Below, piece after piece: positions 1-64,000 of a stretch of DNA of 64,000 nt (position 1 is its first letter; each line of letters starts with the position of its first letter). Below the pieces are notes generated by a model. That model was given only the letters and a program-made list of their open reading frames with translations, was not told the DNA's origin and made no database searches. The DNA comes from an uncultured Prevotella sp. (lineage in GTDB: Bacteria > Bacteroidota > Bacteroidia > Bacteroidales > Bacteroidaceae): assembly GCA_900771975.1 (NCBI GenBank), contig CAAGPV010000012.1, positions 132,891 through 196,890 on the forward strand, in the 5' to 3' direction. A program made the translations under genes and the position numbers.

Positions 1-1818
1 ATGTTCGGTTCCTCCTACATAGAGGTCTACGTTCTGCCAGTAGTGGTCGGCTTTCTCTGAAACCAGTGCTTCGTTGTTCTTTGGGTCCATATAGCGCAGA
101 TAATAAGCCGAACTGCCTGCAAATCCCGGCATGGTGTTGAGCTCTAACGGGAACACTTTAACGTTGTCTATGAGGCTCTTGTCAACCACTTCTTTCTTTT
201 CTGTGTCCCAAGCCCATTTTTTTGCGCGCCCAAGAGGAGGCTCTCCTGTCTCAGTAGGTTCATATTTGTCCACTTCGGGTAGCTGCAATGGAAGACATTC
301 TTCGGGCAGCATATAGGGCAATCCCTCTTTATAGTAGACAGGGAACGGCTCTCCCCAGTAGCGTTGACGCGAGAAGATGGCGTCGCGCAAGCGGAAATTT
401 ACCTTGACACGGCCAAGTCCTTTCTCTGTTACATACTTCTTTGTAGCTGCAATGGCTTCTTTCACCGTCAGTCCGTTCAGGCTAAACTCGGCTTGCTTGC
501 CCTCCATGGGCGAGTTGGTGACGATGCCTTCTTTGGCGTCATAGCTTTCTTCGCTTACGTCTGCGCCCTCTATCAGTGGGATAATGGGCAGGTTAAAATG
601 TTTGGCAAAGGCATAGTCGCGACTGTCATGGGCAGGAACAGCCATGATGGCACCTGTTCCATAGCCAGCCAGCACGTATTCAGAAATCCAGATAGGGATG
701 GCTTCACCAGTGAACGGATTGATGGCATACGAGCCAGAGAACACTCCGGTTACCTTGTGGTCGCTCATACGTTCCAGTTCGGTGCGTTTCTTGACGTAAT
801 CGAGATATTCTTTGACTTCAGTTTCCTGTTCTTTGGTTGTGACTTGCTGCACATATTCCGATTCGGGAGCCAAAACCATGAACGTAACGCCAAACATTGT
901 GTCGGCGCGAGTGGTGAAAATGGTGAAGCGGACGTCGCTGTCTTTCACCTTAAACTCCACTTCTGTTCCTTCGCTACGGCCTATCCAGTTTTTCTGGGTT
1001 TCCTTTATAGAGTCTGTCCAGTCTATTTTGTCCAGTCCGTCAAGCAGTCTTTGCGCATAGGCTGATACGCGTAGACACCATTGTTGCATCTTTTTCTGAA
1101 CAACAGGGTAACCGCCGCGTTCGCTCACGCCGTCAACCACCTCGTCGTTGGCAAGCACTGTGCCCAATCCGGGACACCAGTTCACCATCGTTTCGCCCAA
1201 ATAGGCTATGCGGTAGTTCATCAACACCCTTTGTTGTTCGGCTTCATCCATGCTCATCCAGTCGCGTGCAGAGAACATCAGCTCCTTGCTTTGCGCTACA
1301 TCGAGGTCTAATGTTCCCTCTTCACTAAAGTGTCGCACCAGCAAATCTATGGGTTGGGCTTTCTGCAAGCGGTTGTCATAGTAGGAATTGAACATCTTTA
1401 CGAATGCCCATTGTGTCCAATGGTAGTAGGAAGGGTCACAAGTACGCACCTCGCGGTCCCAGTCAAAACTGAACCCTATCTTGTCCAGTTGCTCACGATA
1501 GTGGTTTATGTTGGCAACAGTGGTCTTTTCAGGATGTTGTCCTGTCTGTATAGCATATTGTTCTGCAGGCAAACCATAGGCATCATATCCCATTGGGTTG
1601 AGAACATTAAAGCCCTCAAGTCGCTTGAAGCGGGCGTAGATGTCGCTGGCAATGTATCCTAAGGGATGACCAACGTGGAGTCCGGCTCCCGAAGGGTAGG
1701 GAAACATGTTCAGAACATAGAATTTTTTACGGGTTTCGTCCTCAGTAACTTTGTAGGTCTGCTGTTCTACCCATTTCTTCTGCCACTTCTTCTCGATTTC
1801 TCTGAAGTTGTATTCCAT
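1..1818 (-). CDS. leuS: Leucyl-tRNA synthetase, N-terminal ~605 codons; the C-terminus runs off the window start
   Basis: My translation of the minus strand from the ATG (rc of 1816-1818) gives [24 protein letters not shown]...[17 protein letters not shown], which has the class-I HIGH motif and a typical LeuRS N-terminus. No stop codon occurs in frame down to position 1, which is why the ORF track does not list it. Confidence 0.9.
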
Positions 1819-1968
1819 ATATTTGTTGTCTTTTTATATTTTTGTTTGCTTGCGAATATATGCTACCTCCTTTGGCGCAAAATTACAATAAATCGCCGAC
1901 AAAGCAAAATAAAAGCGGTGGGAATTGTTCCTTTAGCTACCCTTGAAAAAAGCACAATCGGCTTGTTG

Positions 1969-2058
1969 TCTTCCAATACCCTGTATTTTAGGAGCTAAAA
2001 CACGGTATTTTAGCTCTTAAAACCGGCCTTTTTAGGAGCTAAAACATAGGGTATTGTT
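1969..2058. repeat. MITE-like palindromic intergenic repeat, copy A, with ~17-bp terminal inverted repeats
   Basis: Left end caataccctgtatttta versus rc of right end caataccctatgtttta. Inside are tandem ~22-bp units ttttagGAGCTAAAACacggta built from CTAAAA-N7-TTTTAG palindromes. Related copies sit at 13391-13475, 37424-37500 and 60888-60960. Confidence 0.7.
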
Positions 2059-2154
2059 AACCTATTGATTGTCAGTTATATACAAATGCAGGGAAGATTT
2101 TAAGGAATCTTCCCTGCATTTGTGTTTTTCCCTTTAGAAAGTGGGGTAGAAGTG

Positions 2155-4482
2155 TTACTTCATAATTGCCTTGACAGTGGCATTGAGTTGGTTGCCTTTC
2201 ACTTTTAGAAGAACCATTCCGTTTGCTTTTGGCAAGTAGATGGAAGTGTTTGTGCCAAAGAAGGTGTGGTGTCCTAACAGTGTTCCGTTGGTGTCGTAGG
2301 CATAAAGAGTGTATTGCTCTTTTGCCTGTGCCCCTTCAATGTTCACTATCACCTGTCCGTTAAAGGCTTGTACAAGTCTTACCCTTGCGTTGTCTGCCTG
2401 GCTCTTCACAATGGTTCCAATGCCGTCTGCAGCAGTACCGAAGCTGATTTTCTTGCTTGTCAGTCCTAATTCAAAAGCGCCAAGATCGGGTGCTGTTCCT
2501 TCATATCTTATGGCTGGTACGGCAACTCCCTGGTCTGCATATTTCGTATTTTCGTCAATGACAGTGCCTTTGTCCACCATCAGTGCATTTCCTTCTATAG
2601 GGTGCGCCCATGTTATGTTGTCCCATTGCAGGTCGCCGTTGGCGTCACGGTCGGCAATGAGGTTGGCATAGTCGTCTTCGCTCTGTACATTTGACGGGTC
2701 AAGGTTGAGGTCGCAGGTGACAACGGTGCCTACTGAGATTTCCGTACGGCCGTACTTTTTGCTCTTTTCGCCCCATTTGGTGTTGTCGTTGTGATGTGTA
2801 TCGGTTTTAAGGTTGTCGTTGATGGAGACGCAATTGGTGGCCACCAGCTCGTGTCCCTCGGCAATGGGTTCGTAAGCTCTATACGAATAGGCCTTAGAAA
2901 GGGTTGCCCCATTGATGTTTTTCAAGGCATAACCTGTGCAGTTGTTCATGATGATGTCGCCAGTGTTATGGTTTTGGTCAAAGCCTTTGTTGACGTTGTT
3001 CACAGCTACGCAGCGATTGAGCACTACGTTCATGGCTCCTTGGTTAGAACCGCATTTAAATCCGTTGCCGTTACCTTTTGTTACAACTCCGTTTATGAGC
3101 GCATTCTCGTATGCCAGACAGTTTTCGAACACGATGGTGACGTTGTCTTTGAAGCCACCGTCTTTCTTAAAGAACACGTCATAGCCGTCGTCAGAGTTGT
3201 TATAGGCGCGACAACCATAGAAATAGTTACCTGTTCCGACAGAAATCTTGGGTGCAAAGCCGTCCGCATCGCCGTCACCTTCGTCTTTGTTCTCGTAAGC
3301 GTCACAGTTGAGAATGTAGTTATATGCACCGAGATTCTTTATTTGAACGCCCGTATCGCCGTTTTTGTAGAACTTACAGTCCTCTATGATGTTGTCGTGG
3401 GCGTCTTGTGTGCGGTTGATAATGTCTTGTTGGGTGCCACCGGTGGGTTTGTTGCGTTCTATGAGCAGTCCGTTGTCGCTTGCGTTGGTGACATCCACAT
3501 GATAGAAGTGCCAGTAAGACGAGGTCAGACGTATGCCTTGATAGGGATTGTCGCTGTGTCCGTGGGCCGGATGGTTGCAGTTGATGACGGCGCGACCATC
3601 AAGACACACGAGCGAATTGTAGTTATCTGCCGTTCCGTTGCGGTCGTCAATATTGATACGCTCGGTAGGACGGTATTCACCGGCAGCAAGATAGATGGTT
3701 GTTCCTGGTTCTGTTGCCTTGTCTATGGCCAGTTGTATGCTTGCAAGAGGGGTTTCGGCAGTAGCACCATCGTTGTTGTCGTCACCGTTGGGGGCTACAT
3801 ATATCACTGGTCCATGCCCCAGTGTGGCTGTGGCAATAGGCTCATCTCCGGTCATATAGTTAAGTCCGCGTGTCTGGTCGTTGGGGTTGTCAGGGTTGCC
3901 CGGAGTCGTTCCACCACCACCTCCGGCAGCGGTAGAGTCGCCAATGCTCATTTTGTAGATGTACATACCGCCTTCTATGCCAATGGTGACGTTGCCGTCA
4001 GCGGTGACGGTTCCTGTTCCTGTCTGGTGATCTTTACCTGTTGAAGCGGGGAATGTTCCTTCTACATTGGTAAGTATCAACGAGCGTGTAGCTGTTTTCT
4101 TTGATGTACAGTACTCTATAGTGACCACGTCACCTGCCTTGCGGTTGGGAACGGTCAGCGAACAACCATCGCCCAGCCAAAGAGCAGATGTTTCTCCAGC
4201 CAGTCGGAGGTTGCCGTCTGTGTTGGCGGTGATGGTAAACTGCAGTCCTTCACACACGGAAAGTTCCACATCCGAGGCCTTCAGTGGAGCTTGTTCCAAA
4301 GCCTGTAGATAACAATAACGGCTTTTTGTGTCTGTTTTCCAATTGGTGTCTGCTGTTATCAAGCTTACATCATTGGTCGGAACGGAGGTGAACGACCATT
4401 GCTTGTTGGTGTTTTCGGTCTCTTGGGCGAGCATACTTATGCTAAAGGCCAAACCCACCATCATTGTAATTGCTTTTTTCAT
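2155..4482 (-). CDS. Secreted right-handed beta-helix protein (pectate-lyase-fold/polysaccharide-lyase-like) with a T9SS C-terminal sorting domain
   Basis: Signal peptide MKKAITMMVGLAFSISMLAQ. Beta-helix N-cap-like segment NGDDNNDGATAETPLASIQLAIDKATEPGTTIYLAAGEY, followed by repetitive N/G/D-rich coils. The C-terminus ends ...KANGMVLLKVKGNQLNATVKAIMK, which is typical of a T9SS CTD. Confidence 0.6.
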   Translation of the reverse strand: MKKAITMMVGLAFSISMLAQETENTNKQWSFTSVPTNDVSLITADTNWKTDTKSRYCYLQALEQAPLKASDVELSVCEGLQFTITANTDGNLRLAGETSALWLGDGCSLTVPNRKAGDVVTIEYCTSKKTATRSLILTNVEGTFPASTGKDHQTGTGTVTADGNVTIGIEGGMYIYKMSIGDSTAAGGGGGTTPGNPDNPNDQTRGLNYMTGDEPIATATLGHGPVIYVAPNGDDNNDGATAETPLASIQLAIDKATEPGTTIYLAAGEYRPTERINIDDRNGTADNYNSLVCLDGRAVINCNHPAHGHSDNPYQGIRLTSSYWHFYHVDVTNASDNGLLIERNKPTGGTQQDIINRTQDAHDNIIEDCKFYKNGDTGVQIKNLGAYNYILNCDAYENKDEGDGDADGFAPKISVGTGNYFYGCRAYNNSDDGYDVFFKKDGGFKDNVTIVFENCLAYENALINGVVTKGNGNGFKCGSNQGAMNVVLNRCVAVNNVNKGFDQNHNTGDIIMNNCTGYALKNINGATLSKAYSYRAYEPIAEGHELVATNCVSINDNLKTDTHHNDNTKWGEKSKKYGRTEISVGTVVTCDLNLDPSNVQSEDDYANLIADRDANGDLQWDNITWAHPIEGNALMVDKGTVIDENTKYADQGVAVPAIRYEGTAPDLGAFELGLTSKKISFGTAADGIGTIVKSQADNARVRLVQAFNGQVIVNIEGAQAKEQYTLYAYDTNGTLLGHHTFFGTNTSIYLPKANGMVLLKVKGNQLNATVKAIMK

Positions 4483-4776
4483 GTAGTTTTTAGGTTTTTA
4501 ATTATTTGTTGTTCTAACTTGTTTTAGTCTGAATTTTCTATTTCATTGCAAATGTAGAGTTTTCTTACTACATACTTACAACGATATTTTAAGAAAGTAA
4601 CGTAAACGTTATCATAAGTGTAAATCAGACATTTAAGCCTTTTATGGTGTGTGGAGTGGGGTTGGTATGTCCTCATATTGGTCTTGGTGTTTCTTTCTGT
4701 TTCTTTCCATGTTTTACGTTCTGTGTGTGTAAAGGAAAAAGAATTTAAATAATTTTGATAGTTTGTCATTTTCAGC

Positions 4777-4784
4777 TAACTTTG
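4777..4784 (+). promoter_or_regulatory. Bacteroidetes sigma-A -7 box (TAACTTTG) upstream of mutS
   Basis: Matches the TAnnTTTG consensus and lies 30 nt upstream of the mutS ATG at 4814. Confidence 0.5.
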
Positions 4785-4813
4785 CAGTTTACATTAAAAA
4801 CGAGGAAAAGCAA

Positions 4814-7477
4814 ATGGCAACAGACAAGCAGAAACTTACACCAATGATGCAACAGTACTTCTCATTGAAGGCTAAACATCCTGATGCACTTATGCTTTTC
4901 CGTTGTGGCGACTTCTATGAAACCTATTGCGATGATGCTATTGAAGCCTCGCGCATTCTCGGTATTACCCTAACACGCCGCAGCAACGGTTCTTCTTCTG
5001 GACAAACGGCAATGGCGGGCTTTCCCCATCATGCCCTCGACACCTATCTTCCGAAGCTCATCAGGGCAGGAAAGCGCGTTGCAATATGCGACCAACTCGA
5101 AGATCCCAAGAAGAAACGAGCCCTGTTGAAAGGTAAAAAGGGGCTTACAGAGGCCGATAAGATGGTTAAGAGAGGCATTACCGAACTGGTGACGCCTGGT
5201 GTGGCCATGAGCGACAACGTTCTAAACTACAAAGAAAACAACTTTCTTGCAGCCATTCATTTTGGTAAAGCCCACTGTGGGGTGGCTTTTTTGGATATAT
5301 CCACGGGAGAGTTTCTTACTGGCGAGGGCACTTTTGATTATGTAGAGAAACTACTTGCTAATTTTTCGCCTAAGGAAGTGCTCTACAACAGGGATAAGAA
5401 GCAAGAGTTTGAGCAGCATTTCGGCACCCGTTTGTGTACTTTTGAACTTGATGATTGGGTTTTTACCGAGCAAACGGGGCGTCAGAAACTTCTCAAACAC
5501 TTCGGAACCAAAAATCTTAAAGGCTTCGGTGTTGACCATTTGCATGACGGCATCATCGCTTCTGGGGCCATCATGCAGTATCTTGAGCTCACCCAGCACA
5601 CCCATATCAACCATATTACCTCCTTGTCTCGTATCGAAGAAGACCGGTATGTCCGTCTTGACAGCTTCACCATTCGCTCGTTGGAGCTTGTTGCTCCCAT
5701 GCAGGAAGGTGGAAGTTCACTTCTTTCGGTGATAGACCGCACCATTACGCCTATGGGGGGCCGTATGTTGCGTCGCTGGTTGGTGTTTCCGCTCAAGAGC
5801 CAGCAGGCTATCGACGAGCGACTCAACGTGGTTGACTACTTCTTTCGGTCCACAGAGTTCAGCGATTGCCTCTCAGATGAGATGCATAGAGTGGGCGATT
5901 TGGAGCGAATAATTTCAAAAGTGGCTGTAGGACGCGTCTCTCCACGTGAGGTTGTTCAGCTAAAGACAGCCTTGAAAGCCATTGTTCCCATTAAAACTGC
6001 TTGCCTCTACGCCCAGAATGACGCTCTTAAGCGGGTAGGAGAGCAGTTAAACCTGTGCGAAAGCCTACGAAACAGAATTGAACAGGAAATTCAGGCCGAC
6101 CCACCTCAGCTTGTCAACCGCGGCAATGTCATAGCCTCAGGCTTTAACAAGGAGCTTGACGAACTTCGAACCATACGCGATGGCGGCAAACAGTACCTTA
6201 TGGAAATACAACAAAGGGAGATTGAGTCCACAGGTATCAACTCGCTCAAGATAGGTTTCAATAATGTCTTTGGCTATTATCTTGAGGTGAGGAACACGTT
6301 TAAGGACCATGTGCCTTCCGAATGGGTACGTAAGCAGACCTTGGCACAGGCCGAACGCTATATCACCCCAGAGCTAAAAGAGTATGAAGAGAAAATTTTG
6401 GGGGCTGACGAAAAGATTCTTGCTTTGGAAACGCAGCTCTTCAACGAACTCATCCTCCAAATGCAGGAGTTCATTCCTCAGATTCAAATCAATGCCAACC
6501 TCATTGCCCAACTCGATTGCTTACATTCTTTCGCTCTCACTGCCGAGGAAAACCGTTATGTTCGCCCCGTTGTTGACGACTCAACAGTGATAGACATAAA
6601 GCAAGGACGCCACCCGGTGATAGAAACTCAGTTGCCTATTGGCGAGAAGTATGTTCCCAACGACATCTATTTGGACACCGAAAAGCAGCAAATAATGATG
6701 ATTACAGGTCCTAATATGGCCGGTAAGTCAGCTCTGTTGCGCCAGACTGCACTGATTGTGCTCCTCTCCCAAATAGGTTGTTATGTGCCTGCCGACAGCG
6801 CTCGGGTAGGGTTGGTGGACAAAATCTTTACTCGTGTAGGTGCTTCCGACAACATCTCGTTAGGTGAGTCGACGTTTATGGTTGAGATGACAGAGGCAGC
6901 CAATATTCTCAACAATGTCACGCCACGTTCTTTGGTACTCTTTGACGAGTTGGGACGAGGCACTTCCACCTACGATGGCATTAGCATTGCGTGGGCAATA
7001 GTGGAGTATCTGCACGAGCATAGCAAGGCCCAGGCCCGCACACTCTTTGCCACCCACTATCATGAACTGAACGAAATGGAAAAGTCCTTTTCGCGCATCA
7101 AGAACTATAACGTCAGTGTTAAGGAGGTGGACGGCCATGTAATATTTCTCAGAAAACTGGTGCGTGGCGGCTCTGAACACTCTTTTGGTATTCATGTTGC
7201 TGAGATTGCAGGTATGCCGCGTAGTATCGTGAAGCGTGCAAATGTTGTTCTTCAACAGTTGGAGGCCGACAATGCACAGGTGGGTAGTGTTGATAAACCT
7301 TCAGTGGAGCGCATCCAACGGGATGAAAACGATATGCAATTGTCGTTTTTCCAGTTGGACGACCCTGTATTGGTACAGGTAAGAGATGAAATATTAGGTC
7401 TTGATATCAACAACTTGACCCCTGTTGAAGCATTGAACAAGTTGAATGATATCAAGAAAATCGTACAGGGAAAATAG
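4814..7477 (+). CDS. mutS: DNA mismatch repair protein MutS
   Basis: N-terminus [38 protein letters not shown] and Walker [15 protein letters not shown]. The start is refined from the track's 4763 to the in-frame ATG at 4814. Confidence 0.95.
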
Positions 7478-8305
7478 TTATTTGCGAACGGCCCGTCCTA
7501 TGCAAACTGCACCTATAAGGATGAAAGGAATGCTTAGGATTTGCCCCATGTCGAGTGTCAAACCGGCTTCAAAGGCTTCTTGCACCTCCTTAGTGTATTC
7601 AATGAAAAAGCGGAAGGTGAAGATGAGAAACAGACACAATCCAAAGTAAAGTCCTGATCCTACCTTTTGCGAATATTTCTTATAGACGGCCAGAATGAGC
7701 AAGAAGAAGCACAGGTAGGCAATGGCCTCGTAGAGTTGTCCTGGATGGCGGGGTGCTTTGTCGACATTGGCAAAGATAAAGGCCCAAGGTACGTCTGTCA
7801 CCTTGCCTATAATCTCGGAGTTCATAAGGTTTCCAAGGCGTATGAACATCGCCGTTATGCCCGAACAAATTCCCATAAAGTCGAGCACCACCCATGGCTT
7901 CATTCCTGAGCGTTTGATGTAAAGGTATAAACCGATAAGTAATCCTATCACCCCTCCGTGTGATGCAAGCCCTTGATAGCCTACAAAATGCCATGAACCA
8001 TCGCCCATGTGCCGGATAGGAACAATCATTTCTATGATGTGATCCCACGAACCGAGAAAGTATGTAGGTTCGTAGAATAGGCAATGGCCCAGTCGGGCAC
8101 CTACGAGTATGCTCAGAAAGACATATATGAAGAGTGGCTCAAACTGCTGGTCTGAATAGTGATGACGCTTGTAGAGCCACTTCATCAGAAAAAATCCGCC
8201 CGCCAAACCCAATAGCCAGCACAACGAATACCAGCGAATAGCAAAACTGCCGAGGTGAACAGCCACCTCAGAAGGTTGCCAGTAGATGTATAAAAGGTCA
8301 GACAT
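7478..8305 (-). CDS. lgt: Prolipoprotein diacylglyceryl transferase
   Basis: Family signatures IRWYSL, GARLGH, GLASHGG and HPGQLYE in a multi-TM protein. It is convergent with mutS with zero intergenic bases. Confidence 0.9.
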   Translation of the reverse strand: MSDLLYIYWQPSEVAVHLGSFAIRWYSLCWLLGLAGGFFLMKWLYKRHHYSDQQFEPLFIYVFLSILVGARLGHCLFYEPTYFLGSWDHIIEMIVPIRHMGDGSWHFVGYQGLASHGGVIGLLIGLYLYIKRSGMKPWVVLDFMGICSGITAMFIRLGNLMNSEIIGKVTDVPWAFIFANVDKAPRHPGQLYEAIAYLCFFLLILAVYKKYSQKVGSGLYFGLCLFLIFTFRFFIEYTKEVQEAFEAGLTLDMGQILSIPFILIGAVCIGRAVRK

Positions 8306-9401
8306 TGAAGCGGAAATGCATTATATCACCGTCCTGAACCTCGTAGTCTTTGCCTTCAATGCCAAGCTTTCCAGCCTCTCTTACGGCAGCTTCAGAACCA
8401 TATTTCAAATAGTCTTCATACTTGATAACCTCTGCACGGATAAATCCTTTTTCGAAGTCTGTATGAATAACACCGGCACATTGTGGGGCTTTCCAGCCCT
8501 TATGGTAGGTCCATGCCTTTACTTCCATCTCGCCGGCAGTGATGAATGTCTGCAGATTGAGCAAGTGGTAGGCTTTCTTTATCAGTCGGTTGACACCGCT
8601 TTCCTCTAATCCCAGCTCGTCAAGAAACATTTTTTTGTCTTCGTAAGTTTCTAACGAGGCAATGTCTTCTTCTGTCTTGGCGGCTATCACCATAGCTTCT
8701 GCACCCTCTTCTGCGGCCATTTGCTCTACGCGTTGACTATATTCGTTGCCTGTTTTGGCGCTTGCCTCGTCCACGTTGGCTACGTACAGTACGGGTTTGG
8801 TGGTCAATAGGAAGAGGTCGTGGGCTGCCTTTTGCTCTTCTTTACTTTCAAATGTAACGCTACGGGCATTCTTTCCTTGTACCAGCACCTCTTTATAGGC
8901 TTCAAGAACGTTTACGAGCACCTTGGCGTCTTTGTTGCCTGAAGCTGCTATCTTTTGCTGCTTGGAAAGTTGCGACTCGATGGTTTCAAGGTCTTTCAGC
9001 TGCAATTCGGTGTCGATAATGCTTTTGTCCTCAATGGGATCTACGGCATTACCTCCTTCGCGGACGATGTTGTCATCGTCAAAGCAGCGCACCACATGGA
9101 TAATGGCATCACATTCGCGTATGTTTCCAAGAAACTTGTTGCCTAAGCCTTCACCTTTTGAAGCTCCTTTTACAAGGCCTGCTATGTCTACAATCTCACA
9201 TGTTGCCGGCACGATGCGTCCTGGATGGACGATTTCTGCCAATTTGTTAAGGCGTTCGTCGGGGACGGTGATAACGCCGAGGTTGGGTTCTATTGTACAA
9301 AAGGGGAAATTGGCTGCTTGCGCTTTGGCGCTCGACAGACAATTGAAAAGTGTGGACTTCCCTACATTAGGCAGTCCAACGATGCCACATTTTAATGCCA
9401 T
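8298..9401 (-). CDS. ychF: Ribosome-binding ATPase YchF (Obg-family GTPase)
   Basis: MALKCGIVGLPNVGKSTLFN (G1 motif) plus a C-terminal TGS-like domain. An upstream TAACTTTG -7 box is present on the minus strand (~9436-9443). Confidence 0.95.
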   Translation of the reverse strand: MALKCGIVGLPNVGKSTLFNCLSSAKAQAANFPFCTIEPNLGVITVPDERLNKLAEIVHPGRIVPATCEIVDIAGLVKGASKGEGLGNKFLGNIRECDAIIHVVRCFDDDNIVREGGNAVDPIEDKSIIDTELQLKDLETIESQLSKQQKIAASGNKDAKVLVNVLEAYKEVLVQGKNARSVTFESKEEQKAAHDLFLLTTKPVLYVANVDEASAKTGNEYSQRVEQMAAEEGAEAMVIAAKTEEDIASLETYEDKKMFLDELGLEESGVNRLIKKAYHLLNLQTFITAGEMEVKAWTYHKGWKAPQCAGVIHTDFEKGFIRAEVIKYEDYLKYGSEAAVREAGKLGIEGKDYEVQDGDIMHFRFNV

Positions 9402-9520
9402 TTTCTTCTTGTTTCCTATTTATTACTGTTGCAAAGTTACGCTAAAATAGTGGAACGTCAAACAATTCATCTTCTTTTTCTTCTTATTGGGGTGGGGGAG
9501 CGGCCTTTTCAAGACCATCC

Positions 9521-12283
9521 TTAATGGGCTTCCAACCAGTTATTTCCCCATCCACAATCTGCCAATAGCGGTACATTCAGTTGATAGGCTCCCTGCATTT
9601 CTTCCATGACGATGCGCTCCACGCGTTCTCGTTCGTCGGGATAGACGCTGAAGTTAAGTTCGTCGTGCACTTGAAGTATCATTTTCGAGCGGATGCCTTC
9701 TTCCTTGAAGCGACGGTAGATGCGTATCATAGCCACCTTTATGATGTCGGCCTCCGATCCTTGTATGGGGGCGTTGATGGCATTGCGTTCGGCAAATCCC
9801 CTTACGGTGCCGTTCTTAGAGTTGATGTCGGGCAGGTAGCGGCGTCGGTGGAAGAGCGTTTCGGCATATCCTTTCTGCCTTACTTCTTCTTTGGCTGCCT
9901 CCATATAGGCGTGCACTTTCGGGAAAGTACGGAAGTAGTCGGCTATCAACGTGCGGGCTTCTCTATTGCTTATCTCCATGCGTTGCGCCAAACCGTAGGT
10001 TGTAATGCCGTAGATGATGCCAAAGTTGGCTTGTTTTGCTTTCTTGCGTTGTTCGGCGCTGACGTTCTCTGGACGTTCGTGCCATATCTTAGCAGCGGTG
10101 GCTGCATGGATGTCTTGTCCGTTTTTGAATGCTTCCGTCATGTTTTCGTCACCGCTGAGGTGGGCCATGATGCGAAGTTCTATCTGTGAATAGTCTGCTG
10201 AAAAAAACAGACAACCTTCATCGGGTACGAAGCACTTGCGTATTTCCTTTCCGTCATCGTCGCGAACGGGAATGTTCTGAAGGTTAGGGTCGCTCGACGA
10301 CAGACGCCCTGTAGCGGTTACAGCCTGGTTGAAAGATGTGTGTATGTGCCCCGTCTTGGGGTTGATGAGCTTTGGAAGAGCGTCAATATAAGTGCTGAGA
10401 AGTTTTTTTAACCCTCTGTAAGCCAGTATATCAGAAACGATAGGCGCCTTCTGTTTGAGTGATTGCAGCACCTCTTCGGATGTAACGTATTGTCCGGTCT
10501 TGGTCTTCTTGGGCTTTTCCATTATCTGCATCTTTCCAAAGAGAATGTCGCCTACTTGCTTAGGACTGCTAATATTGAATTTTTCGCCTGCTTCGTGGTA
10601 GATTCGCTCTTCATATTCTGCCATTCGACGTGTGAAAATCTTTGACGTTTCTTTCAGCGACTCTGTGTCTATGCGCACGCCGTTCAGTTCCATTTCCACT
10701 AAGACGGGCACAAGAGGCATCTCTATTTCGTAGAAGAGTTTCTCGCCGTCTGCCTCTTTCAGTTTTCTTTCCAACAGGTTTTTCAATCTAAGGGTGACGT
10801 CGGCATCTTCACAAGCATATTCGTAAATATCTTTGGCTGCGAGGTCGCGCATGTTTTTCTGCTTGCGTACTTTGGGTCCGATGAGTTGCTCTATGTGTAT
10901 GGTTTGGTAGTTGAGAAGTGTTTCAGCCATGTAGTCCATGTTGTGTGCCAGTTCTGGCTGAATGATGTAATGGGCCAACATGGTGTCGAAGAGTTTTCCT
11001 TTTACTTCCACACCATAACCGCGTAACACCTCAATGTCGTATTTGATGTTTTGCCCAACTTTAGTAATTTTCTCGTCTTCATAAAGAGGTTTAAAGATGT
11101 TCACAAGTTTTAAGGCTTCTTTACGATTGCTTGGTAAGGACACATAAGCGGCTTGAAATTCCTCTACCGAAAAGCTTAAACCTACCAATTCGGCGTCAAT
11201 TGCATTGGTGGAAGTGGTCTCTGTGTCTAAACTGAGTGTTTGTTTTGTCCGTAAAAAGTCATAAAGTTTAATTGCTTCTTCCTCTGTTTCAATGAGTTGA
11301 TAGTTGTGCTTGGTGTTTTCTAAGCACGAAATACGGGCGTTTTTTCGCTCTTCTTGCCGGTTGTCGGCAAATTCTGCAAAGAGATCGAGTTGCTTGTTAG
11401 CAACTGTTGGAGTTTTTTTAGGATTGTTAAGAAACTTGTTTCTGAGTGTTTTAAACTCAAGTTCAGAAAACAGTTCGGTGAGTTTTGACTCGTCTGGTTC
11501 TGTTCTCTTCAGTTCTTCCAGGTTGAGTTCAACCGGTACGTCTGTACGTATGGTTGCAAGAAATTTCGACATCTTTATATCGTCTACCGCTTTCTCAACT
11601 TTTTCTTTCAGTTTGCCTTTCAGCTCACCCGTGCGTTCCAACAGTTGTTCTACGCTTCCAAATTGGTTGATGAGTTTTGCCGCTGTTTTTTCTCCAACGC
11701 CTGGACAGCCAGGAAAGTTATCTGCCGAGTCGCCCATCAGTGCCAACAGATCTATCACTTGGGTAGGGGAGGGTATTCCGAATTTGGCTTCCACCTCTTT
11801 TGTTCCCACAATGTCATATCCTCCTCCATGGCGAGGTCGGTACATAAACACGTTCGGTTGGATGAGTTGTCCATAGTCCTTGTCGGGTGTGAGCATATAG
11901 GTTTCAATCTCTTCTTTGCCTGCTTTGGTGGCCAAAGTGCCAATGACGTCATCTGCTTCAAACCCGTCCACTTGTAGGATGGGGATGTGCATGGCTTGAA
12001 GAATTTGCTTAATGATGGGCACAGCGGTTTTGATGTCTTCGGGTGTTTCCTCCCGCTGAGCTTTATAGGCAGGAAAGACTTCATGGCGAAAAGTTTTTCC
12101 ATGGTCGAAAGCCACTCCTATATAGTCGGGCTTCTCTTTGTTGATGACTTCTTGAAGGGTGTTGCAGAATCCCATGATGGCCGAAGTGTTCAGTCCTTTC
12201 GAGTTGATTCTTGGCGAACGTATGAAGGCATAGTAGGAACGATAGATCAATGCATATGCATCGAGCAGGAAAAGTTTTGCCAT
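9521..12283 (-). CDS. polA: DNA polymerase I
   Basis: 5'-3' exonuclease N-terminus MAKLFLLDAYALIYRSYYAF, a 3'-5' exonuclease region, and pol motif DYSQIELRIMAHLSGD. Confidence 0.95.
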   Translation of the reverse strand: MAKLFLLDAYALIYRSYYAFIRSPRINSKGLNTSAIMGFCNTLQEVINKEKPDYIGVAFDHGKTFRHEVFPAYKAQREETPEDIKTAVPIIKQILQAMHIPILQVDGFEADDVIGTLATKAGKEEIETYMLTPDKDYGQLIQPNVFMYRPRHGGGYDIVGTKEVEAKFGIPSPTQVIDLLALMGDSADNFPGCPGVGEKTAAKLINQFGSVEQLLERTGELKGKLKEKVEKAVDDIKMSKFLATIRTDVPVELNLEELKRTEPDESKLTELFSELEFKTLRNKFLNNPKKTPTVANKQLDLFAEFADNRQEERKNARISCLENTKHNYQLIETEEEAIKLYDFLRTKQTLSLDTETTSTNAIDAELVGLSFSVEEFQAAYVSLPSNRKEALKLVNIFKPLYEDEKITKVGQNIKYDIEVLRGYGVEVKGKLFDTMLAHYIIQPELAHNMDYMAETLLNYQTIHIEQLIGPKVRKQKNMRDLAAKDIYEYACEDADVTLRLKNLLERKLKEADGEKLFYEIEMPLVPVLVEMELNGVRIDTESLKETSKIFTRRMAEYEERIYHEAGEKFNISSPKQVGDILFGKMQIMEKPKKTKTGQYVTSEEVLQSLKQKAPIVSDILAYRGLKKLLSTYIDALPKLINPKTGHIHTSFNQAVTATGRLSSSDPNLQNIPVRDDDGKEIRKCFVPDEGCLFFSADYSQIELRIMAHLSGDENMTEAFKNGQDIHAATAAKIWHERPENVSAEQRKKAKQANFGIIYGITTYGLAQRMEISNREARTLIADYFRTFPKVHAYMEAAKEEVRQKGYAETLFHRRRYLPDINSKNGTVRGFAERNAINAPIQGSEADIIKVAMIRIYRRFKEEGIRSKMILQVHDELNFSVYPDERERVERIVMEEMQGAYQLNVPLLADCGWGNNWLEAH

Positions 12284-12345
12284 AAATATTGCTTTTAAGA
12301 TGTGTAAAATTACTAATTTTTTGTCAAAATCTCCGAGAAAACTCG

Positions 12346-12353
12346 TAATTTTG
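12346..12353 (+). promoter_or_regulatory. -7 box TAATTTTG upstream of ispB
   Basis: Matches the TAnnTTTG consensus 18 nt upstream of the ATG at 12371. Confidence 0.45.
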
Positions 12354-12370
12354 TATCAAATTTCATTTGC

Positions 12371-13348
12371 ATGGATTACCTTTCGCTCATCAAGAAACCC
12401 ATAGAAAAGGAGCTCTTAGGCTTTATTGATATGTTTAACGGGTCGTTAGAACATGATGACGGACTGCTTCAGCAGGCCTTAAACCATATTCGTCAACGGG
12501 CTGGCAAGCGTATGCGCCCTATGCTTATTTTGTTGATGGCTAAGAATTTCGGTGAAATCACCGATGTTACTCTGCATGCAGCCGTTGGTCTTGAGCTTTT
12601 GCATACAGCATCTTTGGTTCACGATGATGTGGTGGACGAAAGTGCTGAGCGAAGAGGTCAGGCCAGTGTAAATGCCGTTTATGACAACAAGGTGGCTGTG
12701 TTGGTGGGTGATTACATTCTTTCTACGGCACTTCTTCATGTCAGCTACACCCACAGGGAGGTTATTGTGCGTTATTTGGCGCAGTTGGGTCGCACCCTTT
12801 CTGACGGAGAAATCCTTCAATTGTCGAACATTCGCAACCTTGATATTTCTGAAAACGTTTACTATCAAGTTATTAAACAGAAGACGGCTGCCTTGTTTGA
12901 AGCCTGTGCCGGCATTGGTGCATTGAGTACTGGTGCGAACGATGCCGATTTTATAGCTGCCAAACAGTTTGGACAGAATTTAGGGATGATTTTCCAAATA
13001 CGCGATGATATCTTCGATTATTATGAAGATCCACGTATTGGTAAACCTACAGGCAATGATATGGCAGAGGGAAAGCTTACTTTGCCGGTTATCTATGCAC
13101 TCAATCATACGCAAGATGCAGCTATGTTGGCCTTGGCACGCAAAGTGAAAGAGGGTAGTGTGACCAAAGAGGAAATTAACCGCTTGGTGGCTTTTGCCAA
13201 AGAGCAAGGCGGCATTGACTATGCAGACAAGGTGATGTGGCGTTTACATGCCCAATCTGAGCAGTTTTTACAGGAAAAAGTAAGCTCTCTTTCCCTTCGT
13301 CAGGCCTTTAAAGCATACCTTGACTTTGTCATTGAACGTGCACTTTAA
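12371..13348 (+). CDS. ispB: Polyprenyl diphosphate synthase (octaprenyl-diphosphate synthase-like)
   Basis: First aspartate-rich motif LVHDDVVDESAERRG and second DDxxD FQIRDDIFDY. Confidence 0.9.
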   Translation: MDYLSLIKKPIEKELLGFIDMFNGSLEHDDGLLQQALNHIRQRAGKRMRPMLILLMAKNFGEITDVTLHAAVGLELLHTASLVHDDVVDESAERRGQASVNAVYDNKVAVLVGDYILSTALLHVSYTHREVIVRYLAQLGRTLSDGEILQLSNIRNLDISENVYYQVIKQKTAALFEACAGIGALSTGANDADFIAAKQFGQNLGMIFQIRDDIFDYYEDPRIGKPTGNDMAEGKLTLPVIYALNHTQDAAMLALARKVKEGSVTKEEINRLVAFAKEQGGIDYADKVMWRLHAQSEQFLQEKVSSLSLRQAFKAYLDFVIERAL

Positions 13349-13390
13349 AGACTTTTATAACCTTTTGTAAATCAGTAACTTAACTATTAC

Positions 13391-13475
13391 CTTCTAAAAC
13401 CGGCTTTTTTAGCTGCTAAAATGCCGTGTTTTAGCTCTTAAAATACGGCATTTTAGGATGTAAAACGTAGGGTCT
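13391..13475. repeat. MITE-like palindromic repeat, copy B
   Basis: ctaaaaccggcttttttag, then ctaaaatgccgt...acggcattttag (perfect 12-nt inverted arms), ending taaaacgtagggt. Same family as copy A. Confidence 0.65.
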
Positions 13476-14431
13476 TGTTTTTCAACAGTTAAGGGTGAGA
13501 ATTTTTTGCGGTGCATTTCTCTAACTGAAAAATGGATTTATAGGTTTTGAAAAGTTTCATCAAGGTTCGATGAAATGGCGTTTATCGTATGTTGACCTTC
13601 AAGGTTTTGTCCTAATTTTTGATGATGTAAATGCCATTTGAAAGGTTTTCTGTTGAAGTGTCGACCAATTATCCGCTAATGTTGTAAATGGGGCTTACAT
13701 CGCTTTTATTTATGCTTTCAGAGACCCTTATTACCATCTACAACGGTTGTCTATTCATCGTCTGTTGTCCGTTTGCTTTTCTTATGGGTGTTATTGGCTT
13801 TATACCATTTATAAGTGATGCAACTATCTACAAACCGTTAAGATATTCATAGGCGGCTTTTAGCTGGTTGTTTTTCCCTGCATCGTCAACTTTACTACCT
13901 TAGTAGTCACCCTTTAGGGTGGTGTTGCCTTATTCGTCTGTTGTCAACTCCACTCTTTTGTAGGTTTTCTCGCCTGCTGCATAAGCATTGGTTTGTATTT
14001 TGTAGCTGTTGTTTTCGTCTGTTTAGGTCTGTGTTATGTCTTCGCTGTAGCTTCTCCCTTTCCTATTTGCATCCATGATTGTGTACCAATAGCTTGTTTT
14101 CCTGTTCTTCTTCCCATTCACCGTTGTTGTAGTTATAATTTGTGGTGTGTGGGGCTATGTTGGGCATCTTCGTTGTTACTTTCCACCTTTGCCCTGCTAA
14201 GGTTTTTAAAGTTAACAAGTTTGCTTAGCGTTTTGGTAAGTTTTACAATCTATTCTTGGTGTTCCCATGTCTGCGAATAGGCAAAAAAGGGGAGAAATGC
14301 TAAAGCGACGACAACTGTTTTAGATGTTTTTTTTCATCTTCTTTTGTGGTTTTTGATGCATTAAAATTTTCGTTTATACATCTAACCAATACCTCTGTTT
14401 TGTCTTAACGGTTTCTCGTTACGTGTAGCTT

Positions 14432-15376
14432 TTAGAAAAATTTGGTTTCTTTGCCTACTATCTCGCTCAGCAATAGGTTAGCCAGTCGGCTCGTACCTAA
14501 GCGGAAATAATAGTTGGTCAGCCACTTTTTGCCCAATACCTCTTTTACGATGGTGTAGTAGATGATGGCATCCATCACTGTGTTGATTCCACCTGCAGGC
14601 TTGAAACCTATCTGTATGCCAGTTTCGTCATAGTATTCCTTGATGGCTTGGCACATAACGTAGGCAGCTTCTGGTGTGGCGCTTACCTTCTCTTTTCCTG
14701 TGCTTGTCTTGATATAGTCGGCACCTGCATACATCGACAGAATAGCCGCTTTCTTGATATTGCTGGCGGTTTTCAGATCACCTGTTTCGAGAATGACTTT
14801 CATGGGAACTTCCCCACAGGTTTGTTTCAGTTCGTTGATGTCATCACAAAGTCCTTCATAGTCGCCTGAAAGGAATTTTCCCACCGGCATTACGATGTCT
14901 ACGTTGGTTGCTCCGTCTTTTATGGCCAGGGCGGTTTCGATGGTTTTCACTTCCATAAAGGTTTGCGAGGATGGAAAAGCGCCAGAAACTACCGCCACTT
15001 CTACACCATCCACTTCCAATGATTGGGCTACTATGTTTGCAAAGCATGGATAAACGCAGATGGTAGCAACGTGTGGTAATTCTGGATAGGCACTGTCGAA
15101 GTCGTTAACGCGTTCTGTCATGGCCAAAATGCTCTCTTCTGAGTCTGTGGTATGGAGCGATGTGAGTTCCACCGAGCCCATTAGGAATTTCTTCACTTCA
15201 GGTGTGTCGTTCTCAGGCACTTTTTCCATGATGATTTTCTGTACGGTTTGGCGTATTTCTTCATCGTTAAGTATGGTGTTGTATTTGCTCAAAGCCTGGT
15301 CGTACTTGCTTTTTGGCAGTTCCATACGTATGCGTTTCAGTTTTCCGTCGTTGCTTGTTGAAGTTTCGTTTGCCAT
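14432..15376 (-). CDS. deoC: Deoxyribose-phosphate aldolase (long form)
   Basis: DYIKTSTGKEKVSATPEAA, where the Schiff-base Lys sits in the KTSTG motif, in a TIM-barrel-like context. Confidence 0.8.
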   Translation of the reverse strand: MANETSTSNDGKLKRIRMELPKSKYDQALSKYNTILNDEEIRQTVQKIIMEKVPENDTPEVKKFLMGSVELTSLHTTDSEESILAMTERVNDFDSAYPELPHVATICVYPCFANIVAQSLEVDGVEVAVVSGAFPSSQTFMEVKTIETALAIKDGATNVDIVMPVGKFLSGDYEGLCDDINELKQTCGEVPMKVILETGDLKTASNIKKAAILSMYAGADYIKTSTGKEKVSATPEAAYVMCQAIKEYYDETGIQIGFKPAGGINTVMDAIIYYTIVKEVLGKKWLTNYYFRLGTSRLANLLLSEIVGKETKFF

Positions 15377-15404
15377 AATTGTAAGTTGTTATTTATGATG
15401 TTTT

Positions 15405-15728
15405 TTATCTTAATTTTTCGTTGTTTTTATGACGGGTGCCATCGCGTTGTGTCTTCTTCTCAATGCTCTTTTCAAGTTCTTTCGTAAGGTCTATACCCGT
15501 TTGGTTGGCCAGGCAAATTAGCACCCACAATATGTCAGCCATTTCTTCGCCCAAGTTGGCTTCTTCTCCTGCTTTGAAACTCTGCTCGCCATACTTGCGG
15601 GCTATCACCCGTGCCAACTCGCCCACTTCTTCGGTGAGACATGCCATGTTGGTAAGCTCGTTGAAGTAACGTACTCCGTAGGTCTTTATCCACTGGTCTA
15701 CTGCTTGTTGTGCTTCTGCTATAGTCAT
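15405..15728 (-). CDS. MazG-like nucleotide pyrophosphohydrolase (small YpjD-type)
   Basis: 107 aa with EEVGELARVI...EEMADILWVLICLANQTGIDL, which is the MazG/NTP-PPase helix pair. Confidence 0.75.
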   Translation of the reverse strand: MTIAEAQQAVDQWIKTYGVRYFNELTNMACLTEEVGELARVIARKYGEQSFKAGEEANLGEEMADILWVLICLANQTGIDLTKELEKSIEKKTQRDGTRHKNNEKLR

Positions 15729-15734
15729 GTTTGC

Positions 15735-16187
15735 TTACTCTTTATTCTTGGTGTCCATACAGATGGTGACAGGCCCGTCGTTGAGAAGAAGAACCTTCAT
15801 GTCGGCTCCAAATTCTCCTGTCTGCACTTGTTTTCCCATCTTTTCGGTCAACTTACGACAGAACTGTTCATAGAGTGGGATAGATATTTCATGTTTGGCA
15901 GCCCTTATCCAGCTTGGGCGGTTGCCTTTTTTGTAGCTGGCAAAGAGTGTAAATTGGCTTACCACTAAGGCTTCTCCGCCTACATCTGCCACAGACAGGT
16001 TCATGACGTGTTGATCGTCGTCGAAGATACGCAATCCGACAATCTTTCTTACCAGCCAGTCTATGTCTTCGTCTCCGTCCTTTTCTTCTATGCCTAAAAG
16101 GATGAGAAGTCCTTGGCCGATGGATGACTTTGTCTTGCCGTCAATTGTTACCGAGGCGTGCTGTACGCGTTGAATCACTACTCTCAT
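15735..16187 (-). CDS. dtd: D-aminoacyl-tRNA deacylase
   Basis: MRVVIQRV...SQFTLFA...NDGPVT signature residues; 150 aa. Confidence 0.9.
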   Translation of the reverse strand: MRVVIQRVQHASVTIDGKTKSSIGQGLLILLGIEEKDGDEDIDWLVRKIVGLRIFDDDQHVMNLSVADVGGEALVVSQFTLFASYKKGNRPSWIRAAKHEISIPLYEQFCRKLTEKMGKQVQTGEFGADMKVLLLNDGPVTICMDTKNKE

Positions 16188-16212
16188 TTTGCAAATATAG
16201 TGAAAATATTGG

Positions 16213-18054
16213 TTATTTAGTCTTGGAAGGATGAAAATAATTGTAGACTATCGTCGCTTTAGCAGGTTTTATAATAGCTGCAATACTCTGATAATCAGAC
16301 TGTTGTATGGCTTTAACGGTTTTGAAGGTTGCCAATAGTGTCTCTTTTGTTTTCTCGCCAATACCTTTTATATCGTCCAGTTCGCTGTGTAGAGCATGTT
16401 TTGACCGCTTGTTTCGGTGGTAGGTAATGGCATAGCGGTGTACTTCGTCCTGCATTTGCGTTAGCACATGGAAGAGTTCACTGTTTGTTTTCAGTCCAAT
16501 CACCTGCGGAGGGTTGCCAAAGAGCAGCTCGTTGGTGCGATGCCGGTTGTCTTTTGCGAGTCCGGCTATTGGTATATTTAGGTTTAATTCTCCTTCAACC
16601 ACGTCTCTCACCACGTCCATTTGTCCTTTACCACCATCTGTAATGATGAGGTCGGGCAGGGTTGTGCCTTCTTCTTTCATTCTGGTGTAACGCCTGCGCA
16701 CTACCTCCTTCATTGATGCATAGTCGTCAGGACCTGTAACTGTCTTTATAATGTACTTTCTGTAGTCTTTCTTGGAGGGCTTCATTCCTTTGAAAACCAC
16801 ACAACCGGCCACTGCATCCGTACCCGATATATTGGAATTGTCAAAACATTCTATATGATAGGGTAGCTTTGTCAATCCCAATTTGTTTTTTAACTCAGTC
16901 ATAAGTCGTGTTTGTTTCTGTTCGGGATTGAGCTTTTCGGCTTGTTTAAGACGGTCAAATTTGTACTGCTTGGCGTTCATTAACGACAGTTCCAATAAGT
17001 GGTGCTTGTCACCCCGTTGTGGTATGAAAAACTCTGCACCTTTAATCTTAAAGTCAAGAGGGAACGGAATGATTATCTCTCGCGCTTTGCTGGCAAATCG
17101 TTCGCGTATTTCAGGAATGGCATCGTTAAGAAGTTCTTCGTCAGTCTCGTCGAGTTTGCGTTTATATTCGTAGGTAAAGCTTTGATTGATGGCCCCGTTG
17201 GTCACGTGAATGTAGTTGATAAAGGCGTTTTTGTGTTGTTCGTCGTCCACAATGGTGAATACATCGACGTCTGTTATGGTATGACTGACTATCTCACTTT
17301 TGGCAGCAAAGCCTTCCAATGCAAGGTATCGTTGCTTCAAGTTCTCAGCTTCTTCAAATTTTAATTCCTCTGCCGCTTTCTGCATGTCGGCATATAGTAT
17401 CCTTTGTAGCTCTCTTGTGTTACCCTTTAGTAACTCTCTTGCCTGGGCAATGCACGCTTGATAGTCTTCATAGCTTTGTTTGTTGATGCAAGGACCCAAA
17501 CAGTTGTGTATGTGAAATTCAAGACAGGCCTTGTATTTGCCTGCTTTTATTCCTTCGAGGGTGATAGGGAAGTGGCAAGAACGTGGTTTGTAGAGTTTCT
17601 TTATGATGCTTAATATTGCATACATGCTGCCTATATGGCTATAAGGACCATAATAGTTTCCAGTGCGTTTGTTAATGGTTCTGGTCTTGAAGATGCGAGG
17701 ATAGACTTCCTTGGTTACGCAAATGCTTGGATAGGTCTTGCCGTCTTTTAGTAGAACGTTGTATTTTGGCTTGTATTGCTTGATTAGCTGATTCTCAATT
17801 AGCAGTGCATCTTCTTCTGTGTTTACCACTGAATAACTAATATCCCATATCTTCGAGACCAGAACCTTTGTTTTATATCTGTCGACTTCCTTGTGGAAAT
17901 AAGAAGAAACACGGCTCTTTAGCCGCTTGGCTTTACCTACATATATTATGGTGTGGTCTTTGTCATAGTATTGGTAGGTGCCTGGCTTCTCAGGCATACT
18001 TAGCACTATGCCCTTAAGATAGGCCAAACGACGTTCATTTTCTTCTTTAGTCAT
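16213..18054 (-). CDS. uvrC: Excinuclease ABC subunit C
   Basis: GIY-YIG module GTYQYYDKDHTIIYVGKAKRLKSRVSSYF, a UvrBC-interaction region, an RNase H-like domain and a C-terminal HhH. Confidence 0.9.
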   Translation of the reverse strand: MTKEENERRLAYLKGIVLSMPEKPGTYQYYDKDHTIIYVGKAKRLKSRVSSYFHKEVDRYKTKVLVSKIWDISYSVVNTEEDALLIENQLIKQYKPKYNVLLKDGKTYPSICVTKEVYPRIFKTRTINKRTGNYYGPYSHIGSMYAILSIIKKLYKPRSCHFPITLEGIKAGKYKACLEFHIHNCLGPCINKQSYEDYQACIAQARELLKGNTRELQRILYADMQKAAEELKFEEAENLKQRYLALEGFAAKSEIVSHTITDVDVFTIVDDEQHKNAFINYIHVTNGAINQSFTYEYKRKLDETDEELLNDAIPEIRERFASKAREIIIPFPLDFKIKGAEFFIPQRGDKHHLLELSLMNAKQYKFDRLKQAEKLNPEQKQTRLMTELKNKLGLTKLPYHIECFDNSNISGTDAVAGCVVFKGMKPSKKDYRKYIIKTVTGPDDYASMKEVVRRRYTRMKEEGTTLPDLIITDGGKGQMDVVRDVVEGELNLNIPIAGLAKDNRHRTNELLFGNPPQVIGLKTNSELFHVLTQMQDEVHRYAITYHRNKRSKHALHSELDDIKGIGEKTKETLLATFKTVKAIQQSDYQSIAAIIKPAKATIVYNYFHPSKTK

Positions 18055-18094
18055 TTCTTTAAAAGTCTTATACTGAGCGAGTTTTAACGCTTTC

Positions 18095-18108
18095 GTTTCA
18101 CGTGAAAC
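18095..18108. promoter_or_regulatory. Perfect 14-bp palindrome GTTTCACGTGAAAC (candidate operator) between apt and uvrC
   Basis: The sequence is its own reverse complement. It lies in the 75-bp uvrC upstream region and is identical to the element at 18696-18709. Confidence 0.6.
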
Positions 18109-18129
18109 ATTAACTTATCTCTTGCGAAA

Positions 18130-18660
18130 TTAAAGCTGAAGCAAGGTTGTGATTTCTACGTCATTGTCAAATTTGCTCCTTCCGTTAAGATTCTCATTAA
18201 CGAGTTCGATAATGAAATTGCAATAGACTTTCTTTGGGTGAAACTTCTTTACGAGGTCACAAGCTGCTTTCATAGTGCCTCCGGTCGCCAAAAGGTCGTC
18301 GTGTAATAACACTACATCGTTTTCGTTAATGGCATCTTTGTGGATTTCAATGGTGTCTATGCCATATTCTTTGGCGTAGCTTTCTTGTACGGTCTCGCAT
18401 GGTAGCTTGCCGGGTTTGCGACAGAGAACGACACCGGCGCCCAAACGGGTGGCCAAAGCACTTGACATTACGAACCCACGACTTTCAATTCCAACAATTT
18501 TTGTGATGCCCTTGTCTTTGTAGAGGTCGAACATCTCGTCTGAAATCTCCTTTAAACACTCCGCGTTTTTAAACAACGTGGTTACGTCACGGAAGTTAAC
18601 ACCTTTGATTGGCCAATCGGGTATAGAACGAAGATTGGCAAGTAAGAGTTTGTTATTCAT
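18130..18660 (-). CDS. apt: Adenine phosphoribosyltransferase
   Basis: IPDWPIKGVNFRDVTTLF (PRPP-binding loop region) and VLLHDDLLATGGT (PRTase motif). The start is refined to the internal Met (MNNKLLL...), rc cat at 18658-18660. Confidence 0.9.
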   Translation of the reverse strand: MNNKLLLANLRSIPDWPIKGVNFRDVTTLFKNAECLKEISDEMFDLYKDKGITKIVGIESRGFVMSSALATRLGAGVVLCRKPGKLPCETVQESYAKEYGIDTIEIHKDAINENDVVLLHDDLLATGGTMKAACDLVKKFHPKKVYCNFIIELVNENLNGRSKFDNDVEITTLLQL

Positions 18661-18695
18661 TATCTGATAGTTATAAAGTTTGTTTAAATGTATTT

Positions 18696-18709
18696 GTTTC
18701 ACGTGAAAC
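18696..18709. promoter_or_regulatory. Second copy of the perfect palindrome GTTTCACGTGAAAC, upstream of apt
   Basis: Identical 14-mer located 36 bp upstream of the apt start codon. Confidence 0.6.
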
Positions 18710-18724
18710 GGCTTCCTAAAAGAC

Positions 18725-20599
18725 TCATCTGTGCATTAATATAAGGAGAACATTGATATCGCTTGGGCTTACTCCTGGTATGCGACTGGCCTGAGCCAAT
18801 GTCTCGGGATTTATTCGGCTGAGCTTTTGTCTGCACTCTGTGCTGAGGTCGTGTATCTCGTTGTAGTTGAAATGTCCCTTGATTTTGATATTCTCCAGAC
18901 GACGCATCTTTTCGGCAAATTGGCGCTCCCGGTCTATATATCCCTTGTACTTCATCTTTATTTCGGCAGCTTCGGCAATTTCGTCCACTCTATTGGGCGA
19001 TGCGTTGATGGCTGCTTTTAGCTCGGGTATGATTTCCTGAAGGTTCTTGAAGTTTACCTGTGGACGTGCCACCAGTTCTTCAATGTGTGTTGTACCGCGC
19101 AGAGGAGAAGTGTTAAGTGCTTCCAAAAATCCGTTCACTGTTTGCGGTTTTACCGATGCTTCGTGGCAAAAGGCTATGATTCGGTCGATGTTTTCTTCTT
19201 TTTCTTTCCACCAGTCGTACCGCTCTCTCGTGGCCAATCCTTTCTGATAGGATAGGGGAGTGAGGCGTGCATCTGCATCGTCTTGTCTCAGCAGAATGCG
19301 ATATTCTGCCCTTGATGTAAACATACGGTAGGGCTCGTCTACGCCTTTGGTTGTTAAATCGTCGATTAATACGCCAATATAGCTTTCGTCGCGCTGCATT
19401 ATTAAAGGTTCGCTGCCCGAGCAGAAGCACGCTGCGTTGATGCCGGCCACAGTTCCTTGACCGCCGGCCTCCTCATATCCAGTAGTGCCGTTTACCTGTC
19501 CAGCAAAGAAAAGCCCCTTGATAATTTTCGATTCCAACGAATGTTTCAGTTGAGTAGGATCGAAATAGTCGTATTCTATGGCGTAGCCGGGCCGATAGAT
19601 TTTTGCATCCTTTAGGGCCGGTATCTTGTGAAGGGCTTCCAGCTGAATGTTCCAAGGCATACTGGAGGAAAATCCGTTGAGGTACATTTCGTTGGTATCT
19701 GTGCCTTCGGGCTCAAGAAACAACGGGTGTTGGTCTTTGTCGGGAAAGGTGACAAGCTTGGTTTCGATGGAAGGGCAGTAGCGCGGGCCGGTACTTTTGA
19801 TTTGTCCGTTGAAGAGGGGAGAGTCTGCCAAGCCGCTCTTTAGTACGTTGTGCACTTCTTTGTTGGTGTTGCATGTCCAGCAAGGAAGTTGCGGTAACGC
19901 CCTATGAGGGCCGTAGTAGGAGAACTGGTGATAGTCGTTCTCGCCCGGTTGCTCTTCCATCAGGTCGAAATGTACGCTCCGCTTGTCTATGCGCACGGGC
20001 GTTCCTGTTTTCATTCGTGCCGAGGTGATGCCGTGCCGGGTGATGCTTTCGGTGAAATGAAGCACAGCGGGTTCTGCAATGCGTCCGCCTGCAACTTTCT
20101 TCCTGCCGATGTGCATGAGCCCGTTCAGAAATGTTCCAGCTGTCACCACGACTGCCTTGGCTCTGAATGTGATGCCCCAAATGGTGGTAATGCCGACGGC
20201 CATGCCGTCTTTTACCAACAACTCCTCTGCCTGATCCTGAAAAATGTCAAGGTTGGGCGTGTTGTCAAGCGTCTTTCGCCAAGTGGTGATAAACTTCTCG
20301 CGGTCGCATTGGGCACGTGGACTCCATACGGCAGGTCCTTTCGAGCGGTTTAGCATACGGAACTGTATGGCCGTGGCATCTGTAACCTTACCCATTTGAC
20401 CGCCAAGGGCGTCAATTTCCCTTACAATCTGACCTTTGGCAATGCCGCCTACTGCGGGATTGCAACTCATTTGGCCGATTTTGTTCATGTCCATCGTTAT
20501 CAGACACGTCTTGGCACCCATGTTGGCAGCTGCTGTTGCAGCCTCGCAACCAGCGTGGCCGGCTCCGATAACGATTATATCATATTTGAATTCCATCAT
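18725..20599 (-). CDS. mnmG: tRNA uridine-5-carboxymethylaminomethyl modification enzyme MnmG (GidA)
   Basis: FAD-binding N-terminus YDIIVIGAGHAGCEAATAAANMGAKTCLITM. The start is refined to MMEFKYD / MEFKYD (20599 or 20596). Confidence 0.95.
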   Translation of the reverse strand: MMEFKYDIIVIGAGHAGCEAATAAANMGAKTCLITMDMNKIGQMSCNPAVGGIAKGQIVREIDALGGQMGKVTDATAIQFRMLNRSKGPAVWSPRAQCDREKFITTWRKTLDNTPNLDIFQDQAEELLVKDGMAVGITTIWGITFRAKAVVVTAGTFLNGLMHIGRKKVAGGRIAEPAVLHFTESITRHGITSARMKTGTPVRIDKRSVHFDLMEEQPGENDYHQFSYYGPHRALPQLPCWTCNTNKEVHNVLKSGLADSPLFNGQIKSTGPRYCPSIETKLVTFPDKDQHPLFLEPEGTDTNEMYLNGFSSSMPWNIQLEALHKIPALKDAKIYRPGYAIEYDYFDPTQLKHSLESKIIKGLFFAGQVNGTTGYEEAGGQGTVAGINAACFCSGSEPLIMQRDESYIGVLIDDLTTKGVDEPYRMFTSRAEYRILLRQDDADARLTPLSYQKGLATRERYDWWKEKEENIDRIIAFCHEASVKPQTVNGFLEALNTSPLRGTTHIEELVARPQVNFKNLQEIIPELKAAINASPNRVDEIAEAAEIKMKYKGYIDRERQFAEKMRRLENIKIKGHFNYNEIHDLSTECRQKLSRINPETLAQASRIPGVSPSDINVLLILMHR

Positions 20600-20831
20600 A
20601 GAAAGTGGGATTTTCCCCGTGCAAAAATACAAAAGTTTCTCAATATGGGCTTTTAATTTTCTCCAAAAACACTTTGGCGTATCATTATTTTATAGTATTT
20701 TTGCAAGCGTATTTTACCGCCCTTGTACCTAAAAGGCGGTATTCATTGCTCGTTGCAACATTTTTTCTACACCGAAGGTGTTCGGTCTTGAAATTTATTC
20801 TAACATTTTAAATAATTTAATTCAACATTTT

Positions 20832-21509
20832 ATGTGGTTAATCAATTCTCCTATTGGTAGAAAGGTAGTGATGTCCCTGACGGGCGTCTGCCTTATTCTA
20901 TTCTTGACATTCCACTTGTGTATGAACGTTACTGCGCTCTTCTCAGGGGATGCTTACAACACCATTTGTGAGTTGTTGGGCTCTAACTGGTATGCCATTG
21001 TCGGTACACTGGGGTTGGCTTTCCTTGCGGCTTGCCACATCGTGTATGCTTTCATCTTGACAGCGCAAAACCGTCGTGCACGTGGAAACGAGCGATATGC
21101 TGTCACTTCGCGTCGTCCGGAGGTTAGCTGGGCCAGCCAGAACATGCTAGTGCTTGGTTTAATCATTCTGTTGGGTCTGTTGTTGCACCTGTTTAACTTT
21201 TGGTACAACATGATGTTTGCAGAGATTGCCAACTTGAGCACTTCTATCGAACCCACTGATGGCTTCGGCTGGATAGAGCAAACATTCTCCAATCCTGTTT
21301 ATGTAGTGCTCTATCTCGTTTGGTTGGCTGCCATCTGGTTCCACCTTACCCATGGTTTCTGGAGCGCAATGCAGACCCTCGGCTGGAGTGGAAAGGTTTG
21401 GCTCAAGCGTTGGCAGACCATCGGCGTGGTGTATGTAACCATTATGATGGCTTGTTTCGCAATCGTTGTACTGGCTTTTGCCACAGGTTGTGCTCCCAGT
21501 CTGCTTTAA
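20832..21509 (+). CDS. frdC: Fumarate reductase / succinate dehydrogenase cytochrome b subunit (Bacteroides type)
   Basis: MWLINSPIGRKVVMSLTGVCLILFLTFHLCMN with five predicted TM helices, immediately upstream of the flavoprotein and Fe-S subunits. The track ORF began at GTG 20778; I take the ATG at 20832. Confidence 0.85.
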   Translation: MWLINSPIGRKVVMSLTGVCLILFLTFHLCMNVTALFSGDAYNTICELLGSNWYAIVGTLGLAFLAACHIVYAFILTAQNRRARGNERYAVTSRRPEVSWASQNMLVLGLIILLGLLLHLFNFWYNMMFAEIANLSTSIEPTDGFGWIEQTFSNPVYVVLYLVWLAAIWFHLTHGFWSAMQTLGWSGKVWLKRWQTIGVVYVTIMMACFAIVVLAFATGCAPSLL

Positions 21510-21554
21510 TTTAACAATAGAAAGAAACAATACTTGAAAGAAAATAGATCGATT

Positions 21555-23537
21555 ATGGCTAATCAGATAAATTCAAGAATTCCTGAAGGTCCCGTTGCTG
21601 AGAAGTGGACTAACTATAAGGCACATCAACGCTTGGTCAATCCAAAGAACAAGCTCAAGCTCGATATCATCGTTGTGGGTACGGGTCTGGCTGGTGCCAG
21701 TGCCGCTGCAAGCCTCGGCGAAATGGGCTTCAAGGTGCTCAACTTTTGTATTCAAGACTCTCCGCGCCGCGCTCACTCCATCGCTGCACAGGGCGGTATC
21801 AACGCAGCAAAGAACTATCAGAACGACGGCGACTCTGTCTATCGTCTGTTCTATGACACCGTGAAGGGTGGTGACTACCGTGCCCGCGAGGCCAATGTCT
21901 ACCGCCTGGCTGAGGTAAGCAACAATATCATCGACCAGTGTGTAGCACAAGGCGTTCCTTTCGCCCGTGAGTATGGTGGTATGTTGGCCAACCGCTCGTT
22001 TGGCGGTGCACAGGTTTCACGTACATTCTACGCTAAAGGACAGACAGGACAGCAGCTCTTGCTGGGTGCCTATTCGGCTTTGTCGAAGCAGGTGCATGAC
22101 GGACGTGTTGTTCTTTATACTCGCTACGAGATGGAAGACCTCGTCATCGTTGACGGACGTGCTCGTGGCATCATCGCCAAAAATCTTATCACAGGCAAGC
22201 TTGAACGCTTCTCTGCCAACGCTGTAGTGATAGCTACCGGTGGATATGGCAACACCTACTTCCTCTCTACCAACGCAATGGGATGTAACTGCTCTGCTGC
22301 AATGGCTTGCTACCGCAAAGGTGCTTACTTTGCTAACCCCTCTTACGTGCAGATTCACCCAACCTGTATTCCCGTTCACGGTGACAAGCAGTCTAAACTG
22401 ACCCTTATGTCAGAGTCGTTGCGTAACGACGGCCGCATATGGGTGCCCAAAAAACTGGAAGACGCCAAGGCTTTGCAGGCTGGAACTAAGAAAGGTAGCG
22501 ACATTCCAGAGGAAGATCGCGACTATTATCTCGAACGCCGTTATCCTGCTTTCGGCAATCTTGTGCCCCGTGACGTGGCTTCACGTGCTGCCAAAGAGCG
22601 TTGCGACAAAGGCTATGGCGTCAACAACACCGGCCTGGCAGTGTTCCTCGACTTCTCTGAGAGCATCAATCGCTTAGGATTGGACGTTATTCGCCAGCGC
22701 TACGGCAACCTGTTCGATATGTATGAAGAGATTACTGACGTCAACCCCGGTGAGGTGGCAAACGAGATAAACGGTATCACCTATTATAACCCGATGATGA
22801 TTTACCCTGCCATCCACTACACCATGGGCGGCATCTGGGTAGACTACGAACTGATGACATCCATCACTGGACTGTTTGCAATCGGCGAATGTAACTTCTC
22901 TGACCACGGCGCCAACCGCTTAGGTGCCTCTGCGCTGATGCAGGGATTGGCTGATGGCTACTTCGTATTGCCTTACACCATCCAGAACTACCTCGCTGAC
23001 CAAGCCATTTGGCCCCATCTCTCTACCGATCTGCCAGAATTTGAAGAAGCCGAAAAGCATGTTCAGGCTGAAATTGACCGCCTGATGGGCATCCACGGAA
23101 AGCGCTCGGTAGACTCTATCCACAAGGAGTTGGGACACATCATGTGGGAACACGTGGGCATGGGACGTACTGCCGAAGGTCTGAAGGAAGGACTTGAAAA
23201 GATTAAGGCCATCCGCAAGGAGTTTGATACCAACCTCTTCATTCCTGGAGACAAGGAAGGCTTGAACGTAGAACTCGACAAGGCCATCCACCTGCGTGAC
23301 TTCATCACCATGGGTGAACTCATCGCTTATGACGCCCTTTCACGCAACGAGTCTTGTGGCGGACATTTCCGCGAGGAATACCAGACCGAAGAAGGCGAGG
23401 CCAAGCGCGATGACGAACATTACTTCTATGTAGGCTGCTGGGAATATCAGGGCAGCGACGAGAAGGCTCCAGAGTTGCTCAAAGAGCCTTTAGAGTATGA
23501 AGCCATCAAGGTTCAGACACGTAATTACAAGAACTAA
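21555..23537 (+). CDS. frdA: Fumarate reductase / succinate dehydrogenase flavoprotein subunit
   Basis: FAD-binding [15 protein letters not shown]; covalent-FAD region [14 protein letters not shown]; active-site HPT...HYTMGGI. Confidence 0.95.
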
Positions 23538-23558
23538 TTAAAACGACAAGAAACAATT

Positions 23559-24314
23559 ATGGAGAATAATATAAGTTTCACACTGAAAGTTTGGCGTCAG
23601 AACGGGCCTAAGGCCAAAGGCCATTTCGATACTTTCGAGATGAAAGACATTCCTACCGACACCTCGTTTCTCGAGATGCTCGACATTCTTAACGAACAAC
23701 TCATAGAGGACGGCAAGGAACCTTTCGTGTTCGACCACGACTGCCGTGAGGGTATTTGCGGCATGTGCTCGCTCTATATTAACGGCCATCCGCACGGACC
23801 GGCAACGGGGGCTACCACCTGTCAGCTCTATATGCGCCGCTTCCACGATGGCGATGTCATCACAGTAGAGCCTTGGCGCTCTGCTGCTTTCCCCGTTATT
23901 AAGGATTGTATGGTAGATCGCTCTGCCTTCGATAAGATCATTCAGGCGGGAGGCTATGTCTCTGTCCGCACAGGACAACCACAGGACGCCAATGCCATCC
24001 TCATTCCTAAGGAGAATGCCGACGAAGCTATGGACGCTGCCACCTGTATCGGTTGCGGCTGCTGCGTGGCTGCCTGCAAGAACGGGTCTGCCATGCTCTT
24101 TGTCAGCTCTAAGGTGAGCCAGCTTGCCTTGTTGCCACAAGGGCGCCCAGAAGCTGCCAAACGCGTCAAGGCTATGGTGGCCAAGATGGAAGAGCTTGGC
24201 TTCGGCAACTGCACTAACACCCGTGCCTGCGAGGCTGAATGTCCTAAGAACGAGTCGATTGCCAATATCGCTCGCCTGAACCGCGAGTTCCTTAAAGCCA
24301 AACTTGCCGACTAA
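23559..24314 (+). CDS. frdB: Fumarate reductase / succinate dehydrogenase iron-sulfur subunit
   Basis: 2Fe-2S cysteines [10 protein letters not shown] and 4Fe-4S / 3Fe-4S clusters [11 protein letters not shown] and [12 protein letters not shown]. Confidence 0.95.
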
Positions 24315-24347
24315 CCGTCTGCACACAAGGCTTTATAAATATATCAT

Positions 24348-24384
24348 AGTCCTCTGCTCTTTGCGTGAGCAGAGGACTTTTTTG
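24348..24384 (+). terminator. Rho-independent terminator of the frdCAB operon
   Basis: agtcctctgctc-tttgcgt-gagcagaggact is a perfect 12-bp stem, followed by tttttt. Confidence 0.85.
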
Positions 24385-24678
24385 TGCCTGTTGGTCGGTC
24401 TATTGAGCACAAGTGGGGAAATAACAGTAAATGAAGCTACTGGATTAACAAGTGTTAAATTAGCAGGTAAATTTGAAAAAACCGTGTTAAAAAAAACTAA
24501 TTATACATTTGCAAAAAGTTGGTTTTGTCTGAGTTATGGATGGTTTGTTATAATTTCGCAACTTAGTATTAAGCATTTTGACAGATAATCTATCTACTTA
24601 AATCGCATCTTGAAGTGAAGGTGCAACTGTAAAAAGCAAACGAAAATTAACAATTAAAGCCTAAATCAAAAAAGCAAA

Positions 24679-26238
24679 ATGAAAAAATTATTTACTCTCT
24701 TATTGCTCTTGGTGTGTGTTGTTTCTACATCTTGGGCACAAAAAACCTATACGGTATCCTATGACGGAAAGGACGTTGAATCGAAAGAAGGTTACTTTAC
24801 GAACAGTGCAAAACATAGTTTTAATAAAAAGTTTTGTCCTTGCACCTATGAAGGTCATACCTATGCTAAAGCCTTGAAGATGGAATCTGCAACCACGGTT
24901 ACATTCACCACTACCAATAAAGCGACCGTAACAATTGTTCAATCGTTAGTATTTGGTGGAGACGCAACCATTAAGCTAAATAATGAAGTGTTGGATGATC
25001 GCGTAGATGATACAGAAGGACATGTGGGCGTCTATACAAAGACGAATTTGAAAGCAGGTACATATACTGTTGCAAGAGGAAGTGGAGAGTCCGGCATCTG
25101 TTATATAAAGGTGGTAGAGCAAGCTGCAGAAAATCAGGTGGCCATTCCTACCATTTCGTCTGCTGATGGTAAGTTTACATTCACAGACAATGCCACCATC
25201 TCTATCTCTACTGCTACTGCAGGGGCAACCATCCATTACACGATTAACGATGGTGACGAACAGGTTTATAGCAATCCGTTCACCATTAATAGCAAGTCTA
25301 CCATCAAGGCTTGGGCCACAAAAGACAGTATGGTGAAAAGCTCTACAGCGACAGCCACCTTTTCGAAAGTATTGAACAACCCTGTTCTGACGTTGAACGG
25401 CAACATTCTTACACCTGGCGATATTGAAGGTCTAAGCTGTAACGAAAACCTTATCGCTACGGCAGATGAAGGTCAATTCATTATTTCTGCTTGGAGTACC
25501 AATCCTAATAAGTACACCACCGCAGAAGGCCTGAACGGCAGTAACAAATCAGAAACGAATACAACCAACCTTTCAACGGCAACAGGAGGCGACCAAAGAG
25601 TCCTTTTCATTGCAGCCACCGATGGGAATGGCAACTATAGCGACCTTTGTGTTTACGTGTTCAAGAATATCTATACCGTTTTGACATCCATTACGGATGC
25701 AGGTTATGCTTCTTTCAGTGATGCGAAAAATAAGTTGGACTTCTCGCAGATGGACGGGTTGACAGCTTATGTGGCCACTGGTAATACCACCTCTACCATT
25801 ATGCTTGAAGAGGTGACTTCCATACCTGCATCAACTGGAGTGATATTGAAAGGCGCAAAGGGCGAATACCGTATTCCTATAGCAAGTTCTGCTTCAGAGC
25901 CTGTTGTAAACATTTTGAAGGCAACAACCAAAGAAACCACTTTTAAAGCAGGCGAAGCTTATGCGTTTGGAGTCCTCAATGGAACAGTAGGATTCTATGT
26001 TGTTGGCGAAGGAGGCTATACAGTTAAGAAAAACCGTGCTTATATTGATGCAACCTCTATCACTGCAGATGCCAAGCCGTTCCTTACTTTTGACAACAAC
26101 GAAACCAACAATATCAGCTTTGAAGAAGCTGCTTCCTTCGACAAGAATGCACCAATGTACAATCTTGCAGGACAGCGCGTCAATGCCAACTATCACGGCG
26201 TAGTGCTTCAAAACGGCAAGAAATTCATCGTAAAGTAA
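24679..26238 (+). CDS. Secreted T9SS cargo protein of unknown function with a chitobiase/beta-hexosaminidase C-terminal-like (CHB_HEX_C) module
   Basis: Signal peptide MKKLFTLLLLLVCVVSTSWAQ. The CHB_HEX_C-like module is GATIHYTINDGDEQVYSNPFTINSKSTIKAWATKDSMVKSSTATATF. The C-terminus ...YNLAGQRVNANYHGVVLQNGKKFIVK matches a T9SS CTD. Confidence 0.55.
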   Translation: MKKLFTLLLLLVCVVSTSWAQKTYTVSYDGKDVESKEGYFTNSAKHSFNKKFCPCTYEGHTYAKALKMESATTVTFTTTNKATVTIVQSLVFGGDATIKLNNEVLDDRVDDTEGHVGVYTKTNLKAGTYTVARGSGESGICYIKVVEQAAENQVAIPTISSADGKFTFTDNATISISTATAGATIHYTINDGDEQVYSNPFTINSKSTIKAWATKDSMVKSSTATATFSKVLNNPVLTLNGNILTPGDIEGLSCNENLIATADEGQFIISAWSTNPNKYTTAEGLNGSNKSETNTTNLSTATGGDQRVLFIAATDGNGNYSDLCVYVFKNIYTVLTSITDAGYASFSDAKNKLDFSQMDGLTAYVATGNTTSTIMLEEVTSIPASTGVILKGAKGEYRIPIASSASEPVVNILKATTKETTFKAGEAYAFGVLNGTVGFYVVGEGGYTVKKNRAYIDATSITADAKPFLTFDNNETNNISFEEAASFDKNAPMYNLAGQRVNANYHGVVLQNGKKFIVK

Positions 26239-26271
26239 AACGATACAGTTATTATATAAATTACACACAAA

Positions 26272-26469
26272 ATGAAAAAAGCAACATATATCACACCTTC
26301 AATCAAGGTGAAACAAATTAATACGGAATCTCTTTTGGCTTCAGAATCGGTAACTTATGGAGATGGAACTACAAGTGACACAGGCTTCCAAGGCTTGTCC
26401 AACGAGGGAACCGTTGAGGATGACGAAGAGGATGTAGCACTACCACAAAACTATAACATCTGGGAATAA
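26272..26469 (+). CDS. Small acidic hypothetical protein (65 aa), apparently co-transcribed with the upstream T9SS cargo gene
   Basis: MKKATYITPSIKVKQINTESLLASESVTYGDGTTSDTGFQGLSNEGTVEDDEEDVALPQNYNIWE. It starts 33 bp after the upstream stop, has no signal peptide, and is followed 34 bp later by a strong intrinsic terminator. I do not recognise the family. Confidence 0.5.
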   Translation: MKKATYITPSIKVKQINTESLLASESVTYGDGTTSDTGFQGLSNEGTVEDDEEDVALPQNYNIWE

Positions 26470-26502
26470 GAAAAAACAAGTAGAACTGATTGTTCAATAA
26501 AG

Positions 26503-26548
26503 AATGGGATTGCAACCAAAAAGTAGTTGTAATCCCATTTTCTTTTGC
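26503..26548 (+). terminator. Rho-independent terminator after the 65-aa ORF
   Basis: aatgggattgcaac-caaaaagtag-gttgtaatcccatt is a 13-14-bp stem with one G.U pair, followed by ttcttttgcgtttt. Confidence 0.8.
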
Positions 26549-26664
26549 GTTTTGTAAAACGGCAAGAAACGTGTGGAAATGTAAAAAATCGGTAAGTTTA
26601 TGATAAAATTTGGGTAAATGTAAGATTTTTGTCGATATCTTTTGTTGTTTATAAAAATAATGCA

Positions 26665-26672
26665 TATATTTG
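26665..26672 (+). promoter_or_regulatory. -7 box TATATTTG (extended TATATTTGCAA) for the 1089-aa adhesin gene
   Basis: Matches the TAnnTTTG consensus and predicts a ~129-nt 5'UTR. It is flanked by AAATGTAAAAA direct repeats at 26576-26588, 26616-26624 and 26678-26690. Confidence 0.55.
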
Positions 26673-26807
26673 CAAACGAAATGTAAAAACCAAGCAAATA
26701 ACTCTTTGGTGGCATATTGTCAAATACTAATAAATTAATAACGAAAGAAAGCTGTTATATCCCACGAGAAGATAAACAACACTATATTATTCACTAAACA
26801 CAAGTTT

Positions 26808-29800
26808 ATGAGAAAGAAAATTACACGTTTGTCGTGGTTGGCATTGGCGATAGCCTTGTCTTCCCCTGCTGTCTCAACCGCTCAGACAGCAACCAAAAAG
26901 GTGGCACCGAGCCCTGCAAAACTTTTGCTGGATGCTGCAAGTGAGAACCCTTTGGTAAAGAAAGGCCAAATGATTCCGCAGATGCCATCCCTCTTCAAGA
27001 GAGCAGCTGTGTTTAATTCCCTGATTCAACCTTCATCATCTGTTGCAAGAGTGCCCTTGAAAGCTGACACAGCTTTAGAGCCCGACTATTGCAACACTTT
27101 TGATTCAGAGGAAGACTTCAATGCATTTACCGTTTTGGATGCTAACAATGACGGTAGAACATGGAAGTATTCTGCAAATCAAGGCGCAGCACAGTCTTAT
27201 TGGAACTCTACAAAGGACAACGACGACTGGTTGTTCTCACCGGCTATCCACTTGAAAGCTTCTCGCTCCTATGTGTTTGCTTTCAAGCTAAGAAACCAGA
27301 GCAGTACTTATCATAACTCCTTAGAGGTGAAATGGGGTGATGCTGCAACACCGGAAGGCATGACCAAGACTCTTCTTCCCACTACTACACCTTCTAACGT
27401 ATGGACAGAGTATACCTATGAGATAACTCCTGAAGCCGATGGCAACTTCTATTTCGGTTTCCATGAAAATTCACCTAAAGACCAGTTCTACTTGCTTGTA
27501 GACAGCTTCAGCGTTACAGCTTCAGCGTTGGCAACAGCTCCTGACTCAGTGACAAGTTTGAAGGTGACCCCTGGAGCACAGGGCGCTCTTACTGCAGACT
27601 TGAGCTTTAATGTTCCTACAAAGGCCATTGACGGCTCTGCCCTCAGTAAAGTTGATAGCCTTGTCATCAAGCGTGACGGTGCAATTATCTCTGTTTTAGG
27701 ACAGAAGAGTGCTGGTACACACGTTGCCTTCCAAGACAATGAGCTCAGCGGTCTTACTGTTGGAGGTACACACAAATACTCAGTTGTTGCCTACAAGGGA
27801 GAAGATGCAGGACGCACCAATACTGTTGCAGCCTGGATTGGTGAAGACGTTCCATTGGAACCACAGAACCGTGTTTTGACAGACAACGTTTCCAACATAC
27901 TCGTTTCTTGGGATCCATTCACCAATGTTGGAGCTAATGGCGGTTATGTAGATGCTTCTAAGTTGTCAGTGTCAGTCTTTAAACTGGTAGAAAGCATTTT
28001 CGGCTATTCTGTTGGCGACTCTTTGACTACCAGTGAAAAGGGTGCAACGAGTGTAACTATTGACCAAGATCCAGAAGAATCTACGTCTGATGACGGCTAT
28101 CAGGATTTGCTCCAGTATGCCGTAAGAACCAATGGTGCTTCTGCTAATAGTGGTTACTACATCACCAATGCACTTGTTGTAGGTCCAACTATTTCTGCTC
28201 CATATAAAGAGTCTTTCGCAGCCGGTAATGTTGAAAACGGTTTTGCATGGCTTGAATCTAACGAAGCCGTAGTCAATCGTGCTACAGCGTCTACTTGGAC
28301 ACTCTCTACAGACGTTTCTGCAGATAATGATGGCGGTTGCGCTTACTGGTCTGACATTGAAGGCTCTTACTCAAGCTATACCATAGAGGCTGGCGACGAG
28401 TGCTCAATCAACACTCCAAAGTTAAGTGTTAAGAACACCACCAATCCTACACTTTCATTCAGCTACTATGCTCCTGCCAAGACAAAAGCAAAGCTTGAGG
28501 TAGTTGTTGCTACTCCTGATGGAGCAGAAACCACCCTTAAGACTATCGACCTGTCAAAGAAGACCACTTCTGGTTGGGTTTCAGAAGAAGCTGACCTTTC
28601 AGCATTCAAGAACGAACGCTACTTCTTCGTGAAGTTCCATGGTATTGCAGAAGACAATGATATCGAGATGGGTGTTGACAATATCAATGTTCTTGATAAG
28701 TTGGACTACAACCTCGCAGCCACTTCTATCAGCGTTCCTTCCAAGGTGAAAGCTGGTACAAGCACACCTGTTGTTGTCGGTGTGAAGAACTGGGGTGCCA
28801 ATGCAGCAAGCAACTTCAGCGTAGTGCTCTACTCTAACGATGTTGCAGTAGACACAGTGGCAGTTGAAAACGAACTCGCTTCCTTCGAAGAGACCAGCGT
28901 AGAGACCACATTGCCAGTTAAGATTAATGCTCCAGAGCAACTCTCTGTAAAAGCAGAAGTGGTTTACGCCAACGACTTGAAGGCAGATGACAATACAACC
29001 GAGACAAAGACAGTTAACGTTATTCAGCCTAAGACACCAAAGGTTTCTGACCTTACAGCTGAAAACCCAAGCTATCCAACAGTGAACTTGGCTTGGAGTG
29101 CTCCTGCTCAACCTGAATTTGCTACAGTTACAGACGGCTTCGAAGATTATGAAGACTTCGCTATTGATGAATTTGGTGGCTGGCAGACTTCTTGCGGAAA
29201 CGATCAGGCTTTAGGTATGGGCTTCTGGAATTATTATCAATATCCTAACCAGGGAACTGCATTTGGATTTATCGTCTTCAACCTCTCACAGGTTTATCCT
29301 GACGCTGACCTCGTAACACCTAACCCAGGTCTTGCTGCACATACCGGCGACAAGTATGCTATGTCTCCTTACCGTGCAGACGGTAGCAACTTCCTTGACA
29401 ATGATAGCTGGTTGATTTCTCCATCCCTCTCAGGAAAGGCACAGACCATTTCGTTCTATGTAAACAACCTTGCATCAGCCGATGGTGTTTATGCAGAGTC
29501 TTATGATGTATTGGGTTCAAAGACCAATACCGATCTTTCAAGCTTCACCAAGATTGGTGATACTCGTGTAGCCAACGGATCTGTTGTAGCCGGCGATGGC
29601 AACAACTGGACTAAAGTAAGCGTTGACATTCCAGAAGGAACTAAGTACTTCGCTATTCACCAGACCACTTCAGCTGACAATGCATTCCTCTTCGGTGTTG
29701 ACGATGTAACTTATGAAAGTGGTGCAGAAGGCGCTTCTGACTCTATCGTAGCTTACAACATCTATCGTGATGGTGAGTTGATCGCAACAGTTGACGGTAA

Positions 29801-30077
29801 GACATTCGCCTTTACTGATGATGTTCGTGTAGATGGTGAGCATGTTTACAACGTAACAGTTGTTTACGAAGACGCTGAAGGCAACCAGTCTGAGTCTGGC
29901 TTCTCTAACGATGCAACAGTTGTAACTTCTATTGAAGCTATCGAAGCTATAGAGAACGCTTCTTCTTACAACGTCTATACTCTCGATGGTAAGGTTGTAA
30001 TGAAGGATGCTAAGTCTTTGAATGGATTGAAGAAAGGCGTTTATATCATCAATGACAAGAAGTATATCTTGAAATAA
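26808..30077 (+). CDS. Large secreted T9SS cargo adhesin-like protein with two 'choice-of-anchor J'/cleaved-adhesin-type domains, CARDB/Ig-like and Fn3-like modules, and a T9SS CTD
   Basis: Signal peptide MRKKITRLSWLALAIALSSPAVSTAQ. N-terminal domain DYCNTFDSEED...DDWLFSPAIHL...YVFAFKLRN...FYLLVDSFSV and C-terminal repeat DNDSWLISPSLSGKAQTISFYVNN...AFLFGVDDVTY both have the cleaved-adhesin/MAM-like signature. CARDB-like segment NLAATSISVPSKVKAGTSTPVVVGVKNWGANAA. C-terminus ...YNVYTLDGKVVMKDAKSLNGLKKGVYIINDKKYILK is a T9SS CTD. Confidence 0.7.
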   Translation: MRKKITRLSWLALAIALSSPAVSTAQTATKKVAPSPAKLLLDAASENPLVKKGQMIPQMPSLFKRAAVFNSLIQPSSSVARVPLKADTALEPDYCNTFDSEEDFNAFTVLDANNDGRTWKYSANQGAAQSYWNSTKDNDDWLFSPAIHLKASRSYVFAFKLRNQSSTYHNSLEVKWGDAATPEGMTKTLLPTTTPSNVWTEYTYEITPEADGNFYFGFHENSPKDQFYLLVDSFSVTASALATAPDSVTSLKVTPGAQGALTADLSFNVPTKAIDGSALSKVDSLVIKRDGAIISVLGQKSAGTHVAFQDNELSGLTVGGTHKYSVVAYKGEDAGRTNTVAAWIGEDVPLEPQNRVLTDNVSNILVSWDPFTNVGANGGYVDASKLSVSVFKLVESIFGYSVGDSLTTSEKGATSVTIDQDPEESTSDDGYQDLLQYAVRTNGASANSGYYITNALVVGPTISAPYKESFAAGNVENGFAWLESNEAVVNRATASTWTLSTDVSADNDGGCAYWSDIEGSYSSYTIEAGDECSINTPKLSVKNTTNPTLSFSYYAPAKTKAKLEVVVATPDGAETTLKTIDLSKKTTSGWVSEEADLSAFKNERYFFVKFHGIAEDNDIEMGVDNINVLDKLDYNLAATSISVPSKVKAGTSTPVVVGVKNWGANAASNFSVVLYSNDVAVDTVAVENELASFEETSVETTLPVKINAPEQLSVKAEVVYANDLKADDNTTETKTVNVIQPKTPKVSDLTAENPSYPTVNLAWSAPAQPEFATVTDGFEDYEDFAIDEFGGWQTSCGNDQALGMGFWNYYQYPNQGTAFGFIVFNLSQVYPDADLVTPNPGLAAHTGDKYAMSPYRADGSNFLDNDSWLISPSLSGKAQTISFYVNNLASADGVYAESYDVLGSKTNTDLSSFTKIGDTRVANGSVVAGDGNNWTKVSVDIPEGTKYFAIHQTTSADNAFLFGVDDVTYESGAEGASDSIVAYNIYRDGELIATVDGKTFAFTDDVRVDGEHVYNVTVVYEDAEGNQSESGFSNDATVVTSIEAIEAIENASSYNVYTLDGKVVMKDAKSLNGLKKGVYIINDKKYILK

Positions 30078-30103
30078 GAATAAATAGATATTCTTAAGTT
30101 TTC

Positions 30104-30164
30104 ATCCTTGCATAACACAGGTAGGTGCTTTTACCTACGGTGTTGTGCAAGGATTTTCTTTTTT
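30104..30164 (+). terminator. Rho-independent terminator of the adhesin gene
   Basis: atccttgcataacacaggtagg-tgctttta-cctacggtgttgtgcaaggat is a ~21-bp stem followed by tttctttttt. Confidence 0.85.
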
Positions 30165-30233
30165 ACAGACAGTTCTTGCCGTTCATTTGGAATAGTTTCT
30201 GTAAATTTGTATGCAGTTACCAAATGCTAATGA

Positions 30234-31466
30234 ATGAACGAGGCTACCTTACTCTTTGTGCAAAATCATAGTGACGAAGACGTTCGTACCTTGGCTTTCC
30301 AAGCCAATCGATACCCAGACGTGGATATGCCATGGGCGCTTGACCAGATACGCGGCAGGCAAATGGCTCGATTTAAGTTGCCTACATGGGCAAGCCACGA
30401 CAGGATAGTCTATCCTCCCCACCTGTCAATGGAGCAATGTTCGAGCGAAAAGACGGCCCGTTACAAGGCGGCTATAGCTAAGCGCCTTTTGCAGACCCCT
30501 GTGGAACAATCATTGTCGGAACACAATACGACTCTGGTAGACCTTACTGGAGGCTTTGGTGTGGATTTTTCCTTTCTTTCTTCCTTGTTCGATTCAGCCA
30601 CATACGTTGAACAACAACCGACTCTTTGCGAGTTGGCACGCCATAATTTTCAGACGCTAAAGCTTGGAAACGTTAGAGTAGAGAACGGGGATGGAATCGA
30701 TTGTCTTCAACAGATGTCCCATTCCACGATGATTTATCTGGATCCAGCCCGTCGTGATGAGCATGGGCGCAAGACTTACAGCATAAAAGACTGTACTCCG
30801 AATGTAACGCAATACATAGACAATCTGCTCTTGAAGTGTGATTATCTTTTGCTGAAACTGTCGCCCATGTTGGATTGGCACGAAGCAGTTGACGAGTTGA
30901 AAGGCGTGATAGAGGTACATATCGTCAGTGTAGGCGGAGAGTGCAAGGAAATGCTTCTGGTTCTTTCTGCTCATAGTTGCCAACCATTGAAGCTTATTTG
31001 TGTCAATGATGGGCAACGTTTTTGTTGCGAGGCGAGAACGGCTACGGAGTCGGTGCCTTTGGAAGAAACAGTCAAGCAGAAACTCACTGCAGGGTCATTG
31101 CTTTTAGAACCCAATGCATCCATCATGAAAGCAGGATGTTTCAAGGAGCTGGAGGCTGCATACTCCCTGGTTGCCCTATCGCCCAATTCCCACCTGTTTG
31201 TTCCCCGTTTGCCGAACGCAAACAATTGTTTGAAAAAGAATTTCCCCGGAAGGGTATTTGAGATAATAGCAGTTTCTACGTTCAACAAGAAAGAATTGAG
31301 TCGTAACCTTGCCAACTTAAAACAGGCTAATATAGCAGTGCGCAATTTTCCTATGACGGTTAACGAACTAAGAAAGCGGCTTAAACTGAAAGATGGGGGC
31401 GACAACTATCTGTTTGCCACTACTTTGGGAAAGCGTGACCACCTATTAATAATAGCGAAAAAATAA
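30234..31466 (+). CDS. Class I SAM-dependent methyltransferase (THUMP-like / Bacteroidetes conserved MTase family)
   Basis: Rossmann motif I LVDLTGGFGVDFSFL; acidic motif DGIDCL...IYLDPARRD (DPPY-like). A TAAATTTG -7 box sits at ~30202-30209. Confidence 0.6.
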   Translation: MNEATLLFVQNHSDEDVRTLAFQANRYPDVDMPWALDQIRGRQMARFKLPTWASHDRIVYPPHLSMEQCSSEKTARYKAAIAKRLLQTPVEQSLSEHNTTLVDLTGGFGVDFSFLSSLFDSATYVEQQPTLCELARHNFQTLKLGNVRVENGDGIDCLQQMSHSTMIYLDPARRDEHGRKTYSIKDCTPNVTQYIDNLLLKCDYLLLKLSPMLDWHEAVDELKGVIEVHIVSVGGECKEMLLVLSAHSCQPLKLICVNDGQRFCCEARTATESVPLEETVKQKLTAGSLLLEPNASIMKAGCFKELEAAYSLVALSPNSHLFVPRLPNANNCLKKNFPGRVFEIIAVSTFNKKELSRNLANLKQANIAVRNFPMTVNELRKRLKLKDGGDNYLFATTLGKRDHLLIIAKK

Positions 31467-31537
31467 AGCGAAATTTTGTCAATTCGCCTTTTTTGGCTAT
31501 TTTTGCACTTTTGAGATATTCTAAAAATTCAAGCTCA

Positions 31538-32683
31538 ATGACTTCTGTTCAGATAAGGAAAGTAGAAACAAAAAAGGAACTTAAGACTTTCATAGACTTT
31601 CATTACGACCTCTATAAGGGCAACAAATATGACGTGCCCACCTTGTTTAGCGACGATTGGAACACATTGTCGAAAGACAAAAATGCTGCTTTTGAGTTTT
31701 GTCAGGCAGAATATTATCTGGCTTACAAAGGTGGAAAAGTAGTTGGTCGTGTGGCTGCCATTATCAATCATAAAGCCAACAAGCGCTGGAAACGTGAAGA
31801 CGTGCGCTTCGGATGGATAGACTTTATAGACGACATGGATGTTTCTAAAGCACTTCTTGAAGCTGTTGAAAGCTATGGACGTGCCAATGGAATGAAACAA
31901 GTGGTAGGTCCGTTGGGCTTTACCGACTTCGATCCGGAGGGAATGTTGACCGAAGGGTTTGACCAGCTTGGGACAATGTCCACCATATACAACTATCCTT
32001 ACTATCCGGAACACCTCAAAAAAATGGGCGGATGGGTGAAAGACAACGATTATGTGGAATTTAAACTGCTTGTTCCAAAGACCGTTCCGGAAAAGTATAT
32101 CAAACTTTCTGAAATGGTGGAGAAGCGTTATAACCTTCATGTGCGCACCCTTACCAAGAAAGAAATCAACGAAGGTGGCTACGGACATAAGATCTTCCGC
32201 CTTATCAACGATACCTATAAAGACCTTTATGGCTTCTCGGAACTGTCAGACAGGCAGGTCGACCAATATGTAAAAATGTATTTGCCCTTGGCCGACTTGC
32301 AGATGATACCGATAGTTGAAGACTGGAATGCAGACCGAAAACTGGTTGGTGTGGGCATTACCATCCCCTCGTTGGCTGTCGCTTTACAGAAATGCCGTCG
32401 CGGACGCTTGTTTCCTTTTGGATGGTGGCACCTTTTAAGGGCGCTGAAATGCCATAAAACGAAGATTGTGGACATGGAGATGATAGGTGTACTTCCCGAA
32501 TACCGCATGAAAGGAGCCAACGCACTCTTGTTTGCCCACCTTATACCACTCTACCAGAAGTACGGTTTTGAATGGGGAGAAAGTCAAGTTGAAATGGAAA
32601 CCAACGACAACGTGCAAAGCCAATGGCAATATCTGGAAACCATTTTGCATAAGCGTAGACGTTGTTACAAGAAAGAATTATAA
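31538..32683 (+). CDS. GNAT-superfamily acyltransferase (Acetyltransf_6 / FemAB-like fold), function unknown
   Basis: [26 protein letters not shown]...[15 protein letters not shown]...[17 protein letters not shown]. The track ORF starts at TTG 31493; the TATTTTTG -7 box at 31497-31504 places the start at ATG 31538. Confidence 0.55.
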
Positions 32684-32691
32684 ATAAAATA

Positions 32692-34674
32692 ATGGCAGAA
32701 GAACTCACCGACATCGTCAATTCGCCATCGGCAGCAGGACAACAACCAGTTGAATATACCGATGACAACATCCGACACCTGTCGGATATGGAACACGTGC
32801 GTACCCGTCCGGGTATGTATATCGGCCGCCTTGGTGACGGATCGTTGCCCGAAGACGGTATTTATGTCTTGCTGAAAGAGGTTGTGGATAACTCTATCGA
32901 TGAGTTTAAGATGAATGCCGGCGACCGCATAGAGATAGATATAGAAGACGAACTGCGCGTTTCTGTTCGTGACTATGGCCGAGGCATACCGCAAGGAAAG
33001 CTTGTTGAAGCGGTCAGCGTGCTGAACACTGGTGGTAAATACGACTCAAAGGCTTTTAAAAAAAGCGTGGGCCTGAATGGCGTGGGCGTTAAAGCCGTTA
33101 ATGCACTTAGCGCCCGTTTTGAAGTGAAAAGCTATCGTGAAGGGAAAGTTCGCTCCTTGGTGTTTGAAAGAGGACAGTTGAAGAGCGATAAAACAGAACC
33201 TTCTGAAGATGAAAATGGAACTTACATCTTCTTTGAACCCGACCCCACGTTGTTTAAAAACTATCGTTTCCATTCTGATATCGTGGAAACAATGTTGCGC
33301 AACTATACTTACCTGAACACAGGTTTAGCTATAATGTATAATGGGCGACGCATTATCAGCCGACATGGTCTTAAAGACCTGCTGACCGATAATATGACGG
33401 TGGAGGGCCTTTATCCTATTGTTCACATGAAAGGAGAGGATATAGAGATTGCCTTTACCCACACCAATCAGTATGGCGAAGAATATTATAGCTTTGTCAA
33501 CGGCCAGCACACCACCCAAGGGGGTACCCACCAGACGGCGTTCAAGGAACACATAGCACGCACCATCAAGGAATTTTTTGGGAAGTATGAGTATGGTGAC
33601 ATCCGTAACGGACTTGTTGCAGCCATAGCTCTAAACGTGGAAGAACCTGTTTTCGAATCACAGACCAAGATAAAGTTGGGAAGTACGCAAATGGCCCCCG
33701 GCGGAGATTCTATCAATAAATATGTCGGCGATTTCCTGAAGACCAATGTTGACAACTATCTTCATATACATAAGGAAGACTGCGCCGATATAATGGAAGG
33801 GAAGATAAAGGAGAGCGAACGTGAGCGCAAGGCGATGGCAGGCGTAACCAAGCTTGCGCGCGAGCGTGCCAAGAAAGCAAATCTTCACAATCGCAAGCTA
33901 CGTGACTGCCGCATCCACTTCTGTGATGTCAAGAACGAGCGAAAGGAAGAGTCGAGCATCTTCATTACCGAGGGAGACTCTGCAAGCGGAAGCATTACCA
34001 AAAGCCGTGATGTAAACACACAAGCAGTGTTTTCTTTGCGCGGAAAACCACTCAATTCTTTTGGCCTAACCAAAAAGGTAGTCTATGAAAACGAAGAGTT
34101 TAACCTTCTTCAGGCAGCCCTTGACATTGAAGATGGCCTTGACTCTCTGCGCTATAATAAGGTAATTGTGGCTACAGATGCCGATGTGGACGGTATGCAC
34201 ATACGTTTGCTCATCATCACCTTCTTCCTTCAGTTCTTTCCCGACTTGATAAAGAAAGGACACGTCTATGTCTTGCAGACCCCGTTGTTTCGTGTCCGCA
34301 ACCGCAGAACGAAGATAAAGAATAAGGAAATCGTTAAAGCGGCGGACGAAAAGCGAACCCGACAAGAAAAAAAGAGCGATTTTATCACCCTTTACTGTTA
34401 CACGGAAGAAGAAAGGCAACAGGCTATTCATGATTTGGGGCCAGACCCAGAGATAACCCGCTTTAAGGGATTGGGAGAGATTTCGCCGGATGAGTTCGTT
34501 CATTTCATAGGTCCCGATATGCGTTTGGAACAAGTGACGCTTCATAAAAACGACCAGGTGCAGAAACTGTTGGCTTACTATATGGGTAAAAACACCATGG
34601 AACGCCAGAACTTCATCATTGACAATCTTGTGATAGAAGAGGATATACCAGAAGAAGATGCAGATGTAAGATAA
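32692..34674 (+). CDS. parE: DNA topoisomerase IV subunit B (type IIA topoisomerase ATPase / Toprim subunit)
   Basis: GHKL ATPase region [28 protein letters not shown]...[12 protein letters not shown], Toprim motif [10 protein letters not shown], and DADVDGMHI. The ~660-aa length fits ParE rather than GyrB. Confidence 0.85.
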
Positions 34675-34688
34675 AACCATTTACAACA

Positions 34689-36266
34689 ATGAAAAAACTA
34701 ACAGTAACACTAATAGGCTTGATGACTGTACTTGTAATGCAAGCACAGATACGTTTGGATTTCGGAAAAGATGCCCCATTAAAGAAAATACAGTTTGCAG
34801 AGGTTGCTATAGCTAACCTTTATGTAGACTCGTTAGACGAAAACCAGCTTGCCGAATCAGCCATTCGTGGAATGTTGGAAAAACTCGATCCCCATTCAAC
34901 CTACACAGATGCAAAAGAAACAAAAGCACTTGAAGAACCCCTACAAGGCGATTTTGAGGGAATAGGTGTGCAGTTTAACATCGTTGATGATACCTTGCTG
35001 GTTGTACAGCCCACCACCAACGGTCCTTCTCAAAAGGTGGGCATTATGGCAGGCGACCGCATAGTGGAGGTAAACGACACGGCTATTGCTGGTGTAAAGA
35101 TGGGTCGTTCGGACATTATGCGTCGGCTTCGCGGCAAAAAAGGAACAATGGTTCATCTTGCAATTGTGCGTCGGGGAGTTGCCGGTAAGCTCTATTTCGA
35201 TGTGAAGCGCGACAAAATACCGGTTCATTCTGTAACAAGCGCTTATATCGTAGAGCCGGGAATAGGTTATATCCGCATCGAAAGCTTTGGAGAAAAAACC
35301 TATGATGAGTTTATCTCGGCTATTGCCACATTACGAAAAAAGGGAATGAACGACCTTATTCTGGACCTGCAAGGCAATGGAGGAGGCTATTTGCAGTCGG
35401 CTGTACAGATAGCCAACGAGTTCTTAAACGATGGCGATATGATTGTATATACCGACGGCAGAAAGGCAGGACGCAAAGAATATCATGCCAAGAGCAACGG
35501 CCAGTTCCGTCAGGGGAAAGTTGTCGTCTTGATAGACGAGCTTACAGCATCTGCTGCCGAGATTGTGACGGGTGCCATTCAAGACCAGGACAGAGGCATT
35601 GTGGTAGGGCGTCGTTCTTTTGGAAAGGGATTGGTACAACGGCCTGTGCCACTACCGGGTGGCGCTTTGCTGCGTTTGACAGTGGCACACTATTACACAC
35701 CAAGTGGCCGTTGCATTCAAAAGCCTTATAAGAAAGGGGAGAAGAGGGAGTATAACCAAGATCTTGAAAACCGTTTGAAGCATGGGGAATTGACCAATTC
35801 CGACTCCATCCATTTCTCAGACAGCCTAAAATGCTATACGTTGCGTAAACACCGGATGGTGTATGGTGGTGGTGGCATTATGCCAGACTGTTTTGTTCCG
35901 CTTGACACCATGAGATACACACGCTATCATCGCCAACTGGCAGCCAAAAGCATTGTCTTCAATCAAGACATAAAATATATTGACCAGAATCGTAAACGCT
36001 TGCAGCGCCGCTTCTCCACGTTTGACAATTTCCGTAAGAACTTTGACGTTCCACAGGAACTGATAGACACTATTTTCGCTGAAGGACGGAAAGCTGGCAT
36101 TGAGCCAAAAGACTCTGACGAACTAAAACGTACCCTTCCGCTTTTGCGTTTGCAACTGAAAGCGCTCATCGCTCGCGACCTTTGGGATATGAATGAGTAC
36201 TATCAGGTATGGAATTCGTCTACCGACATCTTCCGTAAAGGGGTAGAGGCAATTAAAGAAAACTAA
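34689..36266 (+). CDS. ctp: Carboxy-terminal processing protease (S41 peptidase, Ctp/Prc family)
   Basis: Signal peptide; PDZ segment GIGVQF...VQPTTNGPSQKVGIMAGDRIVEV; S41 catalytic region LILDLQGNGGGYL...DELTASAAEI. Confidence 0.9.
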   Translation: MKKLTVTLIGLMTVLVMQAQIRLDFGKDAPLKKIQFAEVAIANLYVDSLDENQLAESAIRGMLEKLDPHSTYTDAKETKALEEPLQGDFEGIGVQFNIVDDTLLVVQPTTNGPSQKVGIMAGDRIVEVNDTAIAGVKMGRSDIMRRLRGKKGTMVHLAIVRRGVAGKLYFDVKRDKIPVHSVTSAYIVEPGIGYIRIESFGEKTYDEFISAIATLRKKGMNDLILDLQGNGGGYLQSAVQIANEFLNDGDMIVYTDGRKAGRKEYHAKSNGQFRQGKVVVLIDELTASAAEIVTGAIQDQDRGIVVGRRSFGKGLVQRPVPLPGGALLRLTVAHYYTPSGRCIQKPYKKGEKREYNQDLENRLKHGELTNSDSIHFSDSLKCYTLRKHRMVYGGGGIMPDCFVPLDTMRYTRYHRQLAAKSIVFNQDIKYIDQNRKRLQRRFSTFDNFRKNFDVPQELIDTIFAEGRKAGIEPKDSDELKRTLPLLRLQLKALIARDLWDMNEYYQVWNSSTDIFRKGVEAIKEN

Positions 36267-36344
36267 TATGTGGTCAAGAATAGGTACCAGACCGCTTAAG
36301 GTAGGGGTAGCCCGAAAGTAGGTAACCACCGGACGACTTTATAG

Positions 36345-36381
36345 AAAACGGGTGAAGCGAAAAACCGCTTCACCCGTTTTC
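36345..36381. terminator. Bidirectional intrinsic terminator between ctp (+) and ybeY (-)
   Basis: aaaacgggtgaagcg-aaaaac-cgcttcacccgtttt is a perfect 11-bp GC-rich stem flanked by an A-run and a T-run. Confidence 0.85.
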
Positions 36382-36434
36382 TGTGTTGTAAGTATCAATA
36401 GTAAAAAGCACGTCTAAAGGCATTTGCTTGTCGT

Positions 36435-36851
36435 CTAAGCCTTCAACAGGGCAAGGGCCTTGTCTTCTTCGGCCTCCATTATCTCGCGCTCTCCAGGGCC
36501 TTTATCGTTGATTCCGCAAAGATGAAGAATGCCATGGATGATTACTCTGTGCAATTCGTCATCGTAAACCTTTCCCAACATTTCTGCATTTGAACGTACC
36601 GTGTCGAGACTGATAACGATATCGCCGCTTATCGTATCGTCTTCGTCATAGTCGAAGGTGATGACATCGGTGTAATAGTCGTGTCCCAAGTATTCACGGT
36701 TGACTTCGAGAATCTTTTCATCGCTGACAAACATATATCCAATCTCGCCCACTTTTCTTCCGAAAGTAGCTGCTACGGCTTTTATCCAAGCCGTTGTTTC
36801 GCGCTTTTTTATTTTCGGCATACGCACGCCGTCTGTATTGTAACTTATCAT
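36435..36851 (-). CDS. ybeY: Endoribonuclease YbeY (rRNA maturation factor)
   Basis: HGILHLCGINDKGPGE (H-x3-H-x5-H zinc motif). The start is refined to the internal Met (MISYNTDG...), giving a 138-aa protein whose start overlaps the coaD stop. Confidence 0.85.
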   Translation of the reverse strand: MISYNTDGVRMPKIKKRETTAWIKAVAATFGRKVGEIGYMFVSDEKILEVNREYLGHDYYTDVITFDYDEDDTISGDIVISLDTVRSNAEMLGKVYDDELHRVIIHGILHLCGINDKGPGEREIMEAEEDKALALLKA

Positions 36852-37315
36852 TGTTCTGCTTTGTTTGTTGGAAGAAATTCTTGTACGTCCTTTCCGAAAT
36901 ACTCCAATTCCCTTACGAGAGTGCTGCTCACACTTGCCAGAGATGGCTCGGAAAAGAGCAGAATGGTTTCTACGCCACATAACTGGTGGTTGACTTCTGC
37001 CTGGTTGCGTTCATATTCGTAATCGGCAACGCTTCTCACACCTCTCAATAGAAAGCTTGCATGCTCGCGTTGCACCAGATCTGCTGTTAGGTCGTTATAG
37101 GAAACAACGCTGATGCGTGGCTCGTTGGCGTAGAGACTTCTGATGGTTGCCACTCGGTCGGCCACAGATTGATGCGCATTTTTCAGCCGACTCTCTGCAA
37201 CACCTATCACAAGATGGTCAAATAGAGGAAGTCCGCGCTTCACAATATTGGCATGCCCAATCGTAAAAGGATCGAATGTACCTGTGAAAATTCCTGTCTT
37301 TTCTCTCGTGTTCAT
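36848..37315 (-). CDS. coaD: Phosphopantetheine adenylyltransferase
   Basis: TGIFTGTFDPFTIGHANIVKRG (nucleotidyltransferase H/T-x-G-H motif); 155 aa. Confidence 0.95.
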   Translation of the reverse strand: MNTREKTGIFTGTFDPFTIGHANIVKRGLPLFDHLVIGVAESRLKNAHQSVADRVATIRSLYANEPRISVVSYNDLTADLVQREHASFLLRGVRSVADYEYERNQAEVNHQLCGVETILLFSEPSLASVSSTLVRELEYFGKDVQEFLPTNKAEQ

Positions 37316-37423
37316 CTCTTTCTTTTGGGTGCAAAGTTACAAACTTTCGATGAAAACGGCTCTTGATTAAAACAGAAAAATTGACCTTTGTAGGTCATTG
37401 AAAGTCAGTTAGTTAGGAATACC

Positions 37424-37500
37424 CTGTGTTTTACCTTCTAAAACACGGCATTTTAGGAGCTAAAACACGGCATATTGGAGGGTAAAACACGGGGTTTTGG
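37424..37500. repeat. MITE-like palindromic repeat, copy C
   Basis: Opens aataccctgtgtttta, as copy A does, then ctaaaacacggcattttag-gagctaaaacacggcata...ggtaaaacacggggttttgg. Confidence 0.65.
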
Positions 37501-37530
37501 AAAATAAAAACGAATTTATTGAAAATTATT

Positions 37531-37561
37531 TTTGTGATTTCGGAAATATTGCCTATATTTG
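37531..37561 (+). promoter_or_regulatory. Orphan consensus Bacteroidetes promoter on the + strand with no downstream + strand ORF
   Basis: -33 TTTG at 37531-37534 and -7 TATATTTG at 37554-37561, 19 bp apart. The extended -7 TATATTTGCAAC is the same as the adhesin promoter. Predicted TSS ~37568. Confidence 0.5.
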
Positions 37562-37738
37562 CAACAGAAACCACTAAAAGGCAAATTACAGTTTAATTCC
37601 CATATTTGATAGGGCAAAAAGCCTTTTCCTATAAATTACGTAGCGGTATACCCCGTGACGGGAAATCCGTTTTTCTAACTTGAAGAGTTGTTGATAAATA
37701 AAGACAATGTTTTTCAGATTTGGCTAAATGTTGCCAAA

Positions 37739-37784
37739 GGGGGGGTGTATCAGTGTAGGAACATAGATACATCCCCTTCTTTTT
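37739..37784. terminator. Intrinsic terminator hairpin downstream of ruvB (minus strand) that also ends the candidate + strand sRNA
   Basis: gggggtgtatc-agtgtaggaacata-gatacatcccc is an 11-bp stem with one G.U pair, followed on the + strand by ttcttttt. Confidence 0.7.
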
Positions 37785-37791
37785 GGGAACG

Positions 37792-38826
37792 CTAATCGAA
37801 TAGGCTGGGTTCCATCACGTTGCTTCCATTGGTGCTGCGTCCCAAGTGTTGATAGGCCAAAGCCGTTACCATACGTCCTCGCGGGGTGCGCTTCAAAAAT
37901 CCCTCTTGGATGAGAAATGGCTCATAGACCTCTTCTACCGTTCCGCTGTCTTCACCAATGGCTGTGGCGATGGTGCTTATACCCACAGGACCTCCATTGA
38001 ATTTGTCGATAATGGTCAGCAGAATTTTGTTGTCTATCTCGTCCAATCCATATTGGTCTATGTTGAGTGCGCCTAAAGCTAATTGCGCAATAGCGTTGGT
38101 AATGGTGCCGTCACCCTTCACTTGGGCGAAGTCTCGCACACGACGAAGCAACGAATTGGCTATACGTGGCGTACCGCGACTGCGTCGGGAAATCTCTACG
38201 GCAGCATCATCTTCTATTGGAACTTTCAACAACGAGGCACTACGGCGAATAATGCGTTGGAGGGTGGCAGGGTCATAATACTGTAAATGCATATTAATGC
38301 CAAACCGCGCACGGAGCGGAGCGGTGAGCATTCCGCTGCGGGTGGTCGCTCCGATAAGGGTGAACGGGTTGAGATCAATCTGTATGGAGCGTGCCGACGG
38401 CCCCTTGTCAATCATGATGTCAATGCGAAAATCTTCCATTGCCGAATAGAGATATTCTTCCACCACGGGTGACAAACGGTGTATTTCGTCGATAAACAAC
38501 ACGTCATTGGGCTCAAGCGAGGTGAGAATGCCAGCCAAGTCGCCAGGTTTGTCCAGCACGGGGCCACTGGTTATTTTGAAGCCAACCCCTAACTCGTTGG
38601 CAATAATGTTGCTGAGGGTGGTCTTTCCTAAGCCAGGAGGTCCGTAGAGCAAGGTATGGTCGAGTGGCTCGCCACGGTATTTGGCTGCCTCCACAAAGAT
38701 GCTGAGGTTTTCAACCACCTTGTCCTGACCGTTGAAATCGGAAAAACGAAGTGGACGGAGCGCATTCTCAAACGCTTTTTCGGCGGAACTGAGCTGCTCG
38801 TCTCTTATGTCAAAGTCTTCTGCCAT
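37792..38826 (-). CDS. ruvB: Holliday junction branch-migration helicase RuvB
   Basis: Walker [23 protein letters not shown]; AAA+ sensor regions. The start is refined to MAEDFDI because the TATCTTTG -7 box (rc of 38833-38840) lies only 6 nt upstream, which makes this a leaderless mRNA. Confidence 0.95.
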
Positions 38827-38996
38827 AGGTTGCAAAGATACAAATAAAATCTATAATAAGCTTGTTTGCCGATCATTTTGCTTGCCGTTGGTAGCAGGGA
38901 ACGGTGGATTTTTTCTGTTGTTATCAAAACATTGCAACCCAGTTGCAGTAGGTATTCTATAACTTTGCAACCGAAAATCATCAAGAAAAAGAAACT

Positions 38997-40949
38997 ATGG
39001 ATAAGGAAAAGAAACCCAATAAGGCAACCTGCGGACAGGGGTGTGTCGAAAATGAAGAGCATCAACATGAAGAAGAAGTAGAGATGAAGCCTTGGCAACT
39101 CATCTTGTCGGCAGTGATGCTTGTTTCAGGAATGGCTGTTCCATTGCTTTTCGGGACGTGGCCAGGAGGAGAATGTGTTCGCTTGGTTTGGTTTGTAGTG
39201 GCTTTCTTGCCAGTAGGATTACCTGTGATGGGCGAAGCGTGGGAGGCCATTGCGCAAGAACGCGACTTCTTCAGCGAGTTTATGCTGATGTCTGTGGCTT
39301 GCATAGGAGCGTTCGCCTTGCGTGAATATCCAGAGGCGGTGGCCGTGATGTTGCTTTACTGTGTTGGTGAAATGTTTCAGGACAGAGCCATTGAGCGGGC
39401 GCGAGACAACATAAAGAGCCTTATGGCGTTCCGACCCGACCACGCCGTGGTGGTGGAAAACGGCAAAAAGCAAGTGAAAAGTCCTGAAAGCGTGAAGGTG
39501 GGTGATATTATTGAGGTGAGACCTGGCGACCGTGTGCCCCTCGACGGTATACTTGTTACGGAGGATGCAGCCTTCAACACGGCAGCTTTAACAGGCGAGT
39601 CGATGCCGCGTACGATAGCCAAAGGCAAAGAAGTGCTGGCCGGAATGATAGCAACCGAGTCTGTTTCGCAACTCAGTGTGGAACGCCCTGTGGGCGAGTC
39701 TGCCGTATCGCGCATTTTGGGAATGGTGGAAGAGGCTGCAGAACGTAAAGCTCCTACCGAACTGTTTATCCATCGTTTTGCCCATATCTATACGCCAATT
39801 GTCATTGTGTTGGCAGTATTGACTATTGTGTTGCCTTACGTTTATTCGATGATAGATACCTCTTTTGTCTATCAGTTGGAAGCGTGGGTGCATCGTGCAC
39901 TGGTTTTTCTGGTGATATCTTGCCCCTGTGCTTTGGTTGTCAGCATTCCGCTGAGCTATTTTGCGGGGATAGGGGCAGCCTCCAAACGAGGCATCCTGTT
40001 CAAAGGAGGCAACTATTTGGATGCCGTTACCGAACTGCAGGCGGTGGTGTTTGACAAGACTGGCACCCTCACCACGGGTGAATTTAATGTGACGGAAGTG
40101 GTAGGACTGAGTGAGGAAGACTTGCAACAGGTGTCATCCATAGAACAGTCGTCCACCCATCCCATAGCCAAGGCCATCAATAGGTACTGTCCGCCAACTG
40201 CAACCATTGACGCAAAGAACCTTGCTGGCTACGGGCTAAGTGCCGGTGAGTGGCTGGTGGGCACGCTACGTCTTCTTGACAAGTCTGGCATCACCTATCC
40301 CGAGAAACTTAAAGAAATACCCGATACGATTGTGGCTTGTGCGCATAAAGGCAGGTTTGTAGGATATGTGCTACTGGCTGATACGCTCAAGCAAGACGCC
40401 GAACAAACTGTTGAAAGCTTGCGAAGTTGTGGAGTGGAACGAATAGAAATTCTGTCGGGCGACAAACAGGCGTTGGTTGACAAAGTGGCCCGGCATCTTC
40501 GGGTGGATAAAGGCTATGGAGACTTGCTCCCTCAAGGCAAAGTGGAGCATATAGACCAGTTGCGCAAAGCTGGGGAAAAAGTGGCATTCGTGGGAGATGG
40601 CATCAACGATGCACCAGTCTTGGCCTTAAGCGATGTCGGAATGGCAATGGGAGCGATGGGAGCAGATATGGCTATTGAGACAGCAGACGTCATTATACAG
40701 ACAGATCAGCCATCAAAGGTGGCAGAGGCAATAAGTATTGGGCGGCGTACGCGAGCTATTGTTCACCAAAACATAGTTCTTGCCATCGGCATTAAGCTCC
40801 TTGTGATGGTTCTTGGTGTGTTTGGTGTGGCCAATTTGTGGGAAGCAGTCTTTGCAGATAGCGGCGTAGCACTGTTGGCCGTATTGAATGCCACACGAGT
40901 GTTTATGACTGTTCATCAGCCCAAAAAGGCCAAACGGACTGCTAAATAG
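38997..40949 (+). CDS. Heavy-metal-translocating P1B-type ATPase (Zn/Cd/Pb type)
   Basis: TM6 CPC motif SCPCALVVSIP, phosphorylation site DKTGTLT, hinge GDGINDAP, and a His/Glu-rich N-terminus ENEEHQHEEE without a classical CxxC HMA domain. Confidence 0.85.
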   Translation: MDKEKKPNKATCGQGCVENEEHQHEEEVEMKPWQLILSAVMLVSGMAVPLLFGTWPGGECVRLVWFVVAFLPVGLPVMGEAWEAIAQERDFFSEFMLMSVACIGAFALREYPEAVAVMLLYCVGEMFQDRAIERARDNIKSLMAFRPDHAVVVENGKKQVKSPESVKVGDIIEVRPGDRVPLDGILVTEDAAFNTAALTGESMPRTIAKGKEVLAGMIATESVSQLSVERPVGESAVSRILGMVEEAAERKAPTELFIHRFAHIYTPIVIVLAVLTIVLPYVYSMIDTSFVYQLEAWVHRALVFLVISCPCALVVSIPLSYFAGIGAASKRGILFKGGNYLDAVTELQAVVFDKTGTLTTGEFNVTEVVGLSEEDLQQVSSIEQSSTHPIAKAINRYCPPTATIDAKNLAGYGLSAGEWLVGTLRLLDKSGITYPEKLKEIPDTIVACAHKGRFVGYVLLADTLKQDAEQTVESLRSCGVERIEILSGDKQALVDKVARHLRVDKGYGDLLPQGKVEHIDQLRKAGEKVAFVGDGINDAPVLALSDVGMAMGAMGADMAIETADVIIQTDQPSKVAEAISIGRRTRAIVHQNIVLAIGIKLLVMVLGVFGVANLWEAVFADSGVALLAVLNATRVFMTVHQPKKAKRTAK

Positions 40950-41934
40950 ATTTGAGCCGAATACGACATTCCTCCAGAATGTGTGTCAACTCGTCCACGG
41001 TGGTTGCTCTCAGCATGGCGATGCGCGTCTGACGGAAGTCGGGTATGCCTTTGAAGATGGGGCTTGCTGCAAGATGGCGGCGGGTGTGCAAGATGCCGCG
41101 ATATTCGTCAATGCGTTCCACGTTGATGCGCATTTGCTCTTCCAAAATGTCTATCTTGTCATCGATGGTAAGGGGAGCATCCTGATGTTCCTTGCTTCCA
41201 TCGAGGCATTGCCGTATCTCTTTGAATATCCAAGGGCGTCCAAAAGTGGCACGTCCCACCATAATGGCATCTACGCCATAACATTCAAAGGCGTTGCGCG
41301 CTGTTTCTCCACTGGTTATATCCCCATTGCCAATGATGGGAATGGTGATGCGGGGGTTGTCCTTAACGGCTTTAATCAGACTCCAGTCGGCCTCACCGGT
41401 ATACATTTGGCTTCGGGTGCGTCCGTGAATGGTGAGCGCCTGTATACCGCAGTCTTGCAGTTGCTCAGCAAGGTCTTTGATGATAAGGTTCTCCTTATCC
41501 CATCCTAACCGCGTTTTTACCGTTACAGGCGTCTTTACCGCTTTCACGACAGAACGTGTAATGTCAAGCATTAACGGAATGTTGCGTAGCATACCAGCTC
41601 CAGCTCCCTTTCCGGCTACCTTTTTTACGGGGCATCCGAAATTCAAGTCGATAACGTCAGGATGACTTTGTTCTACAATTTTGGCTGCTTCGACCATAGA
41701 ATCTACATCGCGGCCATAAATCTGTATGCCTACAGGACGTTCCTCATCGCAGATGGTGAGCTTCTTTATGGTAGCGGCAATATTGCGCACCAAGGCTTCT
41801 GCCGATACAAACTCGGTATATACCATAGCAGCTCCAAAACGTTTACAAAGCATTCTGAAGCCAATGTCTGTAACGTCTTCCATGGGCGCAAGGAACACGG
41901 GCTGCTGACCAAATTCAAGATTTCCAATCTTCAT
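40942..41934 (-). CDS. dus: tRNA-dihydrouridine synthase
   Basis: FMN-binding TIM barrel LAPMEDVTDIGFRMLCKRFGAAMVYTEFVSAEALVR...NFGCP. The start is refined to MKIGNLEF (rc cat 41932-41934). The TATCTTTG box lies 8 nt upstream, which makes this a leaderless mRNA. Confidence 0.85.
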   Translation of the reverse strand: MKIGNLEFGQQPVFLAPMEDVTDIGFRMLCKRFGAAMVYTEFVSAEALVRNIAATIKKLTICDEERPVGIQIYGRDVDSMVEAAKIVEQSHPDVIDLNFGCPVKKVAGKGAGAGMLRNIPLMLDITRSVVKAVKTPVTVKTRLGWDKENLIIKDLAEQLQDCGIQALTIHGRTRSQMYTGEADWSLIKAVKDNPRITIPIIGNGDITSGETARNAFECYGVDAIMVGRATFGRPWIFKEIRQCLDGSKEHQDAPLTIDDKIDILEEQMRINVERIDEYRGILHTRRHLAASPIFKGIPDFRQTRIAMLRATTVDELTHILEECRIRLKSI

Positions 41935-42097
41935 ATTGGCTGCAAAGATACACAAATCTTGTCGGATAATGTCGTTTCGAAAGAAAAATGGCAAGTGGCT
42001 TTTTGTGCGTTGTCTACCAAATAGTTGGTAGTAGGGGTGAGAAAGCTTCGTAAATGTGCAGTAATAACAAAAGAAATCGGTAATTTTGCCACTGAAT

Positions 42098-43339
42098 ATG
42101 AACTTTCAGACGATAACACTTACAAACGGACTACGCGTGGTGTGCCTTCCATCAAGCTCAAAAGTGGTCTATTGCGGATATGAGGTAGGCGTGGGTTCGC
42201 AAGACGAGCAAAGCGGAGAAGAAGGCTTGGCCCATTTCTGCGAGCATGTAACCTTTAAAGGAACCAAACGTCGTACGGCCTTACAAGTAATTAACGAACT
42301 TGAAAGCGTTGGGGGAGAACTTAACGCTTTTACGACGAAGAGCGACACGGTGTTTTATGCCGCTGTCCTTGTCAGCCATTTGTCACGTGCTGTTGACCTG
42401 CTGACCGATGTTGTATTCCATTCGGTCTATCCACAAGAAGAGATTGACAAAGAGGTGGAAGTGATTTGTGACGAGATTGAATCGTACAATGATTCTCCTG
42501 CAGAACTTATCTATGACGACTTTGAGAATGTGCTGTTTCGTGGCACTCCTTTGGGTCATAATATTTTAGGGACAGCTTCTCAGGTGCGTTCTTTCCGTAC
42601 GGAAGATGCCAAGCGTTTTACTTCCAGCCACTATCTTCCAGCTTCTTCTGTCTTTTTCGCCTATGGAAACGTTGATATTGGCGTATTGGCCAGTTTACTT
42701 TCTTCTGCTTTTGGCGGAGTGGGCATACGTCCTTCTTCGGAACGTAAACCGCATCCAGCGTCTGCTAATATCGTTTTGCCCCCATTGGATCCTGCTGTCA
42801 ATGTTTTAGACAAAGCCACCCATCAAGCCCATGTTATGTTGGGCAACAGGGCATATAGTCTGCATCATCCGCTTCGCCCGGCATTGGTGTTGCTTAACAA
42901 CATCGTTGGAGGCCCGAGCTTGAACGCACGTTTAAACCTGTCTTTGCGCGAACAACGAGGATTGGTGTATTCTGTTGAAAGCACATTGTTGAGCTATGAT
43001 GCCATAGGAGGTTGGTCTGTCTATTTCGGTTGTGACCCTGCAGATGTTGAACAATGTATAGATTTGGTGAAAGAAGAACTGTGTAAACTGGTTTCCACAC
43101 CACTGTCTGAAGACGAATTGTCGGCTGCCAAACAACAGATGTGCGGACAGATAGGAATAGCTTGTGACAATAGAGAAAACTTTGCATTGGACTTTGGCAA
43201 ATCCGTCCTTCATTTTGGCTATCCCAAAGACCCAGAGATGGTGTGCAAAGAGTTTGATGCCTTAACGGCAGACACTCTCCAGCAAGTGGCAATTGAGGTT
43301 CTCAACCCCGACAAACTCTCAACGCTTATTTACCGGTAA
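42098..43339 (+). CDS. M16-family zinc peptidase (insulinase-like)
   Basis: Inverted zincin motif HFCEHVTFKGT (HxxEH) and no signal peptide. The track ORF starts at TTG 42086; ATG 42098 lies 9 nt after the TAATTTTG -7 box at 42081-42088. Confidence 0.85.
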   Translation: MNFQTITLTNGLRVVCLPSSSKVVYCGYEVGVGSQDEQSGEEGLAHFCEHVTFKGTKRRTALQVINELESVGGELNAFTTKSDTVFYAAVLVSHLSRAVDLLTDVVFHSVYPQEEIDKEVEVICDEIESYNDSPAELIYDDFENVLFRGTPLGHNILGTASQVRSFRTEDAKRFTSSHYLPASSVFFAYGNVDIGVLASLLSSAFGGVGIRPSSERKPHPASANIVLPPLDPAVNVLDKATHQAHVMLGNRAYSLHHPLRPALVLLNNIVGGPSLNARLNLSLREQRGLVYSVESTLLSYDAIGGWSVYFGCDPADVEQCIDLVKEELCKLVSTPLSEDELSAAKQQMCGQIGIACDNRENFALDFGKSVLHFGYPKDPEMVCKEFDALTADTLQQVAIEVLNPDKLSTLIYR

Positions 43340-43347
43340 GGTTAGGC

Positions 43348-43947
43348 CTACAGGTAAAGAATGGCTTCCGGTCCCTCGTTGAAAAGCAAGTCCAAGATGC
43401 TGAGATTGGGCAGGAAACCGTGCTTCTGTGCGTACACTTGATAGTATGGACGCGGTGTGAACCCTTTATCGGGTAGGGGATGCTTGGGTTGAATGGCCTC
43501 GCGATAGTCGTGTTCGGCTTCTCTTGTAAAATTGTTGGTGATTTCCAAACAAGGCTGAAAGTCGATAAGTTCGCACATTTTATCGGTAATGGCCATGTTG
43601 TAGTCGAACAAATAGTCCCATTGTTGTTCGAAAAAGGGATGAAGGTCGTCTGCATAGAATTCAAAAAAAGGACTTTCTCCGTATGCTGACATCAGTGCAT
43701 TCCAATGTAGATGCCGCCAATGACCATGGTTGCTGATGCGTATGTCGCGCATCAAACGACTTTCGCCATGTTCAATGGGGATGGTAAGCGATTGCATTCC
43801 GTTGGTGGTTGCTATCACACAACGGTTGCGATAAGTCTGCTTAACGAAACTTTCTTGTGATTCTATCAAGCATTTGTCAAACCGGTTCAGTTTTTGATAC
43901 CACTGAACCGGTCCGAAATAAGTGCTTGACAAGAGTGCTTCAGTCAT
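43348..43947 (-). CDS. WbqC-like family protein
   Basis: YFGPVQWYQKL...FVKQTYRNRCVIATTNGMQSLTIPI matches the WbqC-family core. Its start codon overlaps the lepB stop (TAATG). Confidence 0.6.
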   Translation of the reverse strand: MTEALLSSTYFGPVQWYQKLNRFDKCLIESQESFVKQTYRNRCVIATTNGMQSLTIPIEHGESRLMRDIRISNHGHWRHLHWNALMSAYGESPFFEFYADDLHPFFEQQWDYLFDYNMAITDKMCELIDFQPCLEITNNFTREAEHDYREAIQPKHPLPDKGFTPRPYYQVYAQKHGFLPNLSILDLLFNEGPEAILYL

Positions 43948-45482
43948 TATTTAATGTTGTCTACCCAACGGAATAAACGGCTCCATCGTATGCCTGCAAG
44001 ACCATGTCGGTCGGGATCTGACGACCACCAAATGAAGATAGGCTTGCCTACGATATGGTCTTCAGGCACAAAACCCCAATAGCGAGAGTCTGCCGAGTTG
44101 TGTCGATTGTCGCCCATCATCCAGTAATAGTCCATTTTGAACGTGTAGCGGTTGGTCTGTTTGCCGTTGATATAGATTTTCCCGTTTCTCACTTCCAGTT
44201 TGTTTCCCTCATAGATACGGATAGGTCGCTCGTAGATAGGAAGGTTTTTAAGCGTAAGCGTGATGCTCTTGCCCTTTTGCGGAATCCATACGGGACCGTA
44301 ATTGTCGCGCGTCCATCCTGTATAAGCATTGAGAGGATAGACCCATCCCGAGAAAAGGTCGGCATCGGTAACGGGGCGTATCGCCTTGACAAGCTTGCGG
44401 GCTTTCAACTGTTGTGCGGCATATTTGGTGAGAGGAAGGTATCCGTCAAACTGTTGGAGTACGGCTTGATTGATGACATTGTTGCTTTCTACATCGTTGC
44501 CGTGAAGGCGACTGAGGCAAGTAACGTCTTCTTCGCTGATGCCGAGCTCTTTGCGAAGGTCGTTAAAGTCATCGCCGAGAAGTTGGGTTGCCGTCAGATT
44601 GTTCAGTTTGACAAAGTAGGTGTATTGTACGTTGTCGGGTTCTTTGTTGGCTTTTCCGTTGAGATAGACAATCTTGTCCTTGATTTGAAGTGTTTGTCCA
44701 GGGAGTCCCACACAACGTTTGACATAGTTTTCGCGACGGTCGGTAGGGCGCCAGTCTATCATGCCATAAGTATTGACATTCTGGAGTATGTAGTTGCGCC
44801 CCATTTTATAGGCTTTTTCGAAGAAGGCACGTTGCTGAAGAGGTGACAATTTCTGGATGTTGCTGTTGCCACCACCTTGCTGCATGATAAGGGCTTCGCC
44901 TATCTGGTAGGTTGTCTGATAATAGTCTTGTGCTTGATAGGGCTCAGCTGTCATGATGGTGTCACCGGCTGGATAGTTGAAAACCACAATATCATTGGCT
45001 TTAACGTTGCCCAATCCTTTCACGCGACGGTATTCCCAATGTGGCCATTCTATGTAGCTCTTGCAGTTGAAGAAAGGCATTGTGTGCTGAGTGAGCGGCA
45101 TCGTGAGTGGTGTCTCGGGGATGCGTGGACCGTAACTGACCTTACTTACAAAGAGATAATCGCCGGTAAGAAGTGATTTCTCGAGTGAGCTGGAAGGTAT
45201 TACGTAGTTTTGGAAGAAGAAAAGATTGATAAAGTAGACTGCAACAAGGGCGAACACGATGGCGTCTACCCAACTCATTACAAAGCGAACAGGCCCTTCC
45301 GAGTCTTTCCACCATTGCCAACGAATCTTCTTGGTGATGTATACGTCATAGATAAAGGGAACTACGAGGAGCCCCCACCAACTCTTTACCCAAAGCAAAA
45401 ACAAAAGGTAAAGAACAAGAACGACGACAAACTTAGTCCATTGCTTCTTGGGATTGAATTTTGATTTTTCCTTGTCTATCAT
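43947..45482 (-). CDS. lepB: Signal peptidase I (long Bacteroidetes form)
   Basis: N-terminal TM, box B IPSSSLEKSLLTGDYLFV (catalytic Ser), and box D/E YWMMGDNRHNSADSRYWGFVPEDHIVGKPIFIWWS. Confidence 0.9.
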   Translation of the reverse strand: MIDKEKSKFNPKKQWTKFVVVLVLYLLFLLWVKSWWGLLVVPFIYDVYITKKIRWQWWKDSEGPVRFVMSWVDAIVFALVAVYFINLFFFQNYVIPSSSLEKSLLTGDYLFVSKVSYGPRIPETPLTMPLTQHTMPFFNCKSYIEWPHWEYRRVKGLGNVKANDIVVFNYPAGDTIMTAEPYQAQDYYQTTYQIGEALIMQQGGGNSNIQKLSPLQQRAFFEKAYKMGRNYILQNVNTYGMIDWRPTDRRENYVKRCVGLPGQTLQIKDKIVYLNGKANKEPDNVQYTYFVKLNNLTATQLLGDDFNDLRKELGISEEDVTCLSRLHGNDVESNNVINQAVLQQFDGYLPLTKYAAQQLKARKLVKAIRPVTDADLFSGWVYPLNAYTGWTRDNYGPVWIPQKGKSITLTLKNLPIYERPIRIYEGNKLEVRNGKIYINGKQTNRYTFKMDYYWMMGDNRHNSADSRYWGFVPEDHIVGKPIFIWWSSDPDRHGLAGIRWSRLFRWVDNIK

Positions 45483-45494
45483 GTGAATGGTTGC

Positions 45495-46250
45495 TTAAAA
45501 CTTAAACATATCGCTGATGGTGAGAAGTCCTTGGTGCTTGGCTGTGTACTCGGCAGCAAGCACAGCCCCGAGCGCAAAGCCCTTTCGGCTATGAGCATCG
45601 TGGGTAATGGTGATTTGGTCGGCGTCGCTATTGTAGCGGATGGTATGTATTCCAGGTACTTCATCGCGCCGAATGCTGGCAATTGGCAATTCGTCGGGGG
45701 CTACCTGCTGGGTTCCACTCTCTGAACCGTCGGCTGCTTTTTGATAGCCTTTCACCCAACGGCTTTTCCTGTCAAGGTCGTTTACTATCTCTTCGGCCAA
45801 TGTTATGGCAGTGCCTGATGGCGCATCCAACTTGTGGATGTGGTGGGTTTCTTCCATTTCCACGTTGTATTGAGGGAAGCCATTCATTATTTTTGCCAAA
45901 TAGCGGTTGACGGCTGAGAAGATGGCAACGCCGATAGAAAAGTTGGACGCCCAGAAAAGCGTTTGCCCTTCTTCGTTGCAAAGTTTCTCGACATCGGCTT
46001 TGTAGTCTTGCATCCAACCGGTAGAACCGCTCACTACCTTGACGTTGTGCTTGAAAGCACGTAGATAGTTGCCATAGGCGGCAGTGGGGTTGGTGAACTC
46101 AATGGCTACATCAGCTTGCGCAAAAGCAGGAGAATCGAAATCTTCAAGGTTGTTGATGTCTATGATACTGACAATTTCGTGACCACGGTCTTTGGCAATT
46201 TGTTCTATCATATGCCCCATTTTACCGTAGCCGATAAGTGCTATTTTCAT
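45495..46250 (-). CDS. dapB: 4-hydroxy-tetrahydrodipicolinate reductase
   Basis: MKIALIGYGKMG (NAD(P)-binding) and ETHHIHKLDAPSGTA (DapB signature). The start is refined to the internal Met. Confidence 0.9.
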   Translation of the reverse strand: MKIALIGYGKMGHMIEQIAKDRGHEIVSIIDINNLEDFDSPAFAQADVAIEFTNPTAAYGNYLRAFKHNVKVVSGSTGWMQDYKADVEKLCNEEGQTLFWASNFSIGVAIFSAVNRYLAKIMNGFPQYNVEMEETHHIHKLDAPSGTAITLAEEIVNDLDRKSRWVKGYQKAADGSESGTQQVAPDELPIASIRRDEVPGIHTIRYNSDADQITITHDAHSRKGFALGAVLAAEYTAKHQGLLTISDMFKF

Positions 46251-46356
46251 TTTGAATGTTGTTAAAAACTCCACAAAGTTAGTGCTTTTTTCGCGCTTAA
46301 ACTTAAGCATTACGGAAAATTTATGTATTTTTGCAAGAATAAACCGCAAATCCGCT

Positions 46357-47652
46357 ATGGAAGAACTGCTTCATTATACATGGCGCCATAAGCTATTTCC
46401 CTCTCGGCCTTTGGCCACCACAGAAGGAAAGGTGGTGGAGGTGATAGATCCCGGACTACCCAACTATAATGCAGGTCCCGACTTCTTTAATGCAAAAATA
46501 AAGATAGACGGAACATTATGGGTGGGAAATGTAGAGATACACGACAAGTCGAGCGATTGGTTTTTCCATGGTCATGATACCGATGAACGTTATGACAACG
46601 TTGTGTTGCATGTGGCTTCGGTGATAGACAAGCCTGTCAAGACCTCTAAAGGCCTGTGTCCTCCTCAGTTGCAAATGGATGTTCCTATGCAAGTCAAGCA
46701 GCATTATAAAGAGCTTTTGGCCACCGACAAGTATCCGCCTTGCTATCAGATAATTCCTCATTTGAGCCGTTTGACCGTCCATTCCTGGATGAGCGCCCTT
46801 CAAACAGAGCGTTTGGAACAGAAAACGGAGGCGATATTGAAACGCATTGCCGACTGTGACGGCTCTTGGGAGGCTGGCTATTTTGTGACATTGGCACGCA
46901 ATTTTGGGTTTGGAATCAATGGAGACGCTTTTGAAGAATGGGCAAAGACCATCCCTCTTCATGCTGTTGACCATCACAGGGATAACCTTTTTCAGATTGA
47001 AGCAATCTTTTTGGGTCAAGCAGGTTTGCTGAATGATGAACTTATTCCTCAACGTTATCGTGACGAAGCGTTGAAAGATGAATACTATCACAAACTACGT
47101 GACGAGTATTTTTTCTTGTCTTATAAGTTCTCTTTGCACCCTATCAATGGCAAACTTTGGCGTTTTCTGCGTTTGCACCCCCAGAATTTTCCGCCTATTC
47201 GCCTTTCTCAAATGGCCAATTTATATTACCATCGTAAAGCAAGTCTATCGCAGTTGGTCGACTGCAAGACGGTTAAAGAGGTACGGCAGTTGCTCTCTAC
47301 CCATCCTTCTGACTATTGGCAAACCCATTATATGTTTGGCAACAGTAGCGAAAAAAAAGAAAAAAGCCTTTCTTCTTCCACGCTCAATCTGCTCATTGTT
47401 AACACTGTTGCCCCAATGTTGTTTGCTTATGGGCGTCATAAAGCAGACGAACAATTGTGTCAGCGGGCTTTCGATTTTTTGGAAGAAATGCCTGCCGAGA
47501 ACAACTACATCGTGAGAATGTGGAAAGAAGTGGGGCTCTCTGTAGATAATGCAGGCGACAGTCAGGCTTTAATTCAACTGAAAAAACAGTATTGCGACCG
47601 TAAAGATTGCTTGCGGTGCAGGATTGGTTACGAATATTTGAAACGTAAATGA
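46357..47652 (+). CDS. Conserved Bacteroidetes hypothetical protein (DUF2851-like)
   Basis: MEELLHYTWRHKLF... N-terminus as I recall for this family. The start is refined to the ATG at 46357, which follows a TATTTTTG -7 box at 46326-46333. Confidence 0.5.
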   Translation: MEELLHYTWRHKLFPSRPLATTEGKVVEVIDPGLPNYNAGPDFFNAKIKIDGTLWVGNVEIHDKSSDWFFHGHDTDERYDNVVLHVASVIDKPVKTSKGLCPPQLQMDVPMQVKQHYKELLATDKYPPCYQIIPHLSRLTVHSWMSALQTERLEQKTEAILKRIADCDGSWEAGYFVTLARNFGFGINGDAFEEWAKTIPLHAVDHHRDNLFQIEAIFLGQAGLLNDELIPQRYRDEALKDEYYHKLRDEYFFLSYKFSLHPINGKLWRFLRLHPQNFPPIRLSQMANLYYHRKASLSQLVDCKTVKEVRQLLSTHPSDYWQTHYMFGNSSEKKEKSLSSSTLNLLIVNTVAPMLFAYGRHKADEQLCQRAFDFLEEMPAENNYIVRMWKEVGLSVDNAGDSQALIQLKKQYCDRKDCLRCRIGYEYLKRK

Positions 47653-48056
47653 ATATGAAATACATCTTTGAAACACAAATGGAAGTACGCGACTACGAGT
47701 GTGACATAGAAGGCATTGTCAATAATGCCAACTATCTTCACTATATGGAACACACCCGCCATCTTTTTCTTCGAAGCCGTGGACTGAGCTTTGCAGCCAT
47801 GCACGAGAAAGGCATTGATGCCGTGGTGGCGCGTATGAACTTGCAGTATAAAACCCCTTTGCGGTGTGATGACTTGTTCAATAGCCGCCTATGGATAGAA
47901 AAGAACGGTTTGCGCTATATCTTTCACCAAGACATTTATCGTGCCAGTGACGAACGCCTGTGTGTCAAGGCTACGGTGGAACTGGTTTGTCTTGTCAATG
48001 GTAAGCTTGCAAACAGTGAGGAATATGACAGGGCATTGCTAACCGAACAACAATAA
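47649..48056 (+). CDS. Acyl-CoA thioesterase (hotdog fold, YbgC/4HBT family)
   Basis: 135 aa. YECDIEGIVNNANYLHYMEHTRHLFL matches the 4HBT active-site region. ATGA overlap with the upstream gene. Confidence 0.8.
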   Translation: MNMKYIFETQMEVRDYECDIEGIVNNANYLHYMEHTRHLFLRSRGLSFAAMHEKGIDAVVARMNLQYKTPLRCDDLFNSRLWIEKNGLRYIFHQDIYRASDERLCVKATVELVCLVNGKLANSEEYDRALLTEQQ

Positions 48057-49186
48057 TGGTAAGCGAACAAGAATGTTATAATGCCTTGATACTGTCGCGG
48101 GTGGGTTTCTTCCACTTGCCGGCAATACTGAAGTTGCTGGACAAGATGGGGTCGGCCACGGAAGTGGTGGAACACAGTAAGGAGATAAGAGAGATATTGC
48201 CAGATGCCTCGGATAGGTTGTTGGCACTTTTTCAAGACCTTGACGAACCTAAACGTCGGGCGGCAGCGGAAATGGCTTTCTGTCAGGAACATCAAATCAA
48301 GGTGCTTACCATGGGCGATGAAGCCTATCCACAACGCTTGAAGGAATGTGCAGATGCTCCGATAGCCTTGTTCTTTCGGGGCAACACCGACCTTAATGCG
48401 GGTCATGTCATTAATATTGTGGGCACACGAAAGGTTACCCAGTATGGACGCGATTTGATTTCACGCTTCGTTAGCGAACTAAGGGAACTCTGTCCTGAAA
48501 CCCTCATATTCAGCGGATTGGCCTATGGTGTAGACATTGTGGCCCATCGGGCAGCTTTGGAAAAAGGTTTTGACACGATAGGGGTGCTTGCCCACGGGCT
48601 TGATGAGATTTATCCACGGGCACATCGGGAGACGGCAATTTCCATGATAGCGCAAGGTGGCCTGCTAACTGAGTATTTTTCACATACTAAAGCCGACAAA
48701 ATCAACTTTGTCAGACGCAATCGTATAGTGGCAGGATGTGCAGATGCCACCGTAATAGTGGAGAGTGCGGCTCATGGAGGAGGCTTGATTACTTGTGGGT
48801 TGGCTCGAAGCTACAGCCGGGATGTATTTGCTTTCCCCGGTGCCATCGGTCAACCATACAGCGAAGGGTGCAATAACCTGATACGAGACAATGGAGCTAT
48901 GTTGTTGACAAGTGCTCACGATTTAGTGAAAGCCATGGGGTGGGAAGGCACAGCCTTGCTGCACAGATCCCAAAAACAAGGCATTGAGCGAACGTTGTTC
49001 CCCAATTTGTCGGAAGAAGAACTGCAAATAGTAGAGGCTTTGCATAGCAATGGTGATATGCAACTTAGCCCATTGTCTGTTCAAGCCTCTTTGCCAGTAG
49101 CGCGATTGTCGGCGCTTTTGTTTGAAATGGAGATGAAGGGAGTTGTCCGTACCCTTGCCGGTGGCACCTATCATCTGTTGGGTTAA
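48056..49186 (+). CDS. dprA: DNA processing protein A (Smf)
   Basis: Rossmann-like core GLAYGVDIVAHRAALEKG...TIGVLAHGLDEIYP...GGLLTEY...RNRIVAGCADATVIVESAAHGGGLITC. TAATG overlap with the thioesterase gene. Confidence 0.9.
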   Translation: MVSEQECYNALILSRVGFFHLPAILKLLDKMGSATEVVEHSKEIREILPDASDRLLALFQDLDEPKRRAAAEMAFCQEHQIKVLTMGDEAYPQRLKECADAPIALFFRGNTDLNAGHVINIVGTRKVTQYGRDLISRFVSELRELCPETLIFSGLAYGVDIVAHRAALEKGFDTIGVLAHGLDEIYPRAHRETAISMIAQGGLLTEYFSHTKADKINFVRRNRIVAGCADATVIVESAAHGGGLITCGLARSYSRDVFAFPGAIGQPYSEGCNNLIRDNGAMLLTSAHDLVKAMGWEGTALLHRSQKQGIERTLFPNLSEEELQIVEALHSNGDMQLSPLSVQASLPVARLSALLFEMEMKGVVRTLAGGTYHLLG

Positions 49187-49260
49187 AACAAAATTATCAG
49201 TTTTTTCACTTTGTGATTACATCAACAAACAGTATCTTTGCAAGCAAAAAATCCACAAAT

Positions 49261-50205
49261 ATGCGAAAAGTTATTGGAATAGGAGAAACAGTTCTTGACA
49301 TTATCTTCCGCAACAACCAACCCATTGCAGCGGTTGCCGGAGGCTCATCGTTTAATGCTTTGACTTCCCTCAGCAGGGCAGGGGTGAAAGTTTCGTTTAT
49401 CTCTGAGGTAGGAAACGACAGAGTGGGCGAAACCATTATGAAGTTTTTGAAAGATAATGGCATTGGAACAGAAGGCGTAAGTGTTTTCCCTGAATCAAAG
49501 TCTCCGCTTTCCTTGGCTTTCCTTAATGAGCACAATGAGGCCGATTATGTCTTTTACAAAGACCATCCCCATGACAGGTTGGAGTTTGGAAGCCCTGATA
49601 TACAACCCGATGACATCATTCTTTTTGGCTCTTTCTTTGCAGTCAATCCAGTCATACGCGGACAGGTAATGGCTTTGTTGGAGCATGCGCGCAGTAGAGG
49701 AGCCATTATCTATTATGATGTAAACTACCGTTCGTCCCATAAAGACGAGGTAATCAAGATTACAGCCAACCTTCTTGAGAACTTGGATTATGCAGATATC
49801 GTTCGTGGAAGCAACGAAGACTTCTCTAATCTCTTCAAGATGGACGATGTGGACAAAGTTTACGAATCGGAAATCTCTTTTTACTGCAAACGCTTTATCT
49901 ATACTCAGGGGGCTCATCAGGTGGAGTTGCGGGCCGAAAACGGTTTTAGAAAGAGCTATCCGGTGCCTTCTACAACTACCGTAAGCACCATTGGTGCCGG
50001 TGATAATTTCAATGCAGGTTTCATATTTGGACTCTTAAAACTCGGCATCACTCGTCCGATGCTTGAAGCGGGCCTTACCGAAAGTCAGTGGGACGGCCTT
50101 ATCGGTTATGCCGAACGTTTTTCGGCAGAGTGCTGCAAAGACATCTATAACTATGTTTCTCCTGCTTTTGGTGCAGAGATGAAGCAGGAATTGACTGCGG
50201 AATGA
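49261..50205 (+). CDS. PfkB-family carbohydrate kinase (fructokinase/ribokinase-like)
   Basis: N-terminal GG motif VIGIGETVLDII...AAVAGGSSFNA and C-terminal anion-hole TIGAGDNFNAGFIFGL. Start at ATG 49261, downstream of a TATCTTTG box at ~49228. Confidence 0.8.
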   Translation: MRKVIGIGETVLDIIFRNNQPIAAVAGGSSFNALTSLSRAGVKVSFISEVGNDRVGETIMKFLKDNGIGTEGVSVFPESKSPLSLAFLNEHNEADYVFYKDHPHDRLEFGSPDIQPDDIILFGSFFAVNPVIRGQVMALLEHARSRGAIIYYDVNYRSSHKDEVIKITANLLENLDYADIVRGSNEDFSNLFKMDDVDKVYESEISFYCKRFIYTQGAHQVELRAENGFRKSYPVPSTTTVSTIGAGDNFNAGFIFGLLKLGITRPMLEAGLTESQWDGLIGYAERFSAECCKDIYNYVSPAFGAEMKQELTAE

Positions 50206-51272
50206 CCGTTCGGGCCATTGACATCCAATCGCAAGTGATAACTTTCTTGCGGTTTCCGTTGGTAATGTGTGTTCTCTTTGTACATGCCAACTTTATAGGG
50301 ATGTTCCCCGATGAAGCCAGTTTTCGCTTTGCTCCTCAGGTCTGTGAGTTTGTGTCAACGCGCATAGCCCCTATTGCCAATCCGTTTTTCTTCTTTCTGT
50401 CGGGCCTGTTGTTTTTTCGGGAAGGGAACTTCTCCTGGACAATTTATCGCCAAAAGGTGTCTCGCAGGGTGCATACGTTGTTGCTTCCCTATTTGCTTTG
50501 GAATACCATCTACTTGTTGTTGCTCTTCGTGGGAGAAAGTATCATATCTGGGTGGACGGCCATTGTTGATAAACCCATAGTTAGTTTCACGGTTACAGAC
50601 TGGATAAATGCGTTTTGGAACATTTCCATGATAGGCCACCAAGGCGGTCTTGCGGCTCCTGTCAATATTCCCTTCTGGTTTGTCCGCGATCTGTTGGTTC
50701 TTGTCGCGTTGGCTCCTATATTCTATTATGTACTCTCCGGCTTTCGCCGTTTGCCCCAGTCGGTCCAGAACCTCTTGCTCTTGGGCCTTTTGATGGCAGC
50801 CGACTGGTGGTCGTTATGGCCAACAATGTTGGCAACATCAAGTTTGTTTTTTGCTTGTGGCGCCTATTTTGGATTAAAACAGACCAATCTTGTGGTGTCA
50901 ATGAGCCGTTACCAACCGGCTTTGTGGATGTCTGCTTTGTTGATGTTTTACTACCATTGCGACAATACCGCCTACCTGTTGGTTATCCTTGCACTCTTTC
51001 CCGTAGTGGGAAAGATGCTTGAAAAAGGGCGTTGGAATGTTTCTTTTCTGCTTTCGAGGGGCTCGTTTTTTGTCATAGGTTACCATTATCTGTTGTTAGG
51101 AGTGCTTCTTGCTTTGCTCGGACGCATAGTCGTGACACCTCGTGGCGAGTTCATAGCATTGTTTTGTTATGTCTTCGTTCCTCTGATACTGGCTTTCGTA
51201 GGCTATCTTCTCTACGTTGTTATGGAGCGTTTGTGCCCTTGTGTGCTTCGCGTGCTTACAGGCTTTCGATGA
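50202..51272 (+). CDS. Acyltransferase family 3 (integral-membrane O-acyltransferase)
   Basis: About 10 TM helices and the N-terminal FLRFPLVMCVLFVHAN motif typical of Acyl_transf_3. ATGA overlap with the pfkB stop. Confidence 0.7.
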   Translation: MTVRAIDIQSQVITFLRFPLVMCVLFVHANFIGMFPDEASFRFAPQVCEFVSTRIAPIANPFFFFLSGLLFFREGNFSWTIYRQKVSRRVHTLLLPYLLWNTIYLLLLFVGESIISGWTAIVDKPIVSFTVTDWINAFWNISMIGHQGGLAAPVNIPFWFVRDLLVLVALAPIFYYVLSGFRRLPQSVQNLLLLGLLMAADWWSLWPTMLATSSLFFACGAYFGLKQTNLVVSMSRYQPALWMSALLMFYYHCDNTAYLLVILALFPVVGKMLEKGRWNVSFLLSRGSFFVIGYHYLLLGVLLALLGRIVVTPRGEFIALFCYVFVPLILAFVGYLLYVVMERLCPCVLRVLTGFR

Positions 51273-51792
51273 GTTTTGTAACGTCTTCCAGCGTATCGGC
51301 CACTTTAATGCGCTCGTTCCATTGTCCGCGAATAAACCCGCGGCCTTGCATATCGTTGAGCATGGCAATGGTTGAATTCCAAAAACCCTTCATGTTGTAG
51401 AGTATTACAACCTTGTTGTGGTAGCCAATGCTTGCCGCTGCAGCTACGGTGAATATCTCGTCGAGAGTGCCAAGTCCGCCTGGCAAAGCCACAAATACAT
51501 CGCTTTGTGCAACAATCAGGTCTTTTCTGTCGCTCAGATTGTCGCAGGGAATTTCCACGTCCAATATTTTTGAGACTTTCCCTCTTTGCTCGATAATGCT
51601 TGGGACAACTCCTATGATGGTGGCTCCTGCAGACTTTCCTGTTTCTGAAACGCACTTCATAAGTCCAAAGTCGCAACCGCCAAAAACGATGGAATGGCCG
51701 TTTTTGCCACACCAACGGCCCAATTCTTCGGTTGCAGCAAAAAAGTCGGGATCAATATTGTCGTTGGCCGAACAGTAAATACCTATTTTCAT
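51256..51792 (-). CDS. LOG-family protein (cytokinin riboside 5'-monophosphate phosphoribohydrolase / TIGR00730)
   Basis: MKIGIYCSA...IVFGGCDFGLM...VALPGGLGTLDEIFT (PGGxGTxxE motif). The start is refined to the internal Met. Confidence 0.85.
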   Translation of the reverse strand: MKIGIYCSANDNIDPDFFAATEELGRWCGKNGHSIVFGGCDFGLMKCVSETGKSAGATIIGVVPSIIEQRGKVSKILDVEIPCDNLSDRKDLIVAQSDVFVALPGGLGTLDEIFTVAAAASIGYHNKVVILYNMKGFWNSTIAMLNDMQGRGFIRGQWNERIKVADTLEDVTKLIESL

Positions 51793-51936
51793 GTGTCTAA
51801 AATGTTGTACTTGAATTTGTTGGAATATTGTTTTCTGTCTCTCGTGCAAAGGTACAAAAAAAGCAATATATACGTCGATTGATGCTGAAAAATAGCATTT
51901 CTGCTTTGAACGGCGGCCTAACCCATTTATTTTCAC

Positions 51937-51944
51937 TATCTTTG
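51937..51944 (+). promoter_or_regulatory. -7 box TATCTTTG for deaD
   Basis: Matches the TAnnTTTGCA consensus and predicts a TSS at ~51951. No in-frame ATG occurs before the TTG at 51968. Confidence 0.5.
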
Positions 51945-51967
51945 CACCCAATAAAATACATTATAAT

Positions 51968-53803
51968 TTGAAGACATTTGCAGAATTGGGCGTCTCCGAA
52001 GAGATTCGTAGAGCCATTGAAGAATTAGGATTTGAGCAGCCTATGCCTGTTCAAGAAGCAGTAATCCCTTATCTTTTAGGAAATCGTAACGATGTAATTG
52101 CCTTGGCCCAAACGGGAACGGGTAAGACAGCCGCTTTCGGAATACCACTCCTTCAGCGCATAGACACCAACTCAAAGGAAACTCAAGCCATTGTCTTGAG
52201 CCCAACTCGCGAGCTTTGTCTTCAGATTGCAGACGACTTGAACGACTTTGCCAAGTATATTCCACACATGCATATCGAGGCCGTTTATGGTGGGGCAAGT
52301 ATCGAGACACAGATTCGTGCTTTGCGTAAAGGCGTACAAATCATAGTGGCCACCCCGGGACGACTTATCGATTTGATGCATCGTGGCAAGGCAAACCTTT
52401 CCCATGTGCGTAATGTTGTGCTCGATGAGGCTGACGAAATGCTCAATATGGGCTTCTCTGACAGTATCAACGAAATCTTTGAAGGTGTGCCCGTGGACCG
52501 CAACACGTTGCTCTTCTCGGCTACCATGAGCAAGGAAATAGAGAAAATTGCCCTTAATTATCTTCACGACCACAAGGAAATAGTGGTAGGAAGCAGGAAT
52601 GAAGGTGCCGAAAACGTCAATCATATCTACTATATGGTCAACGCCAAAGACAAATATTTGGCCTTAAAGCGCATCGTAGACTACTATCCCAAGATTTTTG
52701 CCATTATCTTTTGCCGTACAAAACGCGAGACACAGGAAATCGCCGACAAGCTTATTAAAGATGGATATAACGCAGAAGCTCTTCATGGAGACCTGTCCCA
52801 ACAACAGCGCGACCTCACCATGCAGAAGTTCCGTAGCCATCTCATCCAACTACTTGTAGCTACCGATGTGGCAGCACGTGGTCTTGATGTAGACGATTTG
52901 ACCCACGTTATCAACTATGGACTGCCCGATGACGTGGAAAACTATACCCACCGAAGTGGTAGAACCGGACGCGCCGGCAAGAAAGGAACCTCTATCAGCA
53001 TCATCCACTCGCGCGAAAAGTTTAAAGTACGCAACATTGAGAAGATTATCGGTAAGGAGTTTGTTGATGGCGAACTGCCTTCACCAGAAGAAATCTGCAA
53101 AAAACAACTTTACAAAGTGATGGACGGCATTATGAAAACGGATGTTGACGACGAGCAGATTGCCCCCTATATGCCAGAAATAATGCGTCAGTTTGAATAT
53201 GTGGATAAAGAAGACATTATCAAAAAGATGGTCACGCTCACTTTCGGACGTTTCCTCGATTATTATAAGAATGCCCCAGAAATACAGAAACCAGTCAGTG
53301 GTAAGAGTTCACGTGACGACCGCAAGGAAGGCAAACGCGGAAATCGTGGCGGCAAGCGAAGTGCAGGTAGAGCGGAAGAAGGCTACCAACGGCTCTTTAT
53401 CAATTTGGGAAAGGATGACGGTTTCTACCCCGGCGAAGTGATGCAGTTTGTCAACAAGCACGTGCATGGCCGCCAAGAGGTGGGTCATATCGACTTGCTG
53501 AGCCGAATCAGCTACATAGAGGTTCCACAGGAAGATGCCCGTAAGGTGATGAAAGCCTTAGACGGAACAACCTATAAGGGAAGAAAAGTGCGTTGCAATG
53601 ATGCCGATAGCCGCTCGACGGCAGGTGGAGAACGTGCTGTCAAACACTCCTCACGAACAAAACAAGAGACGGTTGCCCCTAAACGGAAGTTCAAGAAGGA
53701 TGACTGGATGGCTTTGATGAACGCAAAGACGCCACAGTTGCGTGGAGAAGAACCCGATTTCAGCGAAGAGGGATGGGCACGCCGTCGACCGAAAAAGAAG
53801 TAA
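51968..53803 (+). CDS. deaD: DEAD-box ATP-dependent RNA helicase (DeaD/CsdA-like) with C-terminal DbpA-type RNA-binding domain and Arg/Lys-rich tail; apparent TTG start codon
   Basis: Q-motif FAELGVSEEIRRAIEELGFEQPMPVQ, Walker A AQTGTGKT, DEAD box VLDEADEM, SAT, HRSGRTGRAG, and C-terminal RGG/RK-rich ...RRRPKKK. Confidence 0.9.
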   Translation: MKTFAELGVSEEIRRAIEELGFEQPMPVQEAVIPYLLGNRNDVIALAQTGTGKTAAFGIPLLQRIDTNSKETQAIVLSPTRELCLQIADDLNDFAKYIPHMHIEAVYGGASIETQIRALRKGVQIIVATPGRLIDLMHRGKANLSHVRNVVLDEADEMLNMGFSDSINEIFEGVPVDRNTLLFSATMSKEIEKIALNYLHDHKEIVVGSRNEGAENVNHIYYMVNAKDKYLALKRIVDYYPKIFAIIFCRTKRETQEIADKLIKDGYNAEALHGDLSQQQRDLTMQKFRSHLIQLLVATDVAARGLDVDDLTHVINYGLPDDVENYTHRSGRTGRAGKKGTSISIIHSREKFKVRNIEKIIGKEFVDGELPSPEEICKKQLYKVMDGIMKTDVDDEQIAPYMPEIMRQFEYVDKEDIIKKMVTLTFGRFLDYYKNAPEIQKPVSGKSSRDDRKEGKRGNRGGKRSAGRAEEGYQRLFINLGKDDGFYPGEVMQFVNKHVHGRQEVGHIDLLSRISYIEVPQEDARKVMKALDGTTYKGRKVRCNDADSRSTAGGERAVKHSSRTKQETVAPKRKFKKDDWMALMNAKTPQLRGEEPDFSEEGWARRRPKKK

Positions 53804-53844
53804 CAAATCATCAGAAATATTAGAAATCGACAAAAAAGCAAACT

Positions 53845-55962
53845 ATGTTTAGAAACCTAATGACAACCCTTGCTTGCGCCGTTGCTTTTGGAACGGCGTG
53901 TGCACAAAGCCCGTCTACGCCAACAACGCAGATGGAAATGCTCACAAGAGGTGTGGTGGCAGTCCCTAATGGAAGTGGCAATTTCGTCAGTTGGCGCCTC
54001 TTGGGGACAGACAATCCTCAGACAACAACCTTCAATCTCTATCGTGACGGCTCGTTGATTGCGCAGCACTTGAAGGGAGGAACCTGTTTTGAAGATGCAG
54101 AAGGAACGGCTACAAGCCGTTATCGCGTAGAGACTTTGGAAGATAATCAGGTGACAGAAACCTCGGCAGAAATCACACCTTGGTCAGCTCCTTACCTGCA
54201 ACTGCATTTACAAAAACCCGACCCATCGGTTACAAACAACGACAGTAAGTACACACCCAACGACTGTTCGGCTGCCGATGTGGACGGAGACGGAGAATAT
54301 GAGCTTATTGTGAAGTGGGATCCGTGTGGTTCTATGCCTTCACAAGACAACAGTAAATCTGGTAAAACGGGCAATGTCATATTGGATTGCTATAAGATTT
54401 CAACTGGAAACAGGCTTTGGAGTATCAATCTCGGACCGAACATTCGTGCCGGTGCACACTATACACAGTTCTTGGCATACGACTTTGACGGAGACGGAAA
54501 GGCCGAAATAGTTTGCAAGACCGCCCCATGGTCGAAGGACGGCCAGGGCCATTTCGTTTCGGCTGCAGCCGATGATGCTACCATTAAGGCAGTCAACAAT
54601 AGCAAGTCTTACCGCAACAGCAAAGGATATGTTCTGGACGGTCCTGAATTTTTGACCATTTTCAATGGTGAAACAGGTGCAGCCATCCACACCATCTACT
54701 ATAATCCAAACCGTGGAGGAACGGTAGGAGGTAGCGTATCGGGCTCCAACAAGTCTTTTTGGGGCGACAACTATGGTGGCAGATGCGACCGCTTTCTGGC
54801 TACAGTTGCCTATTTGGGTGGAGCCAATGCTCGTCCGTCTGCTGTAATGGTGCGTGGCTACTATACGAGATGTTATGTTTGGGCCGTTGACTTCGATGGA
54901 CAAAAGCTCAGTACCCGTTGGTTGCACGCTTCGGTCAGCAAGAACAAAGTGGAAGTGACGGATGCTAATGGCAATAAAACTTCCCGCAATTACACCACCA
55001 ACACCGGCAATCTTTCTGCAGGTAGTTGTACCGCATATGGCAACGGCAACCATAACCTGTCTTGTGCAGATGTAGATGGCGACGGGAAAGACGAGATAAT
55101 CATGGGCTCAAGTGCCATCGATGATGACGGCCAGTTGCTCTATGCCACCGGAATGGGTCATGGGGACGCAATGCATTTGGGCGACCTCGACCCTGGCAGG
55201 CCTGGTTTGGAAGTGTTTGAAGTGCACGAAGAGAAAACGCCAGGCTACGGATGGGATTTGCATGATGCTGCAACGGGCGAGATACTCTACTCTGCCAGTG
55301 GCGCAAGCGACAACGGACGTGGACTTGCTGCCGACATAGTGGCTTCTAACGAGGGCTATGAGTTTTGGTCAAGCAACGACCGTGAACTCCGCAGTGCCAT
55401 CACCGGTGATGTAGTGAGCACCAAACACGTCAGTGTGAACTTCCGCATCTATTGGGACGGCGACTTGCAGGACGAGTTGCTTGACGGCACATCGGTGAGC
55501 AAGTTCCGTGATAATTCACTGACATCGTTGGTGGATTTCGCTTCAACAGGCAAGACCCAATCGTGCAATTCCACGAAGAAAACCCCATGCTTGGTGGCCG
55601 ATTTGTTTGGAGACTGGCGTGAAGAGTATGTAGGATGGAGCGGTACGGACAGTTGCACGCTCAACATCTTCACCACAACCCTACCAACCGACTACCGCAT
55701 TCCCACACTGATGCACGACCATACCTACCGTATGGCAATAACATGGCAGCAAAGTGCCTATAACCAACCGCCCCACTTGGGCTACTATTTGCCTTATTAT
55801 GCAGCGTCGTTCACCCCTGATGCTATTCGTGAGGCAACGGTTCAGCCTGTTGGCGCGTCTTCCTCTTATTTCGATTTGGCAGGGCGCAATGTGGGAACCG
55901 ACTGGAATAGGTTGGCTTCGGGAGTGTATATAATAAAAGGAAAGAAATACGTTAAACGGTAA
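53845..55962 (+). CDS. Rhamnogalacturonan lyase-like 8-bladed beta-propeller protein (PL11 family-like) with T9SS CTD
   Basis: Signal peptide. Repeated Ca-binding propeller motifs DVDGDGEYELIVKW, YDFDGDGKAEIVCK and ADVDGDGKDEIIMG. LVADLFGDWREE resembles YesW/YesX. The C-terminus ...YFDLAGRNVGTDWNRLASGVYIIKGKKYVKR is a T9SS CTD. Confidence 0.6.
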   Translation: MFRNLMTTLACAVAFGTACAQSPSTPTTQMEMLTRGVVAVPNGSGNFVSWRLLGTDNPQTTTFNLYRDGSLIAQHLKGGTCFEDAEGTATSRYRVETLEDNQVTETSAEITPWSAPYLQLHLQKPDPSVTNNDSKYTPNDCSAADVDGDGEYELIVKWDPCGSMPSQDNSKSGKTGNVILDCYKISTGNRLWSINLGPNIRAGAHYTQFLAYDFDGDGKAEIVCKTAPWSKDGQGHFVSAAADDATIKAVNNSKSYRNSKGYVLDGPEFLTIFNGETGAAIHTIYYNPNRGGTVGGSVSGSNKSFWGDNYGGRCDRFLATVAYLGGANARPSAVMVRGYYTRCYVWAVDFDGQKLSTRWLHASVSKNKVEVTDANGNKTSRNYTTNTGNLSAGSCTAYGNGNHNLSCADVDGDGKDEIIMGSSAIDDDGQLLYATGMGHGDAMHLGDLDPGRPGLEVFEVHEEKTPGYGWDLHDAATGEILYSASGASDNGRGLAADIVASNEGYEFWSSNDRELRSAITGDVVSTKHVSVNFRIYWDGDLQDELLDGTSVSKFRDNSLTSLVDFASTGKTQSCNSTKKTPCLVADLFGDWREEYVGWSGTDSCTLNIFTTTLPTDYRIPTLMHDHTYRMAITWQQSAYNQPPHLGYYLPYYAASFTPDAIREATVQPVGASSSYFDLAGRNVGTDWNRLASGVYIIKGKKYVKR

Positions 55963-56003
55963 AAAATAGCCCCTCCTGTCATGGGAAGGGGCTCTTAGGC
56001 AAT

Positions 56004-57236
56004 ATGGTACTCAACTACATCTGGATAGCATTCTTTGTTGTTGCCTTTGTGGTAGCATTGTTTAGACTCATCTTTTTGGGCGATACCGAGGTGTTCCCTG
56101 CAATGATGAACTCCACTTTCGACCAGTCGAAGTCGGCTTTCGAGATTTCTATTGGCTTGACAGGTATGCTTGCTTTGTGGTTGGGTGTGATGAAAGTAGG
56201 CGAAAAGGCTGGTCTCGTCAACGTGCTGGCCCGTTTGCTCTCGCCGGTGTTCGGTCGTTTGTTTCCAGACATCCCCAAAGGGCATCCAGCAACCGGCTCC
56301 ATCTTTATGAATATAGCCGCCAATATGCTCGGGTTGGACAATGCCGCCACCCCATTGGGCTTGAAAGCCATGGAGCAACTCCAAACTTTAAATTCCAAAA
56401 AAGACACAGCCACCAATCCAATGATAATGTTTCTGGTGCTGAACACCAGCGGACTGACGCTCATACCCGTCTCGATACTTTCTTATAGGGCGCAACAGGG
56501 AGCTGCCCAACCCACCGACGTCTTCATTCCTATACTGCTTGCCACCTCAGTGGCTACTCTTGCAGGTATCGTTATCACCTCGTTATATCAGAAAATCAAT
56601 CTGTTCAACCGTACGCTGCTGCTAACTCTTGGAGGCTTTTGCCTGTTTTTGTCGGCAGTGGTGTGGGGATTTAGCCTGCTCGACCCCAAGCAAGTAGGAA
56701 CGGTCAGCACTTCTGTAGCGGCGGTTGTGCTGATGACCATCATCACAGGCTTTATCCTTGCCGGTTGGCGTAAGAAAATCAACGTGTATGATGCGTTCAT
56801 CGAAGGAGCCAAAGAGGGCTTTTCAACGGCTGTTCGCATCATTCCCTACCTTGTGGCGTTTCTTGTTGCCATTGGCATCTTTCGTGCTTCGGGCACAATG
56901 GATGCGGTCTTGGATGGGGTGAAGTGGTGTGTGTCATCGCTGGGCTTCAATGCCTCGTTTGTTGACGCTTTGCCAACGGCACTGATGAAACCCCTTTCGG
57001 GCAGTGGAGCACGGGGCATGATGCTGGACACGATGAAGCAGTTTGGTGCTGATTCGTTTGCCGGTAGGCTGAGTTGCCTCTTTCAAGGCTCTACCGACAC
57101 TACCTTTTATATACTTGCTGTCTACTTTGGCAGCATTGGGGTGAGATTTACGCGCCATGCCGTAGTGTGTGGCCTGCTTGCCGACTTGGCTGGCGTTGTT
57201 GCAGCGATAGCCATCGGATATATGTTTTTCGGTTAA
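56004..57236 (+). CDS. Nucleoside-recognition (Gate) domain membrane protein, fused SpmA/SpmB-like
   Basis: Two Gate-domain halves with GLTGMLALWLGVMKVGEKAGLVNVLARLLSPVFGRLFP and a later LSGSGARGMM; polytopic membrane protein. Confidence 0.7.
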   Translation: MVLNYIWIAFFVVAFVVALFRLIFLGDTEVFPAMMNSTFDQSKSAFEISIGLTGMLALWLGVMKVGEKAGLVNVLARLLSPVFGRLFPDIPKGHPATGSIFMNIAANMLGLDNAATPLGLKAMEQLQTLNSKKDTATNPMIMFLVLNTSGLTLIPVSILSYRAQQGAAQPTDVFIPILLATSVATLAGIVITSLYQKINLFNRTLLLTLGGFCLFLSAVVWGFSLLDPKQVGTVSTSVAAVVLMTIITGFILAGWRKKINVYDAFIEGAKEGFSTAVRIIPYLVAFLVAIGIFRASGTMDAVLDGVKWCVSSLGFNASFVDALPTALMKPLSGSGARGMMLDTMKQFGADSFAGRLSCLFQGSTDTTFYILAVYFGSIGVRFTRHAVVCGLLADLAGVVAAIAIGYMFFG

Positions 57237-57243
57237 TTAAAAA

Positions 57244-58692
57244 ATGGCAAATTTAAAGTCTTTAGCTAAGGATACTGCCATCTATGGCATGAGCAGTATC
57301 ATCGGAAGGTTTCTCAACTATTTGTTAGTGCCCCTCTACACGGCACGCATTAGTGCAGCCAGTGGTGGCTATGGTGTCATCACCAATATGTATGCCTACA
57401 CGGCATTGCTATTGGTTATACTGACTTACGGTATGGAAACCACCTTTTTCCGTTATGCCAACAAAACAGATGAAGACCCAAAGAAGGTCTATTCCACCGT
57501 TCTTATCATGGTGGCAACGACCTCATTGGTGTTTGTGGCACTGGTGTTTGCATTCTTGCAACCATTGTCTAATTTCATGGGCTACGCCAACCATCCTTCG
57601 TATGTGTGGGTGATGTTTGTGACGGTGGCGATTGATGCATTCCAGTGCATTCCCTTTGCCTACCTGCGTTACAAGAAACGCCCCATCAAGTTTGCTGCTT
57701 TGAAGCTATTGTTTATAGTGCTTAACATTACTATGAACCTTGTCTACTATCTGTTTATGAAGGGAACAGAGGTGGGATATGCCTTTTACATCAATCTGGT
57801 ATGCACAGGTTCTATCACGTTTTGTTTCTGGAAAGAACTTAAAGGCTTTGCGGGTGGTTTTGACAAAGCCCTGATGAAACGTATGCTTGTCTACTCTTGG
57901 CCGATATTGGTGCTGGGCATCGCCGGCATCCTTAACCAAACTGCCGACAAGATACTTTTTCCTTATGTCTATAAAGGGGCCGATGCACACGCCCAGTTGG
58001 GCATTTATGGTGCTGCCTCAAAGGTAGCTATGATTATGGCCATGATAACCCAAGCCTTCCGTTATGCCTATGAGCCCTTTGTCTTCGGCAAGGCTAAAGA
58101 CAAGGACAACCGTTCCACCTATGCTTCTGCCATGAAGTATTTTGTGGTGTTTACGCTTTTGGCTTTCCTCTGTGTGGTGGGCTATATGGATGTTCTGCGG
58201 CATATCATAGGCCATGATTACTGGCCAGGTTTGAAGGTCGTGCCCATTGTGATGGCAGCGGAAATAATGATGGGTGTCTACTTCAACCTTTCGTTTTGGT
58301 ATAAGCTGATAGACAAGACCATTTGGGGAGCTTATTTCAGTGGCGTGGGATGTGCCGTACTCATTGCCATCAACGTTATCTTTGTGCCGCGGTTTGGCTA
58401 TATGGCCTGCGCTTGGGCTGGTTTTGCCGGTTATGGCACCGCCATGGTGTTGAGCTATGTGGTGGGCCAGAAGAAATATCCCATCAACTATCCAGTAAAG
58501 AGCATCTTGTTGTATGTGCTATTGGGGGCTATCCTTTTTGTGGCCATGACGTTTGCCAACCGTTGCCTCGGCACGGCTATGGCGTTGTCGGTCAATACTT
58601 TACTTATAGCCGTGTATGTGGCCTATCTTGTCAAACGCGATTTCCCGCTCAGCAGTCTTCCTGTTGTAGGCAAGCATTTCCGAAAAAAATAG
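57244..58692 (+). CDS. Oligosaccharide flippase family protein (Wzx/MurJ-like polysaccharide biosynthesis protein)
   Basis: About 14 TM helices and the N-terminus KDTAIYGMSSIIGRFLNYLLVPLYT typical of Polysacc_synt/MATE-like flippases. Confidence 0.7.
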   Translation: MANLKSLAKDTAIYGMSSIIGRFLNYLLVPLYTARISAASGGYGVITNMYAYTALLLVILTYGMETTFFRYANKTDEDPKKVYSTVLIMVATTSLVFVALVFAFLQPLSNFMGYANHPSYVWVMFVTVAIDAFQCIPFAYLRYKKRPIKFAALKLLFIVLNITMNLVYYLFMKGTEVGYAFYINLVCTGSITFCFWKELKGFAGGFDKALMKRMLVYSWPILVLGIAGILNQTADKILFPYVYKGADAHAQLGIYGAASKVAMIMAMITQAFRYAYEPFVFGKAKDKDNRSTYASAMKYFVVFTLLAFLCVVGYMDVLRHIIGHDYWPGLKVVPIVMAAEIMMGVYFNLSFWYKLIDKTIWGAYFSGVGCAVLIAINVIFVPRFGYMACAWAGFAGYGTAMVLSYVVGQKKYPINYPVKSILLYVLLGAILFVAMTFANRCLGTAMALSVNTLLIAVYVAYLVKRDFPLSSLPVVGKHFRKK

Positions 58693-58715
58693 AATATTAT
58701 CAAATTTATAATTCA

Positions 58716-60833
58716 ATGAAAAAAACTCTTTTACTTGCAGCCGGCTTGTTTGCTTTGACTTCAGCAAATGCCGATGAAGGTATGTGGACGCTTTACAATC
58801 TACCTGATCCTGTCTATGAACAGATGGTGGCAGAAGGCTTCCAGTTGCCTTGCGATGAACTTTATTCAAGTGATAACTCCTTGAAGAACTGCGTCGTCAA
58901 CTTTAGTGGCTATTGCTCTGGGGTGGTAGTGTCTCCAGACGGCCTTGTGTTTACCAACCACCATTGCGGTTTTTCGGCCATCAACTCCCATTCTACGGTT
59001 GATCATGACTACATGCTAAACGGCTTTTATGCTAAGAGCTACGAAGAGGAGTTGCCCAACGAAAACATGTTTGTGTCGTTCATGAAAGAACAACGTGACA
59101 TCACCAAGCGTGTTGCTCCTTTGCTTGAGGGAAAAAGCGTGTTGGAACAGGCGGACATTTTAGACTCACTGACCAATCATCTGACCGACTCTATCAAGCA
59201 GATAGACAGCACGCTGCATATTGACGTAGATCCTTTCTATGAGGGAAACAAGTATTATGCCACCACCTATCAGGACTTCCGTGACTTGCGACTGGTCTTC
59301 ACTGTGCCTAAGTCGATGGGAAAATTCGGAGGAGAAACCGATAACTGGATGTGGCCCCGCCAAACCTGTGACTTCTCGGTGTTCCGCATTTATGCCGACC
59401 CTAAGACCAACGGACCTGCCGACTATTCGAAAGACAACGTGCCGTATCATCCGAAGAGCTGGGCACAGGTTTCGCTGCAAGGTTACAAGGACGGCGATTT
59501 CTCGATGACAGTGGGCTATCCCGGCTCCACCAGCCGTTATCTCTCGTCTTATGGCATTACCGAGATGCGCAATGCGGAGAATGCTCCTCGTGTGCTTGTT
59601 CGTGGCGTAAAGCAAGCTATTATGGAGCGTTACATGAATGCAGACGAGAAAACCCGCATCAATTACGAAGACGCTTATGTAGGCTCGGCCAACTATTGGA
59701 AGAATGCAATGGGTATGAACAAATGTATCGATTCTATCGGCATTGTTGAGCAGAAAGAAGCCTATGAAAAAAAGATTGCCGCATGGCAAGATACCACTAC
59801 GTGTGGAATTGAGAAGGTGGACTTTGCCCGCTTGAAGGACTTGTACGCCCGTCGTTTTGACTCTTATCGCACGCTCAACTATTGGAATGAATGTTTCCGT
59901 CGCAATACACAGATGTTTACGCGTGCCATTTCGGTTGCTCAGGGGTCGGCTGTGGTCAATCCAGATGCACCTGAAGAGGAACAATACATCGCTTTTGAAG
60001 ACAACGCTGACACTTGGAACTACGATCTTGACAAGGAACAAACTGCTGCCATGCTGAAGACTTTTGCCCAACAGGTGCCTATAGCTATGGAAGGAGATGT
60101 TTTCAAAACTATCCAAAAGAAGTTTAAGGGCGACTATAACAAGTATGTAGATTGGCTCTACAAGAAGTCAAAACTCATGCAGCCAGGCGTGAAATTATCA
60201 GTAGGCAATGGAAAAAAATTGATAAAAGACCCCGGAGTGGCTCTTGGCGTGGACCTTTTCTCTGTCTATTTGGCTGCTGTGTTTGACTATTTGCCTCTTA
60301 CAGATAGCATCCAAGCAGAGGAAAAAGCCCTTTGTGCAGCCAAGCTACGTATGGAGGAAGACTTGCCACACTATTCGGATGCCAACTTCACCATGCGCTT
60401 GAGTTATGGCCAAGTGGGCGGCTATCTGCTTGGAGGCGTCAATTCGGGCTACTACACACCGGCGTCTTCCATTCTTGCCAAGATGGACAAAGGGGATAAG
60501 AATGCTGATTATGCAGTACAACCGGAGATGCGTGAGTTGCTCTCACGTTCCGACTTCGGCCGTTATGCTGACAAGACCAACAAGACCTTACAACTTTGTT
60601 TCCTGACCAACAATGACATCACTGGTGGTAATAGCGGCTCTCCTATGTTTGACGGTAAGGGTCGTCTCATTGGCTTGGCCTTTGACGGCAACTGGGATAG
60701 CTTGTCAAGCGACATCAACTTTGATGCGCGTTTGGCACGTTGCATTGGCGTGGACATACGTTATGTGCTCTATATGATGGACCAATGGGGTCATGCTGAC
60801 CGTCTGCTGAAAGAGATTAATCCAGTGGAATAA
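58716..60833 (+). CDS. S46-family dipeptidyl-peptidase (DPP7/DPP11 family; Gly at the specificity position suggests DPP7-like)
   Basis: Signal peptide MKKTLLLAAGLFALTSANA followed by the hallmark DEGMW; catalytic His in TNHHCG; catalytic Ser in GGNSGSPMF. The track ORF from 58323 is an out-of-frame artefact overlapping the flippase; the true ATG is at 58716. Confidence 0.85.
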   Translation: MKKTLLLAAGLFALTSANADEGMWTLYNLPDPVYEQMVAEGFQLPCDELYSSDNSLKNCVVNFSGYCSGVVVSPDGLVFTNHHCGFSAINSHSTVDHDYMLNGFYAKSYEEELPNENMFVSFMKEQRDITKRVAPLLEGKSVLEQADILDSLTNHLTDSIKQIDSTLHIDVDPFYEGNKYYATTYQDFRDLRLVFTVPKSMGKFGGETDNWMWPRQTCDFSVFRIYADPKTNGPADYSKDNVPYHPKSWAQVSLQGYKDGDFSMTVGYPGSTSRYLSSYGITEMRNAENAPRVLVRGVKQAIMERYMNADEKTRINYEDAYVGSANYWKNAMGMNKCIDSIGIVEQKEAYEKKIAAWQDTTTCGIEKVDFARLKDLYARRFDSYRTLNYWNECFRRNTQMFTRAISVAQGSAVVNPDAPEEEQYIAFEDNADTWNYDLDKEQTAAMLKTFAQQVPIAMEGDVFKTIQKKFKGDYNKYVDWLYKKSKLMQPGVKLSVGNGKKLIKDPGVALGVDLFSVYLAAVFDYLPLTDSIQAEEKALCAAKLRMEEDLPHYSDANFTMRLSYGQVGGYLLGGVNSGYYTPASSILAKMDKGDKNADYAVQPEMRELLSRSDFGRYADKTNKTLQLCFLTNNDITGGNSGSPMFDGKGRLIGLAFDGNWDSLSSDINFDARLARCIGVDIRYVLYMMDQWGHADRLLKEINPVE

Positions 60834-60887
60834 GTAAAAATATTTCGCAATGTGTAAGTGGTTTGTTTTCAACTACTTACATTTTGC

Positions 60888-60960
60888 GGTGTAAAACCGG
60901 CCTTTTTAGGCGCTAAAACCCTACGTTTTACGAGCTAAAACGTAGGGTTTTACGTTGTAA
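60888..60960. repeat. MITE-like palindromic repeat, copy D, between the convergent DPP and histidine-kinase genes
   Basis: gtaaaaccggcctttttagg, then ccctacgtttta-cgagc-taaaacgtaggg (perfect 12-nt inverted arms), ending ttttacg. Confidence 0.65.
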
Positions 60961-60981
60961 TATACAAGGTATTGGAAAACG

Positions 60982-63459
60982 TCAGATTTCCTGAAGCAAT
61001 TTAACAAGGCTTTTCTCTACTTTTTGACAGCAGGATTTTACTTGTTGGTCAGTAAGTCTTTCAATGTGTTCAGGAGACAAAAGCACGAGTTCTTCATGAC
61101 AGTCCGTGTCTGTCATTGTCAAAACAGGTAATAGCTTGTGGGCTATATGGGCGATGAGCGTGCGGTCGGGCGTGGTTGCGCAGGCACGTCGCAGATGGGC
61201 AAGGTGGGTTGTGAGTTCTGTGTGTATGTTGTTTAGAATTTCCCGTTCGGCTTCTTTGTCACCTTCTGCAAATGCCAGTAGCGACGCAAATTGTGTGTGT
61301 TGGCAAGACGGCTCGTCGTGGGAGGATTGCGGCGGGCACAGAAGGCCACAGTTGACTGTAAACAACTTGTAAAGCGATTCCTTGGAGAAGGGCTTGTAGA
61401 GCACGGCTTCAAAGCCTGCTTTCAGCAAATCGGGCTCTATGCTGCGGTCGTGGGCAGTCATGGCAATGGTGTGGATGCCGTTATGGGGAATGGCGTGTAG
61501 CAAGTCTATGCCGTTTGTTTCAGGCATCTCTATGTCCATGATGAGGTAGTCGGGGGTGGTGGTGTGCAAGAAATGTTGCAGCTGGCTGACGTGTTGGCAA
61601 GTGGTGACGTGGAATAGAGGTTGTGCTGAACGGCGGAGAAGTTCAGCGAGCAGTTGCAGTTGTAGCGGGTCGTCGTCGATGATGGCAACAGACAACTCAG
61701 TACGGAAACGTTCTCTTGTTGCTTCTTCCGTTGTTTCCACAGCCGTGACAGTTTCAGCCGGTGAAGTTGTTAAGGCGGAAGCGTCAGTACACAACTCTAC
61801 AGGGATGGCCACTTCAAACGTGCTGCCTTTTCCTTTTGTAGAGTGAACAACGACGGTTCCTTTCAGTAGACCGACAAGTTCGCGTGTGATGCTTAAACCT
61901 AATCCGACGCCTTCTGTACCTTGTGCGTTGGCCAGCCTGGTGAAAGCTCCAAACACACGTTGGCACTCGCTTGGCGACATGCCTTCCCCCGTGTCGCTCA
62001 CGCTGATGTACAGCCGCTGATGTTGCAAAGAGGCGGTTACGGCGACTTGCCCTTTCGAGGTGTACTTGATGGCATTGCTGACCAGGTTGTCCAGTACCTG
62101 ACGCAACCGGAAGGCATCGGCGCGGCACATGACTTTGCCGACCCCTTCTGTATGGCTTTCTATTTGTAGTCCCTTGGCTACGGCTTGAGGGCGCATGGAG
62201 GTGACACAGGTATCAATCAACGAACCCGGGGAGAAACTAACGGGGCGTAGTTCTATCTTTTTTTCTTCCAACTGGTGATAGTCGAGAAGGGCACTTACCA
62301 ATTGCAGAAGATGTTTGGCCGACTGACCAATGTTGTTCAGGTAGGAAAGTCCCTTCTCTGTATCCACTTGTCCCTTGAGTAAATCTATAAATCCCGAGAT
62401 GGAAGCGGCTGGGGCTTTGATGTCGTGGGTGATGGTGAGCAAGAGACGTTCGCGTTGTTGCATGATGCGACTGGTTTCGGCTTGGGCTTGTTCGAGTGAT
62501 TCGCGGTAACGACGTTCCCGCCGATTGTCCTCCCAGGCGTAAAGCAGGAAGACGAGTGCGATGATAGTGGCCACCACCCCTAACAGGACCACCTTGTAAA
62601 GGATGCTGCTTCGTGCCTGCATGTCGTGTTGCAGTGCTGCGTTCAGCGACAGACGTTCTCCTTGCCGTATGTCATCGAGCAACTGGTCGGTGCGTTGGGC
62701 AATCTTTATAACAACGAGTTGTAGTTGCTGCAAGCGTTGAGACAACCTGTTTTCCCTGTTTTTGTTGGCTTGTTGGTTGGCATGGTTTATCTGCTGAAGA
62801 ACATGTGCTACGGTATCACCCACATTGAAAGCCTGTTTTACGGTGTCTATGTCGGTTTTCGGGTGAGTTACGGTGATGTTTACCGTGTCGGTGTGCTCTT
62901 TGTGGAAAGCATCGGCAAGGCGATGAAAGAACCCCCGTCGGGTCTTTACTACTTCTACGGTGCGCTCTTTGGCTTCGTGCGTTTGGGTGGTCTGCTGATG
63001 TACCACCACCGAGTCTTGTCCGCTCTGCAGCCGTTTCACTTTCTGGCGTAAGGCGGTGTCGTGGTGCTCGTCTGCCAAGACCTTCATAACAGCAATGAGG
63101 TTTTTGCGCCGTTGCCCGAGCAAGTCGATGAGTGTGTCCATGCGTGCCCGTTGAAGCGAATCGGTTTCGAGGTCTTGTAGTTGGCGGGTAAGGTTTTGGG
63201 CGTTGTTCAGTGATTTGTTGAAAGCGGTCCAGTTGTCTGTTACTCCGATGTTGACCGAACGTTCGCTGTTGTTGGTCTCCATAAGGCTATGCACCAAGCT
63301 GTCGGCAACACACCGTTTTTGTACATATTCGCGCGAGGCTTGTTGTACGGCAAGAAGCGAATGGGTGTTGGTGTACACAAGCCATGTGGCAAGCGCAAGG
63401 ACCACTATCACCAATCCATAGCCAATGGCAACTTTTACGGGAATGCTGGTTTTTATCAT
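60982..63459 (-). CDS. Hybrid sensor histidine kinase / response regulator with C-terminal HPt domain
   Basis: Two TM helices bracket a ~260-aa Q-rich extracytoplasmic region. HisKA ITHDIKAPAASISGFIDLL, HATPase_c DNLVSNAIKYT...SDTGEGM...GLGLSI, receiver IIDDDPLQLQLL...MDIEMP, and HPt IAHIAHKLLPVL. Confidence 0.85.
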   Translation of the reverse strand: MIKTSIPVKVAIGYGLVIVVLALATWLVYTNTHSLLAVQQASREYVQKRCVADSLVHSLMETNNSERSVNIGVTDNWTAFNKSLNNAQNLTRQLQDLETDSLQRARMDTLIDLLGQRRKNLIAVMKVLADEHHDTALRQKVKRLQSGQDSVVVHQQTTQTHEAKERTVEVVKTRRGFFHRLADAFHKEHTDTVNITVTHPKTDIDTVKQAFNVGDTVAHVLQQINHANQQANKNRENRLSQRLQQLQLVVIKIAQRTDQLLDDIRQGERLSLNAALQHDMQARSSILYKVVLLGVVATIIALVFLLYAWEDNRRERRYRESLEQAQAETSRIMQQRERLLLTITHDIKAPAASISGFIDLLKGQVDTEKGLSYLNNIGQSAKHLLQLVSALLDYHQLEEKKIELRPVSFSPGSLIDTCVTSMRPQAVAKGLQIESHTEGVGKVMCRADAFRLRQVLDNLVSNAIKYTSKGQVAVTASLQHQRLYISVSDTGEGMSPSECQRVFGAFTRLANAQGTEGVGLGLSITRELVGLLKGTVVVHSTKGKGSTFEVAIPVELCTDASALTTSPAETVTAVETTEEATRERFRTELSVAIIDDDPLQLQLLAELLRRSAQPLFHVTTCQHVSQLQHFLHTTTPDYLIMDIEMPETNGIDLLHAIPHNGIHTIAMTAHDRSIEPDLLKAGFEAVLYKPFSKESLYKLFTVNCGLLCPPQSSHDEPSCQHTQFASLLAFAEGDKEAEREILNNIHTELTTHLAHLRRACATTPDRTLIAHIAHKLLPVLTMTDTDCHEELVLLSPEHIERLTDQQVKSCCQKVEKSLVKLLQEI

Positions 63460-63506
63460 GTTGCAAAATTACAAATAATGATGAAAAAGTGTGAGGAAGA
63501 GAAGCA

Positions 63507-63543
63507 ACAAAAAAACTGCCAACCCCTTGAAAGGGGCTGGCAG
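63507..63543 (-). terminator. Intrinsic terminator (minus strand) downstream of the small secreted-protein gene
   Basis: ctgccaacccctt-gaa-aggggctggcag hairpin preceded on the + strand by caaaaaaa, which reads as a U-run on the minus strand. Confidence 0.7.
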
Positions 63544-63586
63544 AGGTGTTAATCCTGAAAATCAATAACTCTCAAATAAGGATACT

Positions 63587-63856
63587 TTAGCAATGGGTGG
63601 AGTCTACAGCCGTGTCGCCGAGGCATGCATAGGCTGCGGTTGAGTCGATGGTGGAATCGTTGAACATGGCAGTGCTGGAATCGGTTGGGGTTGATTTTAC
63701 TGCAGTGTCAGCAGGTGCAGTAGCCGTGTCGGTAGGAGCCACTGTGTCTACCGGTTCTGTCAGAGAGTTGACAACGTTGCTATTGTTGTGTGCGAACGAA
63801 CTGCTTACTGTGATCATTACCATCATTGCGATAACTGTGAATGCGAACTTTTTCAT
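63587..63856 (-). CDS. Small secreted low-complexity (T/D/S/A-rich) hypothetical protein
   Basis: MKKFAFTVIAMMVMITVSSSFA signal peptide, then a PVDTVAPTDTATAPADTAVKSTPTDSS low-complexity tail ending ...YACLGDTAVDSTHC. Its own terminator lies downstream. The start is refined to the internal Met. Confidence 0.5.
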   Translation of the reverse strand: MKKFAFTVIAMMVMITVSSSFAHNNSNVVNSLTEPVDTVAPTDTATAPADTAVKSTPTDSSTAMFNDSTIDSTAAYACLGDTAVDSTHC

Positions 63857-64000
63857 AATCTTTTGTCTTTTAAAGGGTGAATAATTCATTGTTGTTTACA
63901 TAAAACATAGTCGCAATAGGTGTGCCAAACTTTCTGTAAAATACGTAAAAGCTTGATAATGAGAATGTTGTAAAATGGTTGTAGAAAAAGTAGGGGTGTG

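What the first reader, a model, noticed from the sequence alone, without database searches (positions are those of the whole stretch)
1969..2058. A family of MITE-like palindromic intergenic repeats built from CTAAAAC...GTTTTAG units, present at four loci
Four intergenic sites carry ~75-90-bp elements made of two to four tandem ~22-bp units of the form ttttagGAGCTAAAACacggca. The sites are 1969-2058, 13391-13475, 37424-37500 and 60888-60960. Each unit contains a CTAAAA-N7-TTTTAG inverted repeat. Copy A is bounded by ~17-bp terminal inverted repeats (caataccctgtatttta versus rc caataccctatgtttta). Copy C opens with the same aataccctgtgtttta end. Copies B and D contain perfect 12-nt inverted arms (ctaaaatgccgt/acggcattttag and ccctacgtttta/taaaacgtaggg). 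All copies lie just outside gene ends, either between convergent genes or upstream of leuS and coaD. Four copies in 64 kb would imply hundreds per genome. That is the pattern of a MITE, REP or BIME-like element, or of a repeated binding array for a dimeric DNA-binding protein. I do not recognise it as a named Bacteroidetes repeat.
Basis: seen in the sequence. Interest (0 to 1): 0.6.

Follow-up and report, generated by a model that had tools for sequence, protein, structure and literature searches.

The report
Modular curved palindromic repeats in Prevotella
Four intergenic sites in this Prevotella-family genome carry copies of an apparently undescribed family of short non-coding repeats, built from 22-bp modules that can fold back on themselves and are predicted to bend the DNA; it most resembles the REP/BIME repeats of E. 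coli, and there is no evidence that it still moves.

Summary
Exactly four arrays (1974-2056, 13394-13476, 37418-37498, 60892-60975) consist of 3-5 oriented 22-bp units, [A4][7-nt GC-rich core][T4][7-nt linker]. Shuffled sequence gives about none. All four are intergenic and fold as long hairpins on both strands.

New findings:
- Elements are mosaics of a few cores (CACGGCA, CCGGCCT, CRTAGGG) in either orientation and do not align end to end.
- The same A4/T4 framework occurs in other Prevotella species and one Treponema MAG, each with its own core.
- About 60% of arrays carry on one flank a head motif, TTGA-N3-TCAR-N4-TTA, resembling the IHF consensus. It is locked to the A/T-tract lattice (offset 2 mod 11 in 17 of 18).
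- A/T tracts recur every 11 bp, and the arrays are among the most strongly periodic and predicted-curved spots in the window.
- Arrays are fixed among strains of the species but absent, together with the surrounding spacer, from the same gene junctions in related species.
- I found no target-site duplication, no transposase, no Rfam or literature match and no copies in phages or plasmids. Folding does not favour the transcribed strand.

Verdict: a REP/BIME-like dispersed repeat acting at the DNA level, not a classical MITE. It is a new variant of a known kind and of moderate interest.

The parts
1974..2056 (.). Array A. It has 4-5 units bounded by inverted CAATACCC...GGGTATTG termini. It lies between the terminator of the beta-helix gene (2155-4482, - strand) and the leuS promoter and start (1818, - strand).
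   Evidence: RNA fold z = -4.4 (+ strand) and -4.8 (- strand). Rank 3 in both predicted curvature and 11-bp periodicity.
2058..2090 (-). Head motif of array A, read on the - strand: TGCATTTGTATATAACTGACAATCAATAGGTTA, then 2 nt, then AATACCC. Its distal TTTGTA block overlaps the stem of the neighbouring terminator hairpin.
   Evidence: Terminator hairpin at 2080-2125.
13352..13382 (+). Head motif of array B (..TTTTGTAAATCAGTAACTTA). It begins 4 nt after the stop codon of the polyprenyl synthase gene (stop at 13348).
13394..13476 (.). Array B. Core order: CCGGCTT, TGCCGTG, TACGGCA, CGTAGGG. The inverted middle pair forms an 18-19-bp hairpin.
   Evidence: Present in all 13 other strain contigs. 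Absent from the ispB-deoC junction of Hallella-like genomes.
37386..37415 (+). Head motif of array C (CCTTTGTAGGTCATTGAAAGTCAGTTAGTTA). It is an exact match to TTGA-N3-TCAR-N4-TTR.
37418..37498 (.). Array C. An AATACCCTGTG terminus is followed by three direct CACGGCA-type units. The outer arms pair over about 21 bp. It lies in the 477-bp ruvB-coaD spacer.
   Evidence: Present in all 8 strain contigs. The spacer is absent in L195 and L130.
60850..60879 (+). Head motif of array D (ATGTGTAAGTGGTTTGTTTTCAACTACTTA). Here it also forms a hairpin just after the S46 peptidase stop codon (60833).
60892..60975 (.). Array D. Core order: CCGGCCT, CCCTACG, CGTAGGG, then a degenerate GGTATTG terminus. It has perfect 17-nt inverted arms and sits between convergent genes.
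   Evidence: Rank 1 in both predicted curvature and 11-bp periodicity.

Best explanation
This is a lineage-specific family of small non-coding dispersed repeats. It works like the REP/BIME mosaic elements of enterobacteria but has its own architecture.

Anatomy (shown):
- Each element is a string of 3-5 oriented 22-bp modules, [A4][7-nt GC-rich core][T4][7-nt linker].
- It is often preceded on one side by a roughly 30-nt head motif, TTTGTAA-N4-TTGA-N3-TCAR-N4-TTA, in fixed helical register with the modules.
- Modules occur in either orientation, so every element is an imperfect palindrome able to form a hairpin or cruciform.
- A and T tracts recur every 11 bp. By a wedge model the duplex is predicted to be strongly curved.

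Origin (inferred): each Prevotella lineage amplified its own core variant and seeded copies into intergenic DNA through a function supplied in trans, that is, non-autonomous copy-and-insert or recombination-driven spread. The copies seen here are old and fixed in the species.

Present action (inferred): the elements act on double-stranded DNA rather than RNA. They would provide a bent segment next to a site for an IHF/HU-type bending protein, and so serve as an architectural or supercoil-positioning site. Any effect on transcript ends would be secondary.
For: - The family is real and dispersed: 4 arrays in the window against about 0 in shuffles. About 22 further loci come from a handful of metagenome assemblies, including 5 on one 196-kb contig.
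- Copies are mosaics of shared modules, like BIMEs. Different sites share 28-nt segments with 1 mismatch, but no pair aligns end to end.
- Cores are genome-specific on a shared framework. CACGGCA, CCGGCCT and CRTAGGG occur here; CATATCC in MAG RGIG9994 and a Prevotellaceae MAG; CAGSCTG in oral taxon 376; CGGWCCG in P. lacticifex; GATACCG in RUG101. Arrays also occur on 3 contigs of one Treponema MAG.
- All 27 non-redundant arrays are intergenic, and they occur in convergent, tandem and divergent gene contexts.
- Arrays are absent from orthologous junctions in other species. The ruvB-coaD gap is 12 bp in L195 and the genes overlap in L130, against 477 bp here. The ispB-deoC gap is 87 bp in L207, L247 and L248, against 1084 bp here. 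No arrays were found in 42 kb of syntenic Hallella-like DNA.
- Evidence for the DNA level: both strands fold equally well (z = -4.3 to -6.7). The transcribed strand has no advantage (better in 8 of 17, mean difference 0.15 kcal/mol).
- The head motif sits with the first A/T tract at offset 2 mod 11 in 17 of 18 head-array pairs, across species. It has conserved blocks beyond the search regex. It is not itself a hairpin in 13 of 15 cases.
- TCAR-N4-TTR is the right-hand part of the published IHF consensus WATCARnnnnTTR (10.1101/382655).
- AA/TT power at an 11.0-bp period ranks the arrays 1, 2, 3 and 5 of the whole 64 kb. Wedge-model curvature ranks them 1, 3, 4 and 6.
Against: - I found no trans-acting enzyme. 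A regex for HUH/Y1 (RAYT-type) motifs hit nothing in about 1 Mb of held loci plus the window.
- There is no target-site duplication and no clear element boundary.
- There is no presence/absence polymorphism among strains at sites B, C and D, so current mobility is unproven.
- At sites B and C the relatives lack the whole surrounding spacer (0.5-1 kb), not just the array. This is not a clean empty site.
- Strain diversity in arrays (6 of 179 sites) is about half that of other intergenic DNA (84 of 1246). This hints at constraint and fits a host function as well as it fits a selfish element.
- The IHF resemblance is partial, because the A of ATCA is not conserved. Whether Prevotella has a protein with that specificity is unknown.
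- The wedge-model parameters were recalled from memory.
Confidence: 0.5

Rival explanations
1. The arrays are host-selected protein-binding sites and not mobile DNA. A sequence-specific dimeric DNA-binding or nucleoid-associated protein binds the quasi-palindromic A4-N7-T4 sites on one face of the helix every 11 or 22 bp. An IHF/HU-like protein at the head helps. The arrays arise locally and are kept by selection. The cores differ between species because the protein's specificity has co-evolved with them.
For: - The head and the tract lattice keep a strict helical register.
- The 11-bp periodicity is strong.
- In several species the unit is a near-perfect 15-bp palindrome with a 1-nt centre, for example AAAACGGTCCGTTTT in P. 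lacticifex and AAAACAGGCTGTTTT in oral taxon 376. Such a sequence cannot form a hairpin but suits a dimer.
- Arrays are fixed within the species and show somewhat lower diversity than neighbouring spacer.
- In one Treponema locus an array lies 132 bp upstream of an HU-like gene.
Against: - Flanking genes and gene contexts show no common theme, so there is no obvious regulon.
- The number, order and orientation of units are mosaic and variable.
- Arrays are absent from the same junctions in related species.
- Three different cores coexist in one genome.
- No candidate protein was identified.
Confidence: 0.2
2. The arrays are RNA-level elements. They would be bidirectional transcription terminators, 3'-UTR hairpins that protect upstream mRNAs, or small RNA genes driven from the head.
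For: - Most arrays lie within 20-150 bp of a gene's 3' end.
- They form long stable hairpins flanked by A and U tracts.
- REP elements are reported to play such roles (abstract of PMC3733652).
Against: - The sense strand has no folding advantage.
- The consensus scan does not call any array a terminator, and site A has its own canonical terminator next to the array.
- Three arrays lie between divergent genes, and head orientation does not track gene direction.
- There is no Rfam match even at E <= 5.
- The head lacks the Bacteroidetes TAnnTTTG box (my inspection of the alignment; the box consensus is from my own knowledge).
Confidence: 0.1
3. The arrays are classical MITEs: deletion derivatives of an insertion sequence, or of a Tn7/Mu-type transposon with multiple 22-bp transposase sites at its ends. 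The parent's transposase would mobilise them.
For: - Copies A and C have terminal inverted repeats, and a CAATACC terminus recurs in 11 arrays.
- Multi-repeat ends next to a bending-protein site recall Tn7, Mu and Tn10 ends (my own knowledge).
- BrickBuilt is a MITE containing 23-nt tandem repeats in the related genus Porphyromonas (PMC4596501).
Against: - No target-site duplication is present.
- Termini are not symmetric in B and D.
- Copies do not align end to end.
- There is no strain polymorphism.
- There is no sequence similarity to the BrickBuilt repeat consensus.
- No copies were found in phage or plasmid collections.
- No parent element was seen.
Confidence: 0.1

Closest known systems
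REP / BIME elements of E. coli and other Proteobacteria, including the IHF-site-bearing BIME-1 (RIP/RIB) class
   Same: - High-density, extragenic, short palindromic units.
- Units are combined in either orientation into mosaic clusters.
- Sequences are lineage-specific.
- A bending-protein site of IHF type is associated with the cluster.
- Copies sit stably at orthologous sites within a species.
   Different: - Units here are AT-framed (A4/T4) with a short GC core, not GC-rich stems carrying a GTAG or CGTC tag.
- The periodicity is a strict 22/11 bp.
- The IHF-like head lies lateral to the array rather than between two inverted REPs.
- No RAYT was found.
- The host phylum is Bacteroidota.
Atypical REP-like structures flanking subclass 2.6 TnpA(Y1)/RAYT genes of Bacteroidetes (Quentin et al. 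2018, PMC6006769)
   Same: - Same phylum.
- Described as atypical, weaker secondary structures without GTAG, with copies elsewhere in the genome.
   Different: - The sequences listed there are GC-rich hairpins, for example GCTAGCGCGAGCGTCCCGCTCGTG.
- Searches of their main text and two supplementary files for Prevotella found nothing.
- No such gene was seen near the arrays.
BrickBuilt MITE of Porphyromonas gingivalis (Klein et al. 2015, PMC4596501)
   Same: - A Bacteroidales intergenic element built from short tandem units of about 23 nt, with flanking leader and tail.
   Different: - BrickBuilt units are direct repeats with the unrelated consensus AGAYCATARTATCCTCTCRTRTG.
- It has IS5-type terminal inverted repeats.
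- It has about 19 copies and is restricted to one species group.
Correia (NEMIS) elements of Neisseria and ERIC/IRU of enterobacteria (my own knowledge)
   Same: - Dispersed intergenic imperfect palindromes of about 100-150 bp.
- Correia elements contain an IHF site.
   Different: - Those families have homogeneous full-length copies with defined terminal inverted repeats, and Correia has TA duplications.
- They have no 22-bp modular lattice.
- Their sequences are unrelated.

Membership tests
MITE | Terminal inverted repeats at both ends | tested here: inconclusive
   A has 15/17 matching termini and C has 14/16. B and D have one CAATACC-type end and one different end.
MITE | Target-site duplication flanking the element | tested here: not met
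   The flanks of A are ..TTGTCTTC | CAATACCC...GGGTATTG | TTAACCTA.. with no direct repeat. None is evident at the other sites.
MITE | Copies of uniform length that align end to end | tested here: not met
   Pairs of sites share at most 28-nt segments. The elements are different mosaics of modules.
MITE | Presence/absence polymorphism between strains (recent mobility) | tested here: not met
   Site B is present in all 13 other strain contigs, site C in all 8 and site D in the 1 retrieved. Arrays are absent only in different species.
MITE | Parent IS or transposase with matching ends | not testable with these tools
   No whole genome could be scanned. None was seen in the held loci.
REP/BIME (RAYT-associated) | 20-40-bp GC-rich imperfect palindrome with a GTAG or CGTC tag at its foot | tested here: not met
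   Units are A4-N7-T4 with AT stems. GTAG appears only inside one core variant, CGTAGGG. The definition is from PMC3733652.
REP/BIME (RAYT-associated) | Extragenic location, with units clustered in alternating orientation as mosaics | tested here: met
   All 27 arrays are intergenic. Units occur in both orientations within arrays.
REP/BIME (RAYT-associated) | Cognate single-copy RAYT gene flanked by the repeats | tested here: inconclusive
   A regex for HUH plus YxxxNP motifs found nothing in the window or in about 1 Mb of loci. The genome as a whole was not searchable.
REP/BIME (RAYT-associated) | More than 100 copies per genome | not testable with these tools
   Local density is 4 per 64 kb. 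One 196-kb contig has at least 5 copies carrying the exact 18-mer. This is extrapolation only.
IHF-binding site | Match to WATCARnnnnTTR | tested here: inconclusive
   TCAR-N4-TTR is present in 16 of 27 arrays, against about 0.06 expected per array (my rough estimate). The A before TCA is not conserved, occurring in 6 of the 16 head sequences. The consensus is from 10.1101/382655. Binding was not tested.
Intrinsic (rho-independent) terminator | GC-rich hairpin followed directly by a T run | tested here: not met
   The consensus scan calls none of the four arrays. It does call the separate hairpin at 2080-2125.
Any Rfam RNA family | Covariance-model match | tested here: not met
   No hit at gathering thresholds. 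At E <= 5 there are only chance-level hits.
BrickBuilt MITE | 23-nt unit AGAYCATARTATCCTCTCRTRTG and IS5-type terminal repeats GAGACCTTTGCA | tested here: not met
   Compared by eye with the published consensus; there is no similarity.

The most novel reading that the evidence does not exclude
The arrays could be the visible half of a two-part system not yet described in Bacteroidota, and shared with at least one gut Treponema. In this reading a sequence-specific trans-acting protein, either a new kind of REP-associated transposase or a dedicated architectural protein, co-evolves with the 7-nt core. It seeds or maintains hundreds of phase-locked, intrinsically curved elements carrying a bending-protein site. 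These elements would position supercoils or nucleoid proteins along the chromosome.
Probability: 0.25. Interest if true: 0.7.

Novelty: new variant of a known kind. Interest (0 to 1): 0.5.

Why it matters
Prevotella and its relatives are dominant gut, rumen and oral bacteria. I found no described REP/BIME-type repeat family for them.

A dispersed element with a conserved 11-bp A/T-tract lattice, a phase-locked IHF-like site and species-specific cores would have several uses:
- It would mark species and strains.
- It offers a way into nucleoid architecture and supercoiling in Bacteroidota.
- It is a tractable case for asking how such repeats spread and co-evolve with a partner protein.

It also matters in practice. 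Short palindromic repeats like these can break assemblies and can be misannotated.

Tried and rejected
- **CRISPR-like array.** GTTTTAG..CTAAAAC recalls some Cas9 repeats. Rejected: the 22-bp units have no spacers, and there are four tiny dispersed clusters.
- **Homology to the BrickBuilt minisatellite MITE.** Rejected on sequence.
- **RAYT next to the arrays.** A motif regex found none in any held sequence. The Bacteroidetes subclass 2.6 REPs in Quentin et al. are unrelated GC-rich hairpins.
- **Known RNA family.** None in Rfam.
- **Canonical terminator.** Not called by the scan.
- **mRNA-strand-specific structure.** No bias.
- **Head as a hairpin.** Only 2 of 15 heads are significantly structured.
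- **Head as a Bacteroidetes promoter (TTTG / TAnnTTTG).** The -7 box is missing on inspection of the alignment.
- **Head enriched elsewhere in the window.** It is not: 13 matches against 7 expected, and 4 of the 13 lie next to arrays.
- **Phage or plasmid carriage.**
  - The 16-mer and the generic pattern gave 39 and 38 single hits in 2.9 million viral contigs, with no arrays.
  - blastn against plasmids and phages found nothing.
- **Composite transposon between the two arrays of Treponema locus L089.** The genes between them are housekeeping genes.
- **Sister species of intermediate divergence, to obtain a clean empty site.** None is available. The nearest IspB relatives are 97% (same species group) and then 77%.
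- **Exact-protein look-up for the gene next to site A.** It is not on record.

Full report
**1.

- Tandem Repeats Finder reports 22-bp-period arrays at each site.
- The core TTTTAGGAGCTAAAAC with up to 3 mismatches occurs 11 times against 0.77 expected, and only within the four sites.
- CTAAAACACGGCATTTTAG occurs 5 times against 0.00 expected.
- A generic detector for A4-N7-T4 units at 22-bp spacing finds exactly four arrays: 1974-2056, 13394-13476, 37418-37498 and 60892-60951, the last extending to about 60975 with a degenerate terminus. Shuffles give essentially none.
- Inverted arms are as described or better. D has perfect 17-nt arms, and A's arms are 27 nt at 81%.

**2. Anatomy**

The repeating unit is an oriented 22-mer, [A4][7-nt GC-rich core][T4][7-nt linker such as AGGAGCT].

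- The window uses three core classes: CACGGCA, CCGGCCT and CRTAGGG/CACAGGG. Each occurs in either orientation.
- Where neighbouring units are inverted they form long hairpins. All four elements fold far better than shuffles on both strands (z = -4.3 to -6.7).
- The elements are mosaics. Different sites share segments of up to 28 nt with one mismatch (A with D, B with C), but no two align end to end.
- One end is often CAATACC(C), which is both ends of A, the left end of C and the right end of D. The other end is often CGTTSTAAAAC.

**3. Context**

The organism is a member of the Prevotellaceae.

- RuvB homologues are named Prevotella sp. The nearest named IspB relatives are Hallella mizrahii and H. 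absiana at 76% identity.
- One strain sample name (XIAO16-1) looks like a published pig-gut metagenome catalogue, which I recognise from memory. The habitat was not verified.

Positions of the four arrays:

| Array | Position |
|---|---|
| A | Between the canonical terminator of a beta-helix gene and the leuS promoter |
| B | 46 bp after the polyprenyl synthase stop codon |
| C | In the ruvB-coaD spacer |
| D | Between the convergent S46 peptidase and hybrid kinase genes |

Across 27 non-redundant arrays from the window and fetched loci, none lies in an ORF. They occur in tandem, convergent (4-5) and divergent (3) gene contexts.

**4. Relatives elsewhere**

  - It also returned true multi-unit arrays in several Prevotella or Prevotellaceae genomes. 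Each has its own core: CATATCC, CAGSCTG, CGGWCCG, GATACCG or CATGCCC.
  - It returned arrays on three contigs of one Treponema MAG.
  - One 2.3-kb contig carries the window's own cores.
- A metagenome scan with the window's 18-mer gave 44 stretches. About half are true arrays, from a handful of assemblies, and five lie on one 196-kb contig.
- Phage and plasmid collections contain none.
- The framework was part of the search pattern, so its conservation across species is partly by construction. The extra in-register units beyond the matched 28 nt are not.

**5. A flank motif in fixed register**

Sixteen of the 27 arrays carry TCAR-N4-TTR on one flank only, pointing toward the array. My rough estimate of the chance expectation is about 0.06 per array.

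- Aligned on this anchor, further blocks are conserved: TTG(A) at -18 and TTTGTAA at -29.
- The first A/T tract starts at offset 2, 13 or 24 from the motif's end. That is 2 mod 11 in 17 of 18 head-array pairs, including cases from other species.
- The motif is not a hairpin in 13 of 15 cases.
- It is not enriched elsewhere in the window.
- It lacks the Bacteroidetes -7 box.
- TCAR-N4-TTR is the conserved part of the IHF consensus WATCARnnnnTTR (10.1101/382655). The A of ATCA is not conserved here, and binding is untested.
- In A, C and D the distal TTTGTA block overlaps a neighbouring hairpin, so only the proximal 18 nt should be treated as the core motif.

**6. DNA shape**

A and T tracts alternate every 11 bp.

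- A parameter-free measure, AA/TT Fourier power at period 11.0 in 88-bp windows, ranks the four arrays 1, 2, 3 and 5 of the whole 64 kb. This is 10-14 sd above the mean.
- A wedge model ranks them 1, 3, 4 and 6 for predicted curvature, at 55-64 degrees against 15.5 +/- 8.6. The dinucleotide parameters for this model were recalled from memory.
- Intrinsic curvature is therefore predicted, not measured.

**7. Mobility tests**

Within the species the arrays are fixed.

- B is present in all 13 other strain contigs, including a 97%-identity IspB lineage.
- C is present in all 8.
- D is present in the 1 contig retrieved.

Between species they are absent from the same junctions.

- ruvB-coaD is 12 bp apart in L195, and the genes overlap in L130, against 477 bp here.
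- ispB-deoC is 87 bp with a plain terminator in three Hallella-like loci, against 1084 bp here.
- No arrays occur in 42 kb of syntenic Hallella-like DNA.
- In both cases the relatives lack the entire spacer, so these are not clean empty sites and the element boundaries remain undefined.

Other points:

- No target-site duplication is visible.
- Strain diversity in arrays is 6 of 179 sites, against 84 of 1246 in other spacer DNA and 155 of 3248 in coding sequence. This is a weak hint of constraint.

**8. RNA versus DNA**

- The strand co-directional with the upstream gene folds better in only 8 of 17 arrays, with a mean difference of 0.15 kcal/mol.
- The arrays are not called as terminators, and site A has its own terminator beside the array.
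- There is no Rfam match.
- These results argue against an RNA-level function selected in mRNA. They favour a DNA-level element, acting as duplex or as symmetric single-stranded hairpins.

**9. Comparison with known families**

- Architecturally the closest is REP/BIME: extragenic, lineage-specific short palindromic units assembled in either orientation into mosaics, some classes with an IHF site.
- It is not a member. There is no GTAG or CGTC tag, no GC-rich stem and no RAYT found.
- Quentin et al. report atypical REP-like structures around Bacteroidetes subclass 2.6 Y1 transposases. Their listed sequences are unrelated, and searches of their text and supplements for Prevotella found nothing.
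- BrickBuilt of P. gingivalis is an analogue in a related genus but is unrelated in sequence and organisation.
- A bulk MITE census of Bacteroidota exists (PMC11602168). It may contain these elements anonymously.
- I found no specific description in the searched library, including searches for the sequences themselves.

**10. Verdict**

This is a real and apparently undescribed family of modular palindromic dispersed repeats in Prevotellaceae.

- The most likely reading (about 0.5) is a REP/BIME-like non-autonomous repeat that was amplified in a lineage-specific way, is now fixed, and acts on DNA as a curved segment coupled to a bending-protein site.
- The rivals are a purely host-selected protein-binding array (0.2), RNA-level terminators or sRNAs (0.1) and a classical IS-derived MITE (0.1).
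- Shown: the family, its grammar, its distribution, the register, the periodicity, and its fixation within and absence between species.
- Inferred: the spreading mechanism, the protein partners and the physiological role.

Noticed in passing
window 37532-37690 (+ strand): A Bacteroidetes-type promoter-like box (TAtaTTTG at about 37553-37560) is followed about 110 nt later by a small hairpin plus T5 (CGGTATACCCCGTGACGGGAAATCCGTTTTT). It could be a small transcript antisense to the ruvB-coaD spacer. The fold is no better than shuffles (z = 0.11) and there is no Rfam hit.
   Followed up: partly
window 13477-14431: About 950 bp has no credible ORF and is absent from Hallella-like relatives, where ispB-deoC is 87 bp. 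It contains an exact head-like TTGACCTTCAAGGTTTTG at 13592, a solo CCAATACC..GTTTTG terminus-like sequence at 14387, and an 11-bp AA/TT periodicity peak at about 14322-14361. This may be a decayed fifth copy.
   Followed up: partly
L074, L097, L108, L116, L124, L125 (around the pattern match in each): Six Bacteroidales, Muribaculaceae or Prevotellaceae MAGs share a conserved block just upstream of a gene start: GCAAATTAACTAAATGTTTTAGTTATAAAACAAATTATTTTAGTTAATAAAACTAAA. It carries TAACTAAA/TTTAGTTA half-sites and looks like an operator. It is unrelated to the repeat family.
   Followed up: no
L089 6702-7780: In the Treponema MAG an array (7722-7780) lies 132 bp upstream of a gene with DUF4469 and weak HU-like DNA-binding domain matches. 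This is a single case and may be coincidence.
   Followed up: partly
L247 and L248, about 12960-13920: The Hallella-like genomes have a spacer of about 950 bp between dtd and uvrC, where the window has 25 bp. It contains an exact head-like TTGATAATCAAGYAGTTG but no array. The motif may lie inside a small unannotated ORF on the other strand.
   Followed up: no
window 12283-12371 and about 26600: Two other spots rank among the most curved or most 10-11-bp-periodic in the window: the polA/ispB divergent promoter region and the 26369-26808 spacer. They look like ordinary promoter-associated curved DNA.
   Followed up: no
L092 (2.3-kb contig binned to a Pseudomonadota MAG): It carries an array with the window's own cores plus a perfect head motif. 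The contig is probably a mis-binned Prevotellaceae fragment.
   Followed up: no
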